Shown: positions 1 to 64,000 of the stretch, piece after piece
How the letters are laid out: each line of letters begins with the position of its first letter
Position numbering within the stretch: the stretch's first letter is position 1
From: Chloroflexota bacterium
Lineage (GTDB): Bacteria; Chloroflexota; UBA11872; VXNJ01
Length of the DNA: 64,000 nt
NCBI GenBank assembly: GCA_965203015.1
Contig: CBDBBM010000012.1
Span: 139,445 to 203,444, forward strand
Reading direction: 5' to 3'
Notes under the pieces: model-generated
What the model saw: only the letters and a program-made list of their open reading frames with translations
Databases searched by the model: none
What the model was told of the DNA's origin: nothing
Made by a program: the position numbers and the translations under genes

Positions 1-193
1 TCCAGAACATCCGCTCCGGCCCCCAGAAGCAGCCCATTCCGAACAGTGCCCGCTCGGAGCCCTCCGGCATGGGGCCCGACAGCTGCCGTCCGTGCACGAA
101 GTGCCCCGGCGGGACCGGCATCGGCGCGTCGCGACCGGGCAGAGCATCCTCGGGACTGGGGATTTCCGCTTGCTTGCCGAAGAACCAGGGCAT
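1..193 (-). CDS. msrA: Peptide methionine sulfoxide reductase A, 5' part (runs off window edge; absent from ORF track)
   Basis: Manual translation from ATG 193 (GGGAGG SD upstream): MPWFFGKQAEIPSPEDALPGRDAPMPVPPGHFVHG...ALFGMGCFWGPERMFW, with the GCFWG active-site motif. Confidence 0.92.
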   Translation of the reverse strand, partial: MPWFFGKQAEIPSPEDALPGRDAPMPVPPGHFVHGRQLSGPMPEGSERALFGMGCFWGPERMFW

Positions 194-659
194 GTGCTTG
201 CCTCCCAAATGGACCCGCTCTGCTTGAAATGGGTTGCCAAGAGCGACCTGGCCCATTTGGCAGATCATACGTACCGGCGTCCGCGGCCGGATCAGTCGAC
301 CGGGCGCCGGGCCCGGCGGCGGCGCTCGCAGGAGGGTCCACCGCCGGGCAGGCGCCGCGGCCCGGGCGGTGCGTACCGGGTTGCGGTCTGGGCCGGACCG
401 GCATCGGCGCGCCCCTGCGCTGCGGCGCGGACTCGACCCCGACCCCGCAACCGCGGTCCGCGCGCGGGCCGGCAACCGATCCGGCACCGGAAAATCGCGG
501 GAGACTATTTCGTGGCGCCGGGTACCGGCCGGCGACCGTCATCGATCCCGCGGTGGGCCAATATTGGGCGCCTGGGGCGGAAAATCCGTTCCCTGCAGGG
601 GAACATCTTTACACCAGCCGGGCGATATGCCGACCACGCCGGCGAAGGAGCGACGAGCG

Positions 660-1694
660 ATGCCGAGAAAACACGGCGAACCTGCGATTGCGCCATTGCC
701 GTCCCCCTATCCCGAAGGCTGGTTTTTTGTCGCCCACATGCCGGACGTTCGCAAGCAGCGCCTGATTCAAAAGACCTGGATGGGCGAGAGCATCGTCGTC
801 TGGTGCGATGACGACGGCCGGGTTTGCGTGGCCGAAGCCATATGCCCCCATCTGGGCTCGTTTCTTGGTCCGAGCGCCGGCGGAAAGGTCAGCCAAGGCC
901 GGATCGTCTGTCCGTTTCACGGGTTCGAGTTCGACGCGACCGGGAAGTGCGTTCACACCCCCTTCGCGGCCCCGCCGCGGTCGGCCCGCCTGCGGGTGTT
1001 TCCAGCCCGCGTGATCTGCGGCCTGATATTTGCCTGGTGGGGGATCGAAGGCAGGGAGCCGCAGTGGGACCTGCCGGCCGAGGAACCGGACCAGACCGGT
1101 TGGTGCGATCTGCGGATCAGGACCCTTCGCTTTCGCGGCCATCCCCAGGAAACGACCGAAAACTCGGTCGACCTGGCCCACCTGCGCTACGTTCACGGCT
1201 ACGCCAACGTCGACCGCGTCGACCCGCTCGCAATCGACGGGCCGTACCTCCGCAGCCGGTTCGACTTCACCCGGACCCGCGAGATTGCCGGCATCCTGAA
1301 ATTCACGTTCGCCCCGGCCGCCGACACTCACATCTATGGGTTTGGCTACTCCCTGGTCGACGTCCGCGAGCGCTCGATCGGGATGGACATGCGGATCTGG
1401 ATCCTGGCCACGCCGGTCGACGGCGAGTACATCGACATGTCGCTGGCCTGCCAGGTGCGCGAGCTTCGCAACCCCAGGCGCTGGTTCCTGGGACTGGGAT
1501 TCCTGCCGGTGAAGTTGCGCGCCCCGCTGCTGAACCGCTTCATGTCCGCCCAGCAGGCCGAGGACGTCCTCCAGGACGTGGAGATCTGGGGCCGCAAGAA
1601 ATTCGTCTCGCAACCGCGGCTTTGCCGGTCCGACGGCGAGGTGCGCGCGTTCCGCGCCTACTGCGAGCAGTTCTACCCCGGGAACGGAGTCTGA
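660..1694 (+). CDS. Rieske [2Fe-2S] non-heme iron oxygenase (KshA/cholesterol 7-desaturase-like)
   Basis: CPHLG...CPFHG Rieske motif, ENSVDLAHLRYVH iron motif, QDVEIW; AAGGAG before ATG 660. Confidence 0.85.
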   Translation: MPRKHGEPAIAPLPSPYPEGWFFVAHMPDVRKQRLIQKTWMGESIVVWCDDDGRVCVAEAICPHLGSFLGPSAGGKVSQGRIVCPFHGFEFDATGKCVHTPFAAPPRSARLRVFPARVICGLIFAWWGIEGREPQWDLPAEEPDQTGWCDLRIRTLRFRGHPQETTENSVDLAHLRYVHGYANVDRVDPLAIDGPYLRSRFDFTRTREIAGILKFTFAPAADTHIYGFGYSLVDVRERSIGMDMRIWILATPVDGEYIDMSLACQVRELRNPRRWFLGLGFLPVKLRAPLLNRFMSAQQAEDVLQDVEIWGRKKFVSQPRLCRSDGEVRAFRAYCEQFYPGNGV

Positions 1695-1812
1695 ATTCGA
1701 AACCGAATGCGGCCCTCCCGGCCGGCGCGGGGGCCCGATTGGGCGCCGCGGGGAACGCGGACGGCAGACCAGGCAGGCTTCGGCCAATCGGTCGCGGCCG
1801 ACCACGGTCCGG

Positions 1813-1883
1813 CTGGGGTAGAAGGATTCGAACCTCCGCTACGTGGGCCAGAACCACGCGTCCTACCGCTAGACGATACCCCA
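1813..1883 (-). tRNA. tRNA-Gln(CTG)
   Basis: Reverse complement TGGGGTATCGTCTAGCGGTAGGACGCGTGGTTCTGGCCCACGTAGCGGAGGTTCGAATCCTTCTACCCCAG folds to a cloverleaf with CTG anticodon; full CCA not encoded. Confidence 0.95.
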
Positions 1884-1940
1884 TTGCTCGCGGCGAGAAA
1901 ATGTTAGCAAGTAAATATTCAGATCCAGGCCCTCCCGCCA

Positions 1941-4421
1941 TTGCCCGCCACGCCCATTAGACCTCGCGCCGCGTTCTTTTTTCCAGCGCTGCTGCTGCTG
2001 GCGGCGATGGCCGCGGCCGCGTCTCTACTGGCCACCGACCGGTCGCCCGTGCGCGCGCTGGGCGCCAGCGGCGAGGGGATCTGTGATTACTCCGAAGTAA
2101 TGCAGCGGGCCCTGCTCGCCCGCCTTGACCGCCAGTTCTTTCAATGTGACGAGGCGCCCCTGTCGGGGAATAGTGAAGCGTGGGATGGGGACCTAGATAT
2201 GGAGCCGTTCGTAGGAGCGGTGTTCAAGCCCGGTAAGGGCGAACTAGATGGATATGCTCTCGGGTCGCGAGTCGACCTGCGTGGCAGCGGCCTGGACGTT
2301 TCGGACCTGGACGTCAGCGCCGCGCTGGAATCGCACGGAACCGGTTACCAACGCTTTGGCGTCGATACTGCGGGTACCCGCCTCCGTGCCGACAACGACG
2401 ACGGAAAAGTTGGCCTGACATTTCTGCTGGATGGCCCTGCCGCCACTACCACCGGGTTTGCCGGCGAACCCTTCGCGGGAGTCGAAGGCCAGATAGCCTG
2501 GATCGGATTCCAATGGAGCTCGATCCCTTCGGAGTTTGCGGACTGGGATGACACCGCCACGACCGCAATCCCCGTCAATGACGTTGATGACGATGGCTAC
2601 TACCTGGTTCTCAAGCTCGCGATTGAACTGGAAGGCGAAGACAAGCAGATCTTCTTCTTGGCCAACTCCGAAGATCCGGTAAGAACCCTATACGCCGTCC
2701 CATTTCGGATCCCTGACGACGAAGTGATTGAACGCCCCGAACGAGTGAGTGTCGACCTTTCTGTTGTGGGGGTCTATGATGCTCGCCCTGACGAAGACGT
2801 GGACTTGGATTTCGACTACGAAGGCGTTGCAGAGGAATACATAAACGAAATCCAGCGCGCAATCTCGCGTGGCAACGACGACGCCCGCCTGCAGATAAAC
2901 GACGACGACTCACCCGGCGTCGAAGTCTGCGATCGATCGCGGCCGGTCCGCGACCTGCTGGTGGAGGAAGTGTCCAAGGCCTGCGACGAAATCAGCTCCC
3001 ACGATCTGGAAGACGTCACCTCGATCGATCTTTCCGATTCGGAGATCGAAGAACTGCAGGCCGGCGATTTCTCGGGCCTTTCCATGCTCGAAGATCTGGA
3101 CCTTACCGGGAACGACCTACGCTCGCTGCCGGTCGGGGTCTTTGGAGGGGCCGGGTCGGAACGCGATGCGCCCGACGTGGCCCTGATCGACCTGAGCGAC
3201 AACCCCGGTCCGCGCGGCGACGGCTTTACCCTGGACAACGCCTCCTCGGCCTTCCGCGCCAGCGTCGGGCCGCGCCAGGCGATCAGGCTGGAGACCCACG
3301 ACCTGAACGACGATCCCGACTACGGTTTCGAGGAGGCCAGCTACCGCGCCGCCGAGGGCGGCCACCTGGTGCTCGGCGTGACCGGCTTCAGGGACAGCGC
3401 GGTCCTTTTCCGCTCCCTGGGCGGGGATACCGGTGTCTACGAGGACCTCGACGTCGACTGCCCGGCGCCCTGCTATGCGCCTTCCGCCTCGCAGATTGAA
3501 GAGGACGGCGATTACCTGCTCGGATTTGCGGTGCCCAAGGACGCCAACGAGAGCGACGACACGTTCACGATCCTCTTCGGGGATAGCAACAACGCGGCCG
3601 ACCTCACCTCCATCCACGGCATCGCCCGGCTCACCGTCAGCGACACCGACGCCACCCAGGTAACCCCGCCGCCTCCCGCCAGGTCGATTTTTGAATCCGT
3701 GCGCGTGATCAACACCGTGCGCAGCACGATCGCGACCAACCGGGACCTGGACCACAACATTTCCGATCTGCAGGTCAGCGTCGGCGGCCAGACCCTGGAT
3801 GCCGATTTCCTCGGTTACTACAACCGGACCGGCCAGCTCAAGCGCTGGGGCTTTGCCACCTCGGAGGTACTCGAACTTGAGTCGGGCACCCTGACCCAGT
3901 TCTTCCAGCGCGGGGTGATCGACTTCCACCGGCGCCCCGACCTGGGCGGGATCTGGCTGGTCGAGCGCCGTCTCGCCTGGGACTACTTCGGCGGCGGCCA
4001 GGGCGGCAGCCGGGACCAGGGCTTTGAGCCGGCCCCGACGTCGGCGCCATCGGCCGGCGCGGTCAATTACGGCGGGTTCAACCACTACGTATCCAACTTT
4101 GCCGCCGACGGAACCCGGACCGGATTCCTGGATTTCTTCATCGAACTGGGCGGAGTCGACAGCTTCGGTTTCCCCAAGACCGCCGGCCGGACCGACACCG
4201 GCGCTCCCGACACCCTGTTCGAGGGCAAGACGCCGGGTTTCGTGCGGCAGTATTTCCAAGCCGCCATATTCCAGCTTTCGGCCCAGGGCACGGTCGAGCT
4301 GACCCTGCTGGGCGACTCGCTGCGCAACCAGCTGGTGCCGAACCACGGCGACTATGCCGCCTTCGGGCCGGCCGCTCCGGTGGTCAGCGGGCAGACAATC
4401 GTCCCGGAGCGGATCGCCTGA
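1941..4421 (+). CDS. Secreted acidic surface protein: Calx-beta-like segments, LRR module, C-terminal Chloroflexi-like repeat domain
   Basis: Signal peptide; VCDRS..ACDE cap plus IDLSDSEIEELQAGDFSGLSMLEDLDLTGNDLRSLPVGVF LRRs; FLGYYNRTGQLKRWGFATSE and FLDFFIELGGVDSFGFPKT repeats. Confidence 0.7.
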   Translation: MPATPIRPRAAFFFPALLLLAAMAAAASLLATDRSPVRALGASGEGICDYSEVMQRALLARLDRQFFQCDEAPLSGNSEAWDGDLDMEPFVGAVFKPGKGELDGYALGSRVDLRGSGLDVSDLDVSAALESHGTGYQRFGVDTAGTRLRADNDDGKVGLTFLLDGPAATTTGFAGEPFAGVEGQIAWIGFQWSSIPSEFADWDDTATTAIPVNDVDDDGYYLVLKLAIELEGEDKQIFFLANSEDPVRTLYAVPFRIPDDEVIERPERVSVDLSVVGVYDARPDEDVDLDFDYEGVAEEYINEIQRAISRGNDDARLQINDDDSPGVEVCDRSRPVRDLLVEEVSKACDEISSHDLEDVTSIDLSDSEIEELQAGDFSGLSMLEDLDLTGNDLRSLPVGVFGGAGSERDAPDVALIDLSDNPGPRGDGFTLDNASSAFRASVGPRQAIRLETHDLNDDPDYGFEEASYRAAEGGHLVLGVTGFRDSAVLFRSLGGDTGVYEDLDVDCPAPCYAPSASQIEEDGDYLLGFAVPKDANESDDTFTILFGDSNNAADLTSIHGIARLTVSDTDATQVTPPPPARSIFESVRVINTVRSTIATNRDLDHNISDLQVSVGGQTLDADFLGYYNRTGQLKRWGFATSEVLELESGTLTQFFQRGVIDFHRRPDLGGIWLVERRLAWDYFGGGQGGSRDQGFEPAPTSAPSAGAVNYGGFNHYVSNFAADGTRTGFLDFFIELGGVDSFGFPKTAGRTDTGAPDTLFEGKTPGFVRQYFQAAIFQLSAQGTVELTLLGDSLRNQLVPNHGDYAAFGPAAPVVSGQTIVPERIA

Positions 4422-4470
4422 CGGCCGAATGCCGCCCGGCGCCGCGTTGACGGCGCGCTAGGGCCGGCCC

Positions 4471-5064
4471 GTGTCTGCCACGCGGCGTTCGGATGAGGGC
4501 GCCCCGCCGCTGAGCTGGACGACCCTTTCCTCGCGCATCGCCTGGCAGGGTAGGTTCCCGGTGTTCGAGGACGAGATCGCCGCCGACCTGGACGGGCGCC
4601 GGCACACCTACACCTACCTGGCCAGCCGCGCCCGCGCGGTCGCGGTGCTCGCCCAGGACGATCGGGGTCGCGTCCTGACCGTGCGCGAATACCGCCACCC
4701 GCTCAAGGAGGTCGTCTCCGACCTCCCCATGGGATCGATCCGGTCCGACGAAGAACCGTCGGCGGCCGCGCTGCGCGAGCTGCGCGAAGAGACCGGCTAC
4801 GCGGCCCGCTCGGCTGAACTCTACGGGGCGATTCATCCCATCCCGGCGCTCACCCGGCTGCGGCTGCAGTTCTACCGCGCGCGCGGGCTCGAGTACGTCG
4901 GGCACGACCGCGACCGGTCCGAGATCCTGCAGACCGAGTGGATTCCCCTGGATGAGGTCCTGAGCGGGATAAGCCAGGGCCGGTTCCAGGCGGGCGCCAT
5001 GCCGCTGGCGGTGCTCCTGGCCGACGCCCGCGGTCAGCTCGACAGGGACTTGGATGGCCGCTGA
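4471..5064 (+). CDS. NUDIX hydrolase (ADP-ribose pyrophosphatase-like)
   Basis: Nudix box GSIRSDEEPSAAALRELREETGY; REYRHP. Confidence 0.9.
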   Translation: MSATRRSDEGAPPLSWTTLSSRIAWQGRFPVFEDEIAADLDGRRHTYTYLASRARAVAVLAQDDRGRVLTVREYRHPLKEVVSDLPMGSIRSDEEPSAAALRELREETGYAARSAELYGAIHPIPALTRLRLQFYRARGLEYVGHDRDRSEILQTEWIPLDEVLSGISQGRFQAGAMPLAVLLADARGQLDRDLDGR

Positions 5065-6565
5065 ACCCGGGGCGCCGCGCTTTCGGATAGCGCCCAGTCC
5101 GACCGGATCGATCCACGTCGGGACCGCGCGCACCGCGCTCTACAACTGGCTGCTGGCGCGAAAGTGCGGCGGGACATTCGTGCTGCGGGTCGAAGATACG
5201 GCCCGCGACCGCAACCGCCCCGAATTCGAGAGGGCGATATACAGCGGCCTGGCCTGGCTGGGCCTGGACTGGGACGAGGGCCCCGATGTCGGCGGCGGAT
5301 ACGGTCCCTACCGACAGAGCGAACGGCTCCCGCGGCACCGCCGCCATCTGCAGCGCCTGTTCGACCGCGGCCACGTCTACCGCTGCTTCTGCAGCCGCGA
5401 ACAGCTGGCCGCCGAGCGCAAGGCCGCCCAGCGCGCAAAACTCCCGCCGCGCTATTCGGGGCGTTGCCGGAACCTCTCCGAGTCCGAGGTCCGGTCGCGG
5501 CTGGAGGCCGGCGAAGCGGCCAGTTACCGGTTCAGGGTTTCGCCCGCGACGGTCCAGTTCGACGACCTGGTGCTCGGCCGCCTGCGCGAGGACTCGGGCC
5601 TGTGGGGCGATTTCATCGTGGCCCGCTCCGACGGCTCGCCGGTTTACAACTTCGCGGTCGTGGCCGACGACCATGACATGGCGATCACCCATGTCCTGCG
5701 CGGCGCCGACCACATCTCAAACACCTTCAAGCAGGTCGTAATGTACCAGGCCCTGGGCTGGGACCTCCCGCGGTTCGGTCACATACCGCTGACCCTGAAC
5801 GCCAAGCGCCAGAAACTCTCCAAGCGCGACGGGTCGGTTTCAATCCAGGAGTACCGGGATCTGGGGTACCTGCCCGAGGCGGTGAACAACTTCATCGCCC
5901 TGCTCGGCTGGAATCCCGGCAACGAGCGCGAGTTCTTCTCGCTCCAGGAGCTGGTCGCCGAGTTCTCCGCCGAACGGATCAACCGCGCCAACGCGATCTT
6001 CGACCAGGAGCGACTCGACTGGTTCTGTGGCAATTACGTGCGCGGCCTGCCGATTTCCGAATTGAGCCGGCGGGCGTGGGGCTACCTCGAGGATCGCGGT
6101 TACTTCCTGCCGCCGGACGGCACCCCCGCAAGCGGGTTGGATTTTGAGCCGGTGGGGCGTCCCTCGCGCCAATATTTCGAGTCCGCGCTGGCCCTGGAAC
6201 AGGAACGAATCCGGCGCCTCTCCGATCTGCCCGGGGTGATCTCGTTTTTCTTCCGCGACAGCGTCGATCCCGACCCCAAGTTCCTGGTGGCGCGCCGGCA
6301 ATCGCCACAGGCCAGCGCGGACGCGCTGGAGCGGGTGGCCGACTGGGTTGATCGGAACGATGTTTCCGATCAGGATTTGACCGAGCGGTTTTTGCGTGGA
6401 CTGGCAGATGAGCTCGGCTGGAAGGCCGGCGTTCTGTTCATGCCGATCCGGATTGCGATAACCGGTTCGCGGGCGACCCCGCCGCTGTTTGCAACAATGG
6501 CGGTACTGGGGTCGGGGCGCGTCAGTTCGAGGCTGCGCGCCGCCGCAGAGCAGTTGAGGGGCTAA
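5054..6565 (+). CDS. gltX: Glutamate--tRNA ligase
   Basis: RIAPSPTGSIHVG, LRVEDT, PYRQSER, KLSKR. Confidence 0.97.
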   Translation: MAAEPGAPRFRIAPSPTGSIHVGTARTALYNWLLARKCGGTFVLRVEDTARDRNRPEFERAIYSGLAWLGLDWDEGPDVGGGYGPYRQSERLPRHRRHLQRLFDRGHVYRCFCSREQLAAERKAAQRAKLPPRYSGRCRNLSESEVRSRLEAGEAASYRFRVSPATVQFDDLVLGRLREDSGLWGDFIVARSDGSPVYNFAVVADDHDMAITHVLRGADHISNTFKQVVMYQALGWDLPRFGHIPLTLNAKRQKLSKRDGSVSIQEYRDLGYLPEAVNNFIALLGWNPGNEREFFSLQELVAEFSAERINRANAIFDQERLDWFCGNYVRGLPISELSRRAWGYLEDRGYFLPPDGTPASGLDFEPVGRPSRQYFESALALEQERIRRLSDLPGVISFFFRDSVDPDPKFLVARRQSPQASADALERVADWVDRNDVSDQDLTERFLRGLADELGWKAGVLFMPIRIAITGSRATPPLFATMAVLGSGRVSSRLRAAAEQLRG

Positions 6566-6568
6566 GGG

Positions 6569-6952
6569 ATGGAGTCGCAATACCGTTACCGCGGGCTGGT
6601 CTGCAACATCGGTCCCGGCGAACGCAGGCAGCGGATGATCTTCGGCGTGGTGATCATCCAGGCGTCCATAGTCGCCTGGGCGCTGCTGCTGGCATTCGGA
6701 TTGGACCAGCTCTGGCGCCTGCTGCTGTTGGTCCCGCTTTGGCTCGGATTGATGGGTATCGGCCAGGCCCATTACCAAGTATGCGTGGGGTTTGACTTTG
6801 TCGGCAAGATGGATCCGGCGGTCGCCGGGGATGTCGCCGGGCACGATTCGCCGGAATTCAAACGGGCGCTGCGACTGCGTTCGCTCAGGCTGCTCGCCGG
6901 CACCGGCGCCGGGGCGGCATTGCTAACCGCCCTGGCGTACGCGATCGGCTGA
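6569..6952 (+). CDS. Small membrane protein
   Basis: CNIGPGERRQR then three hydrophobic segments; starts 3 nt after gltX. Confidence 0.65.
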   Translation: MESQYRYRGLVCNIGPGERRQRMIFGVVIIQASIVAWALLLAFGLDQLWRLLLLVPLWLGLMGIGQAHYQVCVGFDFVGKMDPAVAGDVAGHDSPEFKRALRLRSLRLLAGTGAGAALLTALAYAIG

Positions 6953-6967
6953 CCGTCCCGCCGGGCC

Positions 6968-8400
6968 CTACCAGCCCGGCAGGTAGTCGGATTCGGCCGC
7001 GAACAGCTCGTCGGCCATCGATTCAATCTCCTCCAGCGTGCAGACCGCGGCCGTGAGCGGGTCGAGCATGAGGGCCTGACGGGCCAGCTGGCGGTCGCGC
7101 CGCAGGCCGGCCAGGGCGCCCAGCTCGACGACGCTCATATTGCTGCGGCAGACCGCGGCCATCTGCGCGGGCAGGCTCCCCACCACGGTCGGAGTGACCC
7201 CGCGCCCGTCGGCCACGCAGGCCAATTCGACGATTCCGTCGCCGGGCAGGTTCGCAATCAAGGGGCCGGTGCCGCGCCAGTTGTTGGGCACGTTGCCGTG
7301 AAAGACGAACGGGGCGTTCTTGCCGACCGCCTCGATGATCCAGGACGCGTATTCGAAGGTTCGGTTGGTGCTCAGTTCGGCATCCCCGCGGGCCATCGCG
7401 CGGCGTTCGGCCTCGTCGGCGCTCCGGCGCTCCGGCCACATCTCCAGCAGGAAGCCGCTCTGCCCGTGGTACCCGGGCCGCATGAACCGCGCCCGGGTCG
7501 CGGCGCGCTTGCGGTACCAGGGCAAGTACTCGGAAAGGTGACCCGAGCTTTCGGTTATGAAGGCGCCGAAATGCAGCATCATGTCCTTGCGGACAAGGTC
7601 CTGCGAATCGTCGCCGGGTTCGGCGGCGGCCAGATCGGCGCGTGCCTGTTCCTGCAAACGCGGGTACAGGTCGCGCCCCTCGTGCTCAAGGCGCGTGAAC
7701 CAGGCCAGGTGGTTTATGCCGGCACACTCCCAGGCCAGCTCGTCGTAGTCGACCCCCGGCGCGCCCGGCCAGGAGCCGCGATGTGCTCTGCACCGAATGG
7801 CACAGGCCAACGACCTGCATGCTCGACGCCAGGCTGGCGGCAAGGCAGAGCATTCCCATCGGATTGGTGTAGTTGAGGACGATCGCCCCCGGACAGCAGC
7901 GTTCGCAGTCGTCCAGGATCTGCATGAACGCGGGCAGGGTCCGAAAGCACTTGAACAGACCGCCCGGACCGATCGTGTCGCCGATGCACTGGTCGACCCC
8001 GTAGCGCTCCGGGATGGCGTTGTCGAACCCGATTGTTTCCAGCCCCGAAACCTCGATGGTGATCACGACCCAGTCGGCGCCGGACAGCAATCGGTTGCGA
8101 TCGGTGCTGGCCGCGACCGACCAGCGTCCGGTGTTGCCGGTCCTGGCAATCAGCGTTTCAACGACCGCGGTCATGGTCGCAAGCCGTCCGTCGTCGATGT
8201 CGCAGAGCCGCAGCTGGCCGCCGGCCGACGCAGGGATGGCGAGGATGTCGGCGGCGAGCTTGGGTTGTGAAGTGCGACCCGGCGCCGATTATTACGACGT
8301 TGATCGGGGTCGCAATCCGCCCGGGCAGGCCGGCCTGGTTCTCGCTCAGCATCCGGTCAAGTTCGGCCGGAGGCTCCGGGGGTCGGGTTTCGGTTGCCAT
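6968..8400 (-). CDS. melA: GH4 alpha-galactosidase (two apparent frameshifts, ~8266 and ~7755)
   Basis: VVIIGAGS, DQCIGDTIGPGG, LNYTNPM, GLCHSVQ, AGINHLAWF, TESSGHLSEY spread over three frames. Confidence 0.85.
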
Positions 8401-8430
8401 GGAGTCGCTCGATTCGCTTGCCGGGCCGGC

Positions 8431-9204
8431 CTAAAAGATCGTGAAGCCGCCGTCGACGATCATGTCCAGGCCGACCGTGAAGTTCGACGCGTCCGAGGCC
8501 AGGTAGATGACCGCCCCCTGCAGGTCCTCGACCGCGCCCATCCGCCCGATCGGGGTGTCGCGCAGCCAGGTGGGCTGCAGGTTCTCGCGGATGTGGGGGT
8601 TGTCGGCCATTTCGGTGACGATGTATCCGGGACTTAGCGCGTTGACATAAACGCCGTGCGGGATCCATTCCGCGGCCACCGAACGGGTCAGGTGGATCAG
8701 CCCCGCCTTGGAGGTGTTGTAGGGCGCCTGCCACTGCGGGCGGTTGACGATGCTGCCCGACATCGAGGCGTTGTTGATGATCTTGCCGCCGCCGGCCGCG
8801 ATCATCACCCGCGCTTCGGCCTGCATGCACAGGAACGGGCCCTTCAGGTTGGTGTCGATCATCTCGTCCCAGGAAGATTCGGAGGTGTCCAGGGTGTCCA
8901 TGTGCGCCCCAATGCCGGCATTGTTTACCGCAACATCCAGCCTGCCCCAGGCGGCCACGATCGCATCGACGAATCCGTCGACCGCCTCCCTGCTGCGAAC
9001 GTCGGCCGGCAGCACCAGCGTCCTGCGCCCCCTGGCGCGGACGATCGCGGCGGTCTCTTCGAGCGGCTCCGTACGGCGCCCGACCAGGGCCACGTCCGCG
9101 CCCGCCTCGGCCAGCCCGGCGGCGATCGCCCGGCCGATGCCGGTGCCCCCGCCGGTGACCAGCGATTTCTTGCCGGCCAGCGAAAACCGCTCCAGAATTC
9201 CCAT
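8431..9204 (-). CDS. Short-chain dehydrogenase/reductase (polyol/sorbose reductase-like)
   Basis: TGGGTGIG, NNAG, ASMSG, YNTSK. Confidence 0.92.
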   Translation of the reverse strand: MGILERFSLAGKKSLVTGGGTGIGRAIAAGLAEAGADVALVGRRTEPLEETAAIVRARGRRTLVLPADVRSREAVDGFVDAIVAAWGRLDVAVNNAGIGAHMDTLDTSESSWDEMIDTNLKGPFLCMQAEARVMIAAGGGKIINNASMSGSIVNRPQWQAPYNTSKAGLIHLTRSVAAEWIPHGVYVNALSPGYIVTEMADNPHIRENLQPTWLRDTPIGRMGAVEDLQGAVIYLASDASNFTVGLDMIVDGGFTIF

Positions 9205-9289
9205 CGTTTGCTCTCCCAGAAAATGGCCGCCGGCACATGGCACCTAAAATCAACTCGCGGCAAATCGATCTTATGTAGGAGCGGCGATT

Positions 9290-9607
9290 CTGCCAGGCCG
9301 CAATTCCGAGCAGCGGGTCCCGATTCTCAATCCCAGGCCGGGCACCAGGCCGGTCAGGATCAGCGCCCCGCGCTACTACGACCTCAAGGGAGCGATGCTG
9401 CGCAGGCTGGGCGCCAGCGGCCAAGGGATCGCGTTCGCCGATCTGGCCGACGCCTGCGCCGATGCGCTGGAAGCGCGGCTGTGGGAAGGGGCCTCGCTCG
9501 GATGGTACGTCACCTCGGTCAAGCTCGATCTGGAAGCGCGCGGCCTGATCCACCGCACCTCCCGGCAGGGGAGGCAGCAGCTCCACCTGGGATCCGGGGC
9601 GGGCTGA
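9290..9607 (+). CDS. Hypothetical protein (DUF6958-like); start uncertain
   Basis: WYVTSVKLDLEARGLI motif; frame open upstream of ATG 9395 to an AGGAG-preceded CTG at 9290. Confidence 0.6.
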   Translation: MPGRNSEQRVPILNPRPGTRPVRISAPRYYDLKGAMLRRLGASGQGIAFADLADACADALEARLWEGASLGWYVTSVKLDLEARGLIHRTSRQGRQQLHLGSGAG

Positions 9608-10020
9608 TGCGCCAGCAGCTTGGCGATCGCCTGCGGCGCTACCTGCTCGTGGCGTTCGGCGTGCTGTGCCTGTCGCTGGGGGCGGTCGGCGTGGTCGTGC
9701 CGGGGCTGCCGACGACCGTCTTCGTGATACTGGCGGCCTGGGCGTTCGTGCGCAGCTGCCCGGTGCTGCACCGCTGGATGCTCGAAAACCGCCTGTTCGG
9801 CCCCAGGCTCAGGGCCTGGTATGGCGATCCGACGCTGCCGGTGGCCGGCAAGCTCGCGATCATCGCCGCCATCGCGATCTCGATAACGCTCTCGTTCATC
9901 ATGGCCCGCCCGCCCGCCTTCCTGGCGCTGGCCGGCCTGGCGGTGGCCGGGTTCGGCGCCTGGTGGGTCTGGTGCAAGATTCCGACCCGGGTCGGCGATT
10001 CCTCCGGCGGGGACTTCTAG
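9607..10020 (+). CDS. YbaN/DUF454 inner membrane protein
   Basis: LGAVGVVVPGLPTTVFVILAAWAFVRS..LHRWML..RLFGP. Confidence 0.88.
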   Translation: MRQQLGDRLRRYLLVAFGVLCLSLGAVGVVVPGLPTTVFVILAAWAFVRSCPVLHRWMLENRLFGPRLRAWYGDPTLPVAGKLAIIAAIAISITLSFIMARPPAFLALAGLAVAGFGAWWVWCKIPTRVGDSSGGDF

Positions 10021-10718
10021 GCGGTCACTGCCGACGGGCAGATTTCGGCCAGCGAACACTCCCCGCAGAGCGCCCGGCGCGCCTTGCAGACCGACCGCCC
10101 GTGCAGGATCAGGGCGTGCCCGAAAAACACCCATTCGGGTTGATCGACCAGCACCATCAGATCCCGTTCGATCCCCGGTGCGTCGGACTTGGCGGTCAGT
10201 CCCAGGCGCTGCGACAGCCGGCTCACGTGGGTGTCCACGACAACGCCGGCGGCGATCCCGAATGCGGTCCCCAGCACGACGTTGGCGGTCTTGCGGGCCA
10301 CCCCGCGCAGGGTCAGCAGCTCTTCCATGGTCTGCGGCAGCCGGCCGTCGAACTCCTCGACGAGCGCGATCGCCGACTCCTTTATCGCGCGCGCCTTGTT
10401 GCGGAAGAACCCGGTGCGGCGCACCAGCTCTTCGATTTCGGAAATGTCGGCCTCGGCAAAGCTCTGCGGGCTGGGGAATCGGGCGAACAGGGCCGGCGTT
10501 TCGGCGTTGACCCTTTCGTCGGTGCACTGGGCCGACAGGATGGTCGCGACCAGCAGTTCCCAGGGACTGGAGTAGGTCAGCGCGCAGTCGGCGTCAGGGT
10601 ATCCGGCATGGAGCCGGCCGACGATTTCCGCAGTCCGCGCCGCGCGCTTGGCGCGGCTTTCGCGCCAGCGGCGGATCTTGAATTTGGGCGATCCCCGGCT
10701 TCTTAGGCGGACGGCCAC
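10017..10718 (-). CDS. nth: Endonuclease III
   Basis: LVATILSAQCTD, HhH LRGVARKTANVVL, VDTHV, C-terminal 4Fe-4S cysteines. Confidence 0.96.
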   Translation of the reverse strand: MAVRLRSRGSPKFKIRRWRESRAKRAARTAEIVGRLHAGYPDADCALTYSSPWELLVATILSAQCTDERVNAETPALFARFPSPQSFAEADISEIEELVRRTGFFRNKARAIKESAIALVEEFDGRLPQTMEELLTLRGVARKTANVVLGTAFGIAAGVVVDTHVSRLSQRLGLTAKSDAPGIERDLMVLVDQPEWVFFGHALILHGRSVCKARRALCGECSLAEICPSAVTA

Positions 10719-10934
10719 GGCCGATCAGCGATCCCTGCTGGGGAATGGCGGTCGGCGAATCCGGCCGGGCGCCGAACCGCTGCACGGTGCGGCCATCGCG
10801 ACTTTCGAGTCCGGTTTCATCACTACCGATTCTGCCCACATGGTTGACGGTGACCGGGATTTTGCGCCCGCGGGCGGCGACGCCGGCTCCGGCGGCGATC
10901 GGCGGCGCGCAACGTTCAGCGGGCCGAATCGGCC

Positions 10935-11190
10935 GGGTCGATTGGGACCAACCCGGGGACGTGTTCGAAGTGACGGTCCGCGGTCACCGGATCGGCGCCG
11001 TACTCCAGCGTTGCGCGGCGATCCAGATGTCGCTGACCGGAATCGGACCGCCCGCCGCCCGCGGCTGCGACGCGATCCGTCCGTAGCGGTCGGCCGCAAT
11101 TGGCCGCCCGGGCAATCGGGTTGGTGCCCGGGTTTCTGACAAACCGGCGCCCCGCCGGAGGAATGTGAGCGCGGCCTGGTTAAACGAGAT
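10935..11190 (-). pseudogene. Degenerate VapC/PIN toxin remnant
   Basis: ADRYGRIASQPRAAGGPIPVSDIWIAAQ then, after a frameshift, LEYGADPVTADRHFEHVPGL; N-terminal half largely missing. Confidence 0.7.
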
Positions 11191-11396
11191 CTGCGCGCGC
11201 AGCCAGGCGCCGGACGGCGCTTGCCGGGTCGGCGCCGAATCCGCGCACGGTGAGCCGGTTTTGCACCGGTGCACCATCAACGAGTCATAGCCAGGCATCG
11301 CAGCGGCGCTCAAAGCCCGCATCCGACCATTGGAAGAGCGGGTTCATTGCGATTACCCTAAGCCTGCGAGGCAACTGCGGTCTCGCCGTCGGCCGG

Positions 11397-12315
11397 ATGC
11401 GGAATTCCGACCGGACCAGTGCAGCAATTGACGGGATTTACTCCGTGGCGCGATGGACGTTCGAGCGAATCGGTGGCCAATACTCCTTCACCGAGGGGCC
11501 CCAGTGGACCGGCGAGCTGTTGCTCTTCACCGACATGTACAACCACCGGATCATTTCCTATGACCCCCGAATCAGGGCGGGTAGCGCGCTACCACCAGGG
11601 CACCAATCTGACCAACGGCCTGCTGTTTTCGGCCAGCGGAGACCTGTACTGCTGCGAGGTGGCGGCCAGATGCCTGTCGCGGCTGCGGGACGGGCGTCGC
11701 CAGGTCCTGGCCGACAACTTTGGCGGCGATCGCCTCAATTCGCCCAACGACGTGACCGAGGATTCACGCGGCCGGATCTGGTTCACCGACCCGCGCTACG
11801 GGGAAAACCGCGCCGACATGGAGCTCGACCATGAATCGGTGTACCGGCTGGACCCGGATTCGGGAACCCTGACGCGGGCAACGTTCGACACCACCCGCCC
11901 CAACGGGCTGCTGTTCTCGCCCGACGAAAAAACGCTGTACGTCGTCCAGAGCGATTACGGCGAAGGCGCGGACCGCGAACTCCGTGCCTACCCGGTCGGC
12001 GAGGACGGGTCGCTGGGGACCTACCGGGTGCTGCACACCTTTTTTCCGTCACGTGGGGCCGACGGCCTGACCCTGACCGCCGAGGGCCACGTGCTGGCCG
12101 CGGCCGGCTGGTCGGTAAACGGGCCCGGCCCGATGATCTACGTGTTCGATCCCAGCGGGCGTGTCCTGGAGACCCAGCCCACGCCGCCCGGTTTCCCCAC
12201 CAACCTTTGCTTTGGCGGCCCCGACTTTTCCGACCTGTACGTGACCATGGGCGAGGCCGGGGTGTTCCGGGTCCGCGACTGCGGCTACCAAGGGCATGAC
12301 CGCTACCGCCGCTAG
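11397..12315 (+). CDS. SMP-30/gluconolactonase family protein (apparent frameshift in C5 run ~11565)
   Basis: FTEGPQW, NGL, NSPND, WFTDP, PNGLLFSPD, DGL, TNLCFGG. Confidence 0.88.
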
Positions 12316-12346
12316 CCGGGAGCGGGTTCGGCGGACTGCTGGTCGA

Positions 12347-12422
<76 letters not shown>

Positions 12423-13936
12423 AAGCCAGTATAGAAAGGCCCGCCGGCTGCTGGCTGCCGCGCCGCAACGCGGCCAGATTGAACTAGGAGCCTGCGCCAC
12501 AGGAATCGCGACTTGGCCCCACCGACCGGATGACCGTCGATTTTTCCGGCACGATCCGGCGCGGCGGCGCGGACGCCGGCGGCGGTTGGGTCCGCTGAAA
12601 CGCCGATCGGGCGTTCTCCGGCCCGATTTGGCCCGACCCCTTCGCAACATGTAGGGATTTCCGCGGACGCCTCATGCGCGGGACGCACTCATCCGGCGGG
12701 CGTTCAGCGCCAGACACACCAGGAACCACTCGTCCCTGACGTTGGCCAGCCCGCGGAAGCTGAAGCGCCTGAAGCCCAATACCTGCTTGATCCAGCCGAA
12801 CGGGGGTTCCGGCGATGTGCTTGCGGCCCGCGTACATGCGCCTGCCCGCCGGGGTTCCCAGCTTCGCCGCCATCCGCCGGCGGGCGGGGGCGAGCTGCTC
12901 CCGGGGCTTCCTGCCCTCCCGGCCCAGCGATACGTAGGCGTCAATCTCCAGGCTCTCGAGCTTTATGAAGTCGTCCTCGGCGGCGTAGCCGGCGTCGGCC
13001 AGGACGATGGCGGGGCGGCGGCCGACGTTTCCCTCGGCCTGAGAGATCATCGGCAGGAGCTGCCCGGCGTCGGAGGATTGGGCCGAGACGTCGGCGGCCA
13101 CGATCAGGCGCGATTCCGAGTCCACCGCGGCCTGGGCGTTGTAGGCCTGCTGGAAGCCCTCGGTGGAGGTGTTCATGATGCAGCTCTCGGGATCGGTGAA
13201 GTTGTGCTGGGCCTTCGGATCGGGCTCCCCGTAGGCGCGCTTGTAGGCGCTGCCGCCCCTGGGGTTGCGCCGCTGGCCTATCTGGCGGCCGCGCTTGTCG
13301 TCAAACCTGCGGGCCTGCATCTCCAGGCGGGCCTTGGCCTGCTCGATCTTCCGCAGCCGGCTCCGGCGGCGCCTGAGCTCGCGGGGCGTGTCGTCGCCGT
13401 CCGAGTCCTCCCCGTAGCGTTCGTCCTCTTCGGCGTCGGCCCGCTCGGCCCGCTCCAGCAGGTCTGAGATCCCCTCGCGCAGGCGCTGCTCCTCCTTCTG
13501 CATGCGCCCATACGTCATCGCCTTGCGCTTGGAGGCTGCGGCCTTCACCCGGCTGGCGTCCACGGCCAGGGTGCCCAGGCTGGTCAGCCCCATCTCGCCC
13601 GCGATCCTCAGCACCTGTACGAACAGGTCCCTGAAGTCGGCCAGGTGGCGGCGCCGGAACTCGCAGATGGTGCGGTGGGCGGGCAATTGGTCGGAGGCGG
13701 CCAGGAAGCGGAAGGCGATGTCACGGCGCAGGCGTTCGGCGATCCGGCGCGAGGAGAAGACCCCGACCGTATAGCCGTACAGGAGCACCTTGACCATCAT
13801 CCGGGGTTCGTAGGGCCGGTTGCGGCGCCCGTCGCCCTCGTAGGGGGCGTAGAAGGCGTCAAGATCCATGCTGTCGACCAGGTCGGATATCTGGTGGGCC
13901 AGGTCGCCCTCCGGCAGCCAGTCCCTCGTATCTTGA

Positions 13937-15192
<1,256 letters not shown>

Positions 15193-15391
15193 ACCCGTAG
15201 GCGGGTCCCTGCTGCGGCCCCGGTCGGCAGCGACCGCGGCAAGGTCCCTGGCGAAGCCGTATCCCGGATCCGGCAGCGCCCGCGGATCGGGCCGATCGGC
15301 GCCATCGATGCGGCCGAAAAGGTTGCGATCGGCGCCCGATCTTCCCCGCTCCTTCCTCCCCCGGCCCCCTCAAACCTCACCCCATCCGGAC

Positions 15392-15397
15392 TTGACA
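15392..15397 (+). promoter_or_regulatory. -35 box (TTGACA) of the IS110 circle-junction promoter; -10 TATCTT at 13929-13934
   Basis: Joining the ends at one CT gives TTGACA-17 nt-TATCTT. Confidence 0.8.
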
Positions 15398-15583
15398 ATT
15401 AAGACAATTGCTAAGGTCCGGGCGGCATCATCATGGGCTGGTTCGGATGGTACGGGCGGAAGGTGGTGGGCACGGGGACCGGCCTGGCGCAGAATTACGG
15501 GTGCAAACGAGCTTTCTCATTCTCGCCGCATTGACCAGAAATCCTGCCCGTTACTCCTTGGGATTTTTCTGCGGCGCAGGCTC

Positions 15584-15868
15584 CTAGGCTACATGCGCCT
15601 TGCGCAGCTCGGCCACGTGCGAGCGGACGTTCTTGGCCAGCTGCTCGTCGCTTTCGGCCTCGACCGACATCTGGATGAAGTCCTCAGAGGAAAGCTGCAG
15701 CTGCGCCAGCACGCGTCGGTCGATGGGGCAGGGGTAGATGTACTCGTCGATGTACCCGCCGGCGAAAGCCTTGGCCTTGTCGGACATGCGGGCGATCCAG
15801 GGCACGCCGTCGACGGTCACGTCGCGGGCCCGGGGGCGGAACGGGCGCTCGATTGGCGGTTGGGACAT
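15584..15868 (-). CDS. DUF5069-like protein
   Basis: RPRARDVTVDGVPWIARMSDKAKA...EYIYPCPIDRRVL. Confidence 0.75.
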   Translation of the reverse strand: MSQPPIERPFRPRARDVTVDGVPWIARMSDKAKAFAGGYIDEYIYPCPIDRRVLAQLQLSSEDFIQMSVEAESDEQLAKNVRSHVAELRKAHVA

Positions 15869-15947
15869 GGGCGGCTCCCGTCTGGCGGCCGGCATCCTGG
15901 CCGGCGTTTTTCGATTCTACGGGCAATCCCCGGGCGGGCAGGCCGGG

Positions 15948-16904
15948 TCAGCGACGGTCCAGCCCCATCTCGTGGGCCAGCTCGCTTAGCTCCTGGGGCC
16001 GGGCCACCGGTTCGGCGAGCGCGGCCACGACCGACTGCCAGCGGCGCGGGCTGATATCGGCACCGTCGGCGCGGGCGCGGTCGAGTCGCTCGAGCAGCGC
16101 CAGCAGCGCCAGGAAGCGGTGGATTCCGATGAGTTCTTGCCGATAGCCGCCGCCGCCCAGGAAATCGAACAGGTCAATCAGGGTGATCACCAGTTCGCCG
16201 GTGATCGCGCAGACGTATTCCCGGCCGGCCCCGCGCGCGCCGCTGGCGATCAGGTACGAGGCGAGCCGTCGTTCGACCCACTCGGCCCCCAGCACCGAGA
16301 AGTCGATGACCGTCACCGACTCGCCATCGGTCACCAGGTTGCTGGCCGAGCAGTCCAGCGAGCCGTAGTTCCAGGATCCCTGCCAGGCGATTTCGTAGAT
16401 CGGCCGCAGCAGATCTTCGGCGTCGTACAGGTCGGGGTTGACCAGCCGGCAGGCGCGGGCGTTGCGGAGCAGGTCCTCCTCGTCGCGGCGGCGCAGGTGG
16501 TCGACCATGACCTGGTCGGATTCTTCGCGCGGCCCCGAAATCTGGGCGAAAACAAGTTCCACCGCGATGAGGGCGCGCAGGGCGAGTTCGACCAGCGGGT
16601 CGTCGGGACGGGCGCTGATGACCTGGTCCAGCGTGCGGTCCCCGTGCCAGCTGAGCAGCAGTCCCGGCGCCCGGTCGTCGGCGGCCAGCACCCGGGGCGC
16701 GGGGGCGTCGAACCGTTCCAGCTGGCGCAGGGTCTCGCGTTCGGTGCGGTAGGCGGTCTGGTCGGGACCGTAGAGCTTGAGGACCCAGCGCCGGCCTTTT
16801 CCGTCCTCGGCCAGGAAGGTCCCGGCGCCCTCGTCGCGCTCGGTGATGGGGCGCGCGGTGAGCGGGCGCTCGGCCAGGTCCGAGGCCAGTTGCGAAGGGT
16901 TCAT
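15948..16904 (-). CDS. APH/choline-kinase-like phosphotransferase
   Basis: WVLKLY, E..TL, APRVLA, DCSASNLV, VIDFS. Confidence 0.65.
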   Translation of the reverse strand: MNPSQLASDLAERPLTARPITERDEGAGTFLAEDGKGRRWVLKLYGPDQTAYRTERETLRQLERFDAPAPRVLAADDRAPGLLLSWHGDRTLDQVISARPDDPLVELALRALIAVELVFAQISGPREESDQVMVDHLRRRDEEDLLRNARACRLVNPDLYDAEDLLRPIYEIAWQGSWNYGSLDCSASNLVTDGESVTVIDFSVLGAEWVERRLASYLIASGARGAGREYVCAITGELVITLIDLFDFLGGGGYRQELIGIHRFLALLALLERLDRARADGADISPRRWQSVVAALAEPVARPQELSELAHEMGLDRR

Positions 16905-17584
16905 GGCGCGGCCTCCTCGAATTCGTACTTGACGTTAACGCGGGCGCAGGACCGGGTGCTGAACCCCAGCGCGTCGGCCACGTCCTCGGGCCGGCAGAGG
17001 GTCCCCTCGCCGATGGCGATTTCGACCTCGAAACCGTCGTGGCCATGCGCTTCCAGGCCCCGCACCGCCTTGCGGATGTCGATGCTGCGCTCCCTGCCGG
17101 GGCCGCGCCGGACCGTGGCGGGCGCCGACTCCAGGGCCAGGAACCGCTCGATCGACGACGCCAGACCGGGCGCCGGTTCCCTCAGCAGGACCCGGTAACG
17201 GTAGGCGCGTGCGGCCGCCATCGGCGAACGCCGTCCGGCAACCGAGGGGTCTTCGCCCACGATGCGCAGTCCGTCGGGGCAGGCCCTGCCCAGCGGTCCG
17301 GCCAGGTCCTCGGGTCCCGGTTCGGAGAGTTCCACGTCGACTATTTCGCCGTGTCCGCAGTGCCCCACCGGGAGCGGCGGCCCGAATCGCAGGCGCGGCT
17401 TGGGGGAAAACCCCTGGCTGTAGGCCAGCGGGGCGTTTATCCGGCGCAGGGCCCGCACGAACGCGGTGATCAGGTCGTTGTGGGGCAGATAGCGGGCCGG
17501 ACCGGTCTTGTCGAACCGCAATCGCCGCGTGTACCGGGCGCCCGGACCGGCGATCTGCGGCTCCGGGCCGGATCGCTCAGCCAA
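16901..17584 (-). CDS. TIGR03936/DUF2344 radical SAM-associated protein
   Basis: RLRFDKTGPARYLPHNDL..RALRR..YSQGFSPKPRLRFGPPLPVG. Confidence 0.88.
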   Translation of the reverse strand: MAERSGPEPQIAGPGARYTRRLRFDKTGPARYLPHNDLITAFVRALRRINAPLAYSQGFSPKPRLRFGPPLPVGHCGHGEIVDVELSEPGPEDLAGPLGRACPDGLRIVGEDPSVAGRRSPMAAARAYRYRVLLREPAPGLASSIERFLALESAPATVRRGPGRERSIDIRKAVRGLEAHGHDGFEVEIAIGEGTLCRPEDVADALGFSTRSCARVNVKYEFEEAAP

Positions 17585-17634
17585 CCCGGGACGCCCCGGG
17601 CGTTAGCGGATAATCCCGCCGGGAGGCTTGCTGC

Positions 17635-18171
17635 ATGCGAACGCTGGTTCTCAATCAGGACTATCAGCCGCTAAACATCTGTTCCGACCGGCGCGCGTAC
17701 GTGCTGGTCGACCGCGGCAAGGCCGACCTCGTGTCCGAACACCGGCAGCGGTTCCGGCTGTTTGAGAGCTCCCTGGCGCGGCCCTCGGTCATTCGGATGC
17801 GCTACTATGTCCGCCGCCCCCCGCCGGGCGCCAAGCTGGGCCGCCGCGAACTCTTCGCCCGCGATGACCACACCTGTCAGTACTGCGGCGCACGCGAGGC
17901 CGAATTCACCGTCGACCACGTGCTGCCCAAGCGCCTGGGCGGCCCGGGCACCTGGGAAAACCTGGTGACCAGCTGCCGGCGCTGCAATCTGCGCAAGGGC
18001 GGCAAGACGCTCTCCCAGGCCGGCATGCGGCTGCGGAGCAGGCCCCAGCGGCCGCTCATATCGATGCACCGGATGGTCCAGCTCAAGGCCGCCGGGCGCG
18101 AGGAGCCGGGCTGGCGCCAGTTCCTCTATCCGGGGAGTTTTGCCGCCAAGCTGGAGCAGAGCGCGGTCTGA
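17635..18171 (+). CDS. HNH endonuclease
   Basis: LVLNQDYQPL, RDDHTCQYCG, TVDHVLP, WENLVTSCRRCNLRKG. Confidence 0.92.
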   Translation: MRTLVLNQDYQPLNICSDRRAYVLVDRGKADLVSEHRQRFRLFESSLARPSVIRMRYYVRRPPPGAKLGRRELFARDDHTCQYCGAREAEFTVDHVLPKRLGGPGTWENLVTSCRRCNLRKGGKTLSQAGMRLRSRPQRPLISMHRMVQLKAAGREEPGWRQFLYPGSFAAKLEQSAV

Positions 18172-18209
18172 CCGCGCCCCGATTCCGGGCCCGACCGGGC
18201 CGGAAACGG

Positions 18210-18455
18210 CTAGTTCGCCGACTTACTCTCGCTGGATTCGGCCGGCGCCGCGCCTGAAGCGCCCGCGTCGGCACTGGCGGCCATGTCGTCTGATTCCTCG
18301 CCCTCTGCCTCGTTCTCCTCGGGCCGGGCTTCTTCGCGGAACTCGCGGATGCTACGGCCGAGCGCCCCGCCGATTCCCGAGATCTTGCCGACCCCGAACA
18401 CGACCAGGACGATCGCAAGGATTATGAGGAGCTCGAGCGGCCCTACCGATGGCAC
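18210..18455 (-). CDS. tatA: Twin-arginine translocase subunit TatA
   Basis: GPLELLIILAIVLVVFGVGKI..GGALGRSIREFR. Confidence 0.93.
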   Translation of the reverse strand: MPSVGPLELLIILAIVLVVFGVGKISGIGGALGRSIREFREEARPEENEAEGEESDDMAASADAGASGAAPAESSESKSAN

Positions 18456-18557
18456 GTGTTGACCCTTACTGCTAGGTGGTCCCGCCCACCGCATGAAGCC
18501 GCGAAGCCGGGGGCGGGCACGAATATTCTAAAAATTTGCCGCAAATCGCGGTTCCGG

Positions 18558-19194
18558 TCAGTCGGCCGATCCGGCCCGGAGGTAATTCTGCGAGCGCTGG
18601 TAGTTTTCCTCCGAGATCCAGCCGCGCGACATGTAGTAGTTCAGGATCCGCCGCAGGTGCAGGATGCCTGAACAGGTTCACCTCGGCGCCGCCGCGCCGG
18701 GTATCGCTCTCGCGCTCCCGGTCGATCAGCACCGCGGCGTCGGTGACCCTCAGGTCCACCGAACGCAGCGCCAGGGCGGTCGCCGAGATGGATCCCCCGG
18801 AGGTGACCAGGTCGTCGACGATCAGGACCGCCTGGCCGGGCAGGTAGCGGCCTTCGATGCGCGAGCGGCCGGAGGGATTGGGGTTTACATAAATCAGCGG
18901 CGTGCCGCTTTCCAGCGACATCGCGGTGGCCAGGTTGAGCCCGCCCAGCGGGACGCCCGCGATCAGGTCGAACGAACCGCACTGGGGGCGGCGGAGCTGC
19001 TGCCGCGAGCGGATTTCCCCCAGCATCACGTGGGCCGCCGCGCGCAGCGCCTCGGGATTTGAGCAGAGCACCTTCGGGTTGATGTAGACCGGCGAGTTGA
19101 CGGTCGAGCGGCCCAGCGTGAAGCTGCCGAACTCGATGCCGCCCAACTCGTAAATGGTCTGCGCCAGCGCCAAGACCTCGGACTCGTTGCTCAA
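18558..19194 (-). CDS. pyrE: Orotate phosphoribosyltransferase-like protein (apparent frameshift ~18668)
   Basis: FGSFTL..SPVYIN, LIVDDLVTSGGS; C-terminus ILHLRRILNYYMSRGWISEENYQR in shifted frame, stop 18558. Confidence 0.75.
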
Positions 19195-19505
19195 ATTGGC
19201 GTCCTGATCTCTCGTTCGCGCAATTCCGGCCGATCCGGGCGCGCATGTGGCACCCAATTCTTGCCGACTCCGAGCAGATTTGATCGGTCGGGCACCCTGT
19301 TTCTGCTCCGGGCCTTCAGTGCGGACGTAGCAAATTCGGCGCTTATCGGGAATCAAAAAGGGAATTTGGAGGTGTTGTCAACAATGTACGTGTGGTGCAT
19401 TCCCGTCTGATCTACACCGGTTGAAGCACCTCGACCCCCAACCTCTCTCTTCTTTTGCACCTTCATTCCGGCCATTCGGCCTAACTCCACAGGCCTGCAG
19501 CCCGC

Positions 19506-22320
19506 GTGAGGCCCGGCATCACTCGCGCCCTCCGCGGCATCCGCCACGGCGCGATACTGCTCCCCCTGTTGGGCGCCGCGCTGTTCTGGGTATTGCTCCT
19601 CCACGGTTCCGCGCCCACGGCCGAGGCGCAGGCGCCTCCCGCAGCCGGCGCCCGCCCAGATAGTCAAACTGCACTTGGGCGCCTACCTGTTCTGGCACGA
19701 GTCTTCCGGGGCGGATGGCTACGAGATTCAGACCCGCTCCCAGTCGGGCGGCACGTGGGGAAGCTGGTCCAGCAACAGCTACACCGGCACCACTCAACCG
19801 GCAACCGTGACCGGCCTGTCCGCAGGGACCAAGTACCAGTGGAGGGTACGGGCCACCAGCGGCAGTGAGCAGAGCGAATGGTCCACGCACAGCGACGACG
19901 ATGCCCCTGCCTACAACTGGACGGCCGAGTCCTTCGGGCGGAACATTGCCAACCCGGCGGTGCTGCAGTCGGCTGAAGCCGGCGACCCGGGGGAGGTCAC
20001 GGTGACGTGGACCCACGGCCCTGCGCGCTCCGGCGCCACCATCACCGGCTGGAGGGTGGGGCTACCGGCTGTTCTCCGAGCCGGTCAATCAGGCCCGGGA
20101 GACAAGCCCGCTGCCCGCCTCCGCGACCACGGCAACCGTCACGGGCCTCACCGGAGGCGAGCAGTACGAGTTCTGGGTGCGGCCATACGTTGGAGGCGTT
20201 CCGGGACGAACGTCCAATGCCCTGGAAGCAACTCCGACGACGACGACCACCCTTGTACCTACCCCTACTCCTGTGCCCACGCAGTCGTCGGACGCAACGC
20301 TGCAGGCGCTGTCGGTCTCGGCGGGAAGCATCTCGCCGGCCTTCTCCTCCACCGCCCTACGCCTACACCGTCGGCGTGGCCGCTGGGGTCACGAGCACCA
20401 CGGTGACACCCACGGTCAACCACTCCGCCGCAACCGTCACCGTCAACGGAACGATGGTCGCCAGCGGCAATCCCAGCGCCTCCATCGCCCTGACGGTGGG
20501 CGCCAATGCGATCACCGTGCAGGTCACGGCGGAGAACGGCGGTACCCAGAACTACATCGTCACCATCACGCGGCGATCGGGTAACGCCGACCTGTCGGGG
20601 CTGTTGGCCAGTACCGCCACCAGCCAAACGGCCACCTACTCAGGCCAGACCCTGACCCCGGCTTGCGCCGCCGGCACCACGGCCTACGGGGCCACGGTCG
20701 GCAACGCCAGGACCCACGCCAGGGTGACGCCCACGGTGGCGGACCCCAACGCCACGGTGCGGGTGGGCAAGCGGGGCGGCACCCCGGCCACGGTGACCAG
20801 CGGCACCGCCAGCGCCCCCAACCGCCCTGAACGTGGGCGCCAACGAGATCGTAGTGCGGGTCACGGCGCAGGACACGTCGATCACCCGGGACTACACCGT
20901 CACCATCACTCGGCAACCGCGCAGCGCCGTGGACGGCACCCCTCCCGCCCCCTCCGGTCTGACGATCACGCCCTGCCCCGCACTGCCTGAGCGCGACCTG
21001 GACCGCGCCGGCGGTTTCGGTGGACGGTTACGACGTGCACTACACCACCAAGTCGGCCTCCGACCTGGCCGACGACGCCGAGATCGGTTACTACCAGCAC
21101 CCGCGCGTGGGCCGGATCATCAACCGGCACCCGGGCCGGGGCTGGGTGGCGCTCCCCACCACCCACAAGGAGCCCAAGTACGGCATGGGCTACCTGCAGC
21201 CCGGCCAGGAATACCGGGTGCGGGTGCGGGCGTACAACAGCGACGGCGCCGGCCCGTGGGCGGTGGGCAAGGGCACGCCGTTGCAGGCGCGACGCACCGT
21301 GACCCTGTCGGCCTCGGCCGAGCGGGTCCGCGAGGGCGACCCGGTGACCATCACCGCCACGGTGCGCTACAACGGCCGGCCCACGCCCATCCAGGAGGGC
21401 ATGGACGTCCCTGCTCAAAACCCACCTGGGCACGGCCGAGGCCGGCGACCTGGGCGCCCTGCAGCAGATCAGCATCGGCAAGTACACCGCCAGCGCCTCG
21501 GCCACCATCCAGACCAACCGAGACAGCGACAGCGACGACGAGACCTTCGCGGTCCTGATCCGCCAGATCCCCAAACGCAACCTGGCGCGGGCGGGCGACC
21601 CGGACATCGTCTGGGTGACCATCACCGAGGGCGACCCGGCCCCGCCCGAGCCGGTGACCGCCCGTGAATCAGGGCAGGCCCCCACGGTGATCGGCGCGGC
21701 TGCCCCACCGGAGCAGGAGGCGCCGGCCGCACCCCCCACCGCCGTGACCCTGTCCCTGGACGCGCTCACCGTCAGCGAGGGCGCCGGCCCCCGCCGGCGG
21801 CATCGGCGGGTTCCTGCTGGCGGGCCCCGACGGCACGGCCTCCCCGGGCGTCGACTACTCCATGCCGCTGGAGATCTTCATCCCGGGCGGACAGCGGTCC
21901 GGTACGGCCACCATCTCGATCACCGACGACGCGGTGGCCGAAGCCTCCGAAACGATCGTGATCTCGGCGCTGTTCGAACTGGGCACTACCGTCCTGGAGG
22001 ACACGATAACGCTCACCATCGGCGGCGACGACACCACCACCGCAAACCAGCCTGCCTCGGACGAGGAACCGGCCACCAATACGGTCGCCGCCACGGGTCC
22101 CGACGACAATCCGGTCACCGATACCCCCACCGACACCCTCGAGGTGAGCGACCCAGTCCCGGAGACAACGCTCCCCGGCATCGCGGCCCGCTACGACGCC
22201 GAAGGCGACGGGGCGATCGAAGGGTCCGACTACCAGCAGGTCAAGCACGACTGGATCTCGGGCAAGATCAGCTACGAGGAGTTCCTGGAGGTAGTCAGGG
22301 TCCACATCAGATCCGCCTGA
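19506..22320 (+). pseudogene. Large secreted adhesin-like protein (FN3 x3, cadherin-like beta-sandwich x2, Calx-beta-like, EF-hand/dockerin-like tail), fragmented by many frameshifts
   Basis: VTGLSAGTKYQWRVRA, VTGLTGGEQYEFWVR, LQPGQEYRVRVRAYN; DATLQALSVS..VGANAITVQVTAENG; YDAEGDGAIEGSDY. Confidence 0.75.
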
Positions 22321-22501
22321 TCCGCCCGCTCATCGACTCCCCGGCTCCTCTCCCGCCGGCCGCGGAGCAGCGGCTCTCCACCCTCACTCGAGTTGCGCGA
22401 GGCGTGCCCGGCCCCGATTCGTGAGGGTCAACCCACGCTGTTGCCTTGGGCGGCGCTCCCTGGCCCCCCAGTTGCACAACCGGGCTGCATGAAATAATCG
22501 A

Positions 22502-22510
22502 CCCCCCCCC
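22502..22510. repeat. C9 homopolymer upstream of the methyltransferase gene
   Basis: Direct count. Confidence 0.8.
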
Positions 22511-22649
22511 GTGCAGGTGAACGCGCGTGGCGGATCTATCTCTGTTTCGAACAGGGCGCGTAGGTATCTCTCCGAGGCTTTACGATCCCATTGCTGATGG
22601 TCGAATTGAGCGGCGAACAGTTCAAATGCACGACTGAGACCAAGCTCCG

Positions 22650-25600
22650 GTGACCTGGTCGGCGCCGCCCCTTCTGCCCGCACGCGATGCACCTATTGAA
22701 TGGCCGAACCCGCTGTCGGTTCCCGGGTTGGACAGCTTTTGCCGGGTTCACCTCGGCAGAGGGAAACGAAAACTTGAGGTATTAGACGTTGCGTGTACCC
22801 ACGCGCCACTTGCGGCAGACGTCCGCTCTCTCTGGTCCATCCGCTGGAACAGGCGAGCCGAGCCGGTCCTGGTTGTCGTAACTTATCCGGCCGGGGATGG
22901 CGGCAGCAATGCGACAGTCTGCGGCCCGATCGGGCCGAGCCCGTCCGTCATCAGCGGGATGGACCGCTCACTGGCTGCCCGGATCGCCGAATCCGCGCTC
23001 CAGGAACCGACGCACCATGCCGCTATTCGCAATCTCACCCTGACGCTCGAGCGAGTCCGGCAGGGTGTACCGGGGATGCGCAACGAAGGCCTCTTTGCGA
23101 CCAATGAACTCGAAAACGGCATTCCGGGTTCGGCCTCCTGGGCACAGGCCTGCGCCCGGGCCGAGGATTGGCTGGATCTGCGCGGCCGAACGCTGGTCGA
23201 ATCGCTCGGATTCCGGGTCGAGCCGTTCGAACTAGGAACCACAGTCCTTCGAGCCGCCCAATCCGGCCAAGTCGCGGGCGAGCCGCCGGCGGCGGCGAAT
23301 ACCGCGGTTGCCATCTTCTGCAACGAAGACGAGACCTTCGAATCCCGGTCGGCACGCTTTGATACCTCGCCCGTCTCGCACGCGATCGCGGTTGCTCACC
23401 GAAGCCGCATCCGATGGGTGATCCTCACCCGGGCCGGCGAAATCCGCCTCTACGCCGCCGAACCGGGGACCGGGGTCGGCGGGCGCGGACCGACTGAAAC
23501 CTACATCGAGCTGAACCTGGCGCTGTTGCCCTCCCGGATGGCCGGGTACCTCGAACTGCTGTTTTCGGCCTGCGCCCTTGCCGACGGCGGTTCCGTCGAT
23601 TCGTCGCTGGAACTCTCGGAACGCTTTTCCAGCGAACTCGCCGGCAGGCTGCGGGAGCGCATCTATTCGGAGGCGGTACCAGCGTTGGCCGCGGCTTTGG
23701 CCCGGCGCGCCGGGCCGGAACCCGGGCGCGAGGAACTTGACGAATTGTTCGCCCAGGTGATGTTGATCATCTTCCGGATCCTGTTTGTCGACTACGCCGA
23801 AGACCGTGACCTGCTGCCGTACAGGACCAATTCCGAGTACGAATCCCATTCGCTGACCGGCATCGCCCGCCGATTGGTGGAGGACGCGCGCAATGCAAAG
23901 AACGACTACGGGAGCTCGCACGACCTGTGGATTGACGTAACCCAGATCTGGCGAGCGGTGGCCGAGGGAAATTCGGACTGGGGCGTGCCCGCCTATGACG
24001 GCGGGTTGTTTTCGGCCGACCCGGAGCGGAGCCCGTTTGGGGCGGCGCTCGAAGAAATATCGTTGAGCAATTCAGAATTCGCGCCGGCCCTGCGTTCGAT
24101 TCTTGTCGACAGGGGCCCGGAGGGCTTCGGCCTGGTCGACTTCCGATCGCTTTCGGCGCGGGAGTTCGGAACCATCTACGAGGGGCTGCTCGAGTCGAAT
24201 CTTTCGGTCGCTCCGCAAGACCTATGCCTGCAAACCAGAGGCAAGAACGCGGGCATGTATCGCCCCGCGCGCGGCGAGGGCGACGAAGTCGTAGTTGCCA
24301 AGGGCCAGGTCTACCTGCAGAACCGGCTCGGCATCCGCAAGTCAACCGGAACGTACTTCACCAAACCGTTCGCGGTCAAACACATCCTCGATCACTCGCT
24401 AGATCGGGCTCTGGACGAGCACGTCGAGCGGCTGGAATCGCTGCGCCGCGCCGGCGACGAAGCCGGGCTGGCCGCGTCGTTCTTTGATTTCCGCTGCGCC
24501 GATATCGCTATGGGATCGGGGCATTTCCTGGTCGCAGCAATCGACCGGATCGAAGCGCGTTTCTCGGCTTACCTGGCCGAGCATCCGGTTGCCGCGATCG
24601 CAAATGAACTGGGCCGCATCGACTCGGCGGCGCGATCCGCGCTCGGGCCATCTTCGGCGAGCGTCGAAATCGAGACCGCGGCGTTGCTCCGCCGCCAGAT
24701 CGCGCGTCACTGCGTATACGGCGTCGACGTGAACCCCATTGCGGTTGAACTCGCCCGGGTCGCCGTCTGGGTTCATACGTTCGTCCCTGGTCTTCCGCTC
24801 TCGTTCCTAGACCACAATTTCGTCTGCGGAAACAGCCTGACCGGCATCAGCGCGCTCGCTGAAGTTGAAACCGCCATGGCCGGGACTGATTCAAGCCAAG
24901 CCGGGGAGTCGATATTCGCTGCCAACGCGCGCCGGCATATCAAGGCCGGCGAAGAACACCTTCGTCGGTTGGCGTTGACCTCCGACGCGACCCGCGCCGA
25001 AGTGGAGGAGGCCCTCTCCGCCCACCGGAACGCGGTTGCGGCGGTGAAGCCGGCCCGCGATCTATTCGACCTGATCACCGCTCACCGCGCCGGCGCCTGC
25101 CAGTTGCCCCCGATGCCGGACGAATCCGAGATTGCCGAGATCTGGAAGCGCCCAGGGACGCAGGAAGTACTTGGGCAGTTCCGGCCGATCCACTTTCCGG
25201 CGGTTTTTCCGGAGGTATTTCTGCGCCCTGAAAGATCCGGATTCGACTGCCTGATCGGAAATCCGCCCTGGGACAAACTGGTGATAAATCGGGAAATCTG
25301 GTGGGGACGCCATCTGCCCGGAGTTAGATCCCTTCCGACCGGAGAGAAGCGGGCCCAGATTGCGGAATTGACTTCGAGCCGCCCCGATCTCGGGGCCGCT
25401 TATGCCTCGGACCGCGAGGGCACCGAGGTATACAAAAAAATAGTTCGAGCTGCATTCAATCTCGGCGCGGGGGACACCGACCTCTACAAGGCGTTCGCGT
25501 GGGCGAATGTAGGACTTGCCCGATCCGGCGGCCAAATCGGCCTGATCCTGCCGCGCTCGGCAATATCCGACGCCGGTATGGCGGGGTGGCGCAACGCGCT

Positions 25601-25862
25601 GCTAGAAACGCAAAATACCCCCCCCCCCGCAAGGGACTTCACCACTCGCGGTGGCGACCCTCATCAATCACCGGGGATGGGTGTTTCCGGGGGTGCACAA
25701 CTCCTACACGGTCGCCCTGCTTGGGATCACCCGACCCTGTCGGTCGCAACGTGCCTCAACACAGCGCAATGGGTTTTCGACGGGGTCGATGGCCGGTACA
25801 CGGTCGCGTTCGTCAACGCCTGCAGGCCCAATCCACGATCCGAACCAAGGGGGTGGGTTTGA
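22650..25862 (+). CDS. Type IIG/Eco57I-like N6-adenine DNA methyltransferase, main subunit with switchable C-terminus
   Basis: WVILT..EIRLY, FGTIYEGLL, RKSTGTYFT, motif I DIAMGSGHFL, YGVDVNP, motif IV NPPW, DLYKAF. Confidence 0.9.
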   Translation: MTWSAPPLLPARDAPIEWPNPLSVPGLDSFCRVHLGRGKRKLEVLDVACTHAPLAADVRSLWSIRWNRRAEPVLVVVTYPAGDGGSNATVCGPIGPSPSVISGMDRSLAARIAESALQEPTHHAAIRNLTLTLERVRQGVPGMRNEGLFATNELENGIPGSASWAQACARAEDWLDLRGRTLVESLGFRVEPFELGTTVLRAAQSGQVAGEPPAAANTAVAIFCNEDETFESRSARFDTSPVSHAIAVAHRSRIRWVILTRAGEIRLYAAEPGTGVGGRGPTETYIELNLALLPSRMAGYLELLFSACALADGGSVDSSLELSERFSSELAGRLRERIYSEAVPALAAALARRAGPEPGREELDELFAQVMLIIFRILFVDYAEDRDLLPYRTNSEYESHSLTGIARRLVEDARNAKNDYGSSHDLWIDVTQIWRAVAEGNSDWGVPAYDGGLFSADPERSPFGAALEEISLSNSEFAPALRSILVDRGPEGFGLVDFRSLSAREFGTIYEGLLESNLSVAPQDLCLQTRGKNAGMYRPARGEGDEVVVAKGQVYLQNRLGIRKSTGTYFTKPFAVKHILDHSLDRALDEHVERLESLRRAGDEAGLAASFFDFRCADIAMGSGHFLVAAIDRIEARFSAYLAEHPVAAIANELGRIDSAARSALGPSSASVEIETAALLRRQIARHCVYGVDVNPIAVELARVAVWVHTFVPGLPLSFLDHNFVCGNSLTGISALAEVETAMAGTDSSQAGESIFAANARRHIKAGEEHLRRLALTSDATRAEVEEALSAHRNAVAAVKPARDLFDLITAHRAGACQLPPMPDESEIAEIWKRPGTQEVLGQFRPIHFPAVFPEVFLRPERSGFDCLIGNPPWDKLVINREIWWGRHLPGVRSLPTGEKRAQIAELTSSRPDLGAAYASDREGTEVYKKIVRAAFNLGAGDTDLYKAFAWANVGLARSGGQIGLILPRSAISDAGMAGWRNALLETQNTPPPARDFTTRGGDPHQSPGMGVSGGAQLLHGRPAWDHPTLSVATCLNTAQWVFDGVDGRYTVAFVNACRPNPRSEPRGWV
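25618..25628. repeat. C11 homopolymer upstream of cassette pair A/B
   Basis: Direct count; 22 nt upstream of cassette A. Confidence 0.85.
25651..25826 (+). repeat. Tandem alternative TRD cassettes A (25651-25734) and B (25743-25826) in different frames
   Basis: VATLINHRGWVFPGVHNSYTVALLGITR vs VATCLNTAQWVFDGVDGRYTVAFVNACR, 14/28 identical, offset 92 nt. Confidence 0.88.
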
Positions 25863-26271
25863 CAGCCAGGAGCCGTGGGTTGAAATCTATCCGGGTCCGG
25901 CAAGCACCCCGGAAAGTTTCCGCGAACTGATCAACGCGGGACCCGTGAGGGTCCCGGTTGCCGAATTCCGGGGCTGGTCCGAAACGGCGGCATTTCCGCA
26001 GATACCAACCAAACCAGCATTTCGGGTCTGGCGCAAGATCAAGCGCCACCCAAGGTTTGACGGCGCTGATCTTGAACGCACTACGGGGGGGGGGGTCCGG
26101 CGGACCTGGCGCTTCCGCCCGGTGGCCGAACTCCACGCGACCCAGGATCGGGGCCATTTTGTAGGCGACGATGGCGCTTCCGCCCGGTCCGCGAACTCGA
26201 TTCCACGCGAGACCGCCCCCGGTTCGTCGGGGACGACGGCAAAAGCGCCCAGGAGCAAGCGCAGTGACTGA
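25859..26271 (+). CDS. Middle segment of the split methyltransferase/TRD; start and linkage uncertain
   Basis: EIYPGPAS..WSETAAFPQIP..VWRKIKRHPRFDG followed by G11 and cassettes C1/C2. Confidence 0.65.
26085..26095. repeat. G11 homopolymer upstream of cassette pair C1/C2
   Basis: Direct count; 11 nt upstream of cassette C1. Confidence 0.85.
26107..26240 (+). repeat. Tandem alternative cassettes C1 (from 26107) and C2 (from 26172) in different frames
   Basis: WRFRPVAELHATQDRGHFVGDDG vs WRFRPVRELDSTRDRPRFVGDDG; first 17 nt identical; offset 65 nt. Confidence 0.9.
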
Positions 26272-27021
26272 TGTCTGGCCGGTGTACAAGGGCGATTCAT
26301 TCAACATCTGGGAACCAGACACCGGGAGCTTCTACGACAGCGCCGACGCCGGCAGCATCACCGCGCACCTTTACCAAAAACGCCTGCGCCAGAGCCGGAC
26401 CGGGTCCTCGGCGTTTCACGAAGTGGACCGTGCCGTGATCGAGGATCCGGCCACCCTGCCCTGCCTGTCCCCGCGGATCACGTTCCGCGACGTGACCAAC
26501 CCCACCAACACCAGAACCATGGTGGCGGCGCTGATTCCGGGGGAGCGGCTGCTGGTCCACATCGCCCCCTACCTGCTCCAGCTTGCCGGGGATGATTCCG
26601 ATACCGCTTTTGTGATCGGGGTTCTTTCGTCGATGCCACTTGATTGGCAGGCAAGGCGCACGGTTGAACTCCACATGACATTCGCCCAGCTGAACCAGCT
26701 CTCATTCCCTGACCCAGGACCGGGCGATCCGGTCCGGGAACGGATTGCCCAGATTTCGGCCTGGCTGGCCTCTGCCGACCCGCGTCTGGCCAACTGGGCC
26801 CGCAACGCCTGGGCCAAATTGCCGAAATACCCCCCCCCTCTCAGCGCCTGCGACCAGAGCTGCTGGCCGAACTCGACGCCTGCGTGGCATTCCTCTACGG
26901 TTTCGACGAATGCGACTTGAGGGTCGTATTCGACACGTTTGGTCGACCCGGGCAATGGGACGCTCGCCGTGACCGAAGCATCCCGTGGCTCCGGCGAATT
27001 GCCGCAAGGGCGGCGATTTGA
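26264..27021 (+). CDS. TRD/specificity subunit D1 (C9 tract at 26830-38; full length with C10)
   Basis: AGGAG then GTG 26264; WPVYKGDSFNIW..PRITFRDVTNPTNTRTM; LLAELDACVAFLYG in the shifted frame, stop 27019-21. Confidence 0.8.
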
Positions 27022-27781
27022 TGATCGCGGTGGACAAATCTGGCCAGTTTGTTCCGGCAAAAGTTTCAACGTCTGGAAGCCAGATACCGGGAATTACTAC
27101 GACAGCGCCGACGCCGAGTGCATCACCGAGCACCTCTACCGGAAGCGCCTCCGCCAGAGCCGGACCGCGTCCTCCGCCTTTCACGAACTGGATCCTGCGG
27201 TGATCGAGGACCCGGCCACGCTGCCGTGTCGGCATCCGCGAATAGTTTTCCGGGATGTGACCAATTCCACCAACACTAGGACCATGGTGACGGCGCTGAT
27301 TCCCGGGGAGCGGGTCACTACCGAAAGCGCTCCTTACCTGCTGCAATTGGCCGGTGAAAAGAGAGATGTGGCGTACGTTCTTGGCGTGCTTGCTTCGATG
27401 GTTTTTGACTGGCAATCCCGCCGTACCGTGGAGTTGCATGTCAAATTTGCGCAGTTGAATGCGTTTTCGATCCCGGACCCGGGACCGGGCGACCCCATTC
27501 GCGACCGGGTTACGGAAATAGCTGGCCGGATCGCCGCCGCCGACGAGCGTTTCGCGGAATGGGCCGAGGAAGTCGGTGTCCCGGTCGGATCGATTCGCGA
27601 TTCGGGCGAATTTGAGAACCTCCTGGCCGAGCTCGACGCGTGCGTGGCCCACCTCTACGGCCTTGACGCCGCAGACCTTCGGACGATTTACGAGACGTTC
27701 AGCGGATCGGTCGACTATTCGGGCAGAAGCCGATCCGCGGCAATGCACCTGCTGCGAATACAGGGAGCGAATCGGGCTTGA
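27021..27781 (+). CDS. TRD/specificity subunit D2, paralog of D1 (start needs +1 nt near 27037, or an upstream alternative start)
   Basis: WPVCSGKSFNVW..PRIVFRDVTNSTNTRTM..LLAELDACVAHLYGL. Confidence 0.82.
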
Positions 27782-30700
27782 ACGACTCCGAGGTCCGCGG
27801 TGGATTCGACTACGGTGACCGCAACAAACCCGAGCTTGCGACCAACCGCCCCGGTGAGCGGACCGCCGACGCGCTTGAGCGGTTTCTGAGCTTTGCGGCT
27901 TCGCTCCCTGGGAACCCGCGCGCCGATATTGCCACCGGCTACTTCAACCTGGGTGGCTACACGCTGCTGGCCGACACTCTGGACAAATTCGAGAATGTCC
28001 GCTTACTGCTGGGCGCCGAGCCGGAACCCAGCCGAGGCGAACGTCGTATCCGCGAAATCGGCAAGGAACCAGCCGATAGCTCTCGTTCAGAGGAACTGTT
28101 GCTTGAACGGGCCTTGGAGGGATTGGACAGAAGCCTCGCCGGGGGCCGAAACCTACTCGGGTACAGCCGCGAAATCGATGGCCATTCAAAACGCCTTATC
28201 AAATGGCTTTCTTCCGGGCGCGTCATGGTCCGGCGATACGAGCACGGGTTCCTGCACGGAAAGGCCTTTATCGCCGCCGACAACAGCCATGGCCTTGTGG
28301 CGGGATCATCCAATTTCACGCGCGCCGGATTGACCACGAATCTCGAACTGAATCTTGGCAACTATCAGCCACACGTGGTTGGAAGAGTACAGGCGTGGTT
28401 TGACCAGCTCTGGGCAGAGTCGCGCGATTACGACTTGGCGAAGTTGTTCGAAGAGCGATTCGAACCCCACCCGCCGAATCTGATTTTTCTGCGCATGCTT
28501 TGGGAGCTTTACGGAAGTGAGCTCGGCGCTGACGCGCGACCGGAAGCGGGGGGCCTCCACCTGACCCAGTTCCAAAATGACGGCCTGGCGCGGGCCGGTT
28601 CGATTCTTGCCAGGCGCGGCGGAGTCCTGATCGCCGATGAAGTCGGTCTGGGCAAGACATTCCTGGCCGGCAAGCTCATTGAGGCCGCCGCCCTCGACCG
28701 CCGCCAGCGGGTGCTGGTCGTTGCGCCCGCCGCCCTCCGCGACGGTACGTGGGACGCGTTCCGGAATGAGTTCAAACTTCCCTTCCAGATCGTCTCATTT
28801 GAGGAACTGACCAGGGATCGACGCCTGAATCCGTCGGCGCCGCCGGGGTCCGACCCTCTTGCCGGTGCAGACCCGGACGAATTCGCGTTGGTTGTCGTCG
28901 ACGAGGCCCACCGTCTGCGCAATCCGTCCACTCAGCGTGCCCAGGCAGTCCGAAGACTGCTCGCCGGGAAAAGCCCCAAGAAACTGGTGCTGCTGACCGC
29001 GACGCCGGTCAACAACAGCCTCTGGGACCTGTTTCACATTCTGGGCTTCTTCCTCCAGCACGGACGCCTCGCTGGCCGACGCCGGGATTCTGTCGCTGAA
29101 GGAGAGGTTCGCGACCGCGATGCGGCTCGGCCCAGAAGATTTGACGCCGGAACTTCTTTTCGACGTGCTGGACGCTGTGGCGGTGAGGCGCACCCGCAAA
29201 TTCATAAAGCGCTACTACGCCAACGCCACGATCAGGCTCGGCCGGGCTGGCACGGGCGGTGAGGTCAGGGTCGTTTTCCCCACGCCGAGAGTGCGTCGGC
29301 TGGACTACGAGCTGGACGCGGCCCTGCGTCCCGGTTTCTTCGAACGCTTCGAGGAGGCCCTTTCGCCTGACTCCGATTTAGACCGCGATCCGCGGCCCCA
29401 AGATCGCGACCAACCGCGCCGCCGGTCGCTCACCTTTGCGCGCTATTTGAGTTCGCGCTACCTGCGTCCGGAGCACGTCGATCCTGACGATCGGGAAGGC
29501 CAGTACCAGATCCTCAACGCCGGGATCCTCAAATCCGGGCTGCTCAAGCGCTTCGAATCCTCACCGGCCGCATTCGTGAAGACCTGCCGCCGCATGGTGC
29601 GGGGGTTCGACGCTTTCCTCGATCTGCTGGCGCGCGGCCAGGTGGCGTCGGCGGCGGCCCTTGCCGAATGGTCGGCGACCGACTTTGACGAGGAAGGATT
29701 CGAGGAATTCCTGTCCGAATTTGGTTCGGAAATGGCCCCGGCCGCGCATTACCACGCCGCGCGGCTCTCAAACGACATCGAATCGGACCGCAATCTGCTG
29801 AACTCGCTCGCAGACGAGATCGGACAAATCGGTCCGGACCAGGATCCGAATCTCGCCGTCCTGCTCGACCAATTGGCCGCGATCGCGGCAGCGGCCGCGC
29901 GTGAAGGCATCGGCGGCCAGGACCGGCGCGACCGGCGCAAAGTGATCGTATTCAGTTATTTCGCCGATACCGTCGCGTGGATCGCCGATCACCTGCGGGC
30001 GGCGGTTCGGACCGATCCCCGGTTGGCTGATTACCGTGGTCGGATCGTGGAGGTGACCGGCGGCAGCGGCAATTCGGCGGCGGCAATGCGCGGCTTCGCG
30101 CCGCGCACCAGCGCCCGGTCGGAGCGCGAGGATGACGACCTCTACGACCTGCTCATTTCGACCGACGTGTTGGCAGAAGGGGTGAACCTCCAGCAGGCCC
30201 GCCACATCATCAATTACGACCTGCCGTGGAACCCGATGCGGCTGGTGCAACGACACGGCCGAATAGACCGGCTGGGGTCTTCGCACTCAGAGGTATTTAT
30301 CCATTGCGTTTTCCCCGATAAGCGACTGGATGAGCTACTTGGGCTGGAGGAGCGAATCCGGGCCAAGCTGCACCAGGCCGCAAATTCCCTGGGCGCGCCG
30401 GCTGTGCTGCCGGACCAGGCCGGCGGCCGGGGATTCGTCTCCGATACGCGGGGGGAGATCGAACGCCTGCGGCGCGCCGATCCGGCGCTGTTCGAACGTG
30501 GCGGTACCGGGCGCAGCGCGCTGTCCGGAGAGGAATTCCGGCGCGACCTCTGGGAGGCGATGCGGGACCAATCCCTGGCCGATCAAATAAGGGAACTGCC
30601 CTGGGGGTCGGGCTCGGGAATGATTGCCGGCACCGGTGGGGCGGTCGCGGATTCGACCGCGTTCGTCTTCTGCGCGCGGATCGGTGATCTCGATCGTCCC

Positions 30701-31234
30701 GAATTTCGGCTCGTAGAGCTGCCCACGAGCGCGAGCGTCGGGGAACCCGACGCCGCCAGCACATCCAGCGATCTTTTGGTCTGCCTGGACCGTGCGCAAC
30801 CGCCGGCCGGCAGCTTGCAGCCGCGGACGCTCCCGGCCCACGTTTACGACCGCGCGTTTGACGCCTGGCAGATTGCCCGTGATGACATCATCCGCTCCCG
30901 CCGAGCCGCGGCGGACCCGGCGACTTACCAGCAACCGCTGGCAAAGGCGTTGCGCGAGTCGGCCCGGTTGATTCGAGATCATCCGCCGCCGGACTTGGCC
31001 CGGGAAGAAGTCGAGAGGCTAGTAGATTCGATCGAGGCGCCACACCCGCACCGGACGGTCACGGAATTCCGAACGGCGCTCCGGGGTTCGGAGGTGCCGG
31101 CCGAACAGGCCGCGGCGGCGGTTGCGGTAGTCCGCGACCTCGGCCTGCAACCCTACGAGCCGCCGGAGCCCCTGCCGCCGATCGAAGAGTCGGACATAAA
31201 CCTGATCTGCTGGCTGGCAATTTTGCCTGAGTGA
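27778..31234 (+). CDS. PLD nuclease-SNF2 helicase fusion (apparent frameshift ~29057)
   Basis: LHGKAF..GSSNFT; ADEVGLGKT, DEAH, TATP, TDVLAEGVNLQ, QRHGRIDR. Confidence 0.9.
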
Positions 31235-31449
31235 TCACGGACTGCGGCGCGTTGATGTCCGTCGTTGCAAAGGAAATCTGATGCCTCCCGGGAATCAGAC
31301 GAAGCCGGCCTCGATGGGCCAACGGTCAAATTCGCCAACTACGGGACGGGCAAGTCAACATTACGTAGCCGCGAACCAATGCCGGGGCAGCGCCATCGGC
31401 CCCAGCGCGCGTGCAGCCAACCAATCAGGCCCCCAGATAAACTGCAGCC

Positions 31450-32775
31450 GTGTTCGACCCCGTAGCCTTCATCGCCGCCAAGAAGTCGGGGGCGCGGCAT
31501 CCGCCCGACCAGATCAGGGGCTTCGTCGAGGGACTGGTCGGCGGCCAGGTGGCCGATTACCAGGCCGCCGCGTGGGCGATGGCGGTCTGCCTCAAGGGCC
31601 TTGACCGCGACGAGACGGTAGTTCTGGCCGGGGAGATCGCCGCTTCCGGGGCCCGCCTGGACTGGGCCCTGCCGGGCGTGCGGATCGTGGACAAGCACTC
31701 CACCGGCGGGGTAGGCGACAAGATATCCCTGGTTGCGGTGCCGCTCGCGGCGGCCTGCGGCCTGGCGGTGCCCAAACTCTCCGGGCGCGGACTGGGCATA
31801 ACTGGCGGAACGCTCGACAAACTCGAATCGATACCGGGGCTGCGGGTCGGTCTTGATGAGGCCGAATTGCGCGGTCAGGTCGCCGAACACGGCCTGGCGA
31901 TTGCCGCCCAGAGCCAGGCCATCGCGCCGGCCGACGCCATCCTGTACGCGCTGCGCGATGTGACCGCCACGATCGATTCAATCCCGCTGATTGCGGCGTC
32001 GGTGATGGGCAAGAAGCTGGCCGGCGGGGCCTCGACCCTGGCGCTTGACGTCAAATGCGGCCGCGGGGCCTTCATGGCCGAATACGACGACGCCTTCGAG
32101 CTGGCCGAGCTGATGGCCGACATCGGATCGGCGGCCGGCGTGACGGTGCGCGCCTACGTCTCGTCCATGGACCACCCCCTGGGTCGCGCGGTCGGGAATT
32201 CGCTGGAGGTTTGCGAGGCCCTGGAGTGCCTGGACGGCGAGGGTCCGCCCGACGTGATCGAACTTGCCCTGACCATCGTGGCCGGACTCCTGCGCGATTC
32301 GGGGGTGCGACCCGCTCCGCGCGCCGCCCGCGAGGCCGCCGGCCGAGCGCTCGAATCGGGCGCGGCGCTCAAGAAATTTGCGGCGATGGTCAATTCTCAG
32401 GGCGGCGACCTGGAGCAGTTTCGGTCCAATCCCGCGCACGCGCGGCGCCGGCGGGTCCAAGTCCGTTCGCCGGCCGCCGGCTACGTGGCCGGGGTCGACG
32501 CCCGGGCGATCGGAGCGATCGTGCGGGGCCTGGGCGGCGGGCGGCTGGCCAAGGACGAGAGCGTGGACCACGGCGTCGGAATAAAGATCTGCGCCGGCCG
32601 CGGCGAAAGGGTCGCCGCCGGCGACCTGCTGGCGGAGGCGTTCGTGTCCGGACCCGGCGGGCGGGCGGTCGCCGATTCGGTCGCGGACGCGTTCGAGCTG
32701 TCGCCCCAACCGGCGCTGCCGAAACCGCTGATCCTGGGCCAGGTACTGCGTACCGCAACTGGCGGCAGCCCCTAG
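31450..32775 (+). CDS. pdp: Pyrimidine-nucleoside/thymidine phosphorylase
   Basis: DKHSTGGVGDK, SGRGLGITGGTLDKLESIPG, LDVKCGRGAFM. Confidence 0.94.
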   Translation: MFDPVAFIAAKKSGARHPPDQIRGFVEGLVGGQVADYQAAAWAMAVCLKGLDRDETVVLAGEIAASGARLDWALPGVRIVDKHSTGGVGDKISLVAVPLAAACGLAVPKLSGRGLGITGGTLDKLESIPGLRVGLDEAELRGQVAEHGLAIAAQSQAIAPADAILYALRDVTATIDSIPLIAASVMGKKLAGGASTLALDVKCGRGAFMAEYDDAFELAELMADIGSAAGVTVRAYVSSMDHPLGRAVGNSLEVCEALECLDGEGPPDVIELALTIVAGLLRDSGVRPAPRAAREAAGRALESGAALKKFAAMVNSQGGDLEQFRSNPAHARRRRVQVRSPAAGYVAGVDARAIGAIVRGLGGGRLAKDESVDHGVGIKICAGRGERVAAGDLLAEAFVSGPGGRAVADSVADAFELSPQPALPKPLILGQVLRTATGGSP

Positions 32776-32803
32776 AATCGCCGCGGATCGGCCGTTAGGA
32801 AAT

Positions 32804-35527
32804 ATGCCCGCCACCCAGAACGCCGCCTCACCCGCGCCGGACACGCCGCCCGAAGGGGCAATTCCGGAGGCGCTGCTGCGCCCGTACGATCCGGCCAGCG
32901 TGGAGCCGGGGATTTACGCCGCCTGGGAGGCCTCCGGCGCGTTCCGGGCCGAGGTCGATCCGGATCGGGAGCCCTATTCGATCGCAATGCCGCCGCCGAA
33001 CCTGACCGGCGCGCTGCACTACGGCCACGTTGCCTTCGTCACCTTCCAGGACCTGATGATCCGCTGGCAGCGCATGCGCGGGGTACCGTCCTTGTGGCTG
33101 CCGGGGACCGACCACGCCGCCATCGCCACCAATGCGGTACTGATAAACCAGCTGGCGGCCCAAGGCAAGTCCCGCGAGGACATCGGACGCCCGGCGTTCG
33201 AGGAGATGTTCTGGGACTGGATGCGCCAGAGCGGCCAGCGAATCCGCTCGCAGCTGCGCATGGCCGGGGCCTCCTGCGATTGGTCGCGCGAGCGGTTCAC
33301 CATGGACCCCGGGCTTTCGCGGGCGGTGAACGCAGCCTTCGTCCAGCTGTATGAAAAGGGCCTTATCTACCGCGGCAGCTACCTGGTCAACTGGGACCCG
33401 GTCGACCAGACCGCGATCTCGGACATCGAGGTCGAGTACCAGGAGGTCGACGCCTGGCTCTGGACGGTCCGCTACCCGCTCGCCGGGGGCGGACACCTGG
33501 AGGTCGCCACCACCCGGCCGGAGACGATCCTGGGGGATACCGCGATCGCGGTCAACCCGGCCGACGACCGCTATCGCGAACTCGTCGGCAAGCAGGCGCT
33601 GGTGCCGGTCCTGGGGCGGGCCATACCGATCGTTGCCGACGACTACGTGGACCCCGAATTCGGCTCCGGCGCGGTCAAGGTGACGCCCGGGCACGACCCC
33701 AACGACTACGCGATCGGACAGCGCCACGACCTGCCGATGATCAACATCCTGGAACGCGACGGCCGGCTCAACGCCAACGCCGGGCCGTTCGCCGGGCAGA
33801 CCCGCGAGGCGGCCCGCGCCAATCTGCTGGAGCGGCTCGAGAGCGACGGCCTGCTGGCCGGCCGCAGTCCCCACCGCCACGCCGTCGGCCACGGCCAGCG
33901 TTCGGGAGCGGTGATCGAGCCGATGCTCTCGCAGCAGTGGTTCGTGGACACCTCCTCGATGGCGGCCAAGGCCGCCGCCGCGGTCCGTTCGGGCCAGATC
34001 CAGTTCCACCCGCCGCGGTTCGCGCAGGTCTTCCTGCACTGGATGGACAACATCCGCGACTGGTGCATCTCGCGCCAGATCTGGGTCGGGCACCGCATCC
34101 CGGTCTGGTACTGCGACGGCTGTCCGGACCCGATCGTGGCCACCGAGGCGCCGGAGTCATGCCCCGGTTGCGACTGCAAACCGCGCCAGGACAGCGACGT
34201 GCTCGACACCTGGTTCTCGTCCGGGCTGTGGACGTTTTCCACGCTTGGCTGGCCCGACGAGACCGAGGACCTTGCCTACTTCCATCCGACCACGGTGATG
34301 GAGACCGGCTACGACATCATCTTTTTCTGGGTGGCACGGATGGCGATGCTGAGCCTGGAACTGCTGGACCAAATCCCGTTCCGGCACGTTTACCTGAACG
34401 GCCTGCTGCGCCGCGCCGACGGGTCCAAGGTGTCCAAGTCCGACCCCCAGCCGGGCGACGATCCGGCCGAGGTGATCGGCGAGTTCGGCGCCGACGCGGT
34501 GCGCTATCTGATCGCCACCGGCTCCAGCCCGGGCAACGACATGAAGCTCTCCTGGGACCGCCTCACCGCCGCCCGCAACTTCGCCAACAAACTCTGGAAC
34601 GCGGCCCGGTTCGTGATCGCCGCCCAGCAACCGCCCGGCACCGCGCGGGCGGACCCGACCGCGTTCGACAGCTGGATCCTGGAGCGGCGCGACCAGACCG
34701 TGGCGTCGGTCTCGCAGCAGCTGGAGCGCTTCCAGTTCGGCGAGGCCGGCCAGGCGGTGCACGACCTGCTCTGGCGCGACTTCTGCGACTGGTACATCGA
34801 GGCCGCCAAACTGCGCCTTTCCGGGTCGGACGCGGCGGCGGCGGCGCAGGCGGCGGCGGTCCTGCGCGAAGTCCTCCTGGACGGACTAAAGCTGCTGCAC
34901 CCCTACATGCCGTTCGTCACCGAGGCGATCTGGGGTCACCTGCAGGCCGGCCGGGACGCCCCCGACCTGATCGTGGCGCCCTGGCCGCAGGCCGGCGGGC
35001 CCGACGCCGAACGCGAACGGATAGCCGGCAACGTCTCCGCCCTGCAGGCGGCGATCGGGGCGATCCGCCGGGTGCGGTCGGATTTCAGGATCGATCCGGG
35101 CGCGCTGGTGCCGGCCGAGATCGTGCCCGGACCGGCCGCGGACGAGGTCGAGTCGGAAGCCGAGGTCATCAGGCGCCTGGCGCGGATATCCGAGCTGGAA
35201 ATTGCCGGCGCCCAGACCGGTGACGTGGCCGAGAGCGGCGCGATCATGCGCCGCCACGACCGGCGCTGCGCCTTCGTGGCGGCCGAAGGCATCCAGGTGT
35301 TCCTGCCGCTGGAGGACCTCCTCGACCTGGACGCCGAACGGGTCCGCGCCGAAGGCCGGGCAAAGGACCTGCGGGCCCGCCAGGGCCGACTGCAGGGGAT
35401 GCTGGCCAACCCCGGGTTCGTGGGCAAGGCCCCGGCCCAGGTCGTCGAACAGCGCCGCAGCGAACTGGCCACCATCAGCGCCGATCTGGAAAACGTGCTG
35501 CGGTTCATAGCCGAGCTCGACGCTTGA
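32804..35527 (+). CDS. valS: Valine--tRNA ligase
   Basis: PPPNLTGALHYGH, GTDHAAIAT, DWCISRQ, DTWFSS, KVSKS, C-terminal coiled coil. Confidence 0.97.
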   Translation: MPATQNAASPAPDTPPEGAIPEALLRPYDPASVEPGIYAAWEASGAFRAEVDPDREPYSIAMPPPNLTGALHYGHVAFVTFQDLMIRWQRMRGVPSLWLPGTDHAAIATNAVLINQLAAQGKSREDIGRPAFEEMFWDWMRQSGQRIRSQLRMAGASCDWSRERFTMDPGLSRAVNAAFVQLYEKGLIYRGSYLVNWDPVDQTAISDIEVEYQEVDAWLWTVRYPLAGGGHLEVATTRPETILGDTAIAVNPADDRYRELVGKQALVPVLGRAIPIVADDYVDPEFGSGAVKVTPGHDPNDYAIGQRHDLPMINILERDGRLNANAGPFAGQTREAARANLLERLESDGLLAGRSPHRHAVGHGQRSGAVIEPMLSQQWFVDTSSMAAKAAAAVRSGQIQFHPPRFAQVFLHWMDNIRDWCISRQIWVGHRIPVWYCDGCPDPIVATEAPESCPGCDCKPRQDSDVLDTWFSSGLWTFSTLGWPDETEDLAYFHPTTVMETGYDIIFFWVARMAMLSLELLDQIPFRHVYLNGLLRRADGSKVSKSDPQPGDDPAEVIGEFGADAVRYLIATGSSPGNDMKLSWDRLTAARNFANKLWNAARFVIAAQQPPGTARADPTAFDSWILERRDQTVASVSQQLERFQFGEAGQAVHDLLWRDFCDWYIEAAKLRLSGSDAAAAAQAAAVLREVLLDGLKLLHPYMPFVTEAIWGHLQAGRDAPDLIVAPWPQAGGPDAERERIAGNVSALQAAIGAIRRVRSDFRIDPGALVPAEIVPGPAADEVESEAEVIRRLARISELEIAGAQTGDVAESGAIMRRHDRRCAFVAAEGIQVFLPLEDLLDLDAERVRAEGRAKDLRARQGRLQGMLANPGFVGKAPAQVVEQRRSELATISADLENVLRFIAELDA

Positions 35528-37167
35528 GCGAGGTTACCGGCGGCGCCGTCGGCGCGTTCCAGATTTCGCTGTTCGAGCGCCTCTTTGCCTCGATCGCCCA
35601 GGAAATGGGCGTCACCCTGCAACGCTCTTCGTTCTCGCCCAACATCAAGGAGCGACGCGACTTCTCCTGCGCGGTATTCGACCGCCGCGGGCGGATCATC
35701 GCCCAGGCCGAGCACATCCCGGTGCACCTGGGCGCGATGCCCATGTCGGTCGCCGCCGCGATCGAGCTTTTCGAGCGTGATGCGGCCGCGCCCGGCGACC
35801 TGGTGATCCTCAACGACCCCTATCGCGGCGGAACCCATCTGCCCGACATAACCACGGTTTCGCCGGTTTACGTTGGCGCCGAAGGCGGCCCGACCCTTTT
35901 CGGTTACGCGGCGACCCGCGCCCATCACGCCGACGTGGGCGGGATGAGCCCGGGTTCGATGGCGATCGCGCGCGAGATTTTCCAGGAGGGCCTGATCATT
36001 CCGCCGGTAAAGCTCGTCCGCGCCGGGACGATCGAGCGCGGCGTCCTGGACCTGATCGTGGCCAACGTGCGCACCCCCACCGAGCGGCACGGGGACCTTA
36101 CCGCGCAGCTGGCGGCGCACCGGGTGGCCGAGCGGCGGACCGGCGACATCGCGGCCCGCTACGGCCTCGAACGCATCATCTCGATCTCGCAGGAACTTAT
36201 CGATTACTCCGCGCGCCTGGCGCGGGCGCGGATCGCCCGCCTGCCGCGGGGGACGTACGAATTCGTCGACTACCTGGACGATGACGGGATCTCCCCCGAA
36301 TCGCTGCCGATCCGGGTGCGCGTGGACATTGACGAGGCGGGAATGCGGTTCGATTTCGCCGGGACCAGTCCGCAGGTCACCGGTTCGCTGAACGCACCGG
36401 CCTCGGTGGCGCGCTCGGCGGTCTACTACGTGCTGCGCTGCATCGTCGGCGGCGACGTGCCCGCCAACGACGGCCTCTACGGATCGGTGACGATCAGCGT
36501 TCCCAGGCGTTCGCTGCTGGACCCGGAGTCGCCGCGCCCGGTCGCCGGGGGCAACGTCGAAACCTCGCAGCGGGTCGTCGATACGGTCTGGGGCGCCTTG
36601 GCGCCGGCCCTTCCGGATCTGGTGCCGGCGGCCGGCCAGGGAACGATGAACAACATCACCCTGGGCGGGTACGACGAACAGCGCTCGGCACCGTTTGCCT
36701 ACTACGAGACCATGGGCGGCGGCGCCGGCGGCGGACCGACCCGACCCGGCGCGCACGGCATCCACGTGGCCATGAGCAACACCTGGAATTCACCGATCGA
36801 AGCCCTTGAGCACGCACTGCCGGTGCGGGTGCGGCGCTATTCGCTGCGCACCGGTTCGGGCGGTGATGGCGCCCATCCGGGCGGCATGGGCCTGCGGCGC
36901 GACATCGAGGTGCTCACCGAATCTGAGGTGACGCTGCTGGGCGAGCGTCGTCGGCACCGCCCCTGGGGGCTGGCCGGCGGCGACGATGGCGCTCCCGGCG
37001 ACAACCAGGTCCTGCGCGCTGGTGGCTGGGAGAGAGTCGGAGCCAAGGCGACGGTGATGCTCGAGCCGGGCGAGGTGATCTCGCTGCGGTCGCCCGGCGG
37101 GGGCGGTTGGGGCCCGAGCCCGGATGGGGATTCGACGACTGCCGAGGATGCGCGCACCGGGGCCTGA
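35524..37167 (+). CDS. Hydantoinase B/oxoprolinase family protein
   Basis: [39 protein letters not shown]. Confidence 0.93.
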
Positions 37168-37198
37168 CCGGCATTCGGGTTCGGGCGGAGACGGTCCA

Positions 37199-37918
37199 GT
37201 GCCGGCCCTGGTCGGGGCACTGACCGGGGCGGCCGATCTCAGTTGCGGGGTCGCCGCGGTGGACGAGGCCGACCTCGGATTCAAACTGCTGCCCGCACTG
37301 GGCCGCGAACTCGCGCATACGGTCGCCCGCCGCTGCGGCGCCAGCACGCTGACTGTCCGCCTGAAAGACGCAACCGAATCGGTCGATCCAGCGTCCCTGG
37401 GGTGCGACGAGCTGCGCCGGATCATTCGGATCGATGAACTGCCGGACTTTGGTCCTGGAACAGCCGGGTACTCCTGTGGGCCGGTCGACGCCCTTGAGCG
37501 CGACCGGTTCCTTGAGTTCTTCGCCGAGGTGTTTTCCCCCGAAGATCTGGGTCTTGCAGACCCGAGCACGCTCCTGCGCACCGCCGGCCAACTGCACCGG
37601 GGCAGTCCGGTGCAGGGCCGCGGCGACTACCTGGGCCGGGTGGTTATGGCCGGACCCGAACCGGTCGGACTCTTCTTCCTGGCCGGCGATGGACCGGTGC
37701 GTGAAATCGGCTTTCTGGGCGCGGCGCCCAGCCTGCGCCGCCGGTTCGAATTGCGCAGAGCACTGGCGGCGGGCGTCGACTGGATGCTTAGCAACGGGGT
37801 CTCGGCACTCACCGCCGAAATCGCGGTGCAGAATTCGATCTCGCTGGCGCTGGCCAGGCGGCTGGGGGCCAGGTCGGCGGGACTGAGAGCCGTTTATTTT
37901 TTCCCGGACCGAAATTGA
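37199..37918 (+). CDS. Hypothetical protein with GNAT-like C-terminus
   Basis: IGFLGAAPSLRRR..EIAVQNSISLALARRLG. Confidence 0.55.
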   Translation: MPALVGALTGAADLSCGVAAVDEADLGFKLLPALGRELAHTVARRCGASTLTVRLKDATESVDPASLGCDELRRIIRIDELPDFGPGTAGYSCGPVDALERDRFLEFFAEVFSPEDLGLADPSTLLRTAGQLHRGSPVQGRGDYLGRVVMAGPEPVGLFFLAGDGPVREIGFLGAAPSLRRRFELRRALAAGVDWMLSNGVSALTAEIAVQNSISLALARRLGARSAGLRAVYFFPDRN

Positions 37919-39098
37919 TGATTTCAAAGATTGGGTCCCTTTACATCGGGCACGTGGACCTGGCCGATATCGGATTTGCAGGCCTTCCGGTGAACGAACG
38001 CCGGCTGTCCGACCAGCATCTGGCCACCGTATTCGCCAAGGCCGAATCGATCGCCCGGCTGATGGACCGGCTGGGTTACGAAACGCTCTGGCTGGGCGAG
38101 CACCACTTTCAGTGCGAAGGCCACGAGTGCGTTCCCAACCCCCTGCTGCTGGGGGTTCACCTGTCCCACCTGACCGACCGGCTCAGGTTCGGCTGCGCCT
38201 TCAACGTCACGCCCAACTGGCACCCGCTGCGCCTGGCCGAGGACTATGCGACCGCCGACATCCTCACCGGCGGGCGGATCGTATTCGGGGTCGGGCGGGG
38301 TTACCACACCCGCGAGGTTGAGACGCTGGGCGCGCCGCTCATCGACCAGGAAGCGAACCGCGCACTGTTCGATGAGCAGGTCGAAATCATCTTCAAGGCC
38401 TTCAACGAAAGATCGTTCTCCCACCGCGGCAGGCACTACCAGATCCCTCCCCCGGTTCCCTATCGCGGGTACCAGCTGGAGGAAATCACCCTGGTGCCGC
38501 GACCGCGCAGCCTCCCGGTCGAGTGCTACCAGCCGATCGTCAGCGCCAGCCGGCGGGGGATGGACTTTATGGCCCGCAACGGGATGAAAGCCATGATCGG
38601 CGGGGGCGGGGCGGTGGCCGCCGGGGCCGCCGACGAATTGATTCAGACCTGGCGCGATTCGCTGGCCCGGGCCGGGCGCCGGACCGAACCGGGCGGAGAC
38701 CTGATCGTGAACTTCTACACCCACCTGGCCGAAACCGAAGAAAGGGCGAAGGCCGAGGTGCGCCCATACGTGGAGGAATACCTGAAGGTGTTCGCGCCGG
38801 CGGGATTGATCGACCTTTCAGACGCTCAACTGGCCGCGCTGGACAGCCGATCGCCGGCCGATGCGGCGGGACTCTCGGAAGTCGTGGACCAGATCCTGGA
38901 CAGCGCGTGCTGTGCGGTCCGCCGGACGCGGTCGCCGCCAGGCTGATGGCGGTCCAGGAGCGTTTTCCGGGACTTGAACAGATCAACGTCGGATCGGTGA
39001 TCGGAACCCCCGAGCCGGTCGTTCTGGAACAGTTGCGGCGGTTCGGCGAGGAAGTCATGCCGAAATTCCGTTGCGGGAGTGCCGGCGGGTCGGACTGA
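37915..39098 (+). CDS. LLM-class flavin-dependent oxidoreductase (apparent frameshift ~38905)
   Basis: WLGEHHF, HPLRLAED, GVGRGY; LCGPPD..RFGEEVMP in the shifted frame. Confidence 0.9.
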
Positions 39099-39149
39099 CC
39101 CCTCCCGCCACAACGCGGGTCCCGGTGCGGATGCGACCCGGAATTCAAC

Positions 39150-39751
39150 TCAGGGGCGGCGATCAACGCCCGGGAGCCGGCCGGGGGACTTGCCGAGCTC
39201 AGCGTGGGTGAGCAACTGGTAACTGGCACCGGATGACCCCAGGTGGCTCTGATAGAGACCGATCTCCCGAACCCGGAATTGAACCCGCAATGACTCCAAA
39301 TGCGACTCGGCGGCCCGCCAGATTGCGCGTCGCTCCCGCGTGCCGCCCTGCGTCGGATTCGGGCCAGGGTCAGATGCGGCCGGAATCGCTGCTCGCTCGC
39401 GGGAAAACCGTTTTCCTCGAGCGCGTCCTGCAACCGGCGCCACACCCGGCACAGCTGGTCCACGTCGCCTTTGACCGCGGTGGCAATGATGCTCCTCCGC
39501 GCCCCGAACGCCAGCAGCTCTCCATCGATTTGAAGCCCGAATGGAACAAGGTCTGCGCTTGCGCCCTTGACCGCGGCGGTCGCGGAATCGGCTTGGACGG
39601 GGCTGATTTGCCCGAGAAACGCCAGCGTCAGATGCAGGTTCTGGACCGGGACCCGGCGAAGCAGTGGTTCATCGGCCAACCCGCCGAGGACGCAAGCCAG
39701 GCGCTGGCGCGCGCCGGCGTCGGGCGATATCGCGATGAAAGCCCTGATCAT
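39150..39751 (-). CDS. thpR: RNA 2',3'-cyclic phosphodiesterase (apparent frameshift ~39330)
   Basis: RAFIAI, two 2H motifs HLTLAFLG and PHLTLAR; LYQSHL..GASY. Confidence 0.87.
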
Positions 39752-39832
39752 GGATTGGCGCCGGTGAAGTCGGAGCGATCAATTGCCTGAATGACCGAAA
39801 TCCAGTTGGTGCCGACGCGTCAATCCCTTGCT

Positions 39833-40213
39833 TTACAACCTGAATCCCAGCGCCGCCGCCACTTCGGCCTGGCGGGTATCCAAAGTGAGGAATGCCACAT
39901 TGCCAGGCGAGGGAGAGACGCTAAGCGCGGTCGCCAAATGCCAGAGATCTGCGCCGCGGACGTAGCCTGCTTCGGCCACTCGTTCGATCTCCTCGGTGAG
40001 CGCCCGATCGGGAAAAATCCACTCGATTCCTTTCAGCAGCCCGGGCTCGATATTCACGCCCTCGCGCAAGTGCGCGGCCCTGACTTCGGCTTCGAGCAAA
40101 TTTGAAGAAGCCCGGATGGAATACGACCTCAATAGCCGCCACTGCTCACGCCAATTCGGCTGACGGAAGGCAATGCACGCCATGCACGAAGAATCCACGT
40201 AGGCAAAGCTCAT
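39833..40213 (-). CDS. PIN-domain (VapC) toxin
   Basis: YVDSS, EAEV, RGADLWHLATAL, FLTLD. Confidence 0.85.
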   Translation of the reverse strand: MSFAYVDSSCMACIAFRQPNWREQWRLLRSYSIRASSNLLEAEVRAAHLREGVNIEPGLLKGIEWIFPDRALTEEIERVAEAGYVRGADLWHLATALSVSPSPGNVAFLTLDTRQAEVAAALGFRL

Positions 40214-40482
40214 CAATCGCGCTCTTCCAGGAACCGTTCGAGCGCGCCGGGAACGTAATTGCCGCCTTCGAAATGCTGCATCGGCCCGGCGGGGCCGCTC
40301 AATATGCCCCTTGCCCGCAAATCTTCAATTCGCTCTTCCATCGTGACCGGCTCTGCAAGGGGCCTTATTTCGGCGACTGGGTTCCCGCGGTAAGAAACGG
40401 TCACGGTCCGGCCTTCGCGCACATGGCGAATTACCTCGGAGAAACGTGCCTTTGCTTCGTACGTTGAATAGGTAAGGGCCAC
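40213..40482 (-). CDS. Phd/YefM-family antitoxin
   Basis: STYEAKARFSEVIRHVREGRTVTVSYRGNPVAEIRP. Confidence 0.9.
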   Translation of the reverse strand: MALTYSTYEAKARFSEVIRHVREGRTVTVSYRGNPVAEIRPLAEPVTMEERIEDLRARGILSGPAGPMQHFEGGNYVPGALERFLEERD

Positions 40483-40496
40483 TCGGATTCCCTAAT

Positions 40497-40516
40497 TAGT
40501 CTGACTAGTGCAGTCA
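40497..40516. promoter_or_regulatory. Putative TA operator palindromes
   Basis: TAGTC-T-GACTA (40497-40507) overlapping TGACT-N5-AGTCA (40502-40516), just upstream of the antitoxin. Confidence 0.5.
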
Positions 40517-40614
40517 TTCTAACCGGTACACGACGCGGTACGAGGATTAGGTTGGTCGGCGTCGCACCTTGCCATCGGCCAAATCTCACTCACGACTGCA
40601 CCCCATGCCGGCAG

Positions 40615-41808
40615 TCAACCGCCGGGCAGGATGGCCGCGCCCAACCCGTCGGCCAGGAACATCCCGCGATCGGTTGGTCGCAGCCGCATCCCATCCCGGA
40701 CCAGCAGGCCTTCATCGGCCAAATGCTCGATCCGTGGTTCGTGCTCGGCAAGCAGGTCGTACCCGAAGCGTTCGTTCAAGTCCGAAAGCTCAATCCCGGC
40801 CGCGGTCCGCAGAGGCAGCGCGACCGCTTCCATGAGAAAGTCCGCGGCGTCGAGTTGCTCACATCCGGCCAGCAAGCCGTCTCCGTCCCTGACCCGGGCG
40901 ACGTAACGGTCCGGGCGGCGCACCAGGTGATACCGGCGGTCGCCCAGGAATCCGTGCGCACCGCAACCCAGGGGCAGGTAACGACCGCCCGCCCAGATGG
41001 AGGCGTTGTGGCGGCAGCGATGACCTCCCCTGGCCCAGTTGGAGGTCTCGTAGTGCTCGTATCCGGCCGATGCCAGGATGTCGAGCGCGGCCCGGTAGAA
41101 GGCGAAAATCCCGTCGCCGTCCGGTACCCTACCGAGCTCGGCGGATCTGGATCGGGAGCGTTGCGAATCGCGCGTTAGGGCGTAACAGGAAACGTGGCCG
41201 ACCCCGAGCCGGACCGCCCGCTGCAAATCGGACCGCCATTCCTCCAGCGACTGCCCGGGAGTGCCGTAGATCAGATCGATCGAAACCGATTCGAACCCGG
41301 CCGCCAGCGCCAATTCGGCCGCCCGCTCGGCCGAGCTGCCGGTGTGGTCGCGGTCGAGCAGGGCAAGGCGCCGGTCGGCAAACGACTGAACCCCCAGGCT
41401 CAGGCGAGTGACCCCGGAATCGGTCATTGCCGAAAAGAGCTCGGCGCTGGCGTCGGCCGGGTTCGCCTCGACGCTGAACTCGCCCCCGGGGTCCAGCCCC
41501 AGGTACTGCCGCAACTTTTGGAGCAATCGACCCAGGCGCTCCGGCCCGGCGTGACTGGGGGTGCCGCCGCCTACGTATATGGTGTCGACCCGGGGGCTCG
41601 GCTCCAGGAATCCGACTACCGCGCCAATCTCGACCTCGAGGGCGTCAAGGTAATCGGTAACGGCATCCTTACCGCCGGTATGGACGTTGAAGTCGCAGTA
41701 CCAGCAGTGCCGGCGGCAGAAGGGGAAATGTGCGTAGACGCCGATCGACCCGCTGGCGCACACGTCGGGCCGGCCGAGCCGGTGCGGGTCCCAGGTCAAA
41801 TCGGCCAC
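40615..41808 (-). CDS. hemW: Radical SAM heme chaperone HemW
   Basis: YAHFPFCRRHCWYCDF, GGGTPS, EANP, YETSNW, HNASIW. Confidence 0.92.
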   Translation of the reverse strand: MADLTWDPHRLGRPDVCASGSIGVYAHFPFCRRHCWYCDFNVHTGGKDAVTDYLDALEVEIGAVVGFLEPSPRVDTIYVGGGTPSHAGPERLGRLLQKLRQYLGLDPGGEFSVEANPADASAELFSAMTDSGVTRLSLGVQSFADRRLALLDRDHTGSSAERAAELALAAGFESVSIDLIYGTPGQSLEEWRSDLQRAVRLGVGHVSCYALTRDSQRSRSRSAELGRVPDGDGIFAFYRAALDILASAGYEHYETSNWARGGHRCRHNASIWAGGRYLPLGCGAHGFLGDRRYHLVRRPDRYVARVRDGDGLLAGCEQLDAADFLMEAVALPLRTAAGIELSDLNERFGYDLLAEHEPRIEHLADEGLLVRDGMRLRPTDRGMFLADGLGAAILPGG

Positions 41809-41843
41809 CTTCCAATCCCGCAGCGAAATCGCTTACATAATTT

Positions 41844-42722
41844 GTGGTTAATGCCCAGCAGGCCCTCCCATCAGTACAGGCCCGACCACTGATCATCGAC
41901 GCCCACACCCACATTTTTCCACCCGCGGTAATCACCGACCGCGGGGCGGTGGCCGCACGCGAGCCGTGGTTTGCCACGCTCTTTGGCGGTCGCGCCCGCA
42001 TGGCCGACGCCGACGCCCTGCTCTCGGAGATGGACCGCGCCGGCGTCGAGCGATCGCTGTGCTTCGGATTCGGCTGGCAGGGTCGGGAAATGCACCGTCG
42101 ATGCAATGAGTACCTGGTCGAATCGGCCGCGGCCAGCGGCGGCCGAATCCGGGCCGGCATTACGGTTCCGGCCGACGACTCCGACGCCACAATGGCCGAA
42201 CTCGAATACTGGCGCGGGGCGCCGGTCGCGGCGGTCGGCGAGCTTTACGCCGGCGGACAGGGATTTGAGCTGGGCAAGCTGCACCATTCTTCGCCCCTGC
42301 CGCAGGCTTGCGTTGACCGCGACCTGATCCTCTGCGTCCACGTGACCGAGCCGGCCGGGCATTCCTACCCGGGCAAGGACTCCACCGGGCCGCGCCAGAT
42401 CGCCAGTTTCGTGGCCGGGATGCCGGACGGGTTGCGCCTGCAGCTGCCGCACTGGGGGGCCGGGTTCGGAATATTCGAATCGATGCCCGAAGTGCGTGCC
42501 CGGACCGGTTCGGTGCGCTATGACTGCGCCGCATCACACCTGCTCTACGACGATTCCATCTACGGCCTCATGACCCGGATCGCCCCCGACCGGGTCCTCT
42601 TTGGTTCCGACTTCCCGCTGACCAGCCAACGGCGCATGCTGCGCCGGATTCGCCGCCTCGGCCTGGAAACCGGCCTGCAGGCCGGTCTGCTGGGGCGCAA
42701 CGCCGCCGCCTGGGGAATTTGA
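41844..42722 (+). CDS. Amidohydrolase_2 family protein; start uncertain
   Basis: IIDAHTHIF, GEL, HWGAG, LFGSDFP. Confidence 0.88.
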   Translation: MVNAQQALPSVQARPLIIDAHTHIFPPAVITDRGAVAAREPWFATLFGGRARMADADALLSEMDRAGVERSLCFGFGWQGREMHRRCNEYLVESAAASGGRIRAGITVPADDSDATMAELEYWRGAPVAAVGELYAGGQGFELGKLHHSSPLPQACVDRDLILCVHVTEPAGHSYPGKDSTGPRQIASFVAGMPDGLRLQLPHWGAGFGIFESMPEVRARTGSVRYDCAASHLLYDDSIYGLMTRIAPDRVLFGSDFPLTSQRRMLRRIRRLGLETGLQAGLLGRNAAAWGI

Positions 42723-43322
42723 GTGAGCGACAAAGCCGCCAGAAGGATCCTCCTGGCCACGACCAATCCCGGCAAGTCCGCCGAATTCGGCGCGCTGCTT
42801 AACGGGCGCGGCTGGGAAACCCTGCGTCCGGACCGGGTCGGCATCGAACTCGAAGTTGCCGAGGATGGTGAGACATTTGCCGAGAACTCGGCCCGCAAGG
42901 CGCTGGCTTATTCGGAATGCACCGATCTGCCGGTGCTGGCCGATGATTCCGGCCTGGAGGTCGATGCCCTGTACGGTGAACCGGGAGTCCGCAGCGCGCG
43001 GTTGGCCCAGGGAAGCGACGCGGACCGGACCGAGGCGCTGCTTTCGCTGATGCACGGGATGCCGGCCGCGCTGCGCGCGGCCCAGTTCCGGAGCGTAGTG
43101 ACAATTGCCCGCCGTGGCATGGTGCTGGCGGTCGGCGAAGGCGTTTTGCGGGGCACGATCCTGTCATCACCGCGCGGTGAAAGCGGGTTCGGCTACGATC
43201 CTGTATTCGTGCCCGACGGCCGTGAGTTGACCCTGGCCCAGCTTGGGATGTCGGCCAAGAACTTAATCTCGCATCGGCGCGCCGCGGTCCTGGCCGCGCT
43301 GGACGAACTTGGCCGCCGCTAG
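42723..43322 (+). CDS. rdgB: dITP/XTP pyrophosphatase
   Basis: ATTNPGK, ADDSGL, GFGYDPVF, SHR. Confidence 0.95.
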   Translation: MSDKAARRILLATTNPGKSAEFGALLNGRGWETLRPDRVGIELEVAEDGETFAENSARKALAYSECTDLPVLADDSGLEVDALYGEPGVRSARLAQGSDADRTEALLSLMHGMPAALRAAQFRSVVTIARRGMVLAVGEGVLRGTILSSPRGESGFGYDPVFVPDGRELTLAQLGMSAKNLISHRRAAVLAALDELGRR

Positions 43323-44157
43323 GCGTCGCCGCGGCGCCGCGCCACGCGGCTTCCGCCCGCGGCGGTCGCGCGGGCAGAACCTTCTGGTCGACGCCGGCGT
43401 GGTGGATCAGATCATCGCCGCGGCCCGCGTCGAGCCCGGTTCGGCGGTGCTGGAGATCGGCGCCGGCGCCGGCGCCCTCACCCGCGCCCTGGCCGCCGAG
43501 GCCGATCAGGTCATCGCTGTGGAGATCGAGGCCGAACTGGCGATTGCGCTGCGCCGCAAGCTGCGCGGGTATCCCAACGTGGCGGTGCTGAGGCGCGACG
43601 CGCGCGCGCTCGATCTCGAACAGATCTTTCCCGACCGACCCTACCAGGTGGTGGCCAATCTTCCCTACTCGGTCGGCACCCCGCTGTTGGTCGACCTGCT
43701 CCACAGCCGCAATCGCCCCCGGCGCCTGACCGTCATGCTGCAGCGCGAGGTTGCCGAGCGGATCTGCGCCGACCCCGGCGACTGGTCGGCGTTGACGGTG
43801 ATGACCCGCCCGTTCGGGGATGCCCGGATCGAATTCCTGGTGCCGCCGTCGGCGTTCTGGCCGCGTCCCAAGGTCACGTCGGCGGTGATCAGCATAGATA
43901 CCACCGATCGGGACCGCCGGGACCCGCAGGTGGCCAGCGCGATCTGGCTCTCCCGCCACGCCTTCGCCCAGCGCCGCAAGAAACTCGTAAATTCGCTTGG
44001 CGCCGGTCTGCGCCTGGAGCGCGAAGCGGCCATAAACCTACTGTCAGCAGCCGGCATCGACCCCGACGATCGACCCGCCAATCTAGACCTGACGGCCTGG
44101 TTGGCCCTGTCCGATGCGTTCCGGGAGGAGGTCGCGACCGCCGATGGGTCTGGGTGA
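43309..44157 (+). CDS. rsmA: 16S rRNA m6,2A dimethyltransferase
   Basis: GQNLL, LEIGAGAGALT, ANLPY, MLQREVAER, FAQRRKKL. Confidence 0.95.
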   Translation: MAAARRRRGAAPRGFRPRRSRGQNLLVDAGVVDQIIAAARVEPGSAVLEIGAGAGALTRALAAEADQVIAVEIEAELAIALRRKLRGYPNVAVLRRDARALDLEQIFPDRPYQVVANLPYSVGTPLLVDLLHSRNRPRRLTVMLQREVAERICADPGDWSALTVMTRPFGDARIEFLVPPSAFWPRPKVTSAVISIDTTDRDRRDPQVASAIWLSRHAFAQRRKKLVNSLGAGLRLEREAAINLLSAAGIDPDDRPANLDLTAWLALSDAFREEVATADGSG

Positions 44158-44761
44158 TCTGTTCCGGCGCCGACCGGATCCCGAGCGGCTGTTGGTCTTC
44201 CTGGGCAACCCGGGGCGCGAACATGCCGGCGGGCGCCACAACATCGGTTGGCGCGTGGGCCGGGCAATGCTGGCCGCCAACCCCGGACCCGACCTGCGGC
44301 GACGCTATCGCGGGCGCTTCGCGGTGCGGGATGTCGGCGACGACGCCACCGGATTGCTTTTTCCGCATACGTTCATGAACACATCCGGCAAATCCGTGCG
44401 ATCCGCGCTCGAAGGCCTGGGCCTGGAGGCGGAACGAATGGTTGTAGTCCATGACGACATGGACCTGGGATTTGCCAGGCTGCGCGTCCGCTTCGGAGGA
44501 TCGGCCGGCGGTCACCGGGGGATCGAATCGATCATCGCCGCGGCCGGCACCGACCGGTTCCTGCGCTTCAAGCTCGGCATCGGGCGCCCGCCGCCGGGCC
44601 TGGATCCGGCCGAATACGTCCTGCAGGGCTTTGGCCGGTCCCAGAAACCGGCCATAGAGCGGTTGGTCGCAGCCGCCCTCGAGGGGCTTTCGCAGGTCGG
44701 GGCGATGACCCACGAGGAGTTGATGAACCGGTTCAATCGCGATTGGTCCGGTCCACGTTGA
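44144..44761 (+). CDS. pth: Peptidyl-tRNA hydrolase
   Basis: LGNPG..RHNIG, TFMNTSG, HDDMDL, GGHRG. Confidence 0.95.
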   Translation: MGLGDLFRRRPDPERLLVFLGNPGREHAGGRHNIGWRVGRAMLAANPGPDLRRRYRGRFAVRDVGDDATGLLFPHTFMNTSGKSVRSALEGLGLEAERMVVVHDDMDLGFARLRVRFGGSAGGHRGIESIIAAAGTDRFLRFKLGIGRPPPGLDPAEYVLQGFGRSQKPAIERLVAAALEGLSQVGAMTHEELMNRFNRDWSGPR

Positions 44762-47700
44762 AGCCCGAGCAGATAGCCGCGCGGCTGACCGCGACCGCCG
44801 AATTCGCCTCCGCCGCCGAACGGGCCGCCGCCGGCCCTGCCACGGTCGTGGCGATGCCGGCCACGCACGCGATTCTTCTGGCCGACGTCGTACGGCGCAG
44901 CGCCCGCCCGTACCTCCTGCTGGTCAGCGACGAGAACCGCGCCGAGGAGCTGCTGCGCGAATTCGAGCTGTGGGCGGGCGGGCTGGAGGTGCTGGCGTTC
45001 CCGGCACCGGACCACCTCGCCCACGCCCAGGTAAGCACCGACCACCAGGTCCTGGCCGCCCGCAGCAGGGTGCTCAAGCGCCTGACCCTGGCCGCAGCGG
45101 TCCCGCCCGACGAAGGCTTCCTGGTCGTCGCCTCGGCCCGGGCGCTGCTGCCCAAGCTGTGTCCGGCCCGCGAGTTCGCAGAGCGCCTGCTGGCCCTGGA
45201 GCCCGGCCTGGTCCTGCCCCCGGCCCGGCTCGCCCAGCGTCTCCTGGACCTGGGTTACCGGCGCTCTCCGCTGGTCGAGGAACCGGGCGAATTCGTCCAG
45301 CGGGGCGGCCTGCTGGACTTTTTTCCGGCCGATTCGGAGCACCCGATCCGGGTCGATTTCTTCGACGACGAGATCGAATCGCTGCGTTATTTCGATGTGA
45401 CCGACCAGCGCTCCGGGGCAGCCCTGGTGAGCTGGGAGGTCGGATCGGCGACCGAGCATCCGGTCTGGCGCGGCCCGCAGGCGGCGGCGGCGCTGGGCAG
45501 GCTCGACCTCGACGGCCTGCGGCGCGCCGACCAGGACCGCCTGCAGCGCCAGCTGGCGCTCCTGGCGGAAGGGTCCTTTTTCGACGCCGCGCCGTTCCTG
45601 CTGTCCTCCGGCCAGGTGGAGTCCTCCAGCCTGCTCGACTTTGCCGGCTCGGCGCGCCTGGCCGTCGAGGACCCCGACGCGATCGCCTGGGCGCTGCGCG
45701 AACAGTCCGGCGCCGAGGAACGGCTGCGTGCCCAGTTGCTCAAGGACCGCCAGCTCCCGCGCGGCATCGGAACGCCGCTGAACGACGTGAAGCCGCTGGT
45801 AGAGGCCCTCGAATCGGCCCACCTCAAGTTGCTGCAGAGCGGGTCCGGCCCCCAAAGCGACGAGGTCTACGCGACCGCGGAGTTCTCCTCGCCGGAATCG
45901 TACGGCGGAAGGCTGCTGCACATGGCCAACGAGCTGGCCGAGAGCGGCCTGGCCACGATCCTGGCCAGTTACCAGGGGGACCGGCTGGTCGACCTGCTGA
46001 CCGAACACGGGGTCTGGGCCACCCCCCTGGCCGAGGCCGGCGGCCGGCTCGGGCCGGGCGACGTGGCGGTCGTGCGGGCCTCGCTGATGCGCGGCTGGCG
46101 GCACCGCGGCCTGGGCCTGCAGCTGCTCACCGACGCCGAGATATTCGGGCGGATGCGGCGCCGCGCCGCGCCGGCCGCCAAGCCGGCCGTCGACGAGGAG
46201 TTCCTGCTGGACCTGTCCGAAGGCGACTACGTCGTGCACGTGGAGCACGGAATCGGGCGCTACCGGGGCGTGGTGCGGTTGGCCAACGCGGCCGGCGACC
46301 GCGAGTACCTGCAGATCGAATACGCCCGCGACGGCAAGCTCTACGTCCCGGTCGACCAGCTGGGCCGGGTGCAGCGTTTCGTCGGCGCCGGCGAAGCGAC
46401 CCCCAAGCTGTCCCGCCTGGGCACCAAGGACTGGACCCGCGCCAAGCGCAAGGCCTCGGGGGCGGCCCGCGAGATCGCCGGCGAGCTGCTGGAGATCTAC
46501 GCCACCCGCGAGAGCGGGCCGGGCCACTCGTTCGGACCGGACTCGGACTGGCAGCTGTCGATGGAACAGGCCTTTCCGTTCGTGGAAACCCCCGATCAGC
46601 TCACCGCCATCGAACAGGTGAAGGCGGACATGGAATCCGAGCGGCCGATGGACCGCCTGATCTGCGGCGACGTCGGATTCGGCAAGACCGAGGTGGCGGT
46701 GCGGGCCGCGTTCAAGGCCGCCCAGGAGGGCAAGCAGGTTGCAATGCTGGTGCCGACCACGATCCTGGCCCAGCAGCACCACGACACGTTCCGGCGCCGG
46801 CTCGGTTCCTACCCGCTGCGGGTGGAGCTGCTGTCGCGGTTCCAGACCCCGGCGCGCCAGAAAAAGATCGTCGCCGACCTGGAAGGCGGGGCCGTCGATA
46901 TCGTCATCGGCACCCACCGCCTGCTCTCGCGGGACATAAATTTCTCCGACCTGGGCCTGGTTGTCGTCGACGAGGAGCAGCGGTTCGGGGTGGCCCAGAA
47001 GGAGCGCCTCAAGAAACTGCGCGCCGAGGTGGACGTCCTGACCCTCACCGCCACCCCCATCCCGCGGACCCTGCACATGGCCCTGACCGAGGTGCGCGAC
47101 ATTTCGGTGATCGAATCGCCGCCGCACGACCGCCGCCCGGTCAAGTCGTACGTGACCGCGTACGAGGAGGGCGTCGTCCGCGAGGCGATCGATTCCGAAC
47201 TGGCCCGCGGCGGCCAGGTGTTCGTCGTCCACAACCGGGTCAATTCGATCTACGGCGCGGCCGCCAAGATCTCCAGGATCTGTCCACGGGCCCGGGTCGC
47301 GGTCGCCCACGGCCAGATGCCGTCGAACGCGCTGGAGTCGGTGATGGTCGAATTCGCCGGCGGCCAGCACGACGTCCTGGTCTGCACCGCGATCATCGAA
47401 AACGGGGTCGACCTGCCCAACGTGAACACCCTGGTCGTGGATGAATGCTGGATGTTCGGCCTGGCCCAGCTCTACCAGCTGCGCGGCCGGGTCGGCCGGT
47501 CGGCCACCCAGGCCTACGCCTATTTCCTCTACTCGCGCGAGGACCGCCTGACCGAAGCGGCCCAGAAACGCCTGCAGGCCGTGCTGGAGGCCAACGACCT
47601 GGGCGCCGGCCTGCGGCTGGCGATGCGCGACCTGCAGATCCGCGGGGCCGGCGACATGCTGGGCGCCAACCAGTCGGGTTTTGCAAATTCGGTGGGTCTT

Positions 47701-48237
47701 TACATGTATCTGCAGATGGTTCGCGACGCGGTCCGCGAGGCCAAGGGATCGGGCCCCGCCGACGAGGGGCGGCGGCGTGTCCTGACCCCGGTCGATCTGC
47801 CGCTGAGCGCCTATATCCCCGACGAGTACACCGGGACCTATGCGGCCAAGCTGCGCGAGTACCAGCGCCTGGTCCGCGCCGATTCGGTGAGCGCGGTCGA
47901 GTCGGTGGCGGCGGGGCTGCGCGACCGGTTCGGCGAATTTCCCGATCCGGTGGCAAACCTCATTTACGTGGCCAAGGTGCGGGCGCACGCCACCGAACTG
48001 GGGATCGATTCGATCGCCACAGCCGGCGCCGACCTGGTGATGCGGATGGACCCCGAAAGATTCGTCGATCGCGGTGATATGCGGCGCCGGCTCGGGCCCG
48101 AAGCGCGCCTCGGGCAGCTCGGGATCACCTGGCCGGATTTTGAAGATCGTCCCGACTGGCGCCGGCGCCTGCTCGCCTACTTCGAGCGCTCCGGCGCCAG
48201 ACGGGTGGGCCGCCCGGCGCGGGCCGGGCCGGGGTAG
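44743..48237 (+). CDS. mfd: Transcription-repair coupling factor
   Basis: VVHVEHGIGRY, CGDVGFGKTEVA, DEEQRFGV, QLRGRVGR. Confidence 0.97.
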   Translation: MVRSTLKPEQIAARLTATAEFASAAERAAAGPATVVAMPATHAILLADVVRRSARPYLLLVSDENRAEELLREFELWAGGLEVLAFPAPDHLAHAQVSTDHQVLAARSRVLKRLTLAAAVPPDEGFLVVASARALLPKLCPAREFAERLLALEPGLVLPPARLAQRLLDLGYRRSPLVEEPGEFVQRGGLLDFFPADSEHPIRVDFFDDEIESLRYFDVTDQRSGAALVSWEVGSATEHPVWRGPQAAAALGRLDLDGLRRADQDRLQRQLALLAEGSFFDAAPFLLSSGQVESSSLLDFAGSARLAVEDPDAIAWALREQSGAEERLRAQLLKDRQLPRGIGTPLNDVKPLVEALESAHLKLLQSGSGPQSDEVYATAEFSSPESYGGRLLHMANELAESGLATILASYQGDRLVDLLTEHGVWATPLAEAGGRLGPGDVAVVRASLMRGWRHRGLGLQLLTDAEIFGRMRRRAAPAAKPAVDEEFLLDLSEGDYVVHVEHGIGRYRGVVRLANAAGDREYLQIEYARDGKLYVPVDQLGRVQRFVGAGEATPKLSRLGTKDWTRAKRKASGAAREIAGELLEIYATRESGPGHSFGPDSDWQLSMEQAFPFVETPDQLTAIEQVKADMESERPMDRLICGDVGFGKTEVAVRAAFKAAQEGKQVAMLVPTTILAQQHHDTFRRRLGSYPLRVELLSRFQTPARQKKIVADLEGGAVDIVIGTHRLLSRDINFSDLGLVVVDEEQRFGVAQKERLKKLRAEVDVLTLTATPIPRTLHMALTEVRDISVIESPPHDRRPVKSYVTAYEEGVVREAIDSELARGGQVFVVHNRVNSIYGAAAKISRICPRARVAVAHGQMPSNALESVMVEFAGGQHDVLVCTAIIENGVDLPNVNTLVVDECWMFGLAQLYQLRGRVGRSATQAYAYFLYSREDRLTEAAQKRLQAVLEANDLGAGLRLAMRDLQIRGAGDMLGANQSGFANSVGLYMYLQMVRDAVREAKGSGPADEGRRRVLTPVDLPLSAYIPDEYTGTYAAKLREYQRLVRADSVSAVESVAAGLRDRFGEFPDPVANLIYVAKVRAHATELGIDSIATAGADLVMRMDPERFVDRGDMRRRLGPEARLGQLGITWPDFEDRPDWRRRLLAYFERSGARRVGRPARAGPG

Positions 48238-48389
48238 ACCCGCCGAACCCGTATCTGCTAAGGTTGGGTGCTTTGGCGCTATACGGCCCAACCGAGCGGG
48301 CCGGTGCGGCGCCGAAGACCGCGCATCCGACGCGCACCGGGGGCGGCCCGAATCCGCGCCCGACCGTAAATTCGCCAGCAGAAAAGAAC

Positions 48390-50780
48390 ATGGCCCAACG
48401 CCGCAAACCATCCACCAAGCGCCGCTCCCGGCCGGCGCCGAACCTGGTGATCGTCGAGTCCGGCACCAAGGCGCAGACCATCAAGCGCTACCTTGGCAAG
48501 GACTACGACGTGCTGGCCTCGGTGGGGCACATCCGGGACCTCCCCAAGGGCAAGCTGGGCGTGGACATCGAAAACGGTTTCGCGCCCACCTACGTGGTCC
48601 CGCGCGACAAACAGAAAACCGTGACCCAGATCCGCAAGGCGGCGGCGGCCTCGGACACGGTGCTCCTGGCCACCGACCCCGACCGCGAGGGCGAGGCCAT
48701 CGCCTGGCACCTGATGTCGGCCGCCGACCTTGACGAAAAGAAGACCAGCCGGGTGCGTTTCCACGAGATCACCAAATCGGCGGTCCGCGACGCCCTGAAT
48801 TCGCCCGTACCGGTCGACGACCGCCTGGTCGAGGCCCAGCAGGCGCGCCGCGTGCTGGACCGGCTGGTGGGCTTTAAGATCTCCCCCATCCTGCGGCGCC
48901 GGATTCCGGGCGGATCTTCGGCCGGCCGGGTCCAGAGCGTGGCCCTGCGGATCGTGGTCGACCGCGAACGCCAGAGGCGCCAGTTCGTCCCCGAGGACTG
49001 GTGGACGGTCGACGGCCGGTTCGGCGATCCCGGCAGCGGCGTGGCCGCGTTCACGGCCCAGCTGCATCGGGATGGCAAAGAACTGAAACTGGACGCGGAG
49101 GCCGCCGGGGCCCTGGTTGACCGGCTGGGCCAGGCCGACTACCAGGTCACCGACCGGCGGCAGAACGACCGGCGCCTGCGTCCGCAGGCACCCTTTACGA
49201 CCGCCAGCCTGCAGCGCGCGGCCTCGAACCGCCTGCGGCTCTCACCCTCGCAGACGATGCGCATCGCCCAGCGTCTCTACGAGGGAGTCCGGGTCCCGGG
49301 TCGCGGCCAGATCGGTCTGATCACCTATATGCGAACCGACTCGGTGAGCGTTTCGGGCCAGGCCCTTGGCGCGGTCCGTGATTACGTGGGTAGCGAACTC
49401 GGCCGCGATTACCTGCCCGAAAAGCCCAACTTCTACAGGACCCGGACCCGCAACGCCCAGGAAGCCCACGAAGCGATCCGCCCCACCGAGGTCGCGCTGT
49501 CGCCGGCGGTGCTCGGAGAGGCACTGGACAGGGATCAGCGCAGGCTCTACGACCTGATCTGGAGCCAGTTCGTCGCCAGTCAGATGGTGCCCGGGACCGC
49601 GCGCCGCCTGGCCCTGGACGTGGCCTCCGGACCCGATTCCGAGCACGTGTTCAGGGTCACCGCCGCGCGCGTTATCGATCCGGGCTGCCTGCGTGTCGCC
49701 AGTTACGGTCCGCGCATCGGCGCCGAGGAATCGGCCCGCTTCGACTACCTGGCCGCACGCGCGGTCGGCGATCCGCTCGAGCTGCTTGAGATCGAATCGC
49801 AAAAGCACACCTCCGAGCCGCCGCCGCGCTACAGCGAAGCCGGTCTGATCAAGGTACTGGAAGACGAGGGAATCGGGCGCCCCAGCACCTATGCGGCGAT
49901 CATCCGGACGCTCAAGGACCGCCAGTACGTGACCAGCCAGCGCCGCGTCCTGGAGCCGACCCAGGTCGGCGAATTCGTCACCGACGCAATGGCCGAATTC
50001 TTCGCCGACATCGTCGACGTGGCGTTCACCGCCCGGATGGAAACCGAACTCGACCGGGTGGCCAGCGGCGAGCTGGGCTGGGTTGACGCGACCGGCGAAT
50101 TCTGGGAACGATTGGACAAGGACCTTGCCAACGCCTGGGAGAACCTGAAAAAACCGGTCGCCGACGAACTGCTGGACGAGGAATGCCCGCGCTGTTCGCT
50201 CCAGCTGGTCAAGCGCCTGGGCCGGAACGGCATGTTCGTGGGCTGCTCCGGGTTCCCCGAGTGCAAGTTCACCCGCGACCTGGAAAACGCCGGCAACGGC
50301 GAAGAGTCAAATGCGGTCGGCGAACCCTGCCCGGACTGCGGTTCGGGCCTGGTGTTCAAGCAGGGCCGGTTCGGCCGGTTCATCGGCTGCGAATCCTATC
50401 CCGACTGCCGCTACACGCGCCAGATCACCGAGCCGACCGGGGTCCAGTGCCCGGACTGCGCCGACGGTCAGCTGGTAATCAAAAAGACCCGCCGCGGCCG
50501 GATCTTCTACGGCTGCGAGCGGTACCCGGGCTGCGAGTACTCGACCTGGCAGGACCCCCGCAAAAAGCCGGCCGGCTCCGCCCCGAGCAAACCGGCCGCC
50601 AAATCCGCCAGGAAAAACTCCGGTGGGGCGGTCGTGGGCGAGTGCCCGGAATGCGGCAAGGACCTGAGCGTCAGGAAAGGACGCTACGGGGATTTCGTGG
50701 GCTGCAGCGGGTTTCCGGGTTGCCGTTTCACCGGCAAGATCGCCGATTACGTCCCGGCCGAATCCTCCAGTTCCGGCTGA
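48390..50780 (+). CDS. topA: DNA topoisomerase I with four C-terminal zinc ribbons
   Basis: LVIVES, ATDPDREGE, SAGRVQS, LITYMRTDS, GIGRPSTY. Confidence 0.97.
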   Translation: MAQRRKPSTKRRSRPAPNLVIVESGTKAQTIKRYLGKDYDVLASVGHIRDLPKGKLGVDIENGFAPTYVVPRDKQKTVTQIRKAAAASDTVLLATDPDREGEAIAWHLMSAADLDEKKTSRVRFHEITKSAVRDALNSPVPVDDRLVEAQQARRVLDRLVGFKISPILRRRIPGGSSAGRVQSVALRIVVDRERQRRQFVPEDWWTVDGRFGDPGSGVAAFTAQLHRDGKELKLDAEAAGALVDRLGQADYQVTDRRQNDRRLRPQAPFTTASLQRAASNRLRLSPSQTMRIAQRLYEGVRVPGRGQIGLITYMRTDSVSVSGQALGAVRDYVGSELGRDYLPEKPNFYRTRTRNAQEAHEAIRPTEVALSPAVLGEALDRDQRRLYDLIWSQFVASQMVPGTARRLALDVASGPDSEHVFRVTAARVIDPGCLRVASYGPRIGAEESARFDYLAARAVGDPLELLEIESQKHTSEPPPRYSEAGLIKVLEDEGIGRPSTYAAIIRTLKDRQYVTSQRRVLEPTQVGEFVTDAMAEFFADIVDVAFTARMETELDRVASGELGWVDATGEFWERLDKDLANAWENLKKPVADELLDEECPRCSLQLVKRLGRNGMFVGCSGFPECKFTRDLENAGNGEESNAVGEPCPDCGSGLVFKQGRFGRFIGCESYPDCRYTRQITEPTGVQCPDCADGQLVIKKTRRGRIFYGCERYPGCEYSTWQDPRKKPAGSAPSKPAAKSARKNSGGAVVGECPECGKDLSVRKGRYGDFVGCSGFPGCRFTGKIADYVPAESSSSG

Positions 50781-52828
50781 CCCGACGCTGCAGCCAGGTG
50801 CGTCCGCACCCGGCTGATTTCGCGGGTGACCGGGACCTCCGGCAGGGCGCCGCGGAGGAACCGGCCGTAGCGCTTGGTCATAATCCGGTCCTCGAGCAGG
50901 GCCAGCACGCCGCGGTCGCGCCGGCTGCGGATCAGTCGCCCGAACCCCTGTTTCAGGTCCATCGCCGCCAGCGGCAGCGACAGGGCCATGAAGGATGACC
51001 TGCCCTCCGAGTCGATCGCCCGGCAGCGTGCCGAAAACACCGGCTCCGCGGGCGAGGGAAAGGGAAGGCGGTCGACGATCACCATCGACAGTGCGCGGCC
51101 GGGAACGTCCACACCCTGCCAGAAGCTCTTGGTTGCAAACAGGACCGCATTCTGCTCGCGGCGAAATCGGCTGATCAGCGAAGCCGGCGAGGCCCGGCCC
51201 TGCAGCAGGAGCGTGCGCCCGGCGGAGCGGTCGGCGACCAGTTCGTGGTACTGGAGCATGCGCCGGCGACTGGTGCAGAGGACAAAGACCCCGCCGTCGC
51301 AGGCCGAGATCAATTCGAGGATCTGGTCCACTACCGGCGCCAGGGCGCCGCGTTCGTCACCAACTGCCGGCGGCGGGAGGTCGCGGGGAACGTAAAGCAG
51401 TGCCTGGCGCTTGTGATCGAAAGGGCTCGCCACCGCCAGTTCATCGGCCTCGTCGATACCCAATCGCTCACGGGTAAACCCGAACCCCTGGGCAGTGGCC
51501 AGGGTGGCCGAGGTGAGCGCCACCGCGGCCGCCGGCCTGGTCGGTCCGAACATCTGGGCGTCAAGAATCGGCCCCACCGAAAGCGGCGTTGACAGCAACG
51601 CGTAGCCCTCCCGGCGGTCGGGCTGCAGATGCAAGACCCATTCGGGGTCGGGGTCATCCAGCAGCCGGTTCAGGGCCTCGTGCTGGGCCAGCAGGTTTGA
51701 GGCGACCGGTATGAGCGGGTCAAACTGCGAATTCTCCGTTTCAATGCGCTCCTCGAGCGACCGCTTTGCCGCATCGATCCGGCTTATCAGGCCGGCGGCC
51801 TGGTCGGAGACGAATCCGACGAATCCCTCGTGGGCGGCGGCGTCGATGACGACCTGGCGGCGGTACGGGCCGTCGTCGGTCCCGCCGGCCTTTTCCTGGA
51901 CGTAGCGCTCCAGTCGCCGAAAGAACGGGTCCGCGGCGTTGTCCAGGCCCCCGCCGGCCGGAATTCGGGTGCCGGCCAACTGACTTGCGGTCCGCAGGTT
52001 GCGGGCGATACGCCGCCAGCGCGAACGCGACACCTCGATCGAATACGCGCTCGAAGCGAAACTCTCCAACTGATGGGCCTCGTCGACAACCGCCAGATCG
52101 TGGGCCGGCAGGATCGGTTCGGCGCCGGGCTGCGGCGAGATGCCGGCCAGATAGAGAGCCTGGTTGGTCACGATCACGTCGGCGTCGGCGGCCTGGCGGC
52201 GGACCCTGGTCACGTGGCACTCTGAATAGAGTTCACAGCGTTTACCGTGGCACATGTCGCCCGAGCCGTCGATCGAAGAGAGCATCGGATCGTCGGGGCT
52301 TATGCCGGAAAGTTCGGCAAAATCACCGGTCCGGGTCGCGTCTGACCATTCCCCGATCTGGTGCATCAGCCGGGAATGTGGTCGCCCGCCACCGACCTCA
52401 AGCTCCAGTTGGCCGGTTCGGAGTTGGGCGAACTTGAACTTGCAAAGGTAATTGCTGGCGCCTTTAAGGTTCACCACTGCGAGGCCGGGCAGGCCCAGGG
52501 CGGTCGTAATCTGCGGCAGGTCCTTGCCAACCAGCTGGTCCTGGAGGGCGCGGGTGCCGGTCGCAATCACCATGCGCTTGCCCGCCATAAGTCCGGGGGC
52601 GATGTAGGCGAAGGTCTTGCCGGTCCCGGTGCCGGCTTCCACAAGCAGAATCCGCTCTTCGGCGATGGCGTCGGAGACCGCTTCGGCCATCTGCGCCTGG
52701 CCGGGTCGCGGTTCGAACCGCCCGCCCAGGGTCCGGGCGATCGCCCCACCCGGCGCAAAAAGTGCCCCGACCCCCGAACTTGAGACCGGGCCGGGCGGAA
52801 ACTCTCCGCCGCTGGCCGCGCCGGTCAC
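50747..52828 (-). CDS. DinG/YoaA-family ATP-dependent DNA helicase
   Basis: EAGTGTGKT, Fe-S cysteines, DEAH, FWQGVDVPG, QGFGRLIR; GTG start overlaps the upstream stop. Confidence 0.92.
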   Translation of the reverse strand: MTGAASGGEFPPGPVSSSGVGALFAPGGAIARTLGGRFEPRPGQAQMAEAVSDAIAEERILLVEAGTGTGKTFAYIAPGLMAGKRMVIATGTRALQDQLVGKDLPQITTALGLPGLAVVNLKGASNYLCKFKFAQLRTGQLELEVGGGRPHSRLMHQIGEWSDATRTGDFAELSGISPDDPMLSSIDGSGDMCHGKRCELYSECHVTRVRRQAADADVIVTNQALYLAGISPQPGAEPILPAHDLAVVDEAHQLESFASSAYSIEVSRSRWRRIARNLRTASQLAGTRIPAGGGLDNAADPFFRRLERYVQEKAGGTDDGPYRRQVVIDAAAHEGFVGFVSDQAAGLISRIDAAKRSLEERIETENSQFDPLIPVASNLLAQHEALNRLLDDPDPEWVLHLQPDRREGYALLSTPLSVGPILDAQMFGPTRPAAAVALTSATLATAQGFGFTRERLGIDEADELAVASPFDHKRQALLYVPRDLPPPAVGDERGALAPVVDQILELISACDGGVFVLCTSRRRMLQYHELVADRSAGRTLLLQGRASPASLISRFRREQNAVLFATKSFWQGVDVPGRALSMVIVDRLPFPSPAEPVFSARCRAIDSEGRSSFMALSLPLAAMDLKQGFGRLIRSRRDRGVLALLEDRIMTKRYGRFLRGALPEVPVTREISRVRTHLAAASGQPELEDSAGT

Positions 52829-55263
52829 GGGGCCGGAATATTCACGGGTAGCCGGTGGTCGCTCCTGCCGATCGCGGAGCCGATGTGGATCAAATGACTG
52901 CCGCCGTGCAGGCGCCAGGCATTGTCCGCCGGGTCCCAGTAGGAGAACGAGCGATCGTCGAATTCCAGGACCGCGGTGCCGCTCTCGCCCGCTGCCAGAT
53001 CGATCCGGTCGAAGGCGCGCAGTTCGCGGCGCGGTCTGAACAGCGGACCGGCCGGGGGTTCGACGTATGCCTGCACGACCGCTGAACCGGCCCGCGTCCC
53101 GGTGTTTGTGACCTTGACCGCCAGCTCCAGGTCGCCCCCTTGGCCGCGCCGGATGATCTGCGGTTCGGCAAACGCGAAGCTGGTGTAGGAGAGACCGTGC
53201 CCGAACCGGTAGCGGACCGGCAGGTCGCGGGTGTCGAAGTGCCGGTAGCCCATCAGCAGGCCCTCGCCGTAGCGGACCTGACCGGCCTCGCCCGGGAAAT
53301 TCCCATAAGAGGGTGAGTGCTCCAGGCGCAGCGGGATGCTGGTCGGCAGGCGGCCGCCGGGTTCGGCGGCGCCGGTCAGCACGTCGGCCAGGGCGTTGGC
53401 AAGTTCCTGGCCGCCGAACCAGCACTGCAGCACCGCGGCCGCGTCGTCGTCCCATTCCATGTCCACCGGCGAAGCGGCATTGATCACCACAACCGTGTTT
53501 GGATTGGCCCGGCAAACTTCCCGGACAAGCTCGTCCTGCCCGTCGGGAAGGGCCATGTCGGGACGATCGCGACCCTCGGTCTCGTAGTCCTCGTTGGTCC
53601 CGACAACCACGACGGCCACGTCGCTCGCGCGCGCCAGGGCGACGGCTTCAGAAAGCATGTCGCCGGGCTGCGGCGGCAGGAACCCGACCCGGGCCGCCTG
53701 GAGCAGGCCGCCGGCGCCGGCTTCACCCTCCATTACGATCCGCAGCGAGTGTTTGCCCGGGGCCAAGTCGACCGCCACGCGCTTTTCCGCGCTGCCGAAA
53801 CCCATGAAGGATTCGCCCGGCGGAAGCGGGTCGGCTACGCCATCGACGAGGACTTCGTCGTCAATCAGGAGCCGGGCCCCGCCGGCCTGGGCCAGCGAGA
53901 ACTGGTACGTGCCCGGCGCGGACACGTCGAATGTGCCGGTGGCCCGTACCGCGGCACCGCCCTCGCCGGACGCGGTCACGACAAAGATCTCCGAATGGGC
54001 CGATGACTGGGTCCTCAGAACGCCGCCGCCGGCGCCCATGATCTCGATCCGCAGACCGGGCAGACCGTTGGGCTGCCGCAGGTTGGGCCCCTCCAGCAGG
54101 GGCAGGAACTTGCCGACGAACGCTCCGGGCGCGTACCTCACCGATGCGTCCGGCCCCATCGCGTCGCGCAGGGATTCCTGCAGGTCCAACCTGTAGTGGG
54201 GTCGGAGCTGGGCCGACCCGCCTCCGTACAGCTGCAGCCGCCCGGCGTTGTGCCCGATCAGGGCGACCTTGCCGACCCCCTCCAGCGGGAGCAGCCCGTT
54301 TGGGTTCTTCAGCAGCACGATCGAACGGGCCGCAGCCTCGCGCAGCAGCGCGCGGTGCTCGGGCAGGTCCACCTCGCGCTCGTCGCCGGATGAATCGGAT
54401 CCGAAGGCGCCCACGCGGTCGATCAACTTCAGGATCCGGTCCGCGTGGTCGTCGAGATCGGCTTCTGCCGCGCGGCCGTCTTGCACCGCTTCGGCCAGCG
54501 TCGGTCCGTACATGCGGGCCGGCCCGGGCATTTCCACATCCAGTCCGGCGCGCGATGATTCGACCGTGTCGACGAAGGAAAACCAGTCGGTCATCACGAT
54601 CCCGTCAAAGCCCCACTCGCCCTTCAAGAGGTCGGCCAGCAGCCACTGGTGGGCGGTGCAGGCGGTCCCGTTGAGCTTGTTGTAGGCGGTCATCACGCCC
54701 CAAATCCCGGCTTCCCTGACCGCGGCCTCGAACGGCGGCAGATATATCTCGCGCAGCGTCCGCTCGTCGACGACCGAATTGATCGTCATGCGTTCGAACT
54801 CGGCGTCGTTGGCGACGAAGTGCTTTATCACGCACGCGATCTTCTGGCTCTGCACCCCGCGCACGTAGGCGACCGCCAGCCGCGCCGTCAGCAGGGGGTC
54901 CTCAGAAAAGCACTCGAAATTGCGTCCATACAGGGGAGATCGGTGCAGGTTCACGGTCGGCGCCAGCAGGACCGCGCAGGACTTGGTCTTGGCTTCCTGG
55001 CCCAGGGCGACTCCGATGCGCTCGACCAGTTCGGGATCCCAGGTCGCTCCCAGGGCCGACCCGCAGGGAAAGCAGGCGGCGCTCTTCCCGCTCCCGAATA
55101 TCCCGCTGCCGCGCGCCCCGTTGGGGCCGTCAGTTACCTTTAATCCCGGGATTCCAAGGCGCTCCACTCCCTGCATCTCCCACATGGACGCACCCGCGGT
55201 CAGGGCCGCCTTCTCTGATGCTGAAAGCTGGTTGGAAAGACCAGTCAAATCGTTTTCCGACAC
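52825..55263 (-). CDS. GH3 beta-glucosidase with PA14-like insert
   Basis: TDGPNGARG, GRNFECFSEDP, KHFVAN, MTDW, FGHGLSYT. Confidence 0.93.
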   Translation of the reverse strand: MSENDLTGLSNQLSASEKAALTAGASMWEMQGVERLGIPGLKVTDGPNGARGSGIFGSGKSAACFPCGSALGATWDPELVERIGVALGQEAKTKSCAVLLAPTVNLHRSPLYGRNFECFSEDPLLTARLAVAYVRGVQSQKIACVIKHFVANDAEFERMTINSVVDERTLREIYLPPFEAAVREAGIWGVMTAYNKLNGTACTAHQWLLADLLKGEWGFDGIVMTDWFSFVDTVESSRAGLDVEMPGPARMYGPTLAEAVQDGRAAEADLDDHADRILKLIDRVGAFGSDSSGDEREVDLPEHRALLREAAARSIVLLKNPNGLLPLEGVGKVALIGHNAGRLQLYGGGSAQLRPHYRLDLQESLRDAMGPDASVRYAPGAFVGKFLPLLEGPNLRQPNGLPGLRIEIMGAGGGVLRTQSSAHSEIFVVTASGEGGAAVRATGTFDVSAPGTYQFSLAQAGGARLLIDDEVLVDGVADPLPPGESFMGFGSAEKRVAVDLAPGKHSLRIVMEGEAGAGGLLQAARVGFLPPQPGDMLSEAVALARASDVAVVVVGTNEDYETEGRDRPDMALPDGQDELVREVCRANPNTVVVINAASPVDMEWDDDAAAVLQCWFGGQELANALADVLTGAAEPGGRLPTSIPLRLEHSPSYGNFPGEAGQVRYGEGLLMGYRHFDTRDLPVRYRFGHGLSYTSFAFAEPQIIRRGQGGDLELAVKVTNTGTRAGSAVVQAYVEPPAGPLFRPRRELRAFDRIDLAAGESGTAVLEFDDRSFSYWDPADNAWRLHGGSHLIHIGSAIGRSDHRLPVNIPAP

Positions 55264-55482
55264 GTTGGATCCTCGGGTCGACTTGGGATTGGGAAATCCG
55301 GGCTGAAGGTGCCAGCTTTCAATTTTTGATTAAGGAATCCCTGCGAAATTGCACGCGCCCGAAATTGCGGTAACTTCGATAGGGTCGTTGCGGCGGTTTG
55401 CGCCCGAAGGCAAGGGTCGGGTCGCGGCCAGATCGCGCACCTTCCGGAACAAGATTCGAATATTCCAACAGCGCTATTGACA

Positions 55483-55707
55483 ATGGGCCCGATGCGGGAA
55501 ATCAAGTTCGCGATTGATCGAAAGCTCCTGGAGGAGCTGGACCGCATTGCCGGGCTAAAGCGCACCTGCAGATCCGCGCTGGTACGCGCTGCGGTGCAAG
55601 AGTATTTGGCGGGCGCGGCAGCCGCCGACATCTCGAAGCGATACAAGGAGGGGTATTCCTCCACCAACGGGTGGACGGCCAAGGAGCTCGAATGGCTGGA
55701 AGATTAA
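55483..55707 (+). CDS. Ribbon-helix-helix (CopG) protein, antitoxin-like
   Basis: IKFAIDRKLLEELDRIA...RSALVRAAVQEYL...YKEGY. Confidence 0.7.
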   Translation: MGPMREIKFAIDRKLLEELDRIAGLKRTCRSALVRAAVQEYLAGAAAADISKRYKEGYSSTNGWTAKELEWLED

Positions 55708-55947
55708 GCGCTCTGAGCAGGGGAGCAAGAGGGAGGCTCCAGCGCGGATTGAATTGCTATTCCGAGTAGGCTGCCCCGGCCGGGGACTGCGGCTGCTGGC
55801 TGTTGATTCACCCGGTCGGGTACCTGGGCTTGCCGGCATCTTCCGGGTTGCAGGCAATTTCGGCACAGACCCATTCAAGCCGCGCACCCGGCAGCCCCGG
55901 TAACATCTTTCCACTGACAGTTGTTTTCCGGACGAAAGGTCCGCGGA

Positions 55948-56214
55948 GTGCGCCAGAAACTCTTGTTCGTCAATCTCCGGAATGGTGACCTGAACTCGGA
56001 AGTAGTGGCCTGGGCCTTGTACGACGGAACGCTGTCCGAGGACCAAGTCCAGATGCAAGCCGGCAGCGAGACCGAGCCGCCCTACCCGACCGGAATCGCG
56101 GCGTTAAGGGACGGGTGGCGCGTAATACAGGCCGGTCCCGTCCCGGAGCGGACGGCCGGGCAACCGCTTGGCGGGCTTTCCAACGAGTACATGCTTGAAA
56201 AACTTGTCGACTGA
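55948..56214 (+). CDS. Hypothetical protein
   Basis: RQKLL..VVAWALYDG..PPYPTGIAALRDGWRVIQ; directly upstream of the dioxygenase. Confidence 0.7.
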   Translation: MRQKLLFVNLRNGDLNSEVVAWALYDGTLSEDQVQMQAGSETEPPYPTGIAALRDGWRVIQAGPVPERTAGQPLGGLSNEYMLEKLVD

Positions 56215-56243
56215 TCCGGTCCTGGGCCGGCGGGAGTGCGTCA

Positions 56244-57125
56244 ATGGCAATCGCTGAATCTGACCCCAAACTGGCGCCGGTCGAAAAACGGCACCTGCTC
56301 ACCGTCGAACAGATGGCCCGGTTCGTCGTCGACGGGTACCTCGAGTTCGACGACCTGATCCCCGATGAACTCAACGAGCGCGCGTTGGCCGACGAACTGA
56401 CCGCGGTCGATGATTCGGGCCGCAAGTCCGAATACGCCTGGCACATCACCGACAACAAGGACGGTTTTTTCGATCACTCCAGCGCCATTCGCGAGATTCA
56501 CGAACTGCCCGCGGTGCGCGGGGTGCTGCAGAGCCTGCTGGGCCCGGGTTATGCCCAGAACCACTCGGCGCTGCACGTGACCTACCCGTTCCAGGAAGAA
56601 GCCCAGCTCTGGCACGTGGATTCGGGCGGTCGCCGCCAGGTCCGCCTGCCCGGAATCCACCCATATTCGTTCGACATCCTCACCGCCTATTTCGCCCACG
56701 ACGTTCCCTACGAGATGGGCCCCACCCTGGTATTGCCGGGATCGCACATGCGATCGATGCTGGGCCCCGATACCGGCCGCTACAAGAACATCAAGGGCCA
56801 GAAGCGCCTGGAGGGCAGAGGCGGGCGGATCTGCTTCCTGCACGAAGCGCTCTGGCACTGCGCCCAGACCAACGAGACCGAACAGCATCGGTTCATGTTC
56901 AAGATCCGCTACAACCCGCGCACCGAGCAGCGGGCGACCTTTAACACCGACGGCTGGAACAGCCCCGAGCTTCGCCGCTTTTTCCTCATCAACAAGGACA
57001 CCCACGTGCTGACCGGCGAGAGCGCCTGGGTCGTCGGCGAGCGCGCCCGGTGGTGGCGTTACCTGTGCGGCGCCGACGAGCTGCAGGACCCCAGCGGAAC
57101 CGGGGCCCACGGGGACTACAACTAG
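56244..57125 (+). CDS. Phytanoyl-CoA dioxygenase (PhyH)-like Fe(II)/2OG oxygenase
   Basis: FVVDGYL, WHVD, GPTLVLPGSH, LWHC. Confidence 0.85.
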   Translation: MAIAESDPKLAPVEKRHLLTVEQMARFVVDGYLEFDDLIPDELNERALADELTAVDDSGRKSEYAWHITDNKDGFFDHSSAIREIHELPAVRGVLQSLLGPGYAQNHSALHVTYPFQEEAQLWHVDSGGRRQVRLPGIHPYSFDILTAYFAHDVPYEMGPTLVLPGSHMRSMLGPDTGRYKNIKGQKRLEGRGGRICFLHEALWHCAQTNETEQHRFMFKIRYNPRTEQRATFNTDGWNSPELRRFFLINKDTHVLTGESAWVVGERARWWRYLCGADELQDPSGTGAHGDYN

Positions 57126-57132
57126 GCCGGAA

Positions 57133-57969
57133 TCAGTCCGGGCCCGGGCGGTCGGGAGCCGCGCCGGCGGCCTCGAGCAGCAATTTCGAGTACTGATGGT
57201 CGGGCCTGGCCAACAACTTCTCGACGCTGCCCTGCTCGACGATGCGGCCGCCCTGCATGACCGCGATCTCCTCGCACAGATAGCGGGCCACGGCCAGGTC
57301 GTGGGTGATCAGCAGGAAGCTGACCCCCAGATCGTGCCGCAGCTGGTCGAGCAAGGCGATAACCCCCGCCCGCACCGAGACGTCCAGCATCGAAGTGGGC
57401 TCGTCGGCCACCACCAGGGCCGGTTCGATGATCAGCGCGCGGGCGATCGCGACCCGTTGCCGCTGACCCCCGGAAAGCTCGTGCGGGTAGCGGAATAGGT
57501 AGCGGTGCGGCGGGGCGATCCCGACCCTGGCCAGGAATTCCTCGGCGCTGCGCCGCCACTGCCGCGGGCCCCCGACCCGGTGTACCCGCAGGGGCTCGAT
57601 GACGCTGTCGTATACGGTTCGCCGCGGGTTCAGCGATTCGTAGGGGTCCTGAAAGATGATCTGGGCGCGACGCCGGAAGGATTTGAGCGCCCGTCCGCGC
57701 AGGCCGGCCACGTCGAAGCTTTCCTGCCCGTCGTGGAAGATGATCTGCCCGTCGGTGGGGTCTTCCAGACGGACCAGCATGCGACCGGTTGTCGTCTTGC
57801 CCGATCCGGAGCCGCCAACCAGGCCGAAGCTCTGCCCGCGCGCGATCTGGAAGCTCACCCCGTCGACGGCGCGCAGCGGCTTGCCGCGCGCCAGGATGCC
57901 GCCGCGGTGCTCGAAAGTCTTGCCCAGACCCCTGACCGTCACGATCGGTTCCCTGGCCGGCTCCATCAT
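57133..57969 (-). CDS. Peptide ABC transporter ATPase (OppF-like)
   Basis: GGSGSGKTT, LSGGQRQR, DEPT. Confidence 0.92.
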   Translation of the reverse strand: MMEPAREPIVTVRGLGKTFEHRGGILARGKPLRAVDGVSFQIARGQSFGLVGGSGSGKTTTGRMLVRLEDPTDGQIIFHDGQESFDVAGLRGRALKSFRRRAQIIFQDPYESLNPRRTVYDSVIEPLRVHRVGGPRQWRRSAEEFLARVGIAPPHRYLFRYPHELSGGQRQRVAIARALIIEPALVVADEPTSMLDVSVRAGVIALLDQLRHDLGVSFLLITHDLAVARYLCEEIAVMQGGRIVEQGSVEKLLARPDHQYSKLLLEAAGAAPDRPGPD

Positions 57970-58940
57970 CCGGGTGCCGGACAGGGATCGAAACACAAAG
58001 CCCAATGCTCCGCCGAACGTTCGACGCGGGGCGCCGGCCCGGTGCGGCACTCGGGCAGCGCCTGCCGGCAGCGGGGATTAAAACGGCAGCCCGGCGGCGG
58101 CTCGAGCAGATCTGGCGGTTCGCCGCCGATGACCGCCAGCCGGCGGCGCGGCCCCTGGAGCCTGGGCACCGCGTCGAGCAGGGCGCGCGTGTAGCGGTGG
58201 ATGGGCGCCGAAAGCACCTGTTCGGTCGGACCCGATTCGATCAGCTGGCCGGCGTACATGACCGCCACGTGGTCGCAGACCTGGGCGATCGCGGCCAGGT
58301 CGTGCGAGACCAGGATCATGGCCCGTTGCGAACCGCGGTGGATCCGGGTCAGGCGGCGCAGGATCTGGCGCTGCACGATCACGTCCAGGGCGGTGGTCGG
58401 TTCGTCGGCGACCAGAACGTCAGGGTCGCAGGAGAGCGCCATCGCAATCACCGCGCGCTGGCGCATTCCGCCGCTGTACTCGTGCGGATAGGACCACATG
58501 ACCTCAGGATCCAGGCCGACCAGCTCGTAGAGCTCTTCGAGCCTTTTCTGAATCCCTTCAGGCGGCAGCGACCGGTGCGCGCGGATGGCCTCGACGATCT
58601 GCTCCCCGACCCGGTAGACCGGGTTCAGCGAGTTCATCGCCGCCTGGAACACCATCGCCACGCGGGCGCCGCGCAGGGCCCGCAGCCGGGATGGCGAAAA
58701 GGCCAGGATGTCCTCATCGCCGAGCAGGATCCGGCCGGAGCGGATGCGGGCGTTTTCCGGCAGGAGGCGCAGCAGGCAGTTGGCCACCGTCGTCTTGCCG
58801 CAGCCGGATTCGCCCACCAGCCCGAGCGCCTGGCCCGGCCGCAGCTCGAACGAAACGCGGTCGACGGCGGCCACCGGCCCGTCGGCGGTCAGGTAATCCA
58901 GGGACAGGTCCTGCACCCGGAGGAGCGGCGCCGGGCTCAC
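57966..58940 (-). CDS. Peptide ABC transporter ATPase (OppD-like)
   Basis: GESGCGKTT, YSGGMRQR, GCRFNPRC. Confidence 0.93.
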   Translation of the reverse strand: MSPAPLLRVQDLSLDYLTADGPVAAVDRVSFELRPGQALGLVGESGCGKTTVANCLLRLLPENARIRSGRILLGDEDILAFSPSRLRALRGARVAMVFQAAMNSLNPVYRVGEQIVEAIRAHRSLPPEGIQKRLEELYELVGLDPEVMWSYPHEYSGGMRQRAVIAMALSCDPDVLVADEPTTALDVIVQRQILRRLTRIHRGSQRAMILVSHDLAAIAQVCDHVAVMYAGQLIESGPTEQVLSAPIHRYTRALLDAVPRLQGPRRRLAVIGGEPPDLLEPPPGCRFNPRCRQALPECRTGPAPRVERSAEHWALCFDPCPAPG

Positions 58941-59884
58941 CGTTGGCGGAGTCTTGGGTTTACGACTTCGTCGAGCGCGCGCCCCACCAGGTAGAAGGAC
59001 GAGCACAGCAGGGTTATCGAAAGACTGGCCGGCAGGATCAGCCACCAGTAATTCCCCACGTCCAGCAGGTAGCCGGCCGATTCGGTGGTGTGGATCATCA
59101 GCCCCCAGGACATCCGAACGTCGAGCAGCCCCAGGAACGAAAGGACGGCCTCGGAAAAAATGGCGGCGGTGACGGTGAACATCATGTAGAGAAATGCCAG
59201 CGGCAGAAGGTTCGGGACGATGTGCGTGAATATCACGTGCCAGGGGCCGCCGCCGGCCGCCCGGGCGGCCTCGATATAGGGTTTGACCACCACCGACAAC
59301 GCCTGGGACTTGAGCAGCACCGCGGTGCCGCCGAATCCCGACAACACCCCGATCACCAGGGCCAGCTCAAACTGCTGGACCCCGACAAGCGCCGAAAGCA
59401 CGATCAGAACGCTGATTCCCGGGACCATGATCATGATGTCGGCCAGGCGCATCAGTACCGCGTCCACCACGCCGCCGAAGTAGGCCGCGACCGCGCCAAC
59501 GGTGGTTCCGATGGTGACCGTGATGACGGCCGCGGAAATGCCGAGCACGAATTCGGTTCGCGCCGAGAACATCAGCTGCGAGAGGACGTCGCGGCCCAGC
59601 GGGTCGGTTCCGAGCGGGTGGGCGCGGCTGGGCGGGGCGGGCTGGACGGTCTGGTCGAAAGCGTAGCCGATCACCGGATCGTAGATCGCCGGATCCCAGA
59701 CGGTGGCGATCAGGAGCGGGTGCGCGATCGCCATGAGGGCGTAAAGCGAGATGATGCCGAGTCCGGCCAGGCCGATCCGGGTGGCCGCGAACAGCCGCCA
59801 GTTGCGCCGGGTGGTGGCCCAGAACAATCCGGCCCGCACTCGCCAGAGCGGGACGCTTTCGCCGTAATCGGCGTCGACCCTCAT
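58937..59884 (-). CDS. Peptide ABC transporter permease (OppC-like)
   Basis: HPLGTDPLGRD, YIEAARAAG. Confidence 0.92.
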   Translation of the reverse strand: MRVDADYGESVPLWRVRAGLFWATTRRNWRLFAATRIGLAGLGIISLYALMAIAHPLLIATVWDPAIYDPVIGYAFDQTVQPAPPSRAHPLGTDPLGRDVLSQLMFSARTEFVLGISAAVITVTIGTTVGAVAAYFGGVVDAVLMRLADIMIMVPGISVLIVLSALVGVQQFELALVIGVLSGFGGTAVLLKSQALSVVVKPYIEAARAAGGGPWHVIFTHIVPNLLPLAFLYMMFTVTAAIFSEAVLSFLGLLDVRMSWGLMIHTTESAGYLLDVGNYWWLILPASLSITLLCSSFYLVGRALDEVVNPRLRQR

Positions 59885-61033
59885 CTACAACCGGATCCTG
59901 GGGTCCAGCAGGGCGTAGAGAACATCGACCGCCAGGTGGGCCAGCAGCACGAACACCCCGACAAAGACGAACGCCCCGACCGCCAGCGGCAGATCCTCCT
60001 GCTGGGCGGCCGCGACCAGCGTCTGGCCCATGCCGGGCCAGGAAAACACCGTCTCGATGATCACGCCGCCGTCGATCGCGAACGCCAGCGAGAACACCAG
60101 GCTGGTGACGACCGGCAGGATGGCGTTGCGGGCGACATGGCGGTCGCGCACCACGGATTCCGGCAGTCCCTTGGCGCGCGCCGCCAGGACGTAGTCCTCG
60201 CGCATCGTCTCGAGCATGCTGTTGCGGGTGAGCAGCATCGTGCCGGCAAAGGAGATCAGGGTCAGGGTCACAACCGGCAGGACCATGTGCGAGACAACGT
60301 CCAGCGCAAGGTGCGCGGTCCCGGCCAGGGCGAAGGCGCCCAGCGCGGCAGCGCCGGCTGCGGCCAGCACGCCGACCCCGATCAGGGTCGTGTGCGGCAG
60401 CCGGCGGCGGCGCGCGGCGACCAGCGCGGCTATCGCCAGGACAGACACCAGCCCGGCGGCGGCCAGCATTTGGCCGAACAGGGTGTTGGCGTCGACCCCG
60501 GCGCCGGACCAGATCCGCGGGTCCAGGAACTTGCCGAGCGGGAACCAGCCCAGCTTGTACCCAAACGCCCAGATCATCATCAGGCCGAACCACGGTGTAA
60601 ATACGGTGTAGAGCGAAACCCCGCCCACGGTGGCGGCGTATTCGAACCACTGCCCGCGGCGCCAGGCCACGATCTTGCCCAGCGCAAAACCCATATAGAA
60701 AGACGCGACCGTGGCGGTGGCGAAAAGCATCACCGTCCGCGGCAGCCGTTCGGCGATCACCTCGCCCACCCCGCGCGGATACAGCGAAAAGGAGGTTCCC
60801 AGGTCTCCCCGCACGAAGTTGCCCAGATAAGTCAGGTACTGGCGCCAGAGCGGCTGGTCGAGCCCGAACCGTTCCTGGATCTGGGCCCGGGTCTCCGGCG
60901 GGATGTTCGGATCGAGCGCGAAGAAATTGCTGACGTCGCCGGGCTGGGCGTTGACCAGGAAGAAGACCATGGTCACGAAAACGAACAGGGTAAGCAGGAT
61001 CTGCAGGCCCCGCCGCAGCAGAAACCGGGTCAT
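59885..61033 (-). CDS. Peptide ABC transporter permease (OppB-like)
   Basis: GLDQPLWRQY, DYVLAARAKG, ETVFSWPGMG, LLDPRI. Confidence 0.93.
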   Translation of the reverse strand: MTRFLLRRGLQILLTLFVFVTMVFFLVNAQPGDVSNFFALDPNIPPETRAQIQERFGLDQPLWRQYLTYLGNFVRGDLGTSFSLYPRGVGEVIAERLPRTVMLFATATVASFYMGFALGKIVAWRRGQWFEYAATVGGVSLYTVFTPWFGLMMIWAFGYKLGWFPLGKFLDPRIWSGAGVDANTLFGQMLAAAGLVSVLAIAALVAARRRRLPHTTLIGVGVLAAAGAAALGAFALAGTAHLALDVVSHMVLPVVTLTLISFAGTMLLTRNSMLETMREDYVLAARAKGLPESVVRDRHVARNAILPVVTSLVFSLAFAIDGGVIIETVFSWPGMGQTLVAAAQQEDLPLAVGAFVFVGVFVLLAHLAVDVLYALLDPRIRL

Positions 61034-61081
61034 CGGACCGGCCTCATGTTCGGTCGCCGTCGATGGTGATCGGGCGTTGCC

Positions 61082-63116
61082 CTATTTGATCAGGGCGATG
61101 GTCTGCATCCCGCCCGCCTGCTCGATCCCGCCCAGCACCTCGGTGTAGGGAAATTCGACCCTGGCGGGGCGGTAAGCGTCCAGCTTGGGGGTCTCGAACA
61201 GGGTCACGTAGGGCAGGCGGGTGGCGATCAGGGCCTGCAGGCGGTGCGCCAGGTCGCGGGCCTCGTCGAACGTCGTCGCCTGCAGGAACTGGTCGGCGAG
61301 GGCGTCGAATTCCGGGTCGGCGAAACCGCCCCAGTTGTTGCCGCCCTTCTGGTTCTCCGGCGCGTAGCGCGAGTGGAAGAAGGACTCCAGGTGGTTGGGG
61401 AATATGCCGAAAGACCAGCCCAGGATCCACATGTCCAGGTCGCGGGCCACGTTCTCGGAAAACAGTTTGTCGACGATCACGTTGAATCCGGCCAGGTTGG
61501 CCCGGGCCGGGATGCCGACGTCGTTCAGCCAGCGTTCGATCCAGATTGCAAAGGTCGAGCGCAGCGGGTCGTAACCGGCGCTGGGGGCCAGAATCTCCAG
61601 CTGCGGGACCGGTTCGCCGTTGGGCATGGTCAGGCCCTTGCCCTGCACGCTGACGAAATTGCCGTCTTCGCTGACCTCCGGTCGGACCTCGAATTCGAAA
61701 CCTGCGCCCTCCAGCAGGGAAACCGCCTGCGCGATCCGCTCGGCGCGGGTCAGCCCCTCGCCGATTCGTTCGATGTCCGGGTTGTGCCAGAAGGAATTGG
61801 CCTCGACAACCATCCCGTACTGCGGGAATGCGGTGGCCTGCAGGACCGTCTGGGTAACGAATTCCTTGTCGATCAGGATCGCCACCGCGCGCCGGAATTC
61901 AAGTGAGTCGAACGGCGGCTTGCGGACGTTGAACCCCAGGTAGCGGGTGCCGTTGTTCTCGTTGCTGACCAGCGTCAGGTCGTCGGCCGCCTCCACGCGG
62001 TTGCGGAAGCCCTGCTCGAGTCCCTAGCGGATTGAAGACGTAGTCGACGTCGCCGTTGGTCAGGGCCAGGATCGCAGAGTCCTGGTTGCCGTAGATGTCG
62101 AACGAGGCGTTCTCGGCGTGCGGACCGGTCACGTATTCAAGTTCGACCTCGCCGACGCCCTCGCCGAGGACGGTTTCCTCATAGCCAAGCACCGGGTTCT
62201 GGGTGCGGAGCGAACCGTCCGCAAACTGGGTTATCCGCGTCCCTTCGAAGGCGAAATTCGGAGCGGCCCCGTTCTGGTAGAAGGCACCCGGCTCCCACTG
62301 TCGGAAGTGGAGGCCGCCGGCGGAGGGTTCGCCATCGGGAACGTGCGCGAACAGCGCCTCCACCTGGGCGGCGTTGTCGCCCAGGGCCAGGGCGTCTGCG
62401 ACAACCGGTCGCCAGTAGTGCTCGGCCATGATCGGCATGAATGCGAGCCCGAACTGCCACACGCCGAGTCCCGGAGTCTGCGGCTCCCCGTCCTCGTCGG
62501 TGGCCTTGAACCACACCTTCACCGTGTACGGGTCGAGGGCTTCGACGCGCTCAACGAAATTCGGATCGACCGCCCGGGCCCAGCCCGAACCGAGTCGCAT
62601 TGCCTGCACCGTCTCGACGGTAAAAACAAAATCGCCGGCGTCCAGGGCCTCGCCGTCGCTCCAGAGGATTCCCTGGCGCAGGGGGACCTGGGTGGTCCAG
62701 AAGTCTTCTCCGTCCGACTGTTCGATCGCCAGATCGGTCGGGAAATCGGCGGCCACCGCCGGAACCCAGTCAAATCGCTGGTCGGAGAGGCCGTACAGGC
62801 TCAGGTTGTACGCCCCGACGACGTAACCGGTCCAGACCGAACCGCCCGGTCCGCCGTAGTAATTCCAGACGTTGCGGGTGATCGGTTCGGCAAACACGGC
62901 CATCGAATAGGCCTCGGCGCGACCGGCCGGTTCCGGCGCGGCGGGCGGGGCGACGTCATCGCTGGGGGGAGCGGCCGGGGCCGGGTCAGGCGCCGGCGAA
63001 TCCGGGAGGTCGGTCCCGCCCGCCCCGAGGTCGCACCCGGTCAGAACGAGCGCTGCAAATAGCGTGCTCAGGGCCAGGGCCAGGCAATGGGCGGGCCGCC
63101 GAAATTGAATTGTCAC
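61082..63116 (-). CDS. Family 5 ABC substrate-binding lipoprotein (apparent frameshift ~62023)
   Basis: Lipobox LTGC, WSDGE..DFVFT, YLGFNVRKPPFD..RRAVA. Confidence 0.87.
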
Positions 63117-63807
63117 GGTGTACACCTTGTTGCGGACGTGGATGCGGACCGACTTTGGTATCCGGTTTTACCGTAACCAATCCCGGCGTCCGCCGAACCG
63201 GAACCTGGCGCTGAATTCGAATTCGGCCCCCGATGGGTGGGGGCGCCGCGCGCTCGTTAATCCCGTTCGCGGTCATCGCGCTGATCACGATCATCAATTC
63301 GCGCATCCTCGGCTACGGCATCGGTTACCGACCGGCAGGCTTTTTGCCGCCGGCGGTCCGGCGAGCCGGCCCATCGGGTTGCAGGGCGCGCCTGCCCGCC
63401 CCCCGGCAGTCAAGTCAGGTACAAAGCCACGCCGGGCTCCGGGGGCCGGCCTGCGCGCGCCGGCACGCCCCCGGCGATGCGTACATGCCGCAGGCACGCG
63501 ATTCCTTAGCCCTGCGCCGGGAAGGGGACCGTCAAGCCGGGTCGGTCGCCGGTTACCGCGCGCGAGCGCGCCGGGCGGGTAATTTCGCAGGCATCTGCCC
63601 GGCCACCGCATCTGCCCGGAACCACCGCCGCAAACCCTCCGGCCGGGGCTGCCCGAATGCGCGGGAATGGGTAGCGGGGCCGTAGCTAGAATGGGCCCAC
63701 TGTGCGGTCGAAGGCGACCCCGCCAAAAAAGCGCGGGGACGCGTTTCGGAAAGCAATGCGAACCGAGGAGAATCCAAACGGCGACTGACGCTGGCACTGC
63801 GCCCCAG

Positions 63808-64000
63808 ATGACCCTGCGCAGGCGACTCGGTCTGACCTACCGGGGTGGGGCCACGGCGTACCTGTTCGTGCTGCCCTCCATCATCTTCATCTCGGTGTTC
63901 GTGATCGTCCCGATCTTCGGGATCCTCTACTACAGCTTCACCGACTACGACCTGCTTACCCCGCCGAAATGGGTAGGGCTCGAAAACTACCAGAAGGCCC
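63808..64000 (+). CDS. Carbohydrate ABC transporter permease, 5' part (truncated by window)
   Basis: AYLFVLPS..PIFGILYYSFTDYDLLTPPKWVGLENY. Confidence 0.88.
   Translation, partial: MTLRRRLGLTYRGGATAYLFVLPSIIFISVFVIVPIFGILYYSFTDYDLLTPPKWVGLENYQKA

Follow-up and report, generated by a model that had tools for sequence, protein, structure and literature searches.

In most descriptions, a phase-variable restriction-modification gene is a binary switch in a pathogen. Among the systems closest to the locus considered here are the Helicobacter pylori Type IIG genes Hpy99XIV (JHP1272) and HpyAXVI (HP1353-HP1354), in which, as described by Krebes et al. (2014, PMC3936762), a first homopolymer acts as an ON/OFF switch and a second alters the C-terminal recognition part and the recognised sequence. 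Cj0031 of Campylobacter jejuni is described as a phase-variable Type IIG gene with a poly-G tract in the gene and stochastic methylation switching (PMC4889913). For Type I systems, the accounts concern an SSR-truncated HsdS of NgoAV (PMC9577141) and duplicated hsdS genes that recombine (PMC7394358). Also relevant are the programmed +1 frameshift of prfB (release factor 2), with the reported consensus CTT_TGA_C and an upstream SD-like stimulator (PMC3711429), and mod1 of Mycoplasma bovis, where an SSR frameshift is reported to be offset in part by a compensating slip of the ribosome (bioRxiv 10.64898/2026.04.01.715767).

The gene, its neighbour and switch 1

The window, that is the whole 64,000-nt stretch of DNA analysed, comes from a sponge-associated bacterium and contains a gene for a Type IIG-like methyltransferase of ~1,380 aa followed by a PLD-SNF2 helicase gene. 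Coordinates are those of the window, all features given lie on its forward (+) strand, and frames are named by coordinate modulo 3. We consider it probable that a G11 tract within the first gene is one of three hypermutable repeats of a phase-variable Type IIG-like gene, the first of a two-gene system with the helicase. Part A (22650..25617, frame 0) comprises the N-terminal region and an N6-adenine methyltransferase domain (GNPPW; GNPPWDK is found in the translation), and matches the PADLOC model REase_MTase_IIG PDLC03620 with an E-value of 1.5e-178 (model positions 58-986 of 1378) and Pfam Eco57I with an E-value of 2.5e-12. The two downstream modules D1 and D2 match PDLC03620 with E-values of 1.5e-34 and 1.2e-46, parts A and D falling on the one 1378-position model. 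A methyltransferase domain with NPPW/Y and a C-terminal recognition region are found in one polypeptide family, as in Type IIG enzymes, and intact single-ORF homologues measure 1327-1392 aa. The N-terminal ~540 aa gave no Pfam match. As for endonuclease activity, the nuclease may be supplied by the neighbouring PLD(HKD)-SNF2 helicase gene (27778..31234), which is split in the window by one extra base at about 29062 and has a homologue directly downstream in 67 of the 78 loci whose sequence extends far enough. A search of six genomes of the same genus with part A yielded no homologue. The window's own genome has a second methyltransferase in which a G12 tract simply breaks the frame. A C9 tract (22502..22510), 140 nt upstream of the gene's GTG, was considered as a fourth switch and rejected as a family feature; such upstream SSRs are sporadic and unconserved, being present in 3 of 47 cassette-type loci.

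Part A ends at switch 1, a C11 tract (25618..25628), and is followed by two B cassettes recognised from the sequence and from relatives. B1 (25636..25737, frame 1, ..LAVATLINHRGWVFPGVHNSYTVALLGITRP) aligns to the strand-loop-strand that closes the methyltransferase domain and bears an invariant N..WVF. B2 (25731..25862, frame 0) reads ..ATCLNTAQWVFDGVDGRYTVAFV..PRGWV and closes at TGA 25860-62; its codon-position diversity, taken in its own frame over 40 sequences, is 0.25/0.23/0.41. An SSR stands at this junction in 41 of 44 two-B loci. The commonest state there (22/44) is in frame with neither B, a point against the switch reading. With C11, as in the assembly, part A is in frame with B2.

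The end of B2 resembles the prfB frameshift signal. In the window the candidate site (25848..25863) is AGGGGG-TGG-GTT-TGA-C, and a +1 shift there would enter the frame of the middle segment (25867..26084, frame 1, QEPWVEIYPGP...RHPRFDGADLERTT), which is delimited from the sequence and homologues. The genome's own prfB site is GGGGG-CGT-CTT-TGA-C, and in 29 of 44 two-B relatives B2 ends in the full motif (GGGGG, 3-nt spacer, CTT TGA); the +1 frame past B2 is that of the middle segment in 42 of the 44 two-B loci. In the family such a site would restore the frame at switch 1. Since the window has GUU UGA C in place of CUU UGA, its own copy is best taken as a variant of uncertain activity. Invariance of the 15-nt site was also considered as proof of an RNA signal and rejected, since a change at any position would be non-synonymous in one or other of the two overlapping frames.

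Switch 2, the C cassettes and the D start

Switch 2 is the G11 tract (26085..26095) at the end of the middle segment, a long SSR within the coding region. Downstream of it, 26107-26171 and 26172-26236 form a 65-nt direct repeat, 71% identical, with a spacing of 65 (2 mod 3). The first unit is cassette C1 (26107..26171, type b, frame 1, WRFRPVAELHATQDRGHFVGDD), opening with WRFRPVAELHAT; the second begins cassette C2 (26172..26267, type c, frame 0), opening with WRFRPVRELDST. A change in the length of G11 alters the frame, with C1, C2 or an early stop as outcomes. Frame 1, that of the middle segment, reads ..TTGGGVRRTWRFRPVAELHATQDRGHFVGDDG.., crosses C2 out of frame and stops at TGA 26269-71. 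Frame 0, reached through G12 or G9, passes C1 out of frame with no stop and then reads WRFRPVRELDSTRDRPRFVGDDGKSAQEQAQ to TGA 26265-67, whereas frame 2, reached through G10, is closed by a TAG (26162..26164). The TAG lies at -114 from the W of WPV, a position at which relatives also carry a stop. D1 opens in frame 2 at GTG 26264-66 (VTDVWPVYKG..), preceded by a Shine-Dalgarno-like AGGAG (26251..26255) 8 nt 5′ of the start. The TGA of the C1 frame lies 5 nt past the D1 start, and that of the C2 frame overlaps it as GTGA, so that the stop-start arrangement of a coupled gene pair, with overlap or abutment and an SD sequence, is present at this point. A sequence-only reading had claimed precisely these three outcomes for G11, for G12 or G9 and for G10, with both productive frames ending beside the SD-preceded GTG, and the translation of the window in each frame agrees with it throughout.

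By itself, an open out-of-frame stretch of 25 codons is unremarkable, with a probability of about 0.57 at 67% GC. The tract is another matter. Counted over the genome, G/C runs of 6 nt occur 356 times, those of 7 nt 7 times and those of at least 8 nt 14 times, and four of these 14 sit within 4.4 kb of the locus. The G11 tract is remarkable against its genome, and the layout around it recurs in relatives.

We propose that changes in tract length by slipped-strand events would set the frame of ribosomes leaving the middle segment. The C units are tandem paralogues with a period of 2 mod 3, and each would be read in sense in a different frame: G11 (also G8 and G14) would give a large subunit ending in the type-b segment, G12 or G9 one ending in the type-c segment, and G10 or G13 one with neither C. 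The D module would be made as a separate ORF from GTG 26264, close to the stops of both productive frames. Because this GTG overlaps or abuts both stops, translation of D can stay coupled in either state, and we infer that stop-start coupling operates there. The functional effect of the G11 switch is likewise deduced from the arrangement of frames.

Further downstream, D1a (26264..26829, frame 2) corresponds to PDLC03620 positions 1131-1310 and is separated by switch 3, a C9 tract (26830..26838), from D1b (26842..27017, frame 1), the C-terminal part of D1, which in this assembly is out of frame with D1a. D2 (26939..27781, frame 2), identified from the sequence and with PADLOC, is a second complete copy of the module. 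A homopolymer occupies switch 3 in 13 of 14 non-redundant two-D loci.

Most junctions of the window are out of phase, which speaks against a working switch in this copy: part A is in the B2 frame, the site after B2 has GTT, D1a and D1b are in different frames, and the helicase gene carries a frameshift. For this reason the window copy could be decaying even if the design of the family is selected. A more general form of this argument is that the locus is a frameshift-riddled pseudogene or that the homopolymer lengths are sequencing errors. It would account for several frame breaks in the window, one of them at a non-repeat site in the helicase gene, and it is helped by the low depth of the source run (3.3) and by the contig of run X1 among the Logan contigs, which disagrees with the assembly at C11. 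We nevertheless regard it as very unlikely, the least credible of the alternatives weighed here: the same architecture is found in chromosome-level MAG assemblies and many independent samples, the placing of the cassettes in different frames is independent of tract length, di- to deca-nucleotide repeats occupy the same junctions, and both codon-level constraint and a conserved D start codon are observed.

Related loci, tract lengths and predicted fold

These observations come from 112 fetched loci, reduced to 91 non-redundant ones including the window; 17 redundant loci (at least 97% identity) were dropped before C copies and SSRs were counted. L100 and L129, with D more than 150 nt from the last C, were dropped from the counts of cassette reach and D start, and any locus in which the middle segment or D went undetected was not counted in the table concerned. 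An SSR at the switch 2 junction was present in all 53 loci with two or more C copies (none without), and in 7 loci with one copy as against 12 single-copy loci without it (Fisher P = 3e-9, with kin not being independent). Shared ancestry of the loci means that such counts overstate independence. In all 53 SSR-bearing multi-copy loci the C copies are in different frames. The SSR units at this junction are 1, 2, 4, 5, 7, 8 or 10 nt long, and not one of the 116 SSRs scored at the three junctions has units divisible by 3 in length.

The relatives contain three conserved C types, a, b and c. Loci carry one to four C units (four in L058), single-copy homologues carry one type each with all three types in use, and the window has only two units and no type a. 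Nearly all cassettes (128 of 129) can be read to the end in their own frame, as can every C copy in 45 of 46 loci. Computed outside the motif used to pick the types, the diversity at codon positions 1/2/3 in their own frames is 0.19/0.18/0.37, 0.25/0.21/0.34 and 0.29/0.24/0.40, each type thus having a position-3 excess in its own frame. By this comparative measure, protein-level constraint acts on each cassette in the frame in which it would be read. Each C unit also has a stop in its +1 frame, a by-product of the motif F[VM]N and therefore weak evidence for a designed relay.

These data also bear on a plain ON/OFF switch, in which a single C unit works and the others are unused leftovers of tandem duplication that never become protein. 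Such a switch would resemble the one that G12 appears to represent in the second methyltransferase of the genome, and it would suit the 21 of 46 loci in which only one frame continues into D to give a fusion. Unused leftovers would hardly be expected, however, to give three types each conserved with a position-3 excess in mutually different frames, to remain reachable and complete in their own frames almost without exception, or to include no type that single-copy homologues do without, and we consider this explanation unlikely.

Because dozens of related genes share the layout, it looks like a selected switch rather than a broken gene. The earlier argument for selection over decay gains support from the relatives, namely from the 53 of 53 SSRs, the unit lengths, the 45 of 46 loci with fully readable C copies, the codon-position-3 excess, the differences in SSR length described below and the D start. 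One part of that argument did not hold. The double stop had been put forward as a feature to be sought in homologous loci, but of 25 split loci, those with D as a separate ORF, only 2 have two frames ending at the D start, 19 have one and 4 have none, so that the double stop was rejected as a conserved signature. At least one frame stops there in 21 of the 25, and in 24 of them a start codon (ATG in 20, GTG in 4) precedes the W of WPV by exactly 12 nt. Among these split loci the conserved feature is the D start codon, and the double stop is rare. At the level of sequence comparison, the layout and its conservation are well documented.

Hypermutability of the repeats at the switch 2 junction is apparent from comparisons between relatives. 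The loci L056 and L115, from two MAGs, have no mismatches in 4,388 nt and three indels, one per SSR, with (CT)11 against (CT)14 at switch 2. Among L025, L026 and L027 there are 7-24 mismatches and indels only in two SSRs, the switch 2 repeats being 1 or 2 tetramers apart. For the lineage of the window itself, the comparison used Logan contigs of runs X1-X4 rather than reads. The X1 contig runs from 22300 to 29062, and its only differences from the window are 3 gap letters, all outside 26085-26271; the X3 contig also spans the region, with 226 substitutions over 9.1 kb. At switch 1 both contigs are 2 bases shorter than the window, and at switch 3 X3 is one base shorter, while the contigs of X2 and X4 end at the tracts, G11 included. 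The contig indels listed contain no length variant of the window's own G11.

Recombination among silent cassettes offers another explanation of the array, in which the extra C, B and D copies are donors used through deletion, duplication and gene conversion, and the SSRs only re-set the frame afterwards. It would fit the variation in C copy number from 1 to 4 and the absence from L053 of 721 nt between the D1 G tract and the matching D2 G run when compared with L056 and L115, and donor cassettes would also be expected to show codon-level constraint. L053 is an exception, however, in that the near-identical loci otherwise differ in SSR length and not in unit number, and the period of 2 mod 3 and the presence of an SSR in all 53 multi-copy loci are together in direct agreement with frame selection. 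We therefore give recombination of this kind little credence, somewhat less than a plain ON/OFF switch, and retain frame selection by hypermutable repeats as the preferred reading.

As regards what the C segments might do, an AF2 model of a Geodermatophilus homologue was obtained with alignment A1, made of 48 of 150 listed representatives. They are drawn from the 50 listed representatives of at least 1200 aa; the other two, P0085 and P0124, each have two matched stretches and were excluded. The protein to be folded was chosen from a list that did not include L096, L030 or L121. The model has a pLDDT of 90.6 and superposes on the CamA-DNA complex with a Z of 26.3 (model 38-801 on chain 27-577), on BrxX-DNA with 25.6 and on M.TaqI with 20.9; MmeI is also among the fold matches. 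A sequence search of the PDB with the single Geodermatophilus protein gave no matches, and with a profile only the methyltransferase core and the B segment were aligned to CamA. C is predicted as an ordered strand plus loop (model residues 566-594), the loop being the x-E-[LF]-[HD]-A-T / Q-G-D-x-N-A-T part, with the SSR site in a coil at 559-566. No residue-level DNA contact is assignable to C. In the model, C lies where the fold overlays the DNA-recognition domain of CamA, M.TaqI and BrxX, and the C variants would change properties of the enzyme, most likely its DNA recognition.

The three repeats might together form a reading-frame multiplexer, a broader proposal that we advance tentatively and with doubt slightly outweighing confidence. 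Here the repeats would independently index the B1/B2, C a/b/c and D1/D2 modules and, with the prfB-like site and the stop-start overlaps, yield many specificities. Out-of-frame copies would be read as tolerated linker sequence, the prfB-like +1 site would put ribosomes back in frame after B2, and the stop-start overlaps would hand them to D. A single two-gene defence system might then produce about a dozen forms of the enzyme, differing in DNA specificity, within a clonal population of sponge symbionts.

Comparison with known systems

Our literature search, which was thin on subscription journals, turned up neither tandem arrays of out-of-frame cassettes behind SSRs nor a restriction-modification gene with a prfB-like site, and it found phase variation described in no sponge symbiont; the strings 'phase varia', 'homopolymer' and 'frameshift' do not occur in PMC11410982. 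What is new here are the three C types in relatives and a B2 cassette that ends in a prfB-like +1 frameshift site. The locus suggests a design principle in uncultured sponge symbionts whereby a repeat sets the frame and each frame of an array with a period of 2 mod 3 gives its own functional segment. Were DNA recognition to change with the segment, a single locus could give many methylation and restriction specificities per population without recombinases. This would, if true, bear on how symbionts in phage-rich sponges stay ahead of phages, on the tolerance of dual-frame coding in proteins and on where else the prfB frameshift signal is used. For the engineering of methyltransferase specificity, it would also provide naturally occurring pairs of recognition-domain variants that can be tested. 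Annotators of MAGs should be aware that 'frameshifted pseudogenes' of this kind may in fact be genes that work.

The candidate translational signals have described counterparts. As in the published account of prfB, B2 in relatives ends in GGGGG, a 3-nt spacer and CTT TGA, and the protein continues in the +1 frame. Unlike prfB, the site is in a defence gene and would act in only one SSR state, the window has GTT TGA C, and the frameshifting is putative. The locus shares with mod1 a DNA-level SSR switch combined with a translational frameshift, here putative, in a restriction-modification methyltransferase gene. By contrast, mod1 is described as a mod gene of Type III, its slip being a -1 event at A5T and its expression graded, and alternative cassettes form no part of the account.

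Among systems that vary restriction-modification enzymes, Type I hsdS is similar in that several specificities come from one locus through a high-frequency genetic switch, as is predicted for the present gene. The routes described for hsdS are, however, a truncated two-TRD subunit or site-specific or homologous inversion, not frame-indexed tandem cassettes. Cj0031 has in common with the present gene a poly-G tract within a Type IIG gene, but in its description (PMC4889913) the switch is binary ON/OFF and operates without alternative cassettes. There is also a likeness to the Type IIG genes of H. pylori, which also have more than one homopolymer in one restriction-modification gene. As in those genes, G11 would pick between two C-terminal segments, here inside the region that in the predicted model superposes on DNA-recognition domains. 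The likeness is one of architecture and implies no sequence relatedness, and the change of specificity is in our case a prediction. In H. pylori, as described, the second switch does no more than include or leave out one small additional domain, whereas here it would govern a three-state choice in an array of two to four paralogous units, one per frame. The present family further differs from the H. pylori genes as described in its many SSR unit sizes, its third switch with a duplicated D, its separately initiated downstream module and the prfB-like site after B2.

Three reading frames behind the G11 tract

The window corresponds to 139445-203444 of contig C12. Its run of eleven G's at 26085-26095 is unusual for the genome (2.24 Mb in 25 contigs, 67% GC), in which G or C runs of length 6, 7 and at least 8 number 356, 7 and 14, respectively; four of these 14 are clustered in the stretch from 22.5 to 26.9 kb of the window. 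On its 3′ side lies a direct repeat (26107-26171 and 26172-26236) whose copies share 71% identity at a spacing of 65 nt, that is, 2 mod 3. With reading frames named after the coordinate mod 3, frame 1, which is that of the preceding middle segment, yields WRFRPVAELHATQDRGHF.. (cassette C1) and ends at TGA 26269-71, frame 0 traverses C1 stop-free and continues into WRFRPVRELDSTRDRPRF.. (C2) up to TGA 26265-67, and frame 2 is closed by TAG 26162-64. The D1 module starts in frame 2 with GTG 26264, which has AGGAG 8 nt upstream and overlaps the C2 stop as GTGA. This three-frame translation reproduces exactly the frames and stops that the sequence-only reading had described for 26085-26271, together with the Shine–Dalgarno-preceded GTG and its overlap. 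The chance of an open 25-codon stretch at the window's GC content is about 0.57, and therefore the window by itself proves little.

The G/C run lengths of this genome are bimodal, with 2, 7, 2, 2 and 1 runs of 8, 9, 11, 12 and 18 nt beyond the shorter ones. Further long tracts include a poly-C tract (C18) at position 77450 of contig C5, G12 at position 536 of contig C20, and three tracts at 238939-243843 of contig C18, inside ORFs without Pfam hits. Another G12 (contig C24, 237264-237275; positions 4265-4276 of locus L008) lies near the 3′ end of a second Eco57I/N6_Mtase-type methyltransferase gene, throws its last ~165 codons out of frame and looks like a plain ON/OFF switch. A C9 tract at 22502-22510 is found 140 nt 5′ of the GTG of the Type IIG-like gene; an upstream simple-sequence repeat (SSR) was rejected as a family feature, being found in 3 of 47 cassette loci. 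Still further upstream (19500-22450, + strand) several long ORFs overlap in different frames (for example 19675-20406, 20007-20990, 20833-21558, 21020-21667 and 21615-22424), which may represent a frameshifted large gene or GC-rich noise.

Cassette copies and repeats in related loci

Part A of the gene (22650-25617) matches positions 58-986 of 1378 of the PADLOC Type IIG model PDLC03620 (E 1.5e-178) as well as Pfam Eco57I; D1 and D2 hit positions 1131-1359 of that PADLOC model. A search with part A yielded 32 metagenome and 80 genome loci of 43-57% amino-acid identity. Acidimicrobiia MAGs associated with sponges, several of which are chromosome-level assemblies, account for most of them; the same query found no homologue among six genomes of the same genus. 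Intact homologues are one ORF of 1327-1392 aa with the piece order A, B, middle, C, D. Behind the Type IIG-like gene comes one for a PLD-SNF2 helicase, and such a gene is the immediate downstream neighbour in 67 of the 78 related loci with enough sequence.

Searches by tblastn with the gene pieces sort the loci into two kinds. 'Simple' loci carry a single B, C and D, all in one frame and without repeats. In 'cassette' loci, B1 and B2 occupy different frames with a period of 92, the two to four C units each take the next frame at a period of 65-74 (2 mod 3 in every case), and D is often present twice. The A/B and middle/C junctions of these loci hold SSRs as diverse as poly-G/poly-C, (CT)n, (GAAC)n, (CCGAA)n and repeats with units of 7, 8 or 10 nt. 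After removal of 17 redundant loci, 91 were left for the SSR counts. At switch 1, an SSR is present in 41 loci with at least two B copies and missing from 3, as against 0 and 31 with one copy; the corresponding figures are 53 and 0 against 7 and 12 for switch 2 (C copies), and 13 and 1 against 1 and 67 for switch 3 (D copies). Fisher tests on these counts, in which kin are not independent, give P values of 5e-18, 3e-9 and 4e-13, respectively. Unit lengths are 1, 2, 4, 5, 7, 8 and 10 nt; a multiple of three occurs in 0/116 SSRs, and in 0/57 among units of at least 2 nt.

Among the C units, three types are conserved (a, ..PVQGD[LF]N[AS]T.DR..; b, ..PVAE[LF]HATHDR..; c, ..PVRE[LF]DAT.DR..), one of which is found in each single-copy homologue; C1 of the window is type b and C2 type c, type a being absent. 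In multi-copy loci variation is in excess at codon position 3, each type in its own frame: outside the motif that served to pick the units, values for positions 1/2/3 are 0.19/0.18/0.37, 0.25/0.21/0.34 and 0.29/0.24/0.40, and B2, anchored on nucleotides, gives 0.25/0.23/0.41. From the array start, 128 of 129 cassettes, in 45 of 46 loci, are readable to the end in their own frame. Judged from these sequences, the cassettes are probably used. Extra cassettes might instead be silent donors for recombination; since silent donors would likewise preserve codon-level constraint, this explanation is kept as a minor rival.

At the C/D junction, one frame continues into D in 21 of 46 loci ('fused'), while in the other 25 ('split') every frame stops before D; 24 of the latter have a start codon (ATG in 20, GTG in 4) placed exactly 12 nt upstream of the WPV tryptophan. 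One frame stops at the D start in 19 split loci, two in 2 and none in 4. The double stop from which coupling in either state had been proposed is thus present in the window, but found in just 2/25 split loci, the other being the L048/L060 locus. The remaining frames stop about 50-58 and 114-123 nt upstream, where the unit motif F[VM]N (TTC GTG/ATG AAC) makes xTGA. Such overlaps could relay ribosomes through successive frames as far as D, but they are also a by-product of the motif. With these corrections, the earlier reading as selection, with a frame choice between C1 and C2 and coupling to D1, is supported; the choice probably alters the properties of the enzyme, most likely its DNA recognition.

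Repeat lengths differ between close relatives. Two MAG loci, L056 and L115, are identical over 4,388 nt but for three indels, G9/G11 (switch 1), (CT)11/(CT)14 (switch 2) and G11/G12 (switch 3), and three others (L025, L026 and L027) are 7-24 substitutions apart with indels confined to decamer and tetramer repeats. In the window's own lineage, contigs from sequencing runs X1 and X3 are two C's shorter at switch 1 (C9 vs the window's C11) and the X3 contig is one base shorter at switch 3; those of X2 and X4 break off at tracts, G11 among them, and no length variant of G11 is among the indels listed from the run contigs.

Switches 1 and 3 and the predicted fold

At switch 1 (25618-25862) the C11 tract is followed by B1 in frame 1 and B2 in frame 0, two versions of a strand-loop-strand with the invariant N..WVF of the methyltransferase domain. 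All frame states are represented among assemblies: A shares its frame with B1 in 13 loci and with B2 in 9, and in 22 it matches neither. When B1 is in frame, B2 would be translated out of frame as a linker rich in S, T, P and G. When B2 is in frame, reading ends just past ..PRGW[LPV] (window 25848-25863; 3489-3504 in the relative L021), where relatives have GGGGG-TGG-CTT-TGA. This motif is found in 29 of 44 two-B loci and absent from all 31 single-B loci, and its 29 occurrences in 1.2 Mb of loci all lie at the B2 end. Variants are CCT TGA (7 loci), CAT TGA (one locus) and, in the window, GTT TGA C, which differs from CTT TGA. The +1 frame at this site is that of the middle segment in 42/44 two-B loci. 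The genome's own prfB (contig C18, position 81343, minus strand; L133) has ORF1 ending in ..RQLRGRL at GGGGG CGT CTT TGA C and the RF2 body (DHPGK..) in the +1 frame, matching the published recoding consensus (PMC3711429). In its sequence the end of the B2 frame therefore resembles a release-factor-2 +1 frameshift signal (GGGGG, 3 nt, CTT TGA). Invariance alone is no proof of an RNA signal, because two frames overlap here and a change at any base of the site would be non-synonymous in one of them.

At switch 3 (26830-27781) a C9 tract breaks D1 up into D1a and D1b. Behind it comes D2, a second full D copy with an ORF of its own, which in relatives starts within D1b. The tract maps to a coil within D1 and goes with a second D copy downstream: 13 of 14 non-redundant two-D loci have a homopolymer here. 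Relative to L056 and L115, L053 is missing 721 nt between the D1 G tract and its counterpart G run in D2; this difference would join D1a to the D2 end and points to recombination between the tracts or their flanks.

In the window C11 sets A in frame with B2, G11 sets the middle segment in frame with C1, and the C9 of switch 3 leaves D1a and D1b out of frame and D2 intact. The helicase gene is split into 27778-29262 and 29120-31234 by one extra base (GG) at about 29062 relative to contigs of X2, X3 and X4; X1 contigs end there, and the break reflects a genuine frameshift or else a join made in assembly. The window copy may be set largely to 'off', or may have decayed in part.

For the Geodermatophilus saharensis homologue, residues 541-1374 were modelled with AlphaFold on 49 sequences (pLDDT 90.6); the model superposes on DNA-bound CamA (Z 26.3, 482 residues, model 38-801 vs chain 27-577), DNA-bound BrxX (Z 25.6), M.TaqI (Z 20.9, model 42-741 vs chain 21-408) and MmeI (Z 20.8). 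B, middle, C and D are therefore predicted to occupy the last part of the methyltransferase domain together with the DNA-recognition region at the C-terminus. B, with its N..WVF, aligns to CamA 243-269, and C is modelled as an ordered strand and loop (residues 566-594). The repeat site of switch 1 lies at a helix-strand junction of the model, and those of switches 2 and 3 lie in coils (559-566 and 773-785, respectively).

Comparison with known phase-variable methyltransferases

ON/OFF switching by SSRs is well established for methyltransferases of Types I, IIG and III. The closest known case is that of H. pylori JHP1272 and HP1353-54, in which, according to PMC3936762, a first homopolymer turns the gene on and a second adds a small C-terminal domain, altering specificity. 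M. bovis mod1, as outlined in a 2026 preprint, pairs an SSR with a ribosomal slip that compensates for it, but has no cassettes. Our literature search returned no account of frame-indexed tandem arrays, varied SSR types at fixed junctions, a three-level arrangement, a prfB-like site or a sponge-symbiont setting, and these are what is new here. The locus represents a further form of phase-variable Type IIG system.

Follow-up and report, generated by a model that had tools for sequence, protein, structure and literature searches.

A homopolymeric tract as a candidate three-way selector between paralogous recognition subunits of a split adenine methylase

The stretch of DNA analysed here (hereafter the window) comprises 64,000 nucleotides of a contig from a Chloroflexota bacterium, and the genes of interest occupy positions 22650-31234 of its plus strand. 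The first encodes a large subunit (22650..25862), consisting of an N-terminal domain and a gamma-type N6-adenine methylase (motifs DIAMGSGHF and NPPW), which is read here through a cassette that we term A2. This gene contains three repeat-gated choices. At the first (25618..25863), a C11 tract leads into cassette A1 or A2, and A2 is followed by a +1 frameshift-like site (25848-25863), which we take to be of the RF2 type and which returns to the main frame; a CTT-TGA form of this site is found in five other loci. At the second (26085..26271), a G11 tract precedes cassettes B1 (26107) and B2 (26172), which provide the recognition domain with its first strand and loop. The third, a C9 tract, lies within the first of two tandem genes, D1 and D2, and is the subject of most of what follows. 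Runs of G or C of at least nine bases are infrequent in this genome, numbering only 12 in 2.24 Mb, and the methylase gene holds three of them (C11 at 25618, G11 at 26085 and C9 at 26830), with a fourth upstream. The latter, a C9 run at 22502-22510, lies 140 nt 5' of the methylase start behind an AT-rich stretch and could tune a promoter; a promoter consensus scan returned 0 sites. The third frame after G11 is blocked by a single TAG at 26162-26164, and would run straight into D1 if this codon were missing.

D1 opens at a GTG at 26264, behind a strong Shine-Dalgarno-like AGGAG (26251..26255), with a duplex energy of -6.6 where the genome median is -3.9. This start overlaps the termination codons of the two B-cassette frames, TGA at 26265-67 and at 26269-71 (GTGA and GTGACTGA at 26264). 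As assembled, D1 is a tail-less reading frame of 218 aa (26264..26920; P0124). D2 (26969..27781) is an intact frame of 270 aa which opens at a GTG 50 nt inside the D1 tail, a start common to proteins P0001-P0004, and its Shine-Dalgarno sequence is ordinary, at -3.9 equal to the genome median. The D2 stop overlaps the TTG start (TTGA at 27778) of a gene for a PLD (HKD-type) nuclease fused to an SNF2 helicase (27778..31234). This helicase gene is broken at 29062, probably through an assembly error: single extra bases at 22587 and 29062 of the window are absent from three or four sequencing runs.

The reading frames of the locus cover, in order, the PADLOC model PDLC03620 (type IIG, 1378 positions; E 1.5e-178), with the 1070-aa large frame at 58-986, a middle piece at 1054-1128, and each D from 1132 to 1310 (D1) or 1359. 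In fused relatives, a single frame of about 1300-1500 aa holds the whole protein, and relatives often have one B cassette fused to D. Pfam returned no match for D1, D2 or the middle piece, and a sequence search of solved structures matched the methylase part only. The C-terminal 449 aa of a fused relative (L034), modelled with AlphaFold2 at a mean pLDDT of 91, matched M.TaqI (Z 16.9, rmsd 3.3, 280 aligned), CamA (Z 16.1), BseCI (Z 15.9), BpuSI (Z 12.8), PglX (Z 12.5) and MmeI (Z 11.1, rmsd 5.0, 322 aligned), with Foldseek in agreement on the methylase matches. Residues ~167-395 of this model also match type I HsdS recognition domains (1ydx, Z 10.2, rmsd 3.4, 164 aligned; 7vs4_C, Z 9.3). D corresponds to about 205-449 of this model, that is, to three quarters of the recognition domain and three tail helices, while the first strand of the domain is supplied by cassette B, outside D. 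By profile and model, D1 and D2 are the C-terminal three quarters of a recognition domain, detached from the rest of a type IIG-like adenine methylase. The original prediction had regarded them as free-standing specificity subunits; they are indeed separate frames, each supplying most of a target-recognition domain, but it had missed that they are pieces of a split methylase with two more repeat-gated cassette pairs upstream.

How D might rejoin the large subunit was addressed with a model of the middle piece and B1 in complex with D2, which scored 0.93 against 0.11 for the best control, with at least 91% contact agreement between runs and partner pLDDT of at least 91. The mark applied to such scores is reached by 116/157 solved complexes and 2/215 mismatched pairs, and as the halves of a split gene may pass through likeness to solved one-chain methylases, the score supports binding rather than demonstrating it. 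In the model, B pairs with D residues 102-106 while tail residues 209-222 pack on a middle-piece helix. D is thus predicted to bind the large subunit through the strand beside cassette B and through its tail helices, of which the first lies inside the stretches of the fused-relative model aligned to CamA, BseCI, BpuSI and MmeI.

As in type IIG and IIL enzymes, a recognition domain stands C-terminal to gamma-class N6-adenine methylase motifs; the locus departs from the design of these enzymes, with nuclease, methylase and recognition domain on one polypeptide, in that D is a separate frame in both productive B frames. Across 38 of 38 aligned rows, the N-terminal domain shows no E-x-K on the strand where we assume that a PD-(D/E)xK nuclease motif would lie, and restriction therefore likely falls to the PLD-SNF2 gene, which would make the latter the likely restriction partner. 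With HsdS, D has in common that it is a free subunit with the HsdS recognition fold (as modelled for the fused relative), but an HsdS comprises two complete domains, or a dimer of halves, and serves HsdM and HsdR, whereas each D lacks the first strand of a single domain and has IIG-like and PLD-SNF2 partners.

D1 and D2 are tandem direct paralogues, 765 nt apart, with 71% DNA and 70% protein identity over 176 codons, a longest identical run of 20 nt, and dN 0.23, dS 1.14 and dN/dS 0.20. The presence of two such paralogues had been anticipated in the original prediction, which also raised the possibility of a misassembled duplication. This can be ruled out, as both copies are spanned by single contigs in three public runs: X1, which differs from the window by no substitution and is perhaps its source sample, and X2 and X3, which come from two other studies.

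The two copies differ where specificity is likely to be set. Among 120 D homologues (residues numbered from the W of WPV), the most strongly co-varying core pairs are 75/78 (z 12.3), which is N-N in 65 and R-D in 54, and 96/133 (z 10.4); a tail pair, 221/224 (z 11.4), marks tail type. Pair 75/78 is common to D1 and D2, but residues 95/96 are HI in D1 and ES in D2, and 135 is T and K, respectively. The likely base-reading residues are therefore H95/I96 and H133/T135 in D1 (26558..26680) and E95/S96 and H133/K135 in D2 (27323..27445). These D positions fall near MmeI 751, 773/774 and 806-810, an approximate correspondence interpolated from structural-alignment end points; in MmeI these positions read bases 3, 4 and 6 (PMC4833311). 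The same patches also distinguish the two copies from each other in the four further two-copy loci in which both were caught by our pattern. All four patch differences proposed beforehand are present in the sequence, and the idea that D1 and D2 differ at likely base-reading residues stands, with the exception of TNPTN/TNSTN, which differs only outside the co-varying pair (N..N in both). A swap of residues 95/96 and 135 is predicted to alter the methylated site at one or two bases and, with it, the site restricted by the PLD-SNF2 partner.

Immediately before the D1 tail lies the C9 tract (26830-26838), which, with the adjoining TCTC, constitutes the putative frame selector (26830..26842). Each of its frames leads to a different end. 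In the state assembled in the window, D1 stops at 26918-20, 48 nt before D2. As had been foreseen, one added base brings the LLAELDACVA..YG tail into frame, and D1 then runs at full length through three helices, from LLAELDAC, to a TGA at 27019-27021 (tail frame 26839..27021, also entered at -2 nt), reaching 50 nt beyond the D2 start. In the -1 state, the frame stays open for 43 codons (26839..26972) and ends at TGA 26970-72 on the D2 GTG (26969-71), forming a GTGA overlap at 26969. That all three frames are meaningful had been overlooked in the original prediction, which also had full-length D1 stopping on a TGATG ahead of D2. Full-length D1 does end on that TGA; the ATG (27021), in frame 0 against frame 2 for D2, is out of frame and is rejected as a D2 start. 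It opens instead a 60-codon out-of-frame ORF (27021..27203), a possible ribosome decoy. In six of six related loci, including the window, such a start lies in, or within 2 nt of, the full-length D1 stop, but A or G before TGA is common and the decoy idea is correspondingly weak.

Products matching all three D1 states are present in the protein collection, at 218, 251 (P0071) and 235 aa (P0125, P0126, P0127), and all three frames of the C9 region were found in different populations. Relative to the window, the tract region is unchanged in X1, 2 nt shorter in X2 (where D1 is full length, as in P0071) and 1 nt shorter in X3. D1 is thus gated by a tract of variable length, as originally proposed, and the ten-base state is not fixed. 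As the runs are represented by consensus contigs, these are differences between populations rather than switching inside one; in a further run, X4, contigs break at all three tracts of the gene, which, as far as contigs can tell, fits mixed lengths. A threshold in use for phase variation is a repeat of at least nine bases, not a multiple of three, inside an ORF and varying (PMC7383803), and C9, with three net lengths between runs, falls within it.

Long G or C runs may be misread in sequencing, and one might suppose that D1 is merely a decaying duplicate whose tract-length differences are sequencing or assembly errors, especially as other single-base errors occur in the window and the evidence consists of contigs. 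We regard this as very improbable and largely refuted. The shortening in X2 is the loss of a TC beside the run rather than a run-length call, D1 is 96-99% conserved across samples, and the dN/dS of 0.20 argues against decay. Moreover, repeats of different units (C, G, AG) occur at the same place in related loci, and only in upstream copies. The locus is real and conserved, and likely to be functional.

Among the loci fetched, a repeat just before the tail was found in 6/9 upstream D copies and in 0/57 single or last copies (two spurious motif hits were dropped from the latter count, and a few loci are near-duplicates). The six tandem loci with a repeat are the window (C9), L030 (G24), L031 (G14), L067 (G12), L068 ((AG)10) and L072 (G13). 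The other three upstream copies belong to one array of a different design (L076:3580-6620, from G366), in which four D copies stand in tandem and each downstream ATG overlaps the previous stop and is followed by C9-C11. Similarly, GGG or PPP precedes the upstream-type tail in 5/5 proteins against 1/113 others. A single D copy near oriented position 4100 of L084 has its tail out of frame and no repeat at the thresholds used.

Frame architecture is also common to these loci. In 6/6, the -1 frame ends on the D2 start, with a stop/start overlap of the -4, -1 or -8 nt kind associated with termination-reinitiation coupling, while D2's own frame has an earlier stop in 6/6. When codons are shuffled synonymously, the probability that the -1 frame remains open is 0.15-0.31 per locus, values whose product would overstate significance since the six loci are kin rather than independent; the same frame is open for at least 95 nt in 28/58 single or last rows. 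In five loci the overlap is an ATGA that follows automatically from the W-D-E codons of the D1 tail, so that in these the information lies only in the frame being open. The window lacks its relatives' ATG and uses GTGA 9 nt downstream of their ATGA, implying that start and stop moved together. Among the best 120 matches to D1, 57 are of D1 type and were sorted by hand into 17 full-length proteins, 16 that follow the -1 frame to the D2 start, 19 with an early stop, which is in D2's frame, and five unassignable; two short products among the latter (P0140, P0159) might have ended early while reading the -1 frame. One further protein, P0147, combines a D2-like start with a D1-like end of the coupled state and probably comes from the middle of a cascade with at least three copies.

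On these grounds, we think it probable that D1 and D2 are alternative recognition subunits of a split adenine methylase, and that the C tract acts as a three-way selector of D1, D2 or neither. Ribosomes ending the large subunit, the B1 and B2 frames of which both stop on the D1 start, would restart at the D1 GTG. In the +1 state, full D1 would be made and ribosomes would pass the D2 start by 50 nt before stopping, leaving D2 poorly made. In the -1 state, a tail-less D1 would end on the D2 GTG, and D2 would be made by termination-reinitiation. In the window state, where the stop falls 48 nt short of D2, little of either would be made; reinitiation relies on overlapping genes and is almost abolished at a distance of about 20 nt (PMC10666635). 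D docks by its tail helices in the predicted complex, so a tail-less D1 would assemble poorly. The expression and specificities of D1 and D2 in this scheme are what we infer from the above.

The original prediction had placed D1 under ON/OFF control in competition with D2. That the tract gates D1 stands. A constant D2, made from its own ribosome-binding site while the tract only toggles D1, so that D1-ON cells hold both specificities in competition, we consider doubtful. The average Shine-Dalgarno sequence of D2 does make some uncoupled D2 possible, D2 is intact in every population examined, and arrays of specificity genes with a repeat in each are known from Mycoplasma dispar (PMC7383803), L076 being similar. 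What a constant D2 leaves unexplained is the openness of the -1 frame as far as the D2 start, in 6/6 loci and 16/16 assignable proteins, and the joint displacement of the D2 start and the -1 stop in the window lineage. The termination of the -1 frame on the D2 start codon in 6/6 loci favours a reciprocal selector over a gated D1 beside a constant D2.

A further possibility concerns the tail-less D1, which might be active in the manner of a truncated HsdS, or a +1 frameshift at ATT-TGA (27016-27021) might join D1 and D2 in one protein; in either case the tract would alter specificity with coupling playing no part. Truncated HsdS (NgoAV) and a C-terminal add-on (H. pylori JHP1272) do switch specificity (PMC7383803, PMC3936762), the truncated D1 retains all patch residues, and an SD-like run precedes the ATT-TGA. 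We nevertheless hold the chance of this to be remote: the tail forms part of the predicted docking interface, with its first helix in the structurally aligned stretches described above, and the NTT-TGA site is missing at the D1 end in 5/5 other loci, on which ground the frameshift fusion was rejected.

Recombination between the direct repeats, which the original prediction suggested could add hybrids, deserves separate consideration. The window D1 and D2 are sisters in the tree (96/97 support), are closer in their 5' half (78%) than in their 3' half (65%), and D1 carries a tail of the type common to other first copies, being 68% identical to the first-copy tail of L030 and 41% to the second. 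In X4, D2 has a diverged block at 27306-27505, overlapping the likely base-reading residues, of which P0002 has a third allele. A low-depth X2 contig joins a D1-like 30-mer to D2-like sequence (by hand count, 25/30 matches to D1 and 16/30 to D2), while a low-depth X6 contig joins a D2 start to D1-like sequence; both mosaics may stem from another strain. These observations show that sequence is exchanged over evolutionary time, yet exchange is not the evident fast switch. Past exchange and mosaic alleles are thus in line with what had been proposed, whereas no clean D1/D2 deletion hybrid was found among the joints listed for five runs. We hold it very unlikely that the pair serves as a recombination reservoir, with deletion or gene conversion as the main source of altered specificity and the tract secondary, the two direct repeats being only 71% identical with no identical run beyond 20 nt, and no recombinase gene being present among the flanking ORFs scanned. 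Likewise, the 25 longest of 353 pairs include none that links D1 and D2 in inverted orientation, so the inverted repeats and site-specific recombinase that define an invertible hsdS shufflon were not found; the copies are direct repeats.

The distribution of the locus bears on its origin. A D query found no match in 6/6 same-genus genomes, and the closest D matches among the fetched genomes are from Acidimicrobiales, which together suggest that 22650-31234 is a horizontally acquired island. A 25-letter degenerate pattern for the D1-type tail matched 0/401 genomes of the relatives' phylum and 0 viral contigs. The data sets listed as carrying the sequence included none of RNA.

Combined with the two upstream cassette switches, selection between D1 and D2 would yield up to 2x2x2 specificities together with OFF states. 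We lean, by a small measure, towards a general reading in which one repeat serves as a multiplexer of two genes, its off-frame reading kept open by selection, and in which, together with cassette switches (one of them closed by the presumed RF2-type frameshift), it provides combinatorial specificities without DNA rearrangement. Related loci with two or three B cassettes have CT or GA repeats, or repeats with units of 4, 5, 7 or 8 bases, ahead of them, while no repeats were found in most one-chain, single-cassette loci. In one locus (L026:3123-12840), a single helicase follows two full methylase-plus-D units in tandem, both of which carry three B cassettes and a repeat of 7 bases. A second Eco57I-like methylase in the genome (L087:337-3436, on G000:C24) is split by a G12 (L087:2965) before its C-terminal helices, apparently as a simple ON/OFF switch. 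A distant methylase from Rhodothermales (L028:6203-7100) has a G12 ahead of two cassettes, while its three short alternative versions of an FRDVT..T recognition patch follow a (CCCGA)n repeat, and the design thus extends beyond the subfamily of the window methylase.

Several known systems resemble parts of this arrangement. Among them are the H. pylori type IIG enzymes JHP1272 and HP1353-HP1354 (Hpy99XIV, HpyAXVI), IIG-type methylases with homopolymer tracts; in these, as described in PMC3936762, specificity changes when a frameshift brings in a recognition domain that is duplicated in part. The additional domain there joins the same chain in cis, whereas here the alternatives are encoded as distinct genes, between which the frame seems to direct ribosomes. 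Alternative specificities also arise from simple repeats in hsdS genes (NgoAV, the extended hsdS of Mannheimia, and the AG-repeat arrays of Mycoplasma dispar), among which several specificity genes may stand in a row and with which D has the recognition fold in common (PMC7383803). HsdS is, however, a whole two-domain subunit with active truncated forms, for which that account describes no coupling to a downstream paralogue; D is three quarters of one domain, completed by a strand of the large subunit. The MmeI family (type IIL) has the same methylase and recognition-domain architecture and co-varying residue pairs that set specificity, the spacing of its pair 774/810 (36) being close to that of 96/133 in D (37), but its members are, in the account of PMC4833311, single chains with their own nuclease and no phase variation. 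SpnIII-type shufflons likewise hold duplicated, distinct specificity genes in one locus, although these recombine at inverted repeats (PMC7394358), while the copies here are direct, 71% identical and repeat-gated. HKD-helicase defence loci (type-2 BR, DISARM class I) place an adenine methylase beside an HKD nuclease-SNF2 fusion, as here and as the PADLOC matches also reflect; in contrast to those described (PMC12839542), the recognition domain of our locus is C-terminal rather than nested in the methylase. Among the ORFs scanned (six locus proteins and one HNH gene), there was no DUF499 ATPase and no DrmA/B/C-like gene, and the other flanking ORFs, read by eye, are housekeeping-like. The locus is not a canonical IIG system, being split and free of a nuclease motif, nor is it an HsdS or a shufflon, and our searches of the open-access literature listed no description of a repeat choosing among paralogous subunits by way of coupling.

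Phase variation driven by repeats is usually read as ON or OFF, or as a long versus a short protein. Here, the off-frame reading itself appears functional, in that it would switch on the neighbouring paralogue, and the choice between D1 and D2 would alter the DNA sequence that cells mark and defend. If true, in dozens of bacteria, marine or sponge-associated, live switches are being labelled 'pseudogenes' or 'hypothetical proteins' by annotation pipelines, and populations could vary restriction specificity combinatorially against phages without recourse to recombinases. A recognition domain split in this manner, with its residue pairs catalogued, would be a kit for reading and engineering methylase specificity. 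Assembled from slippage, frameshifting and coupling, the system would, if our reading is correct, amount to a bacterial analogue of mutually exclusive exons.
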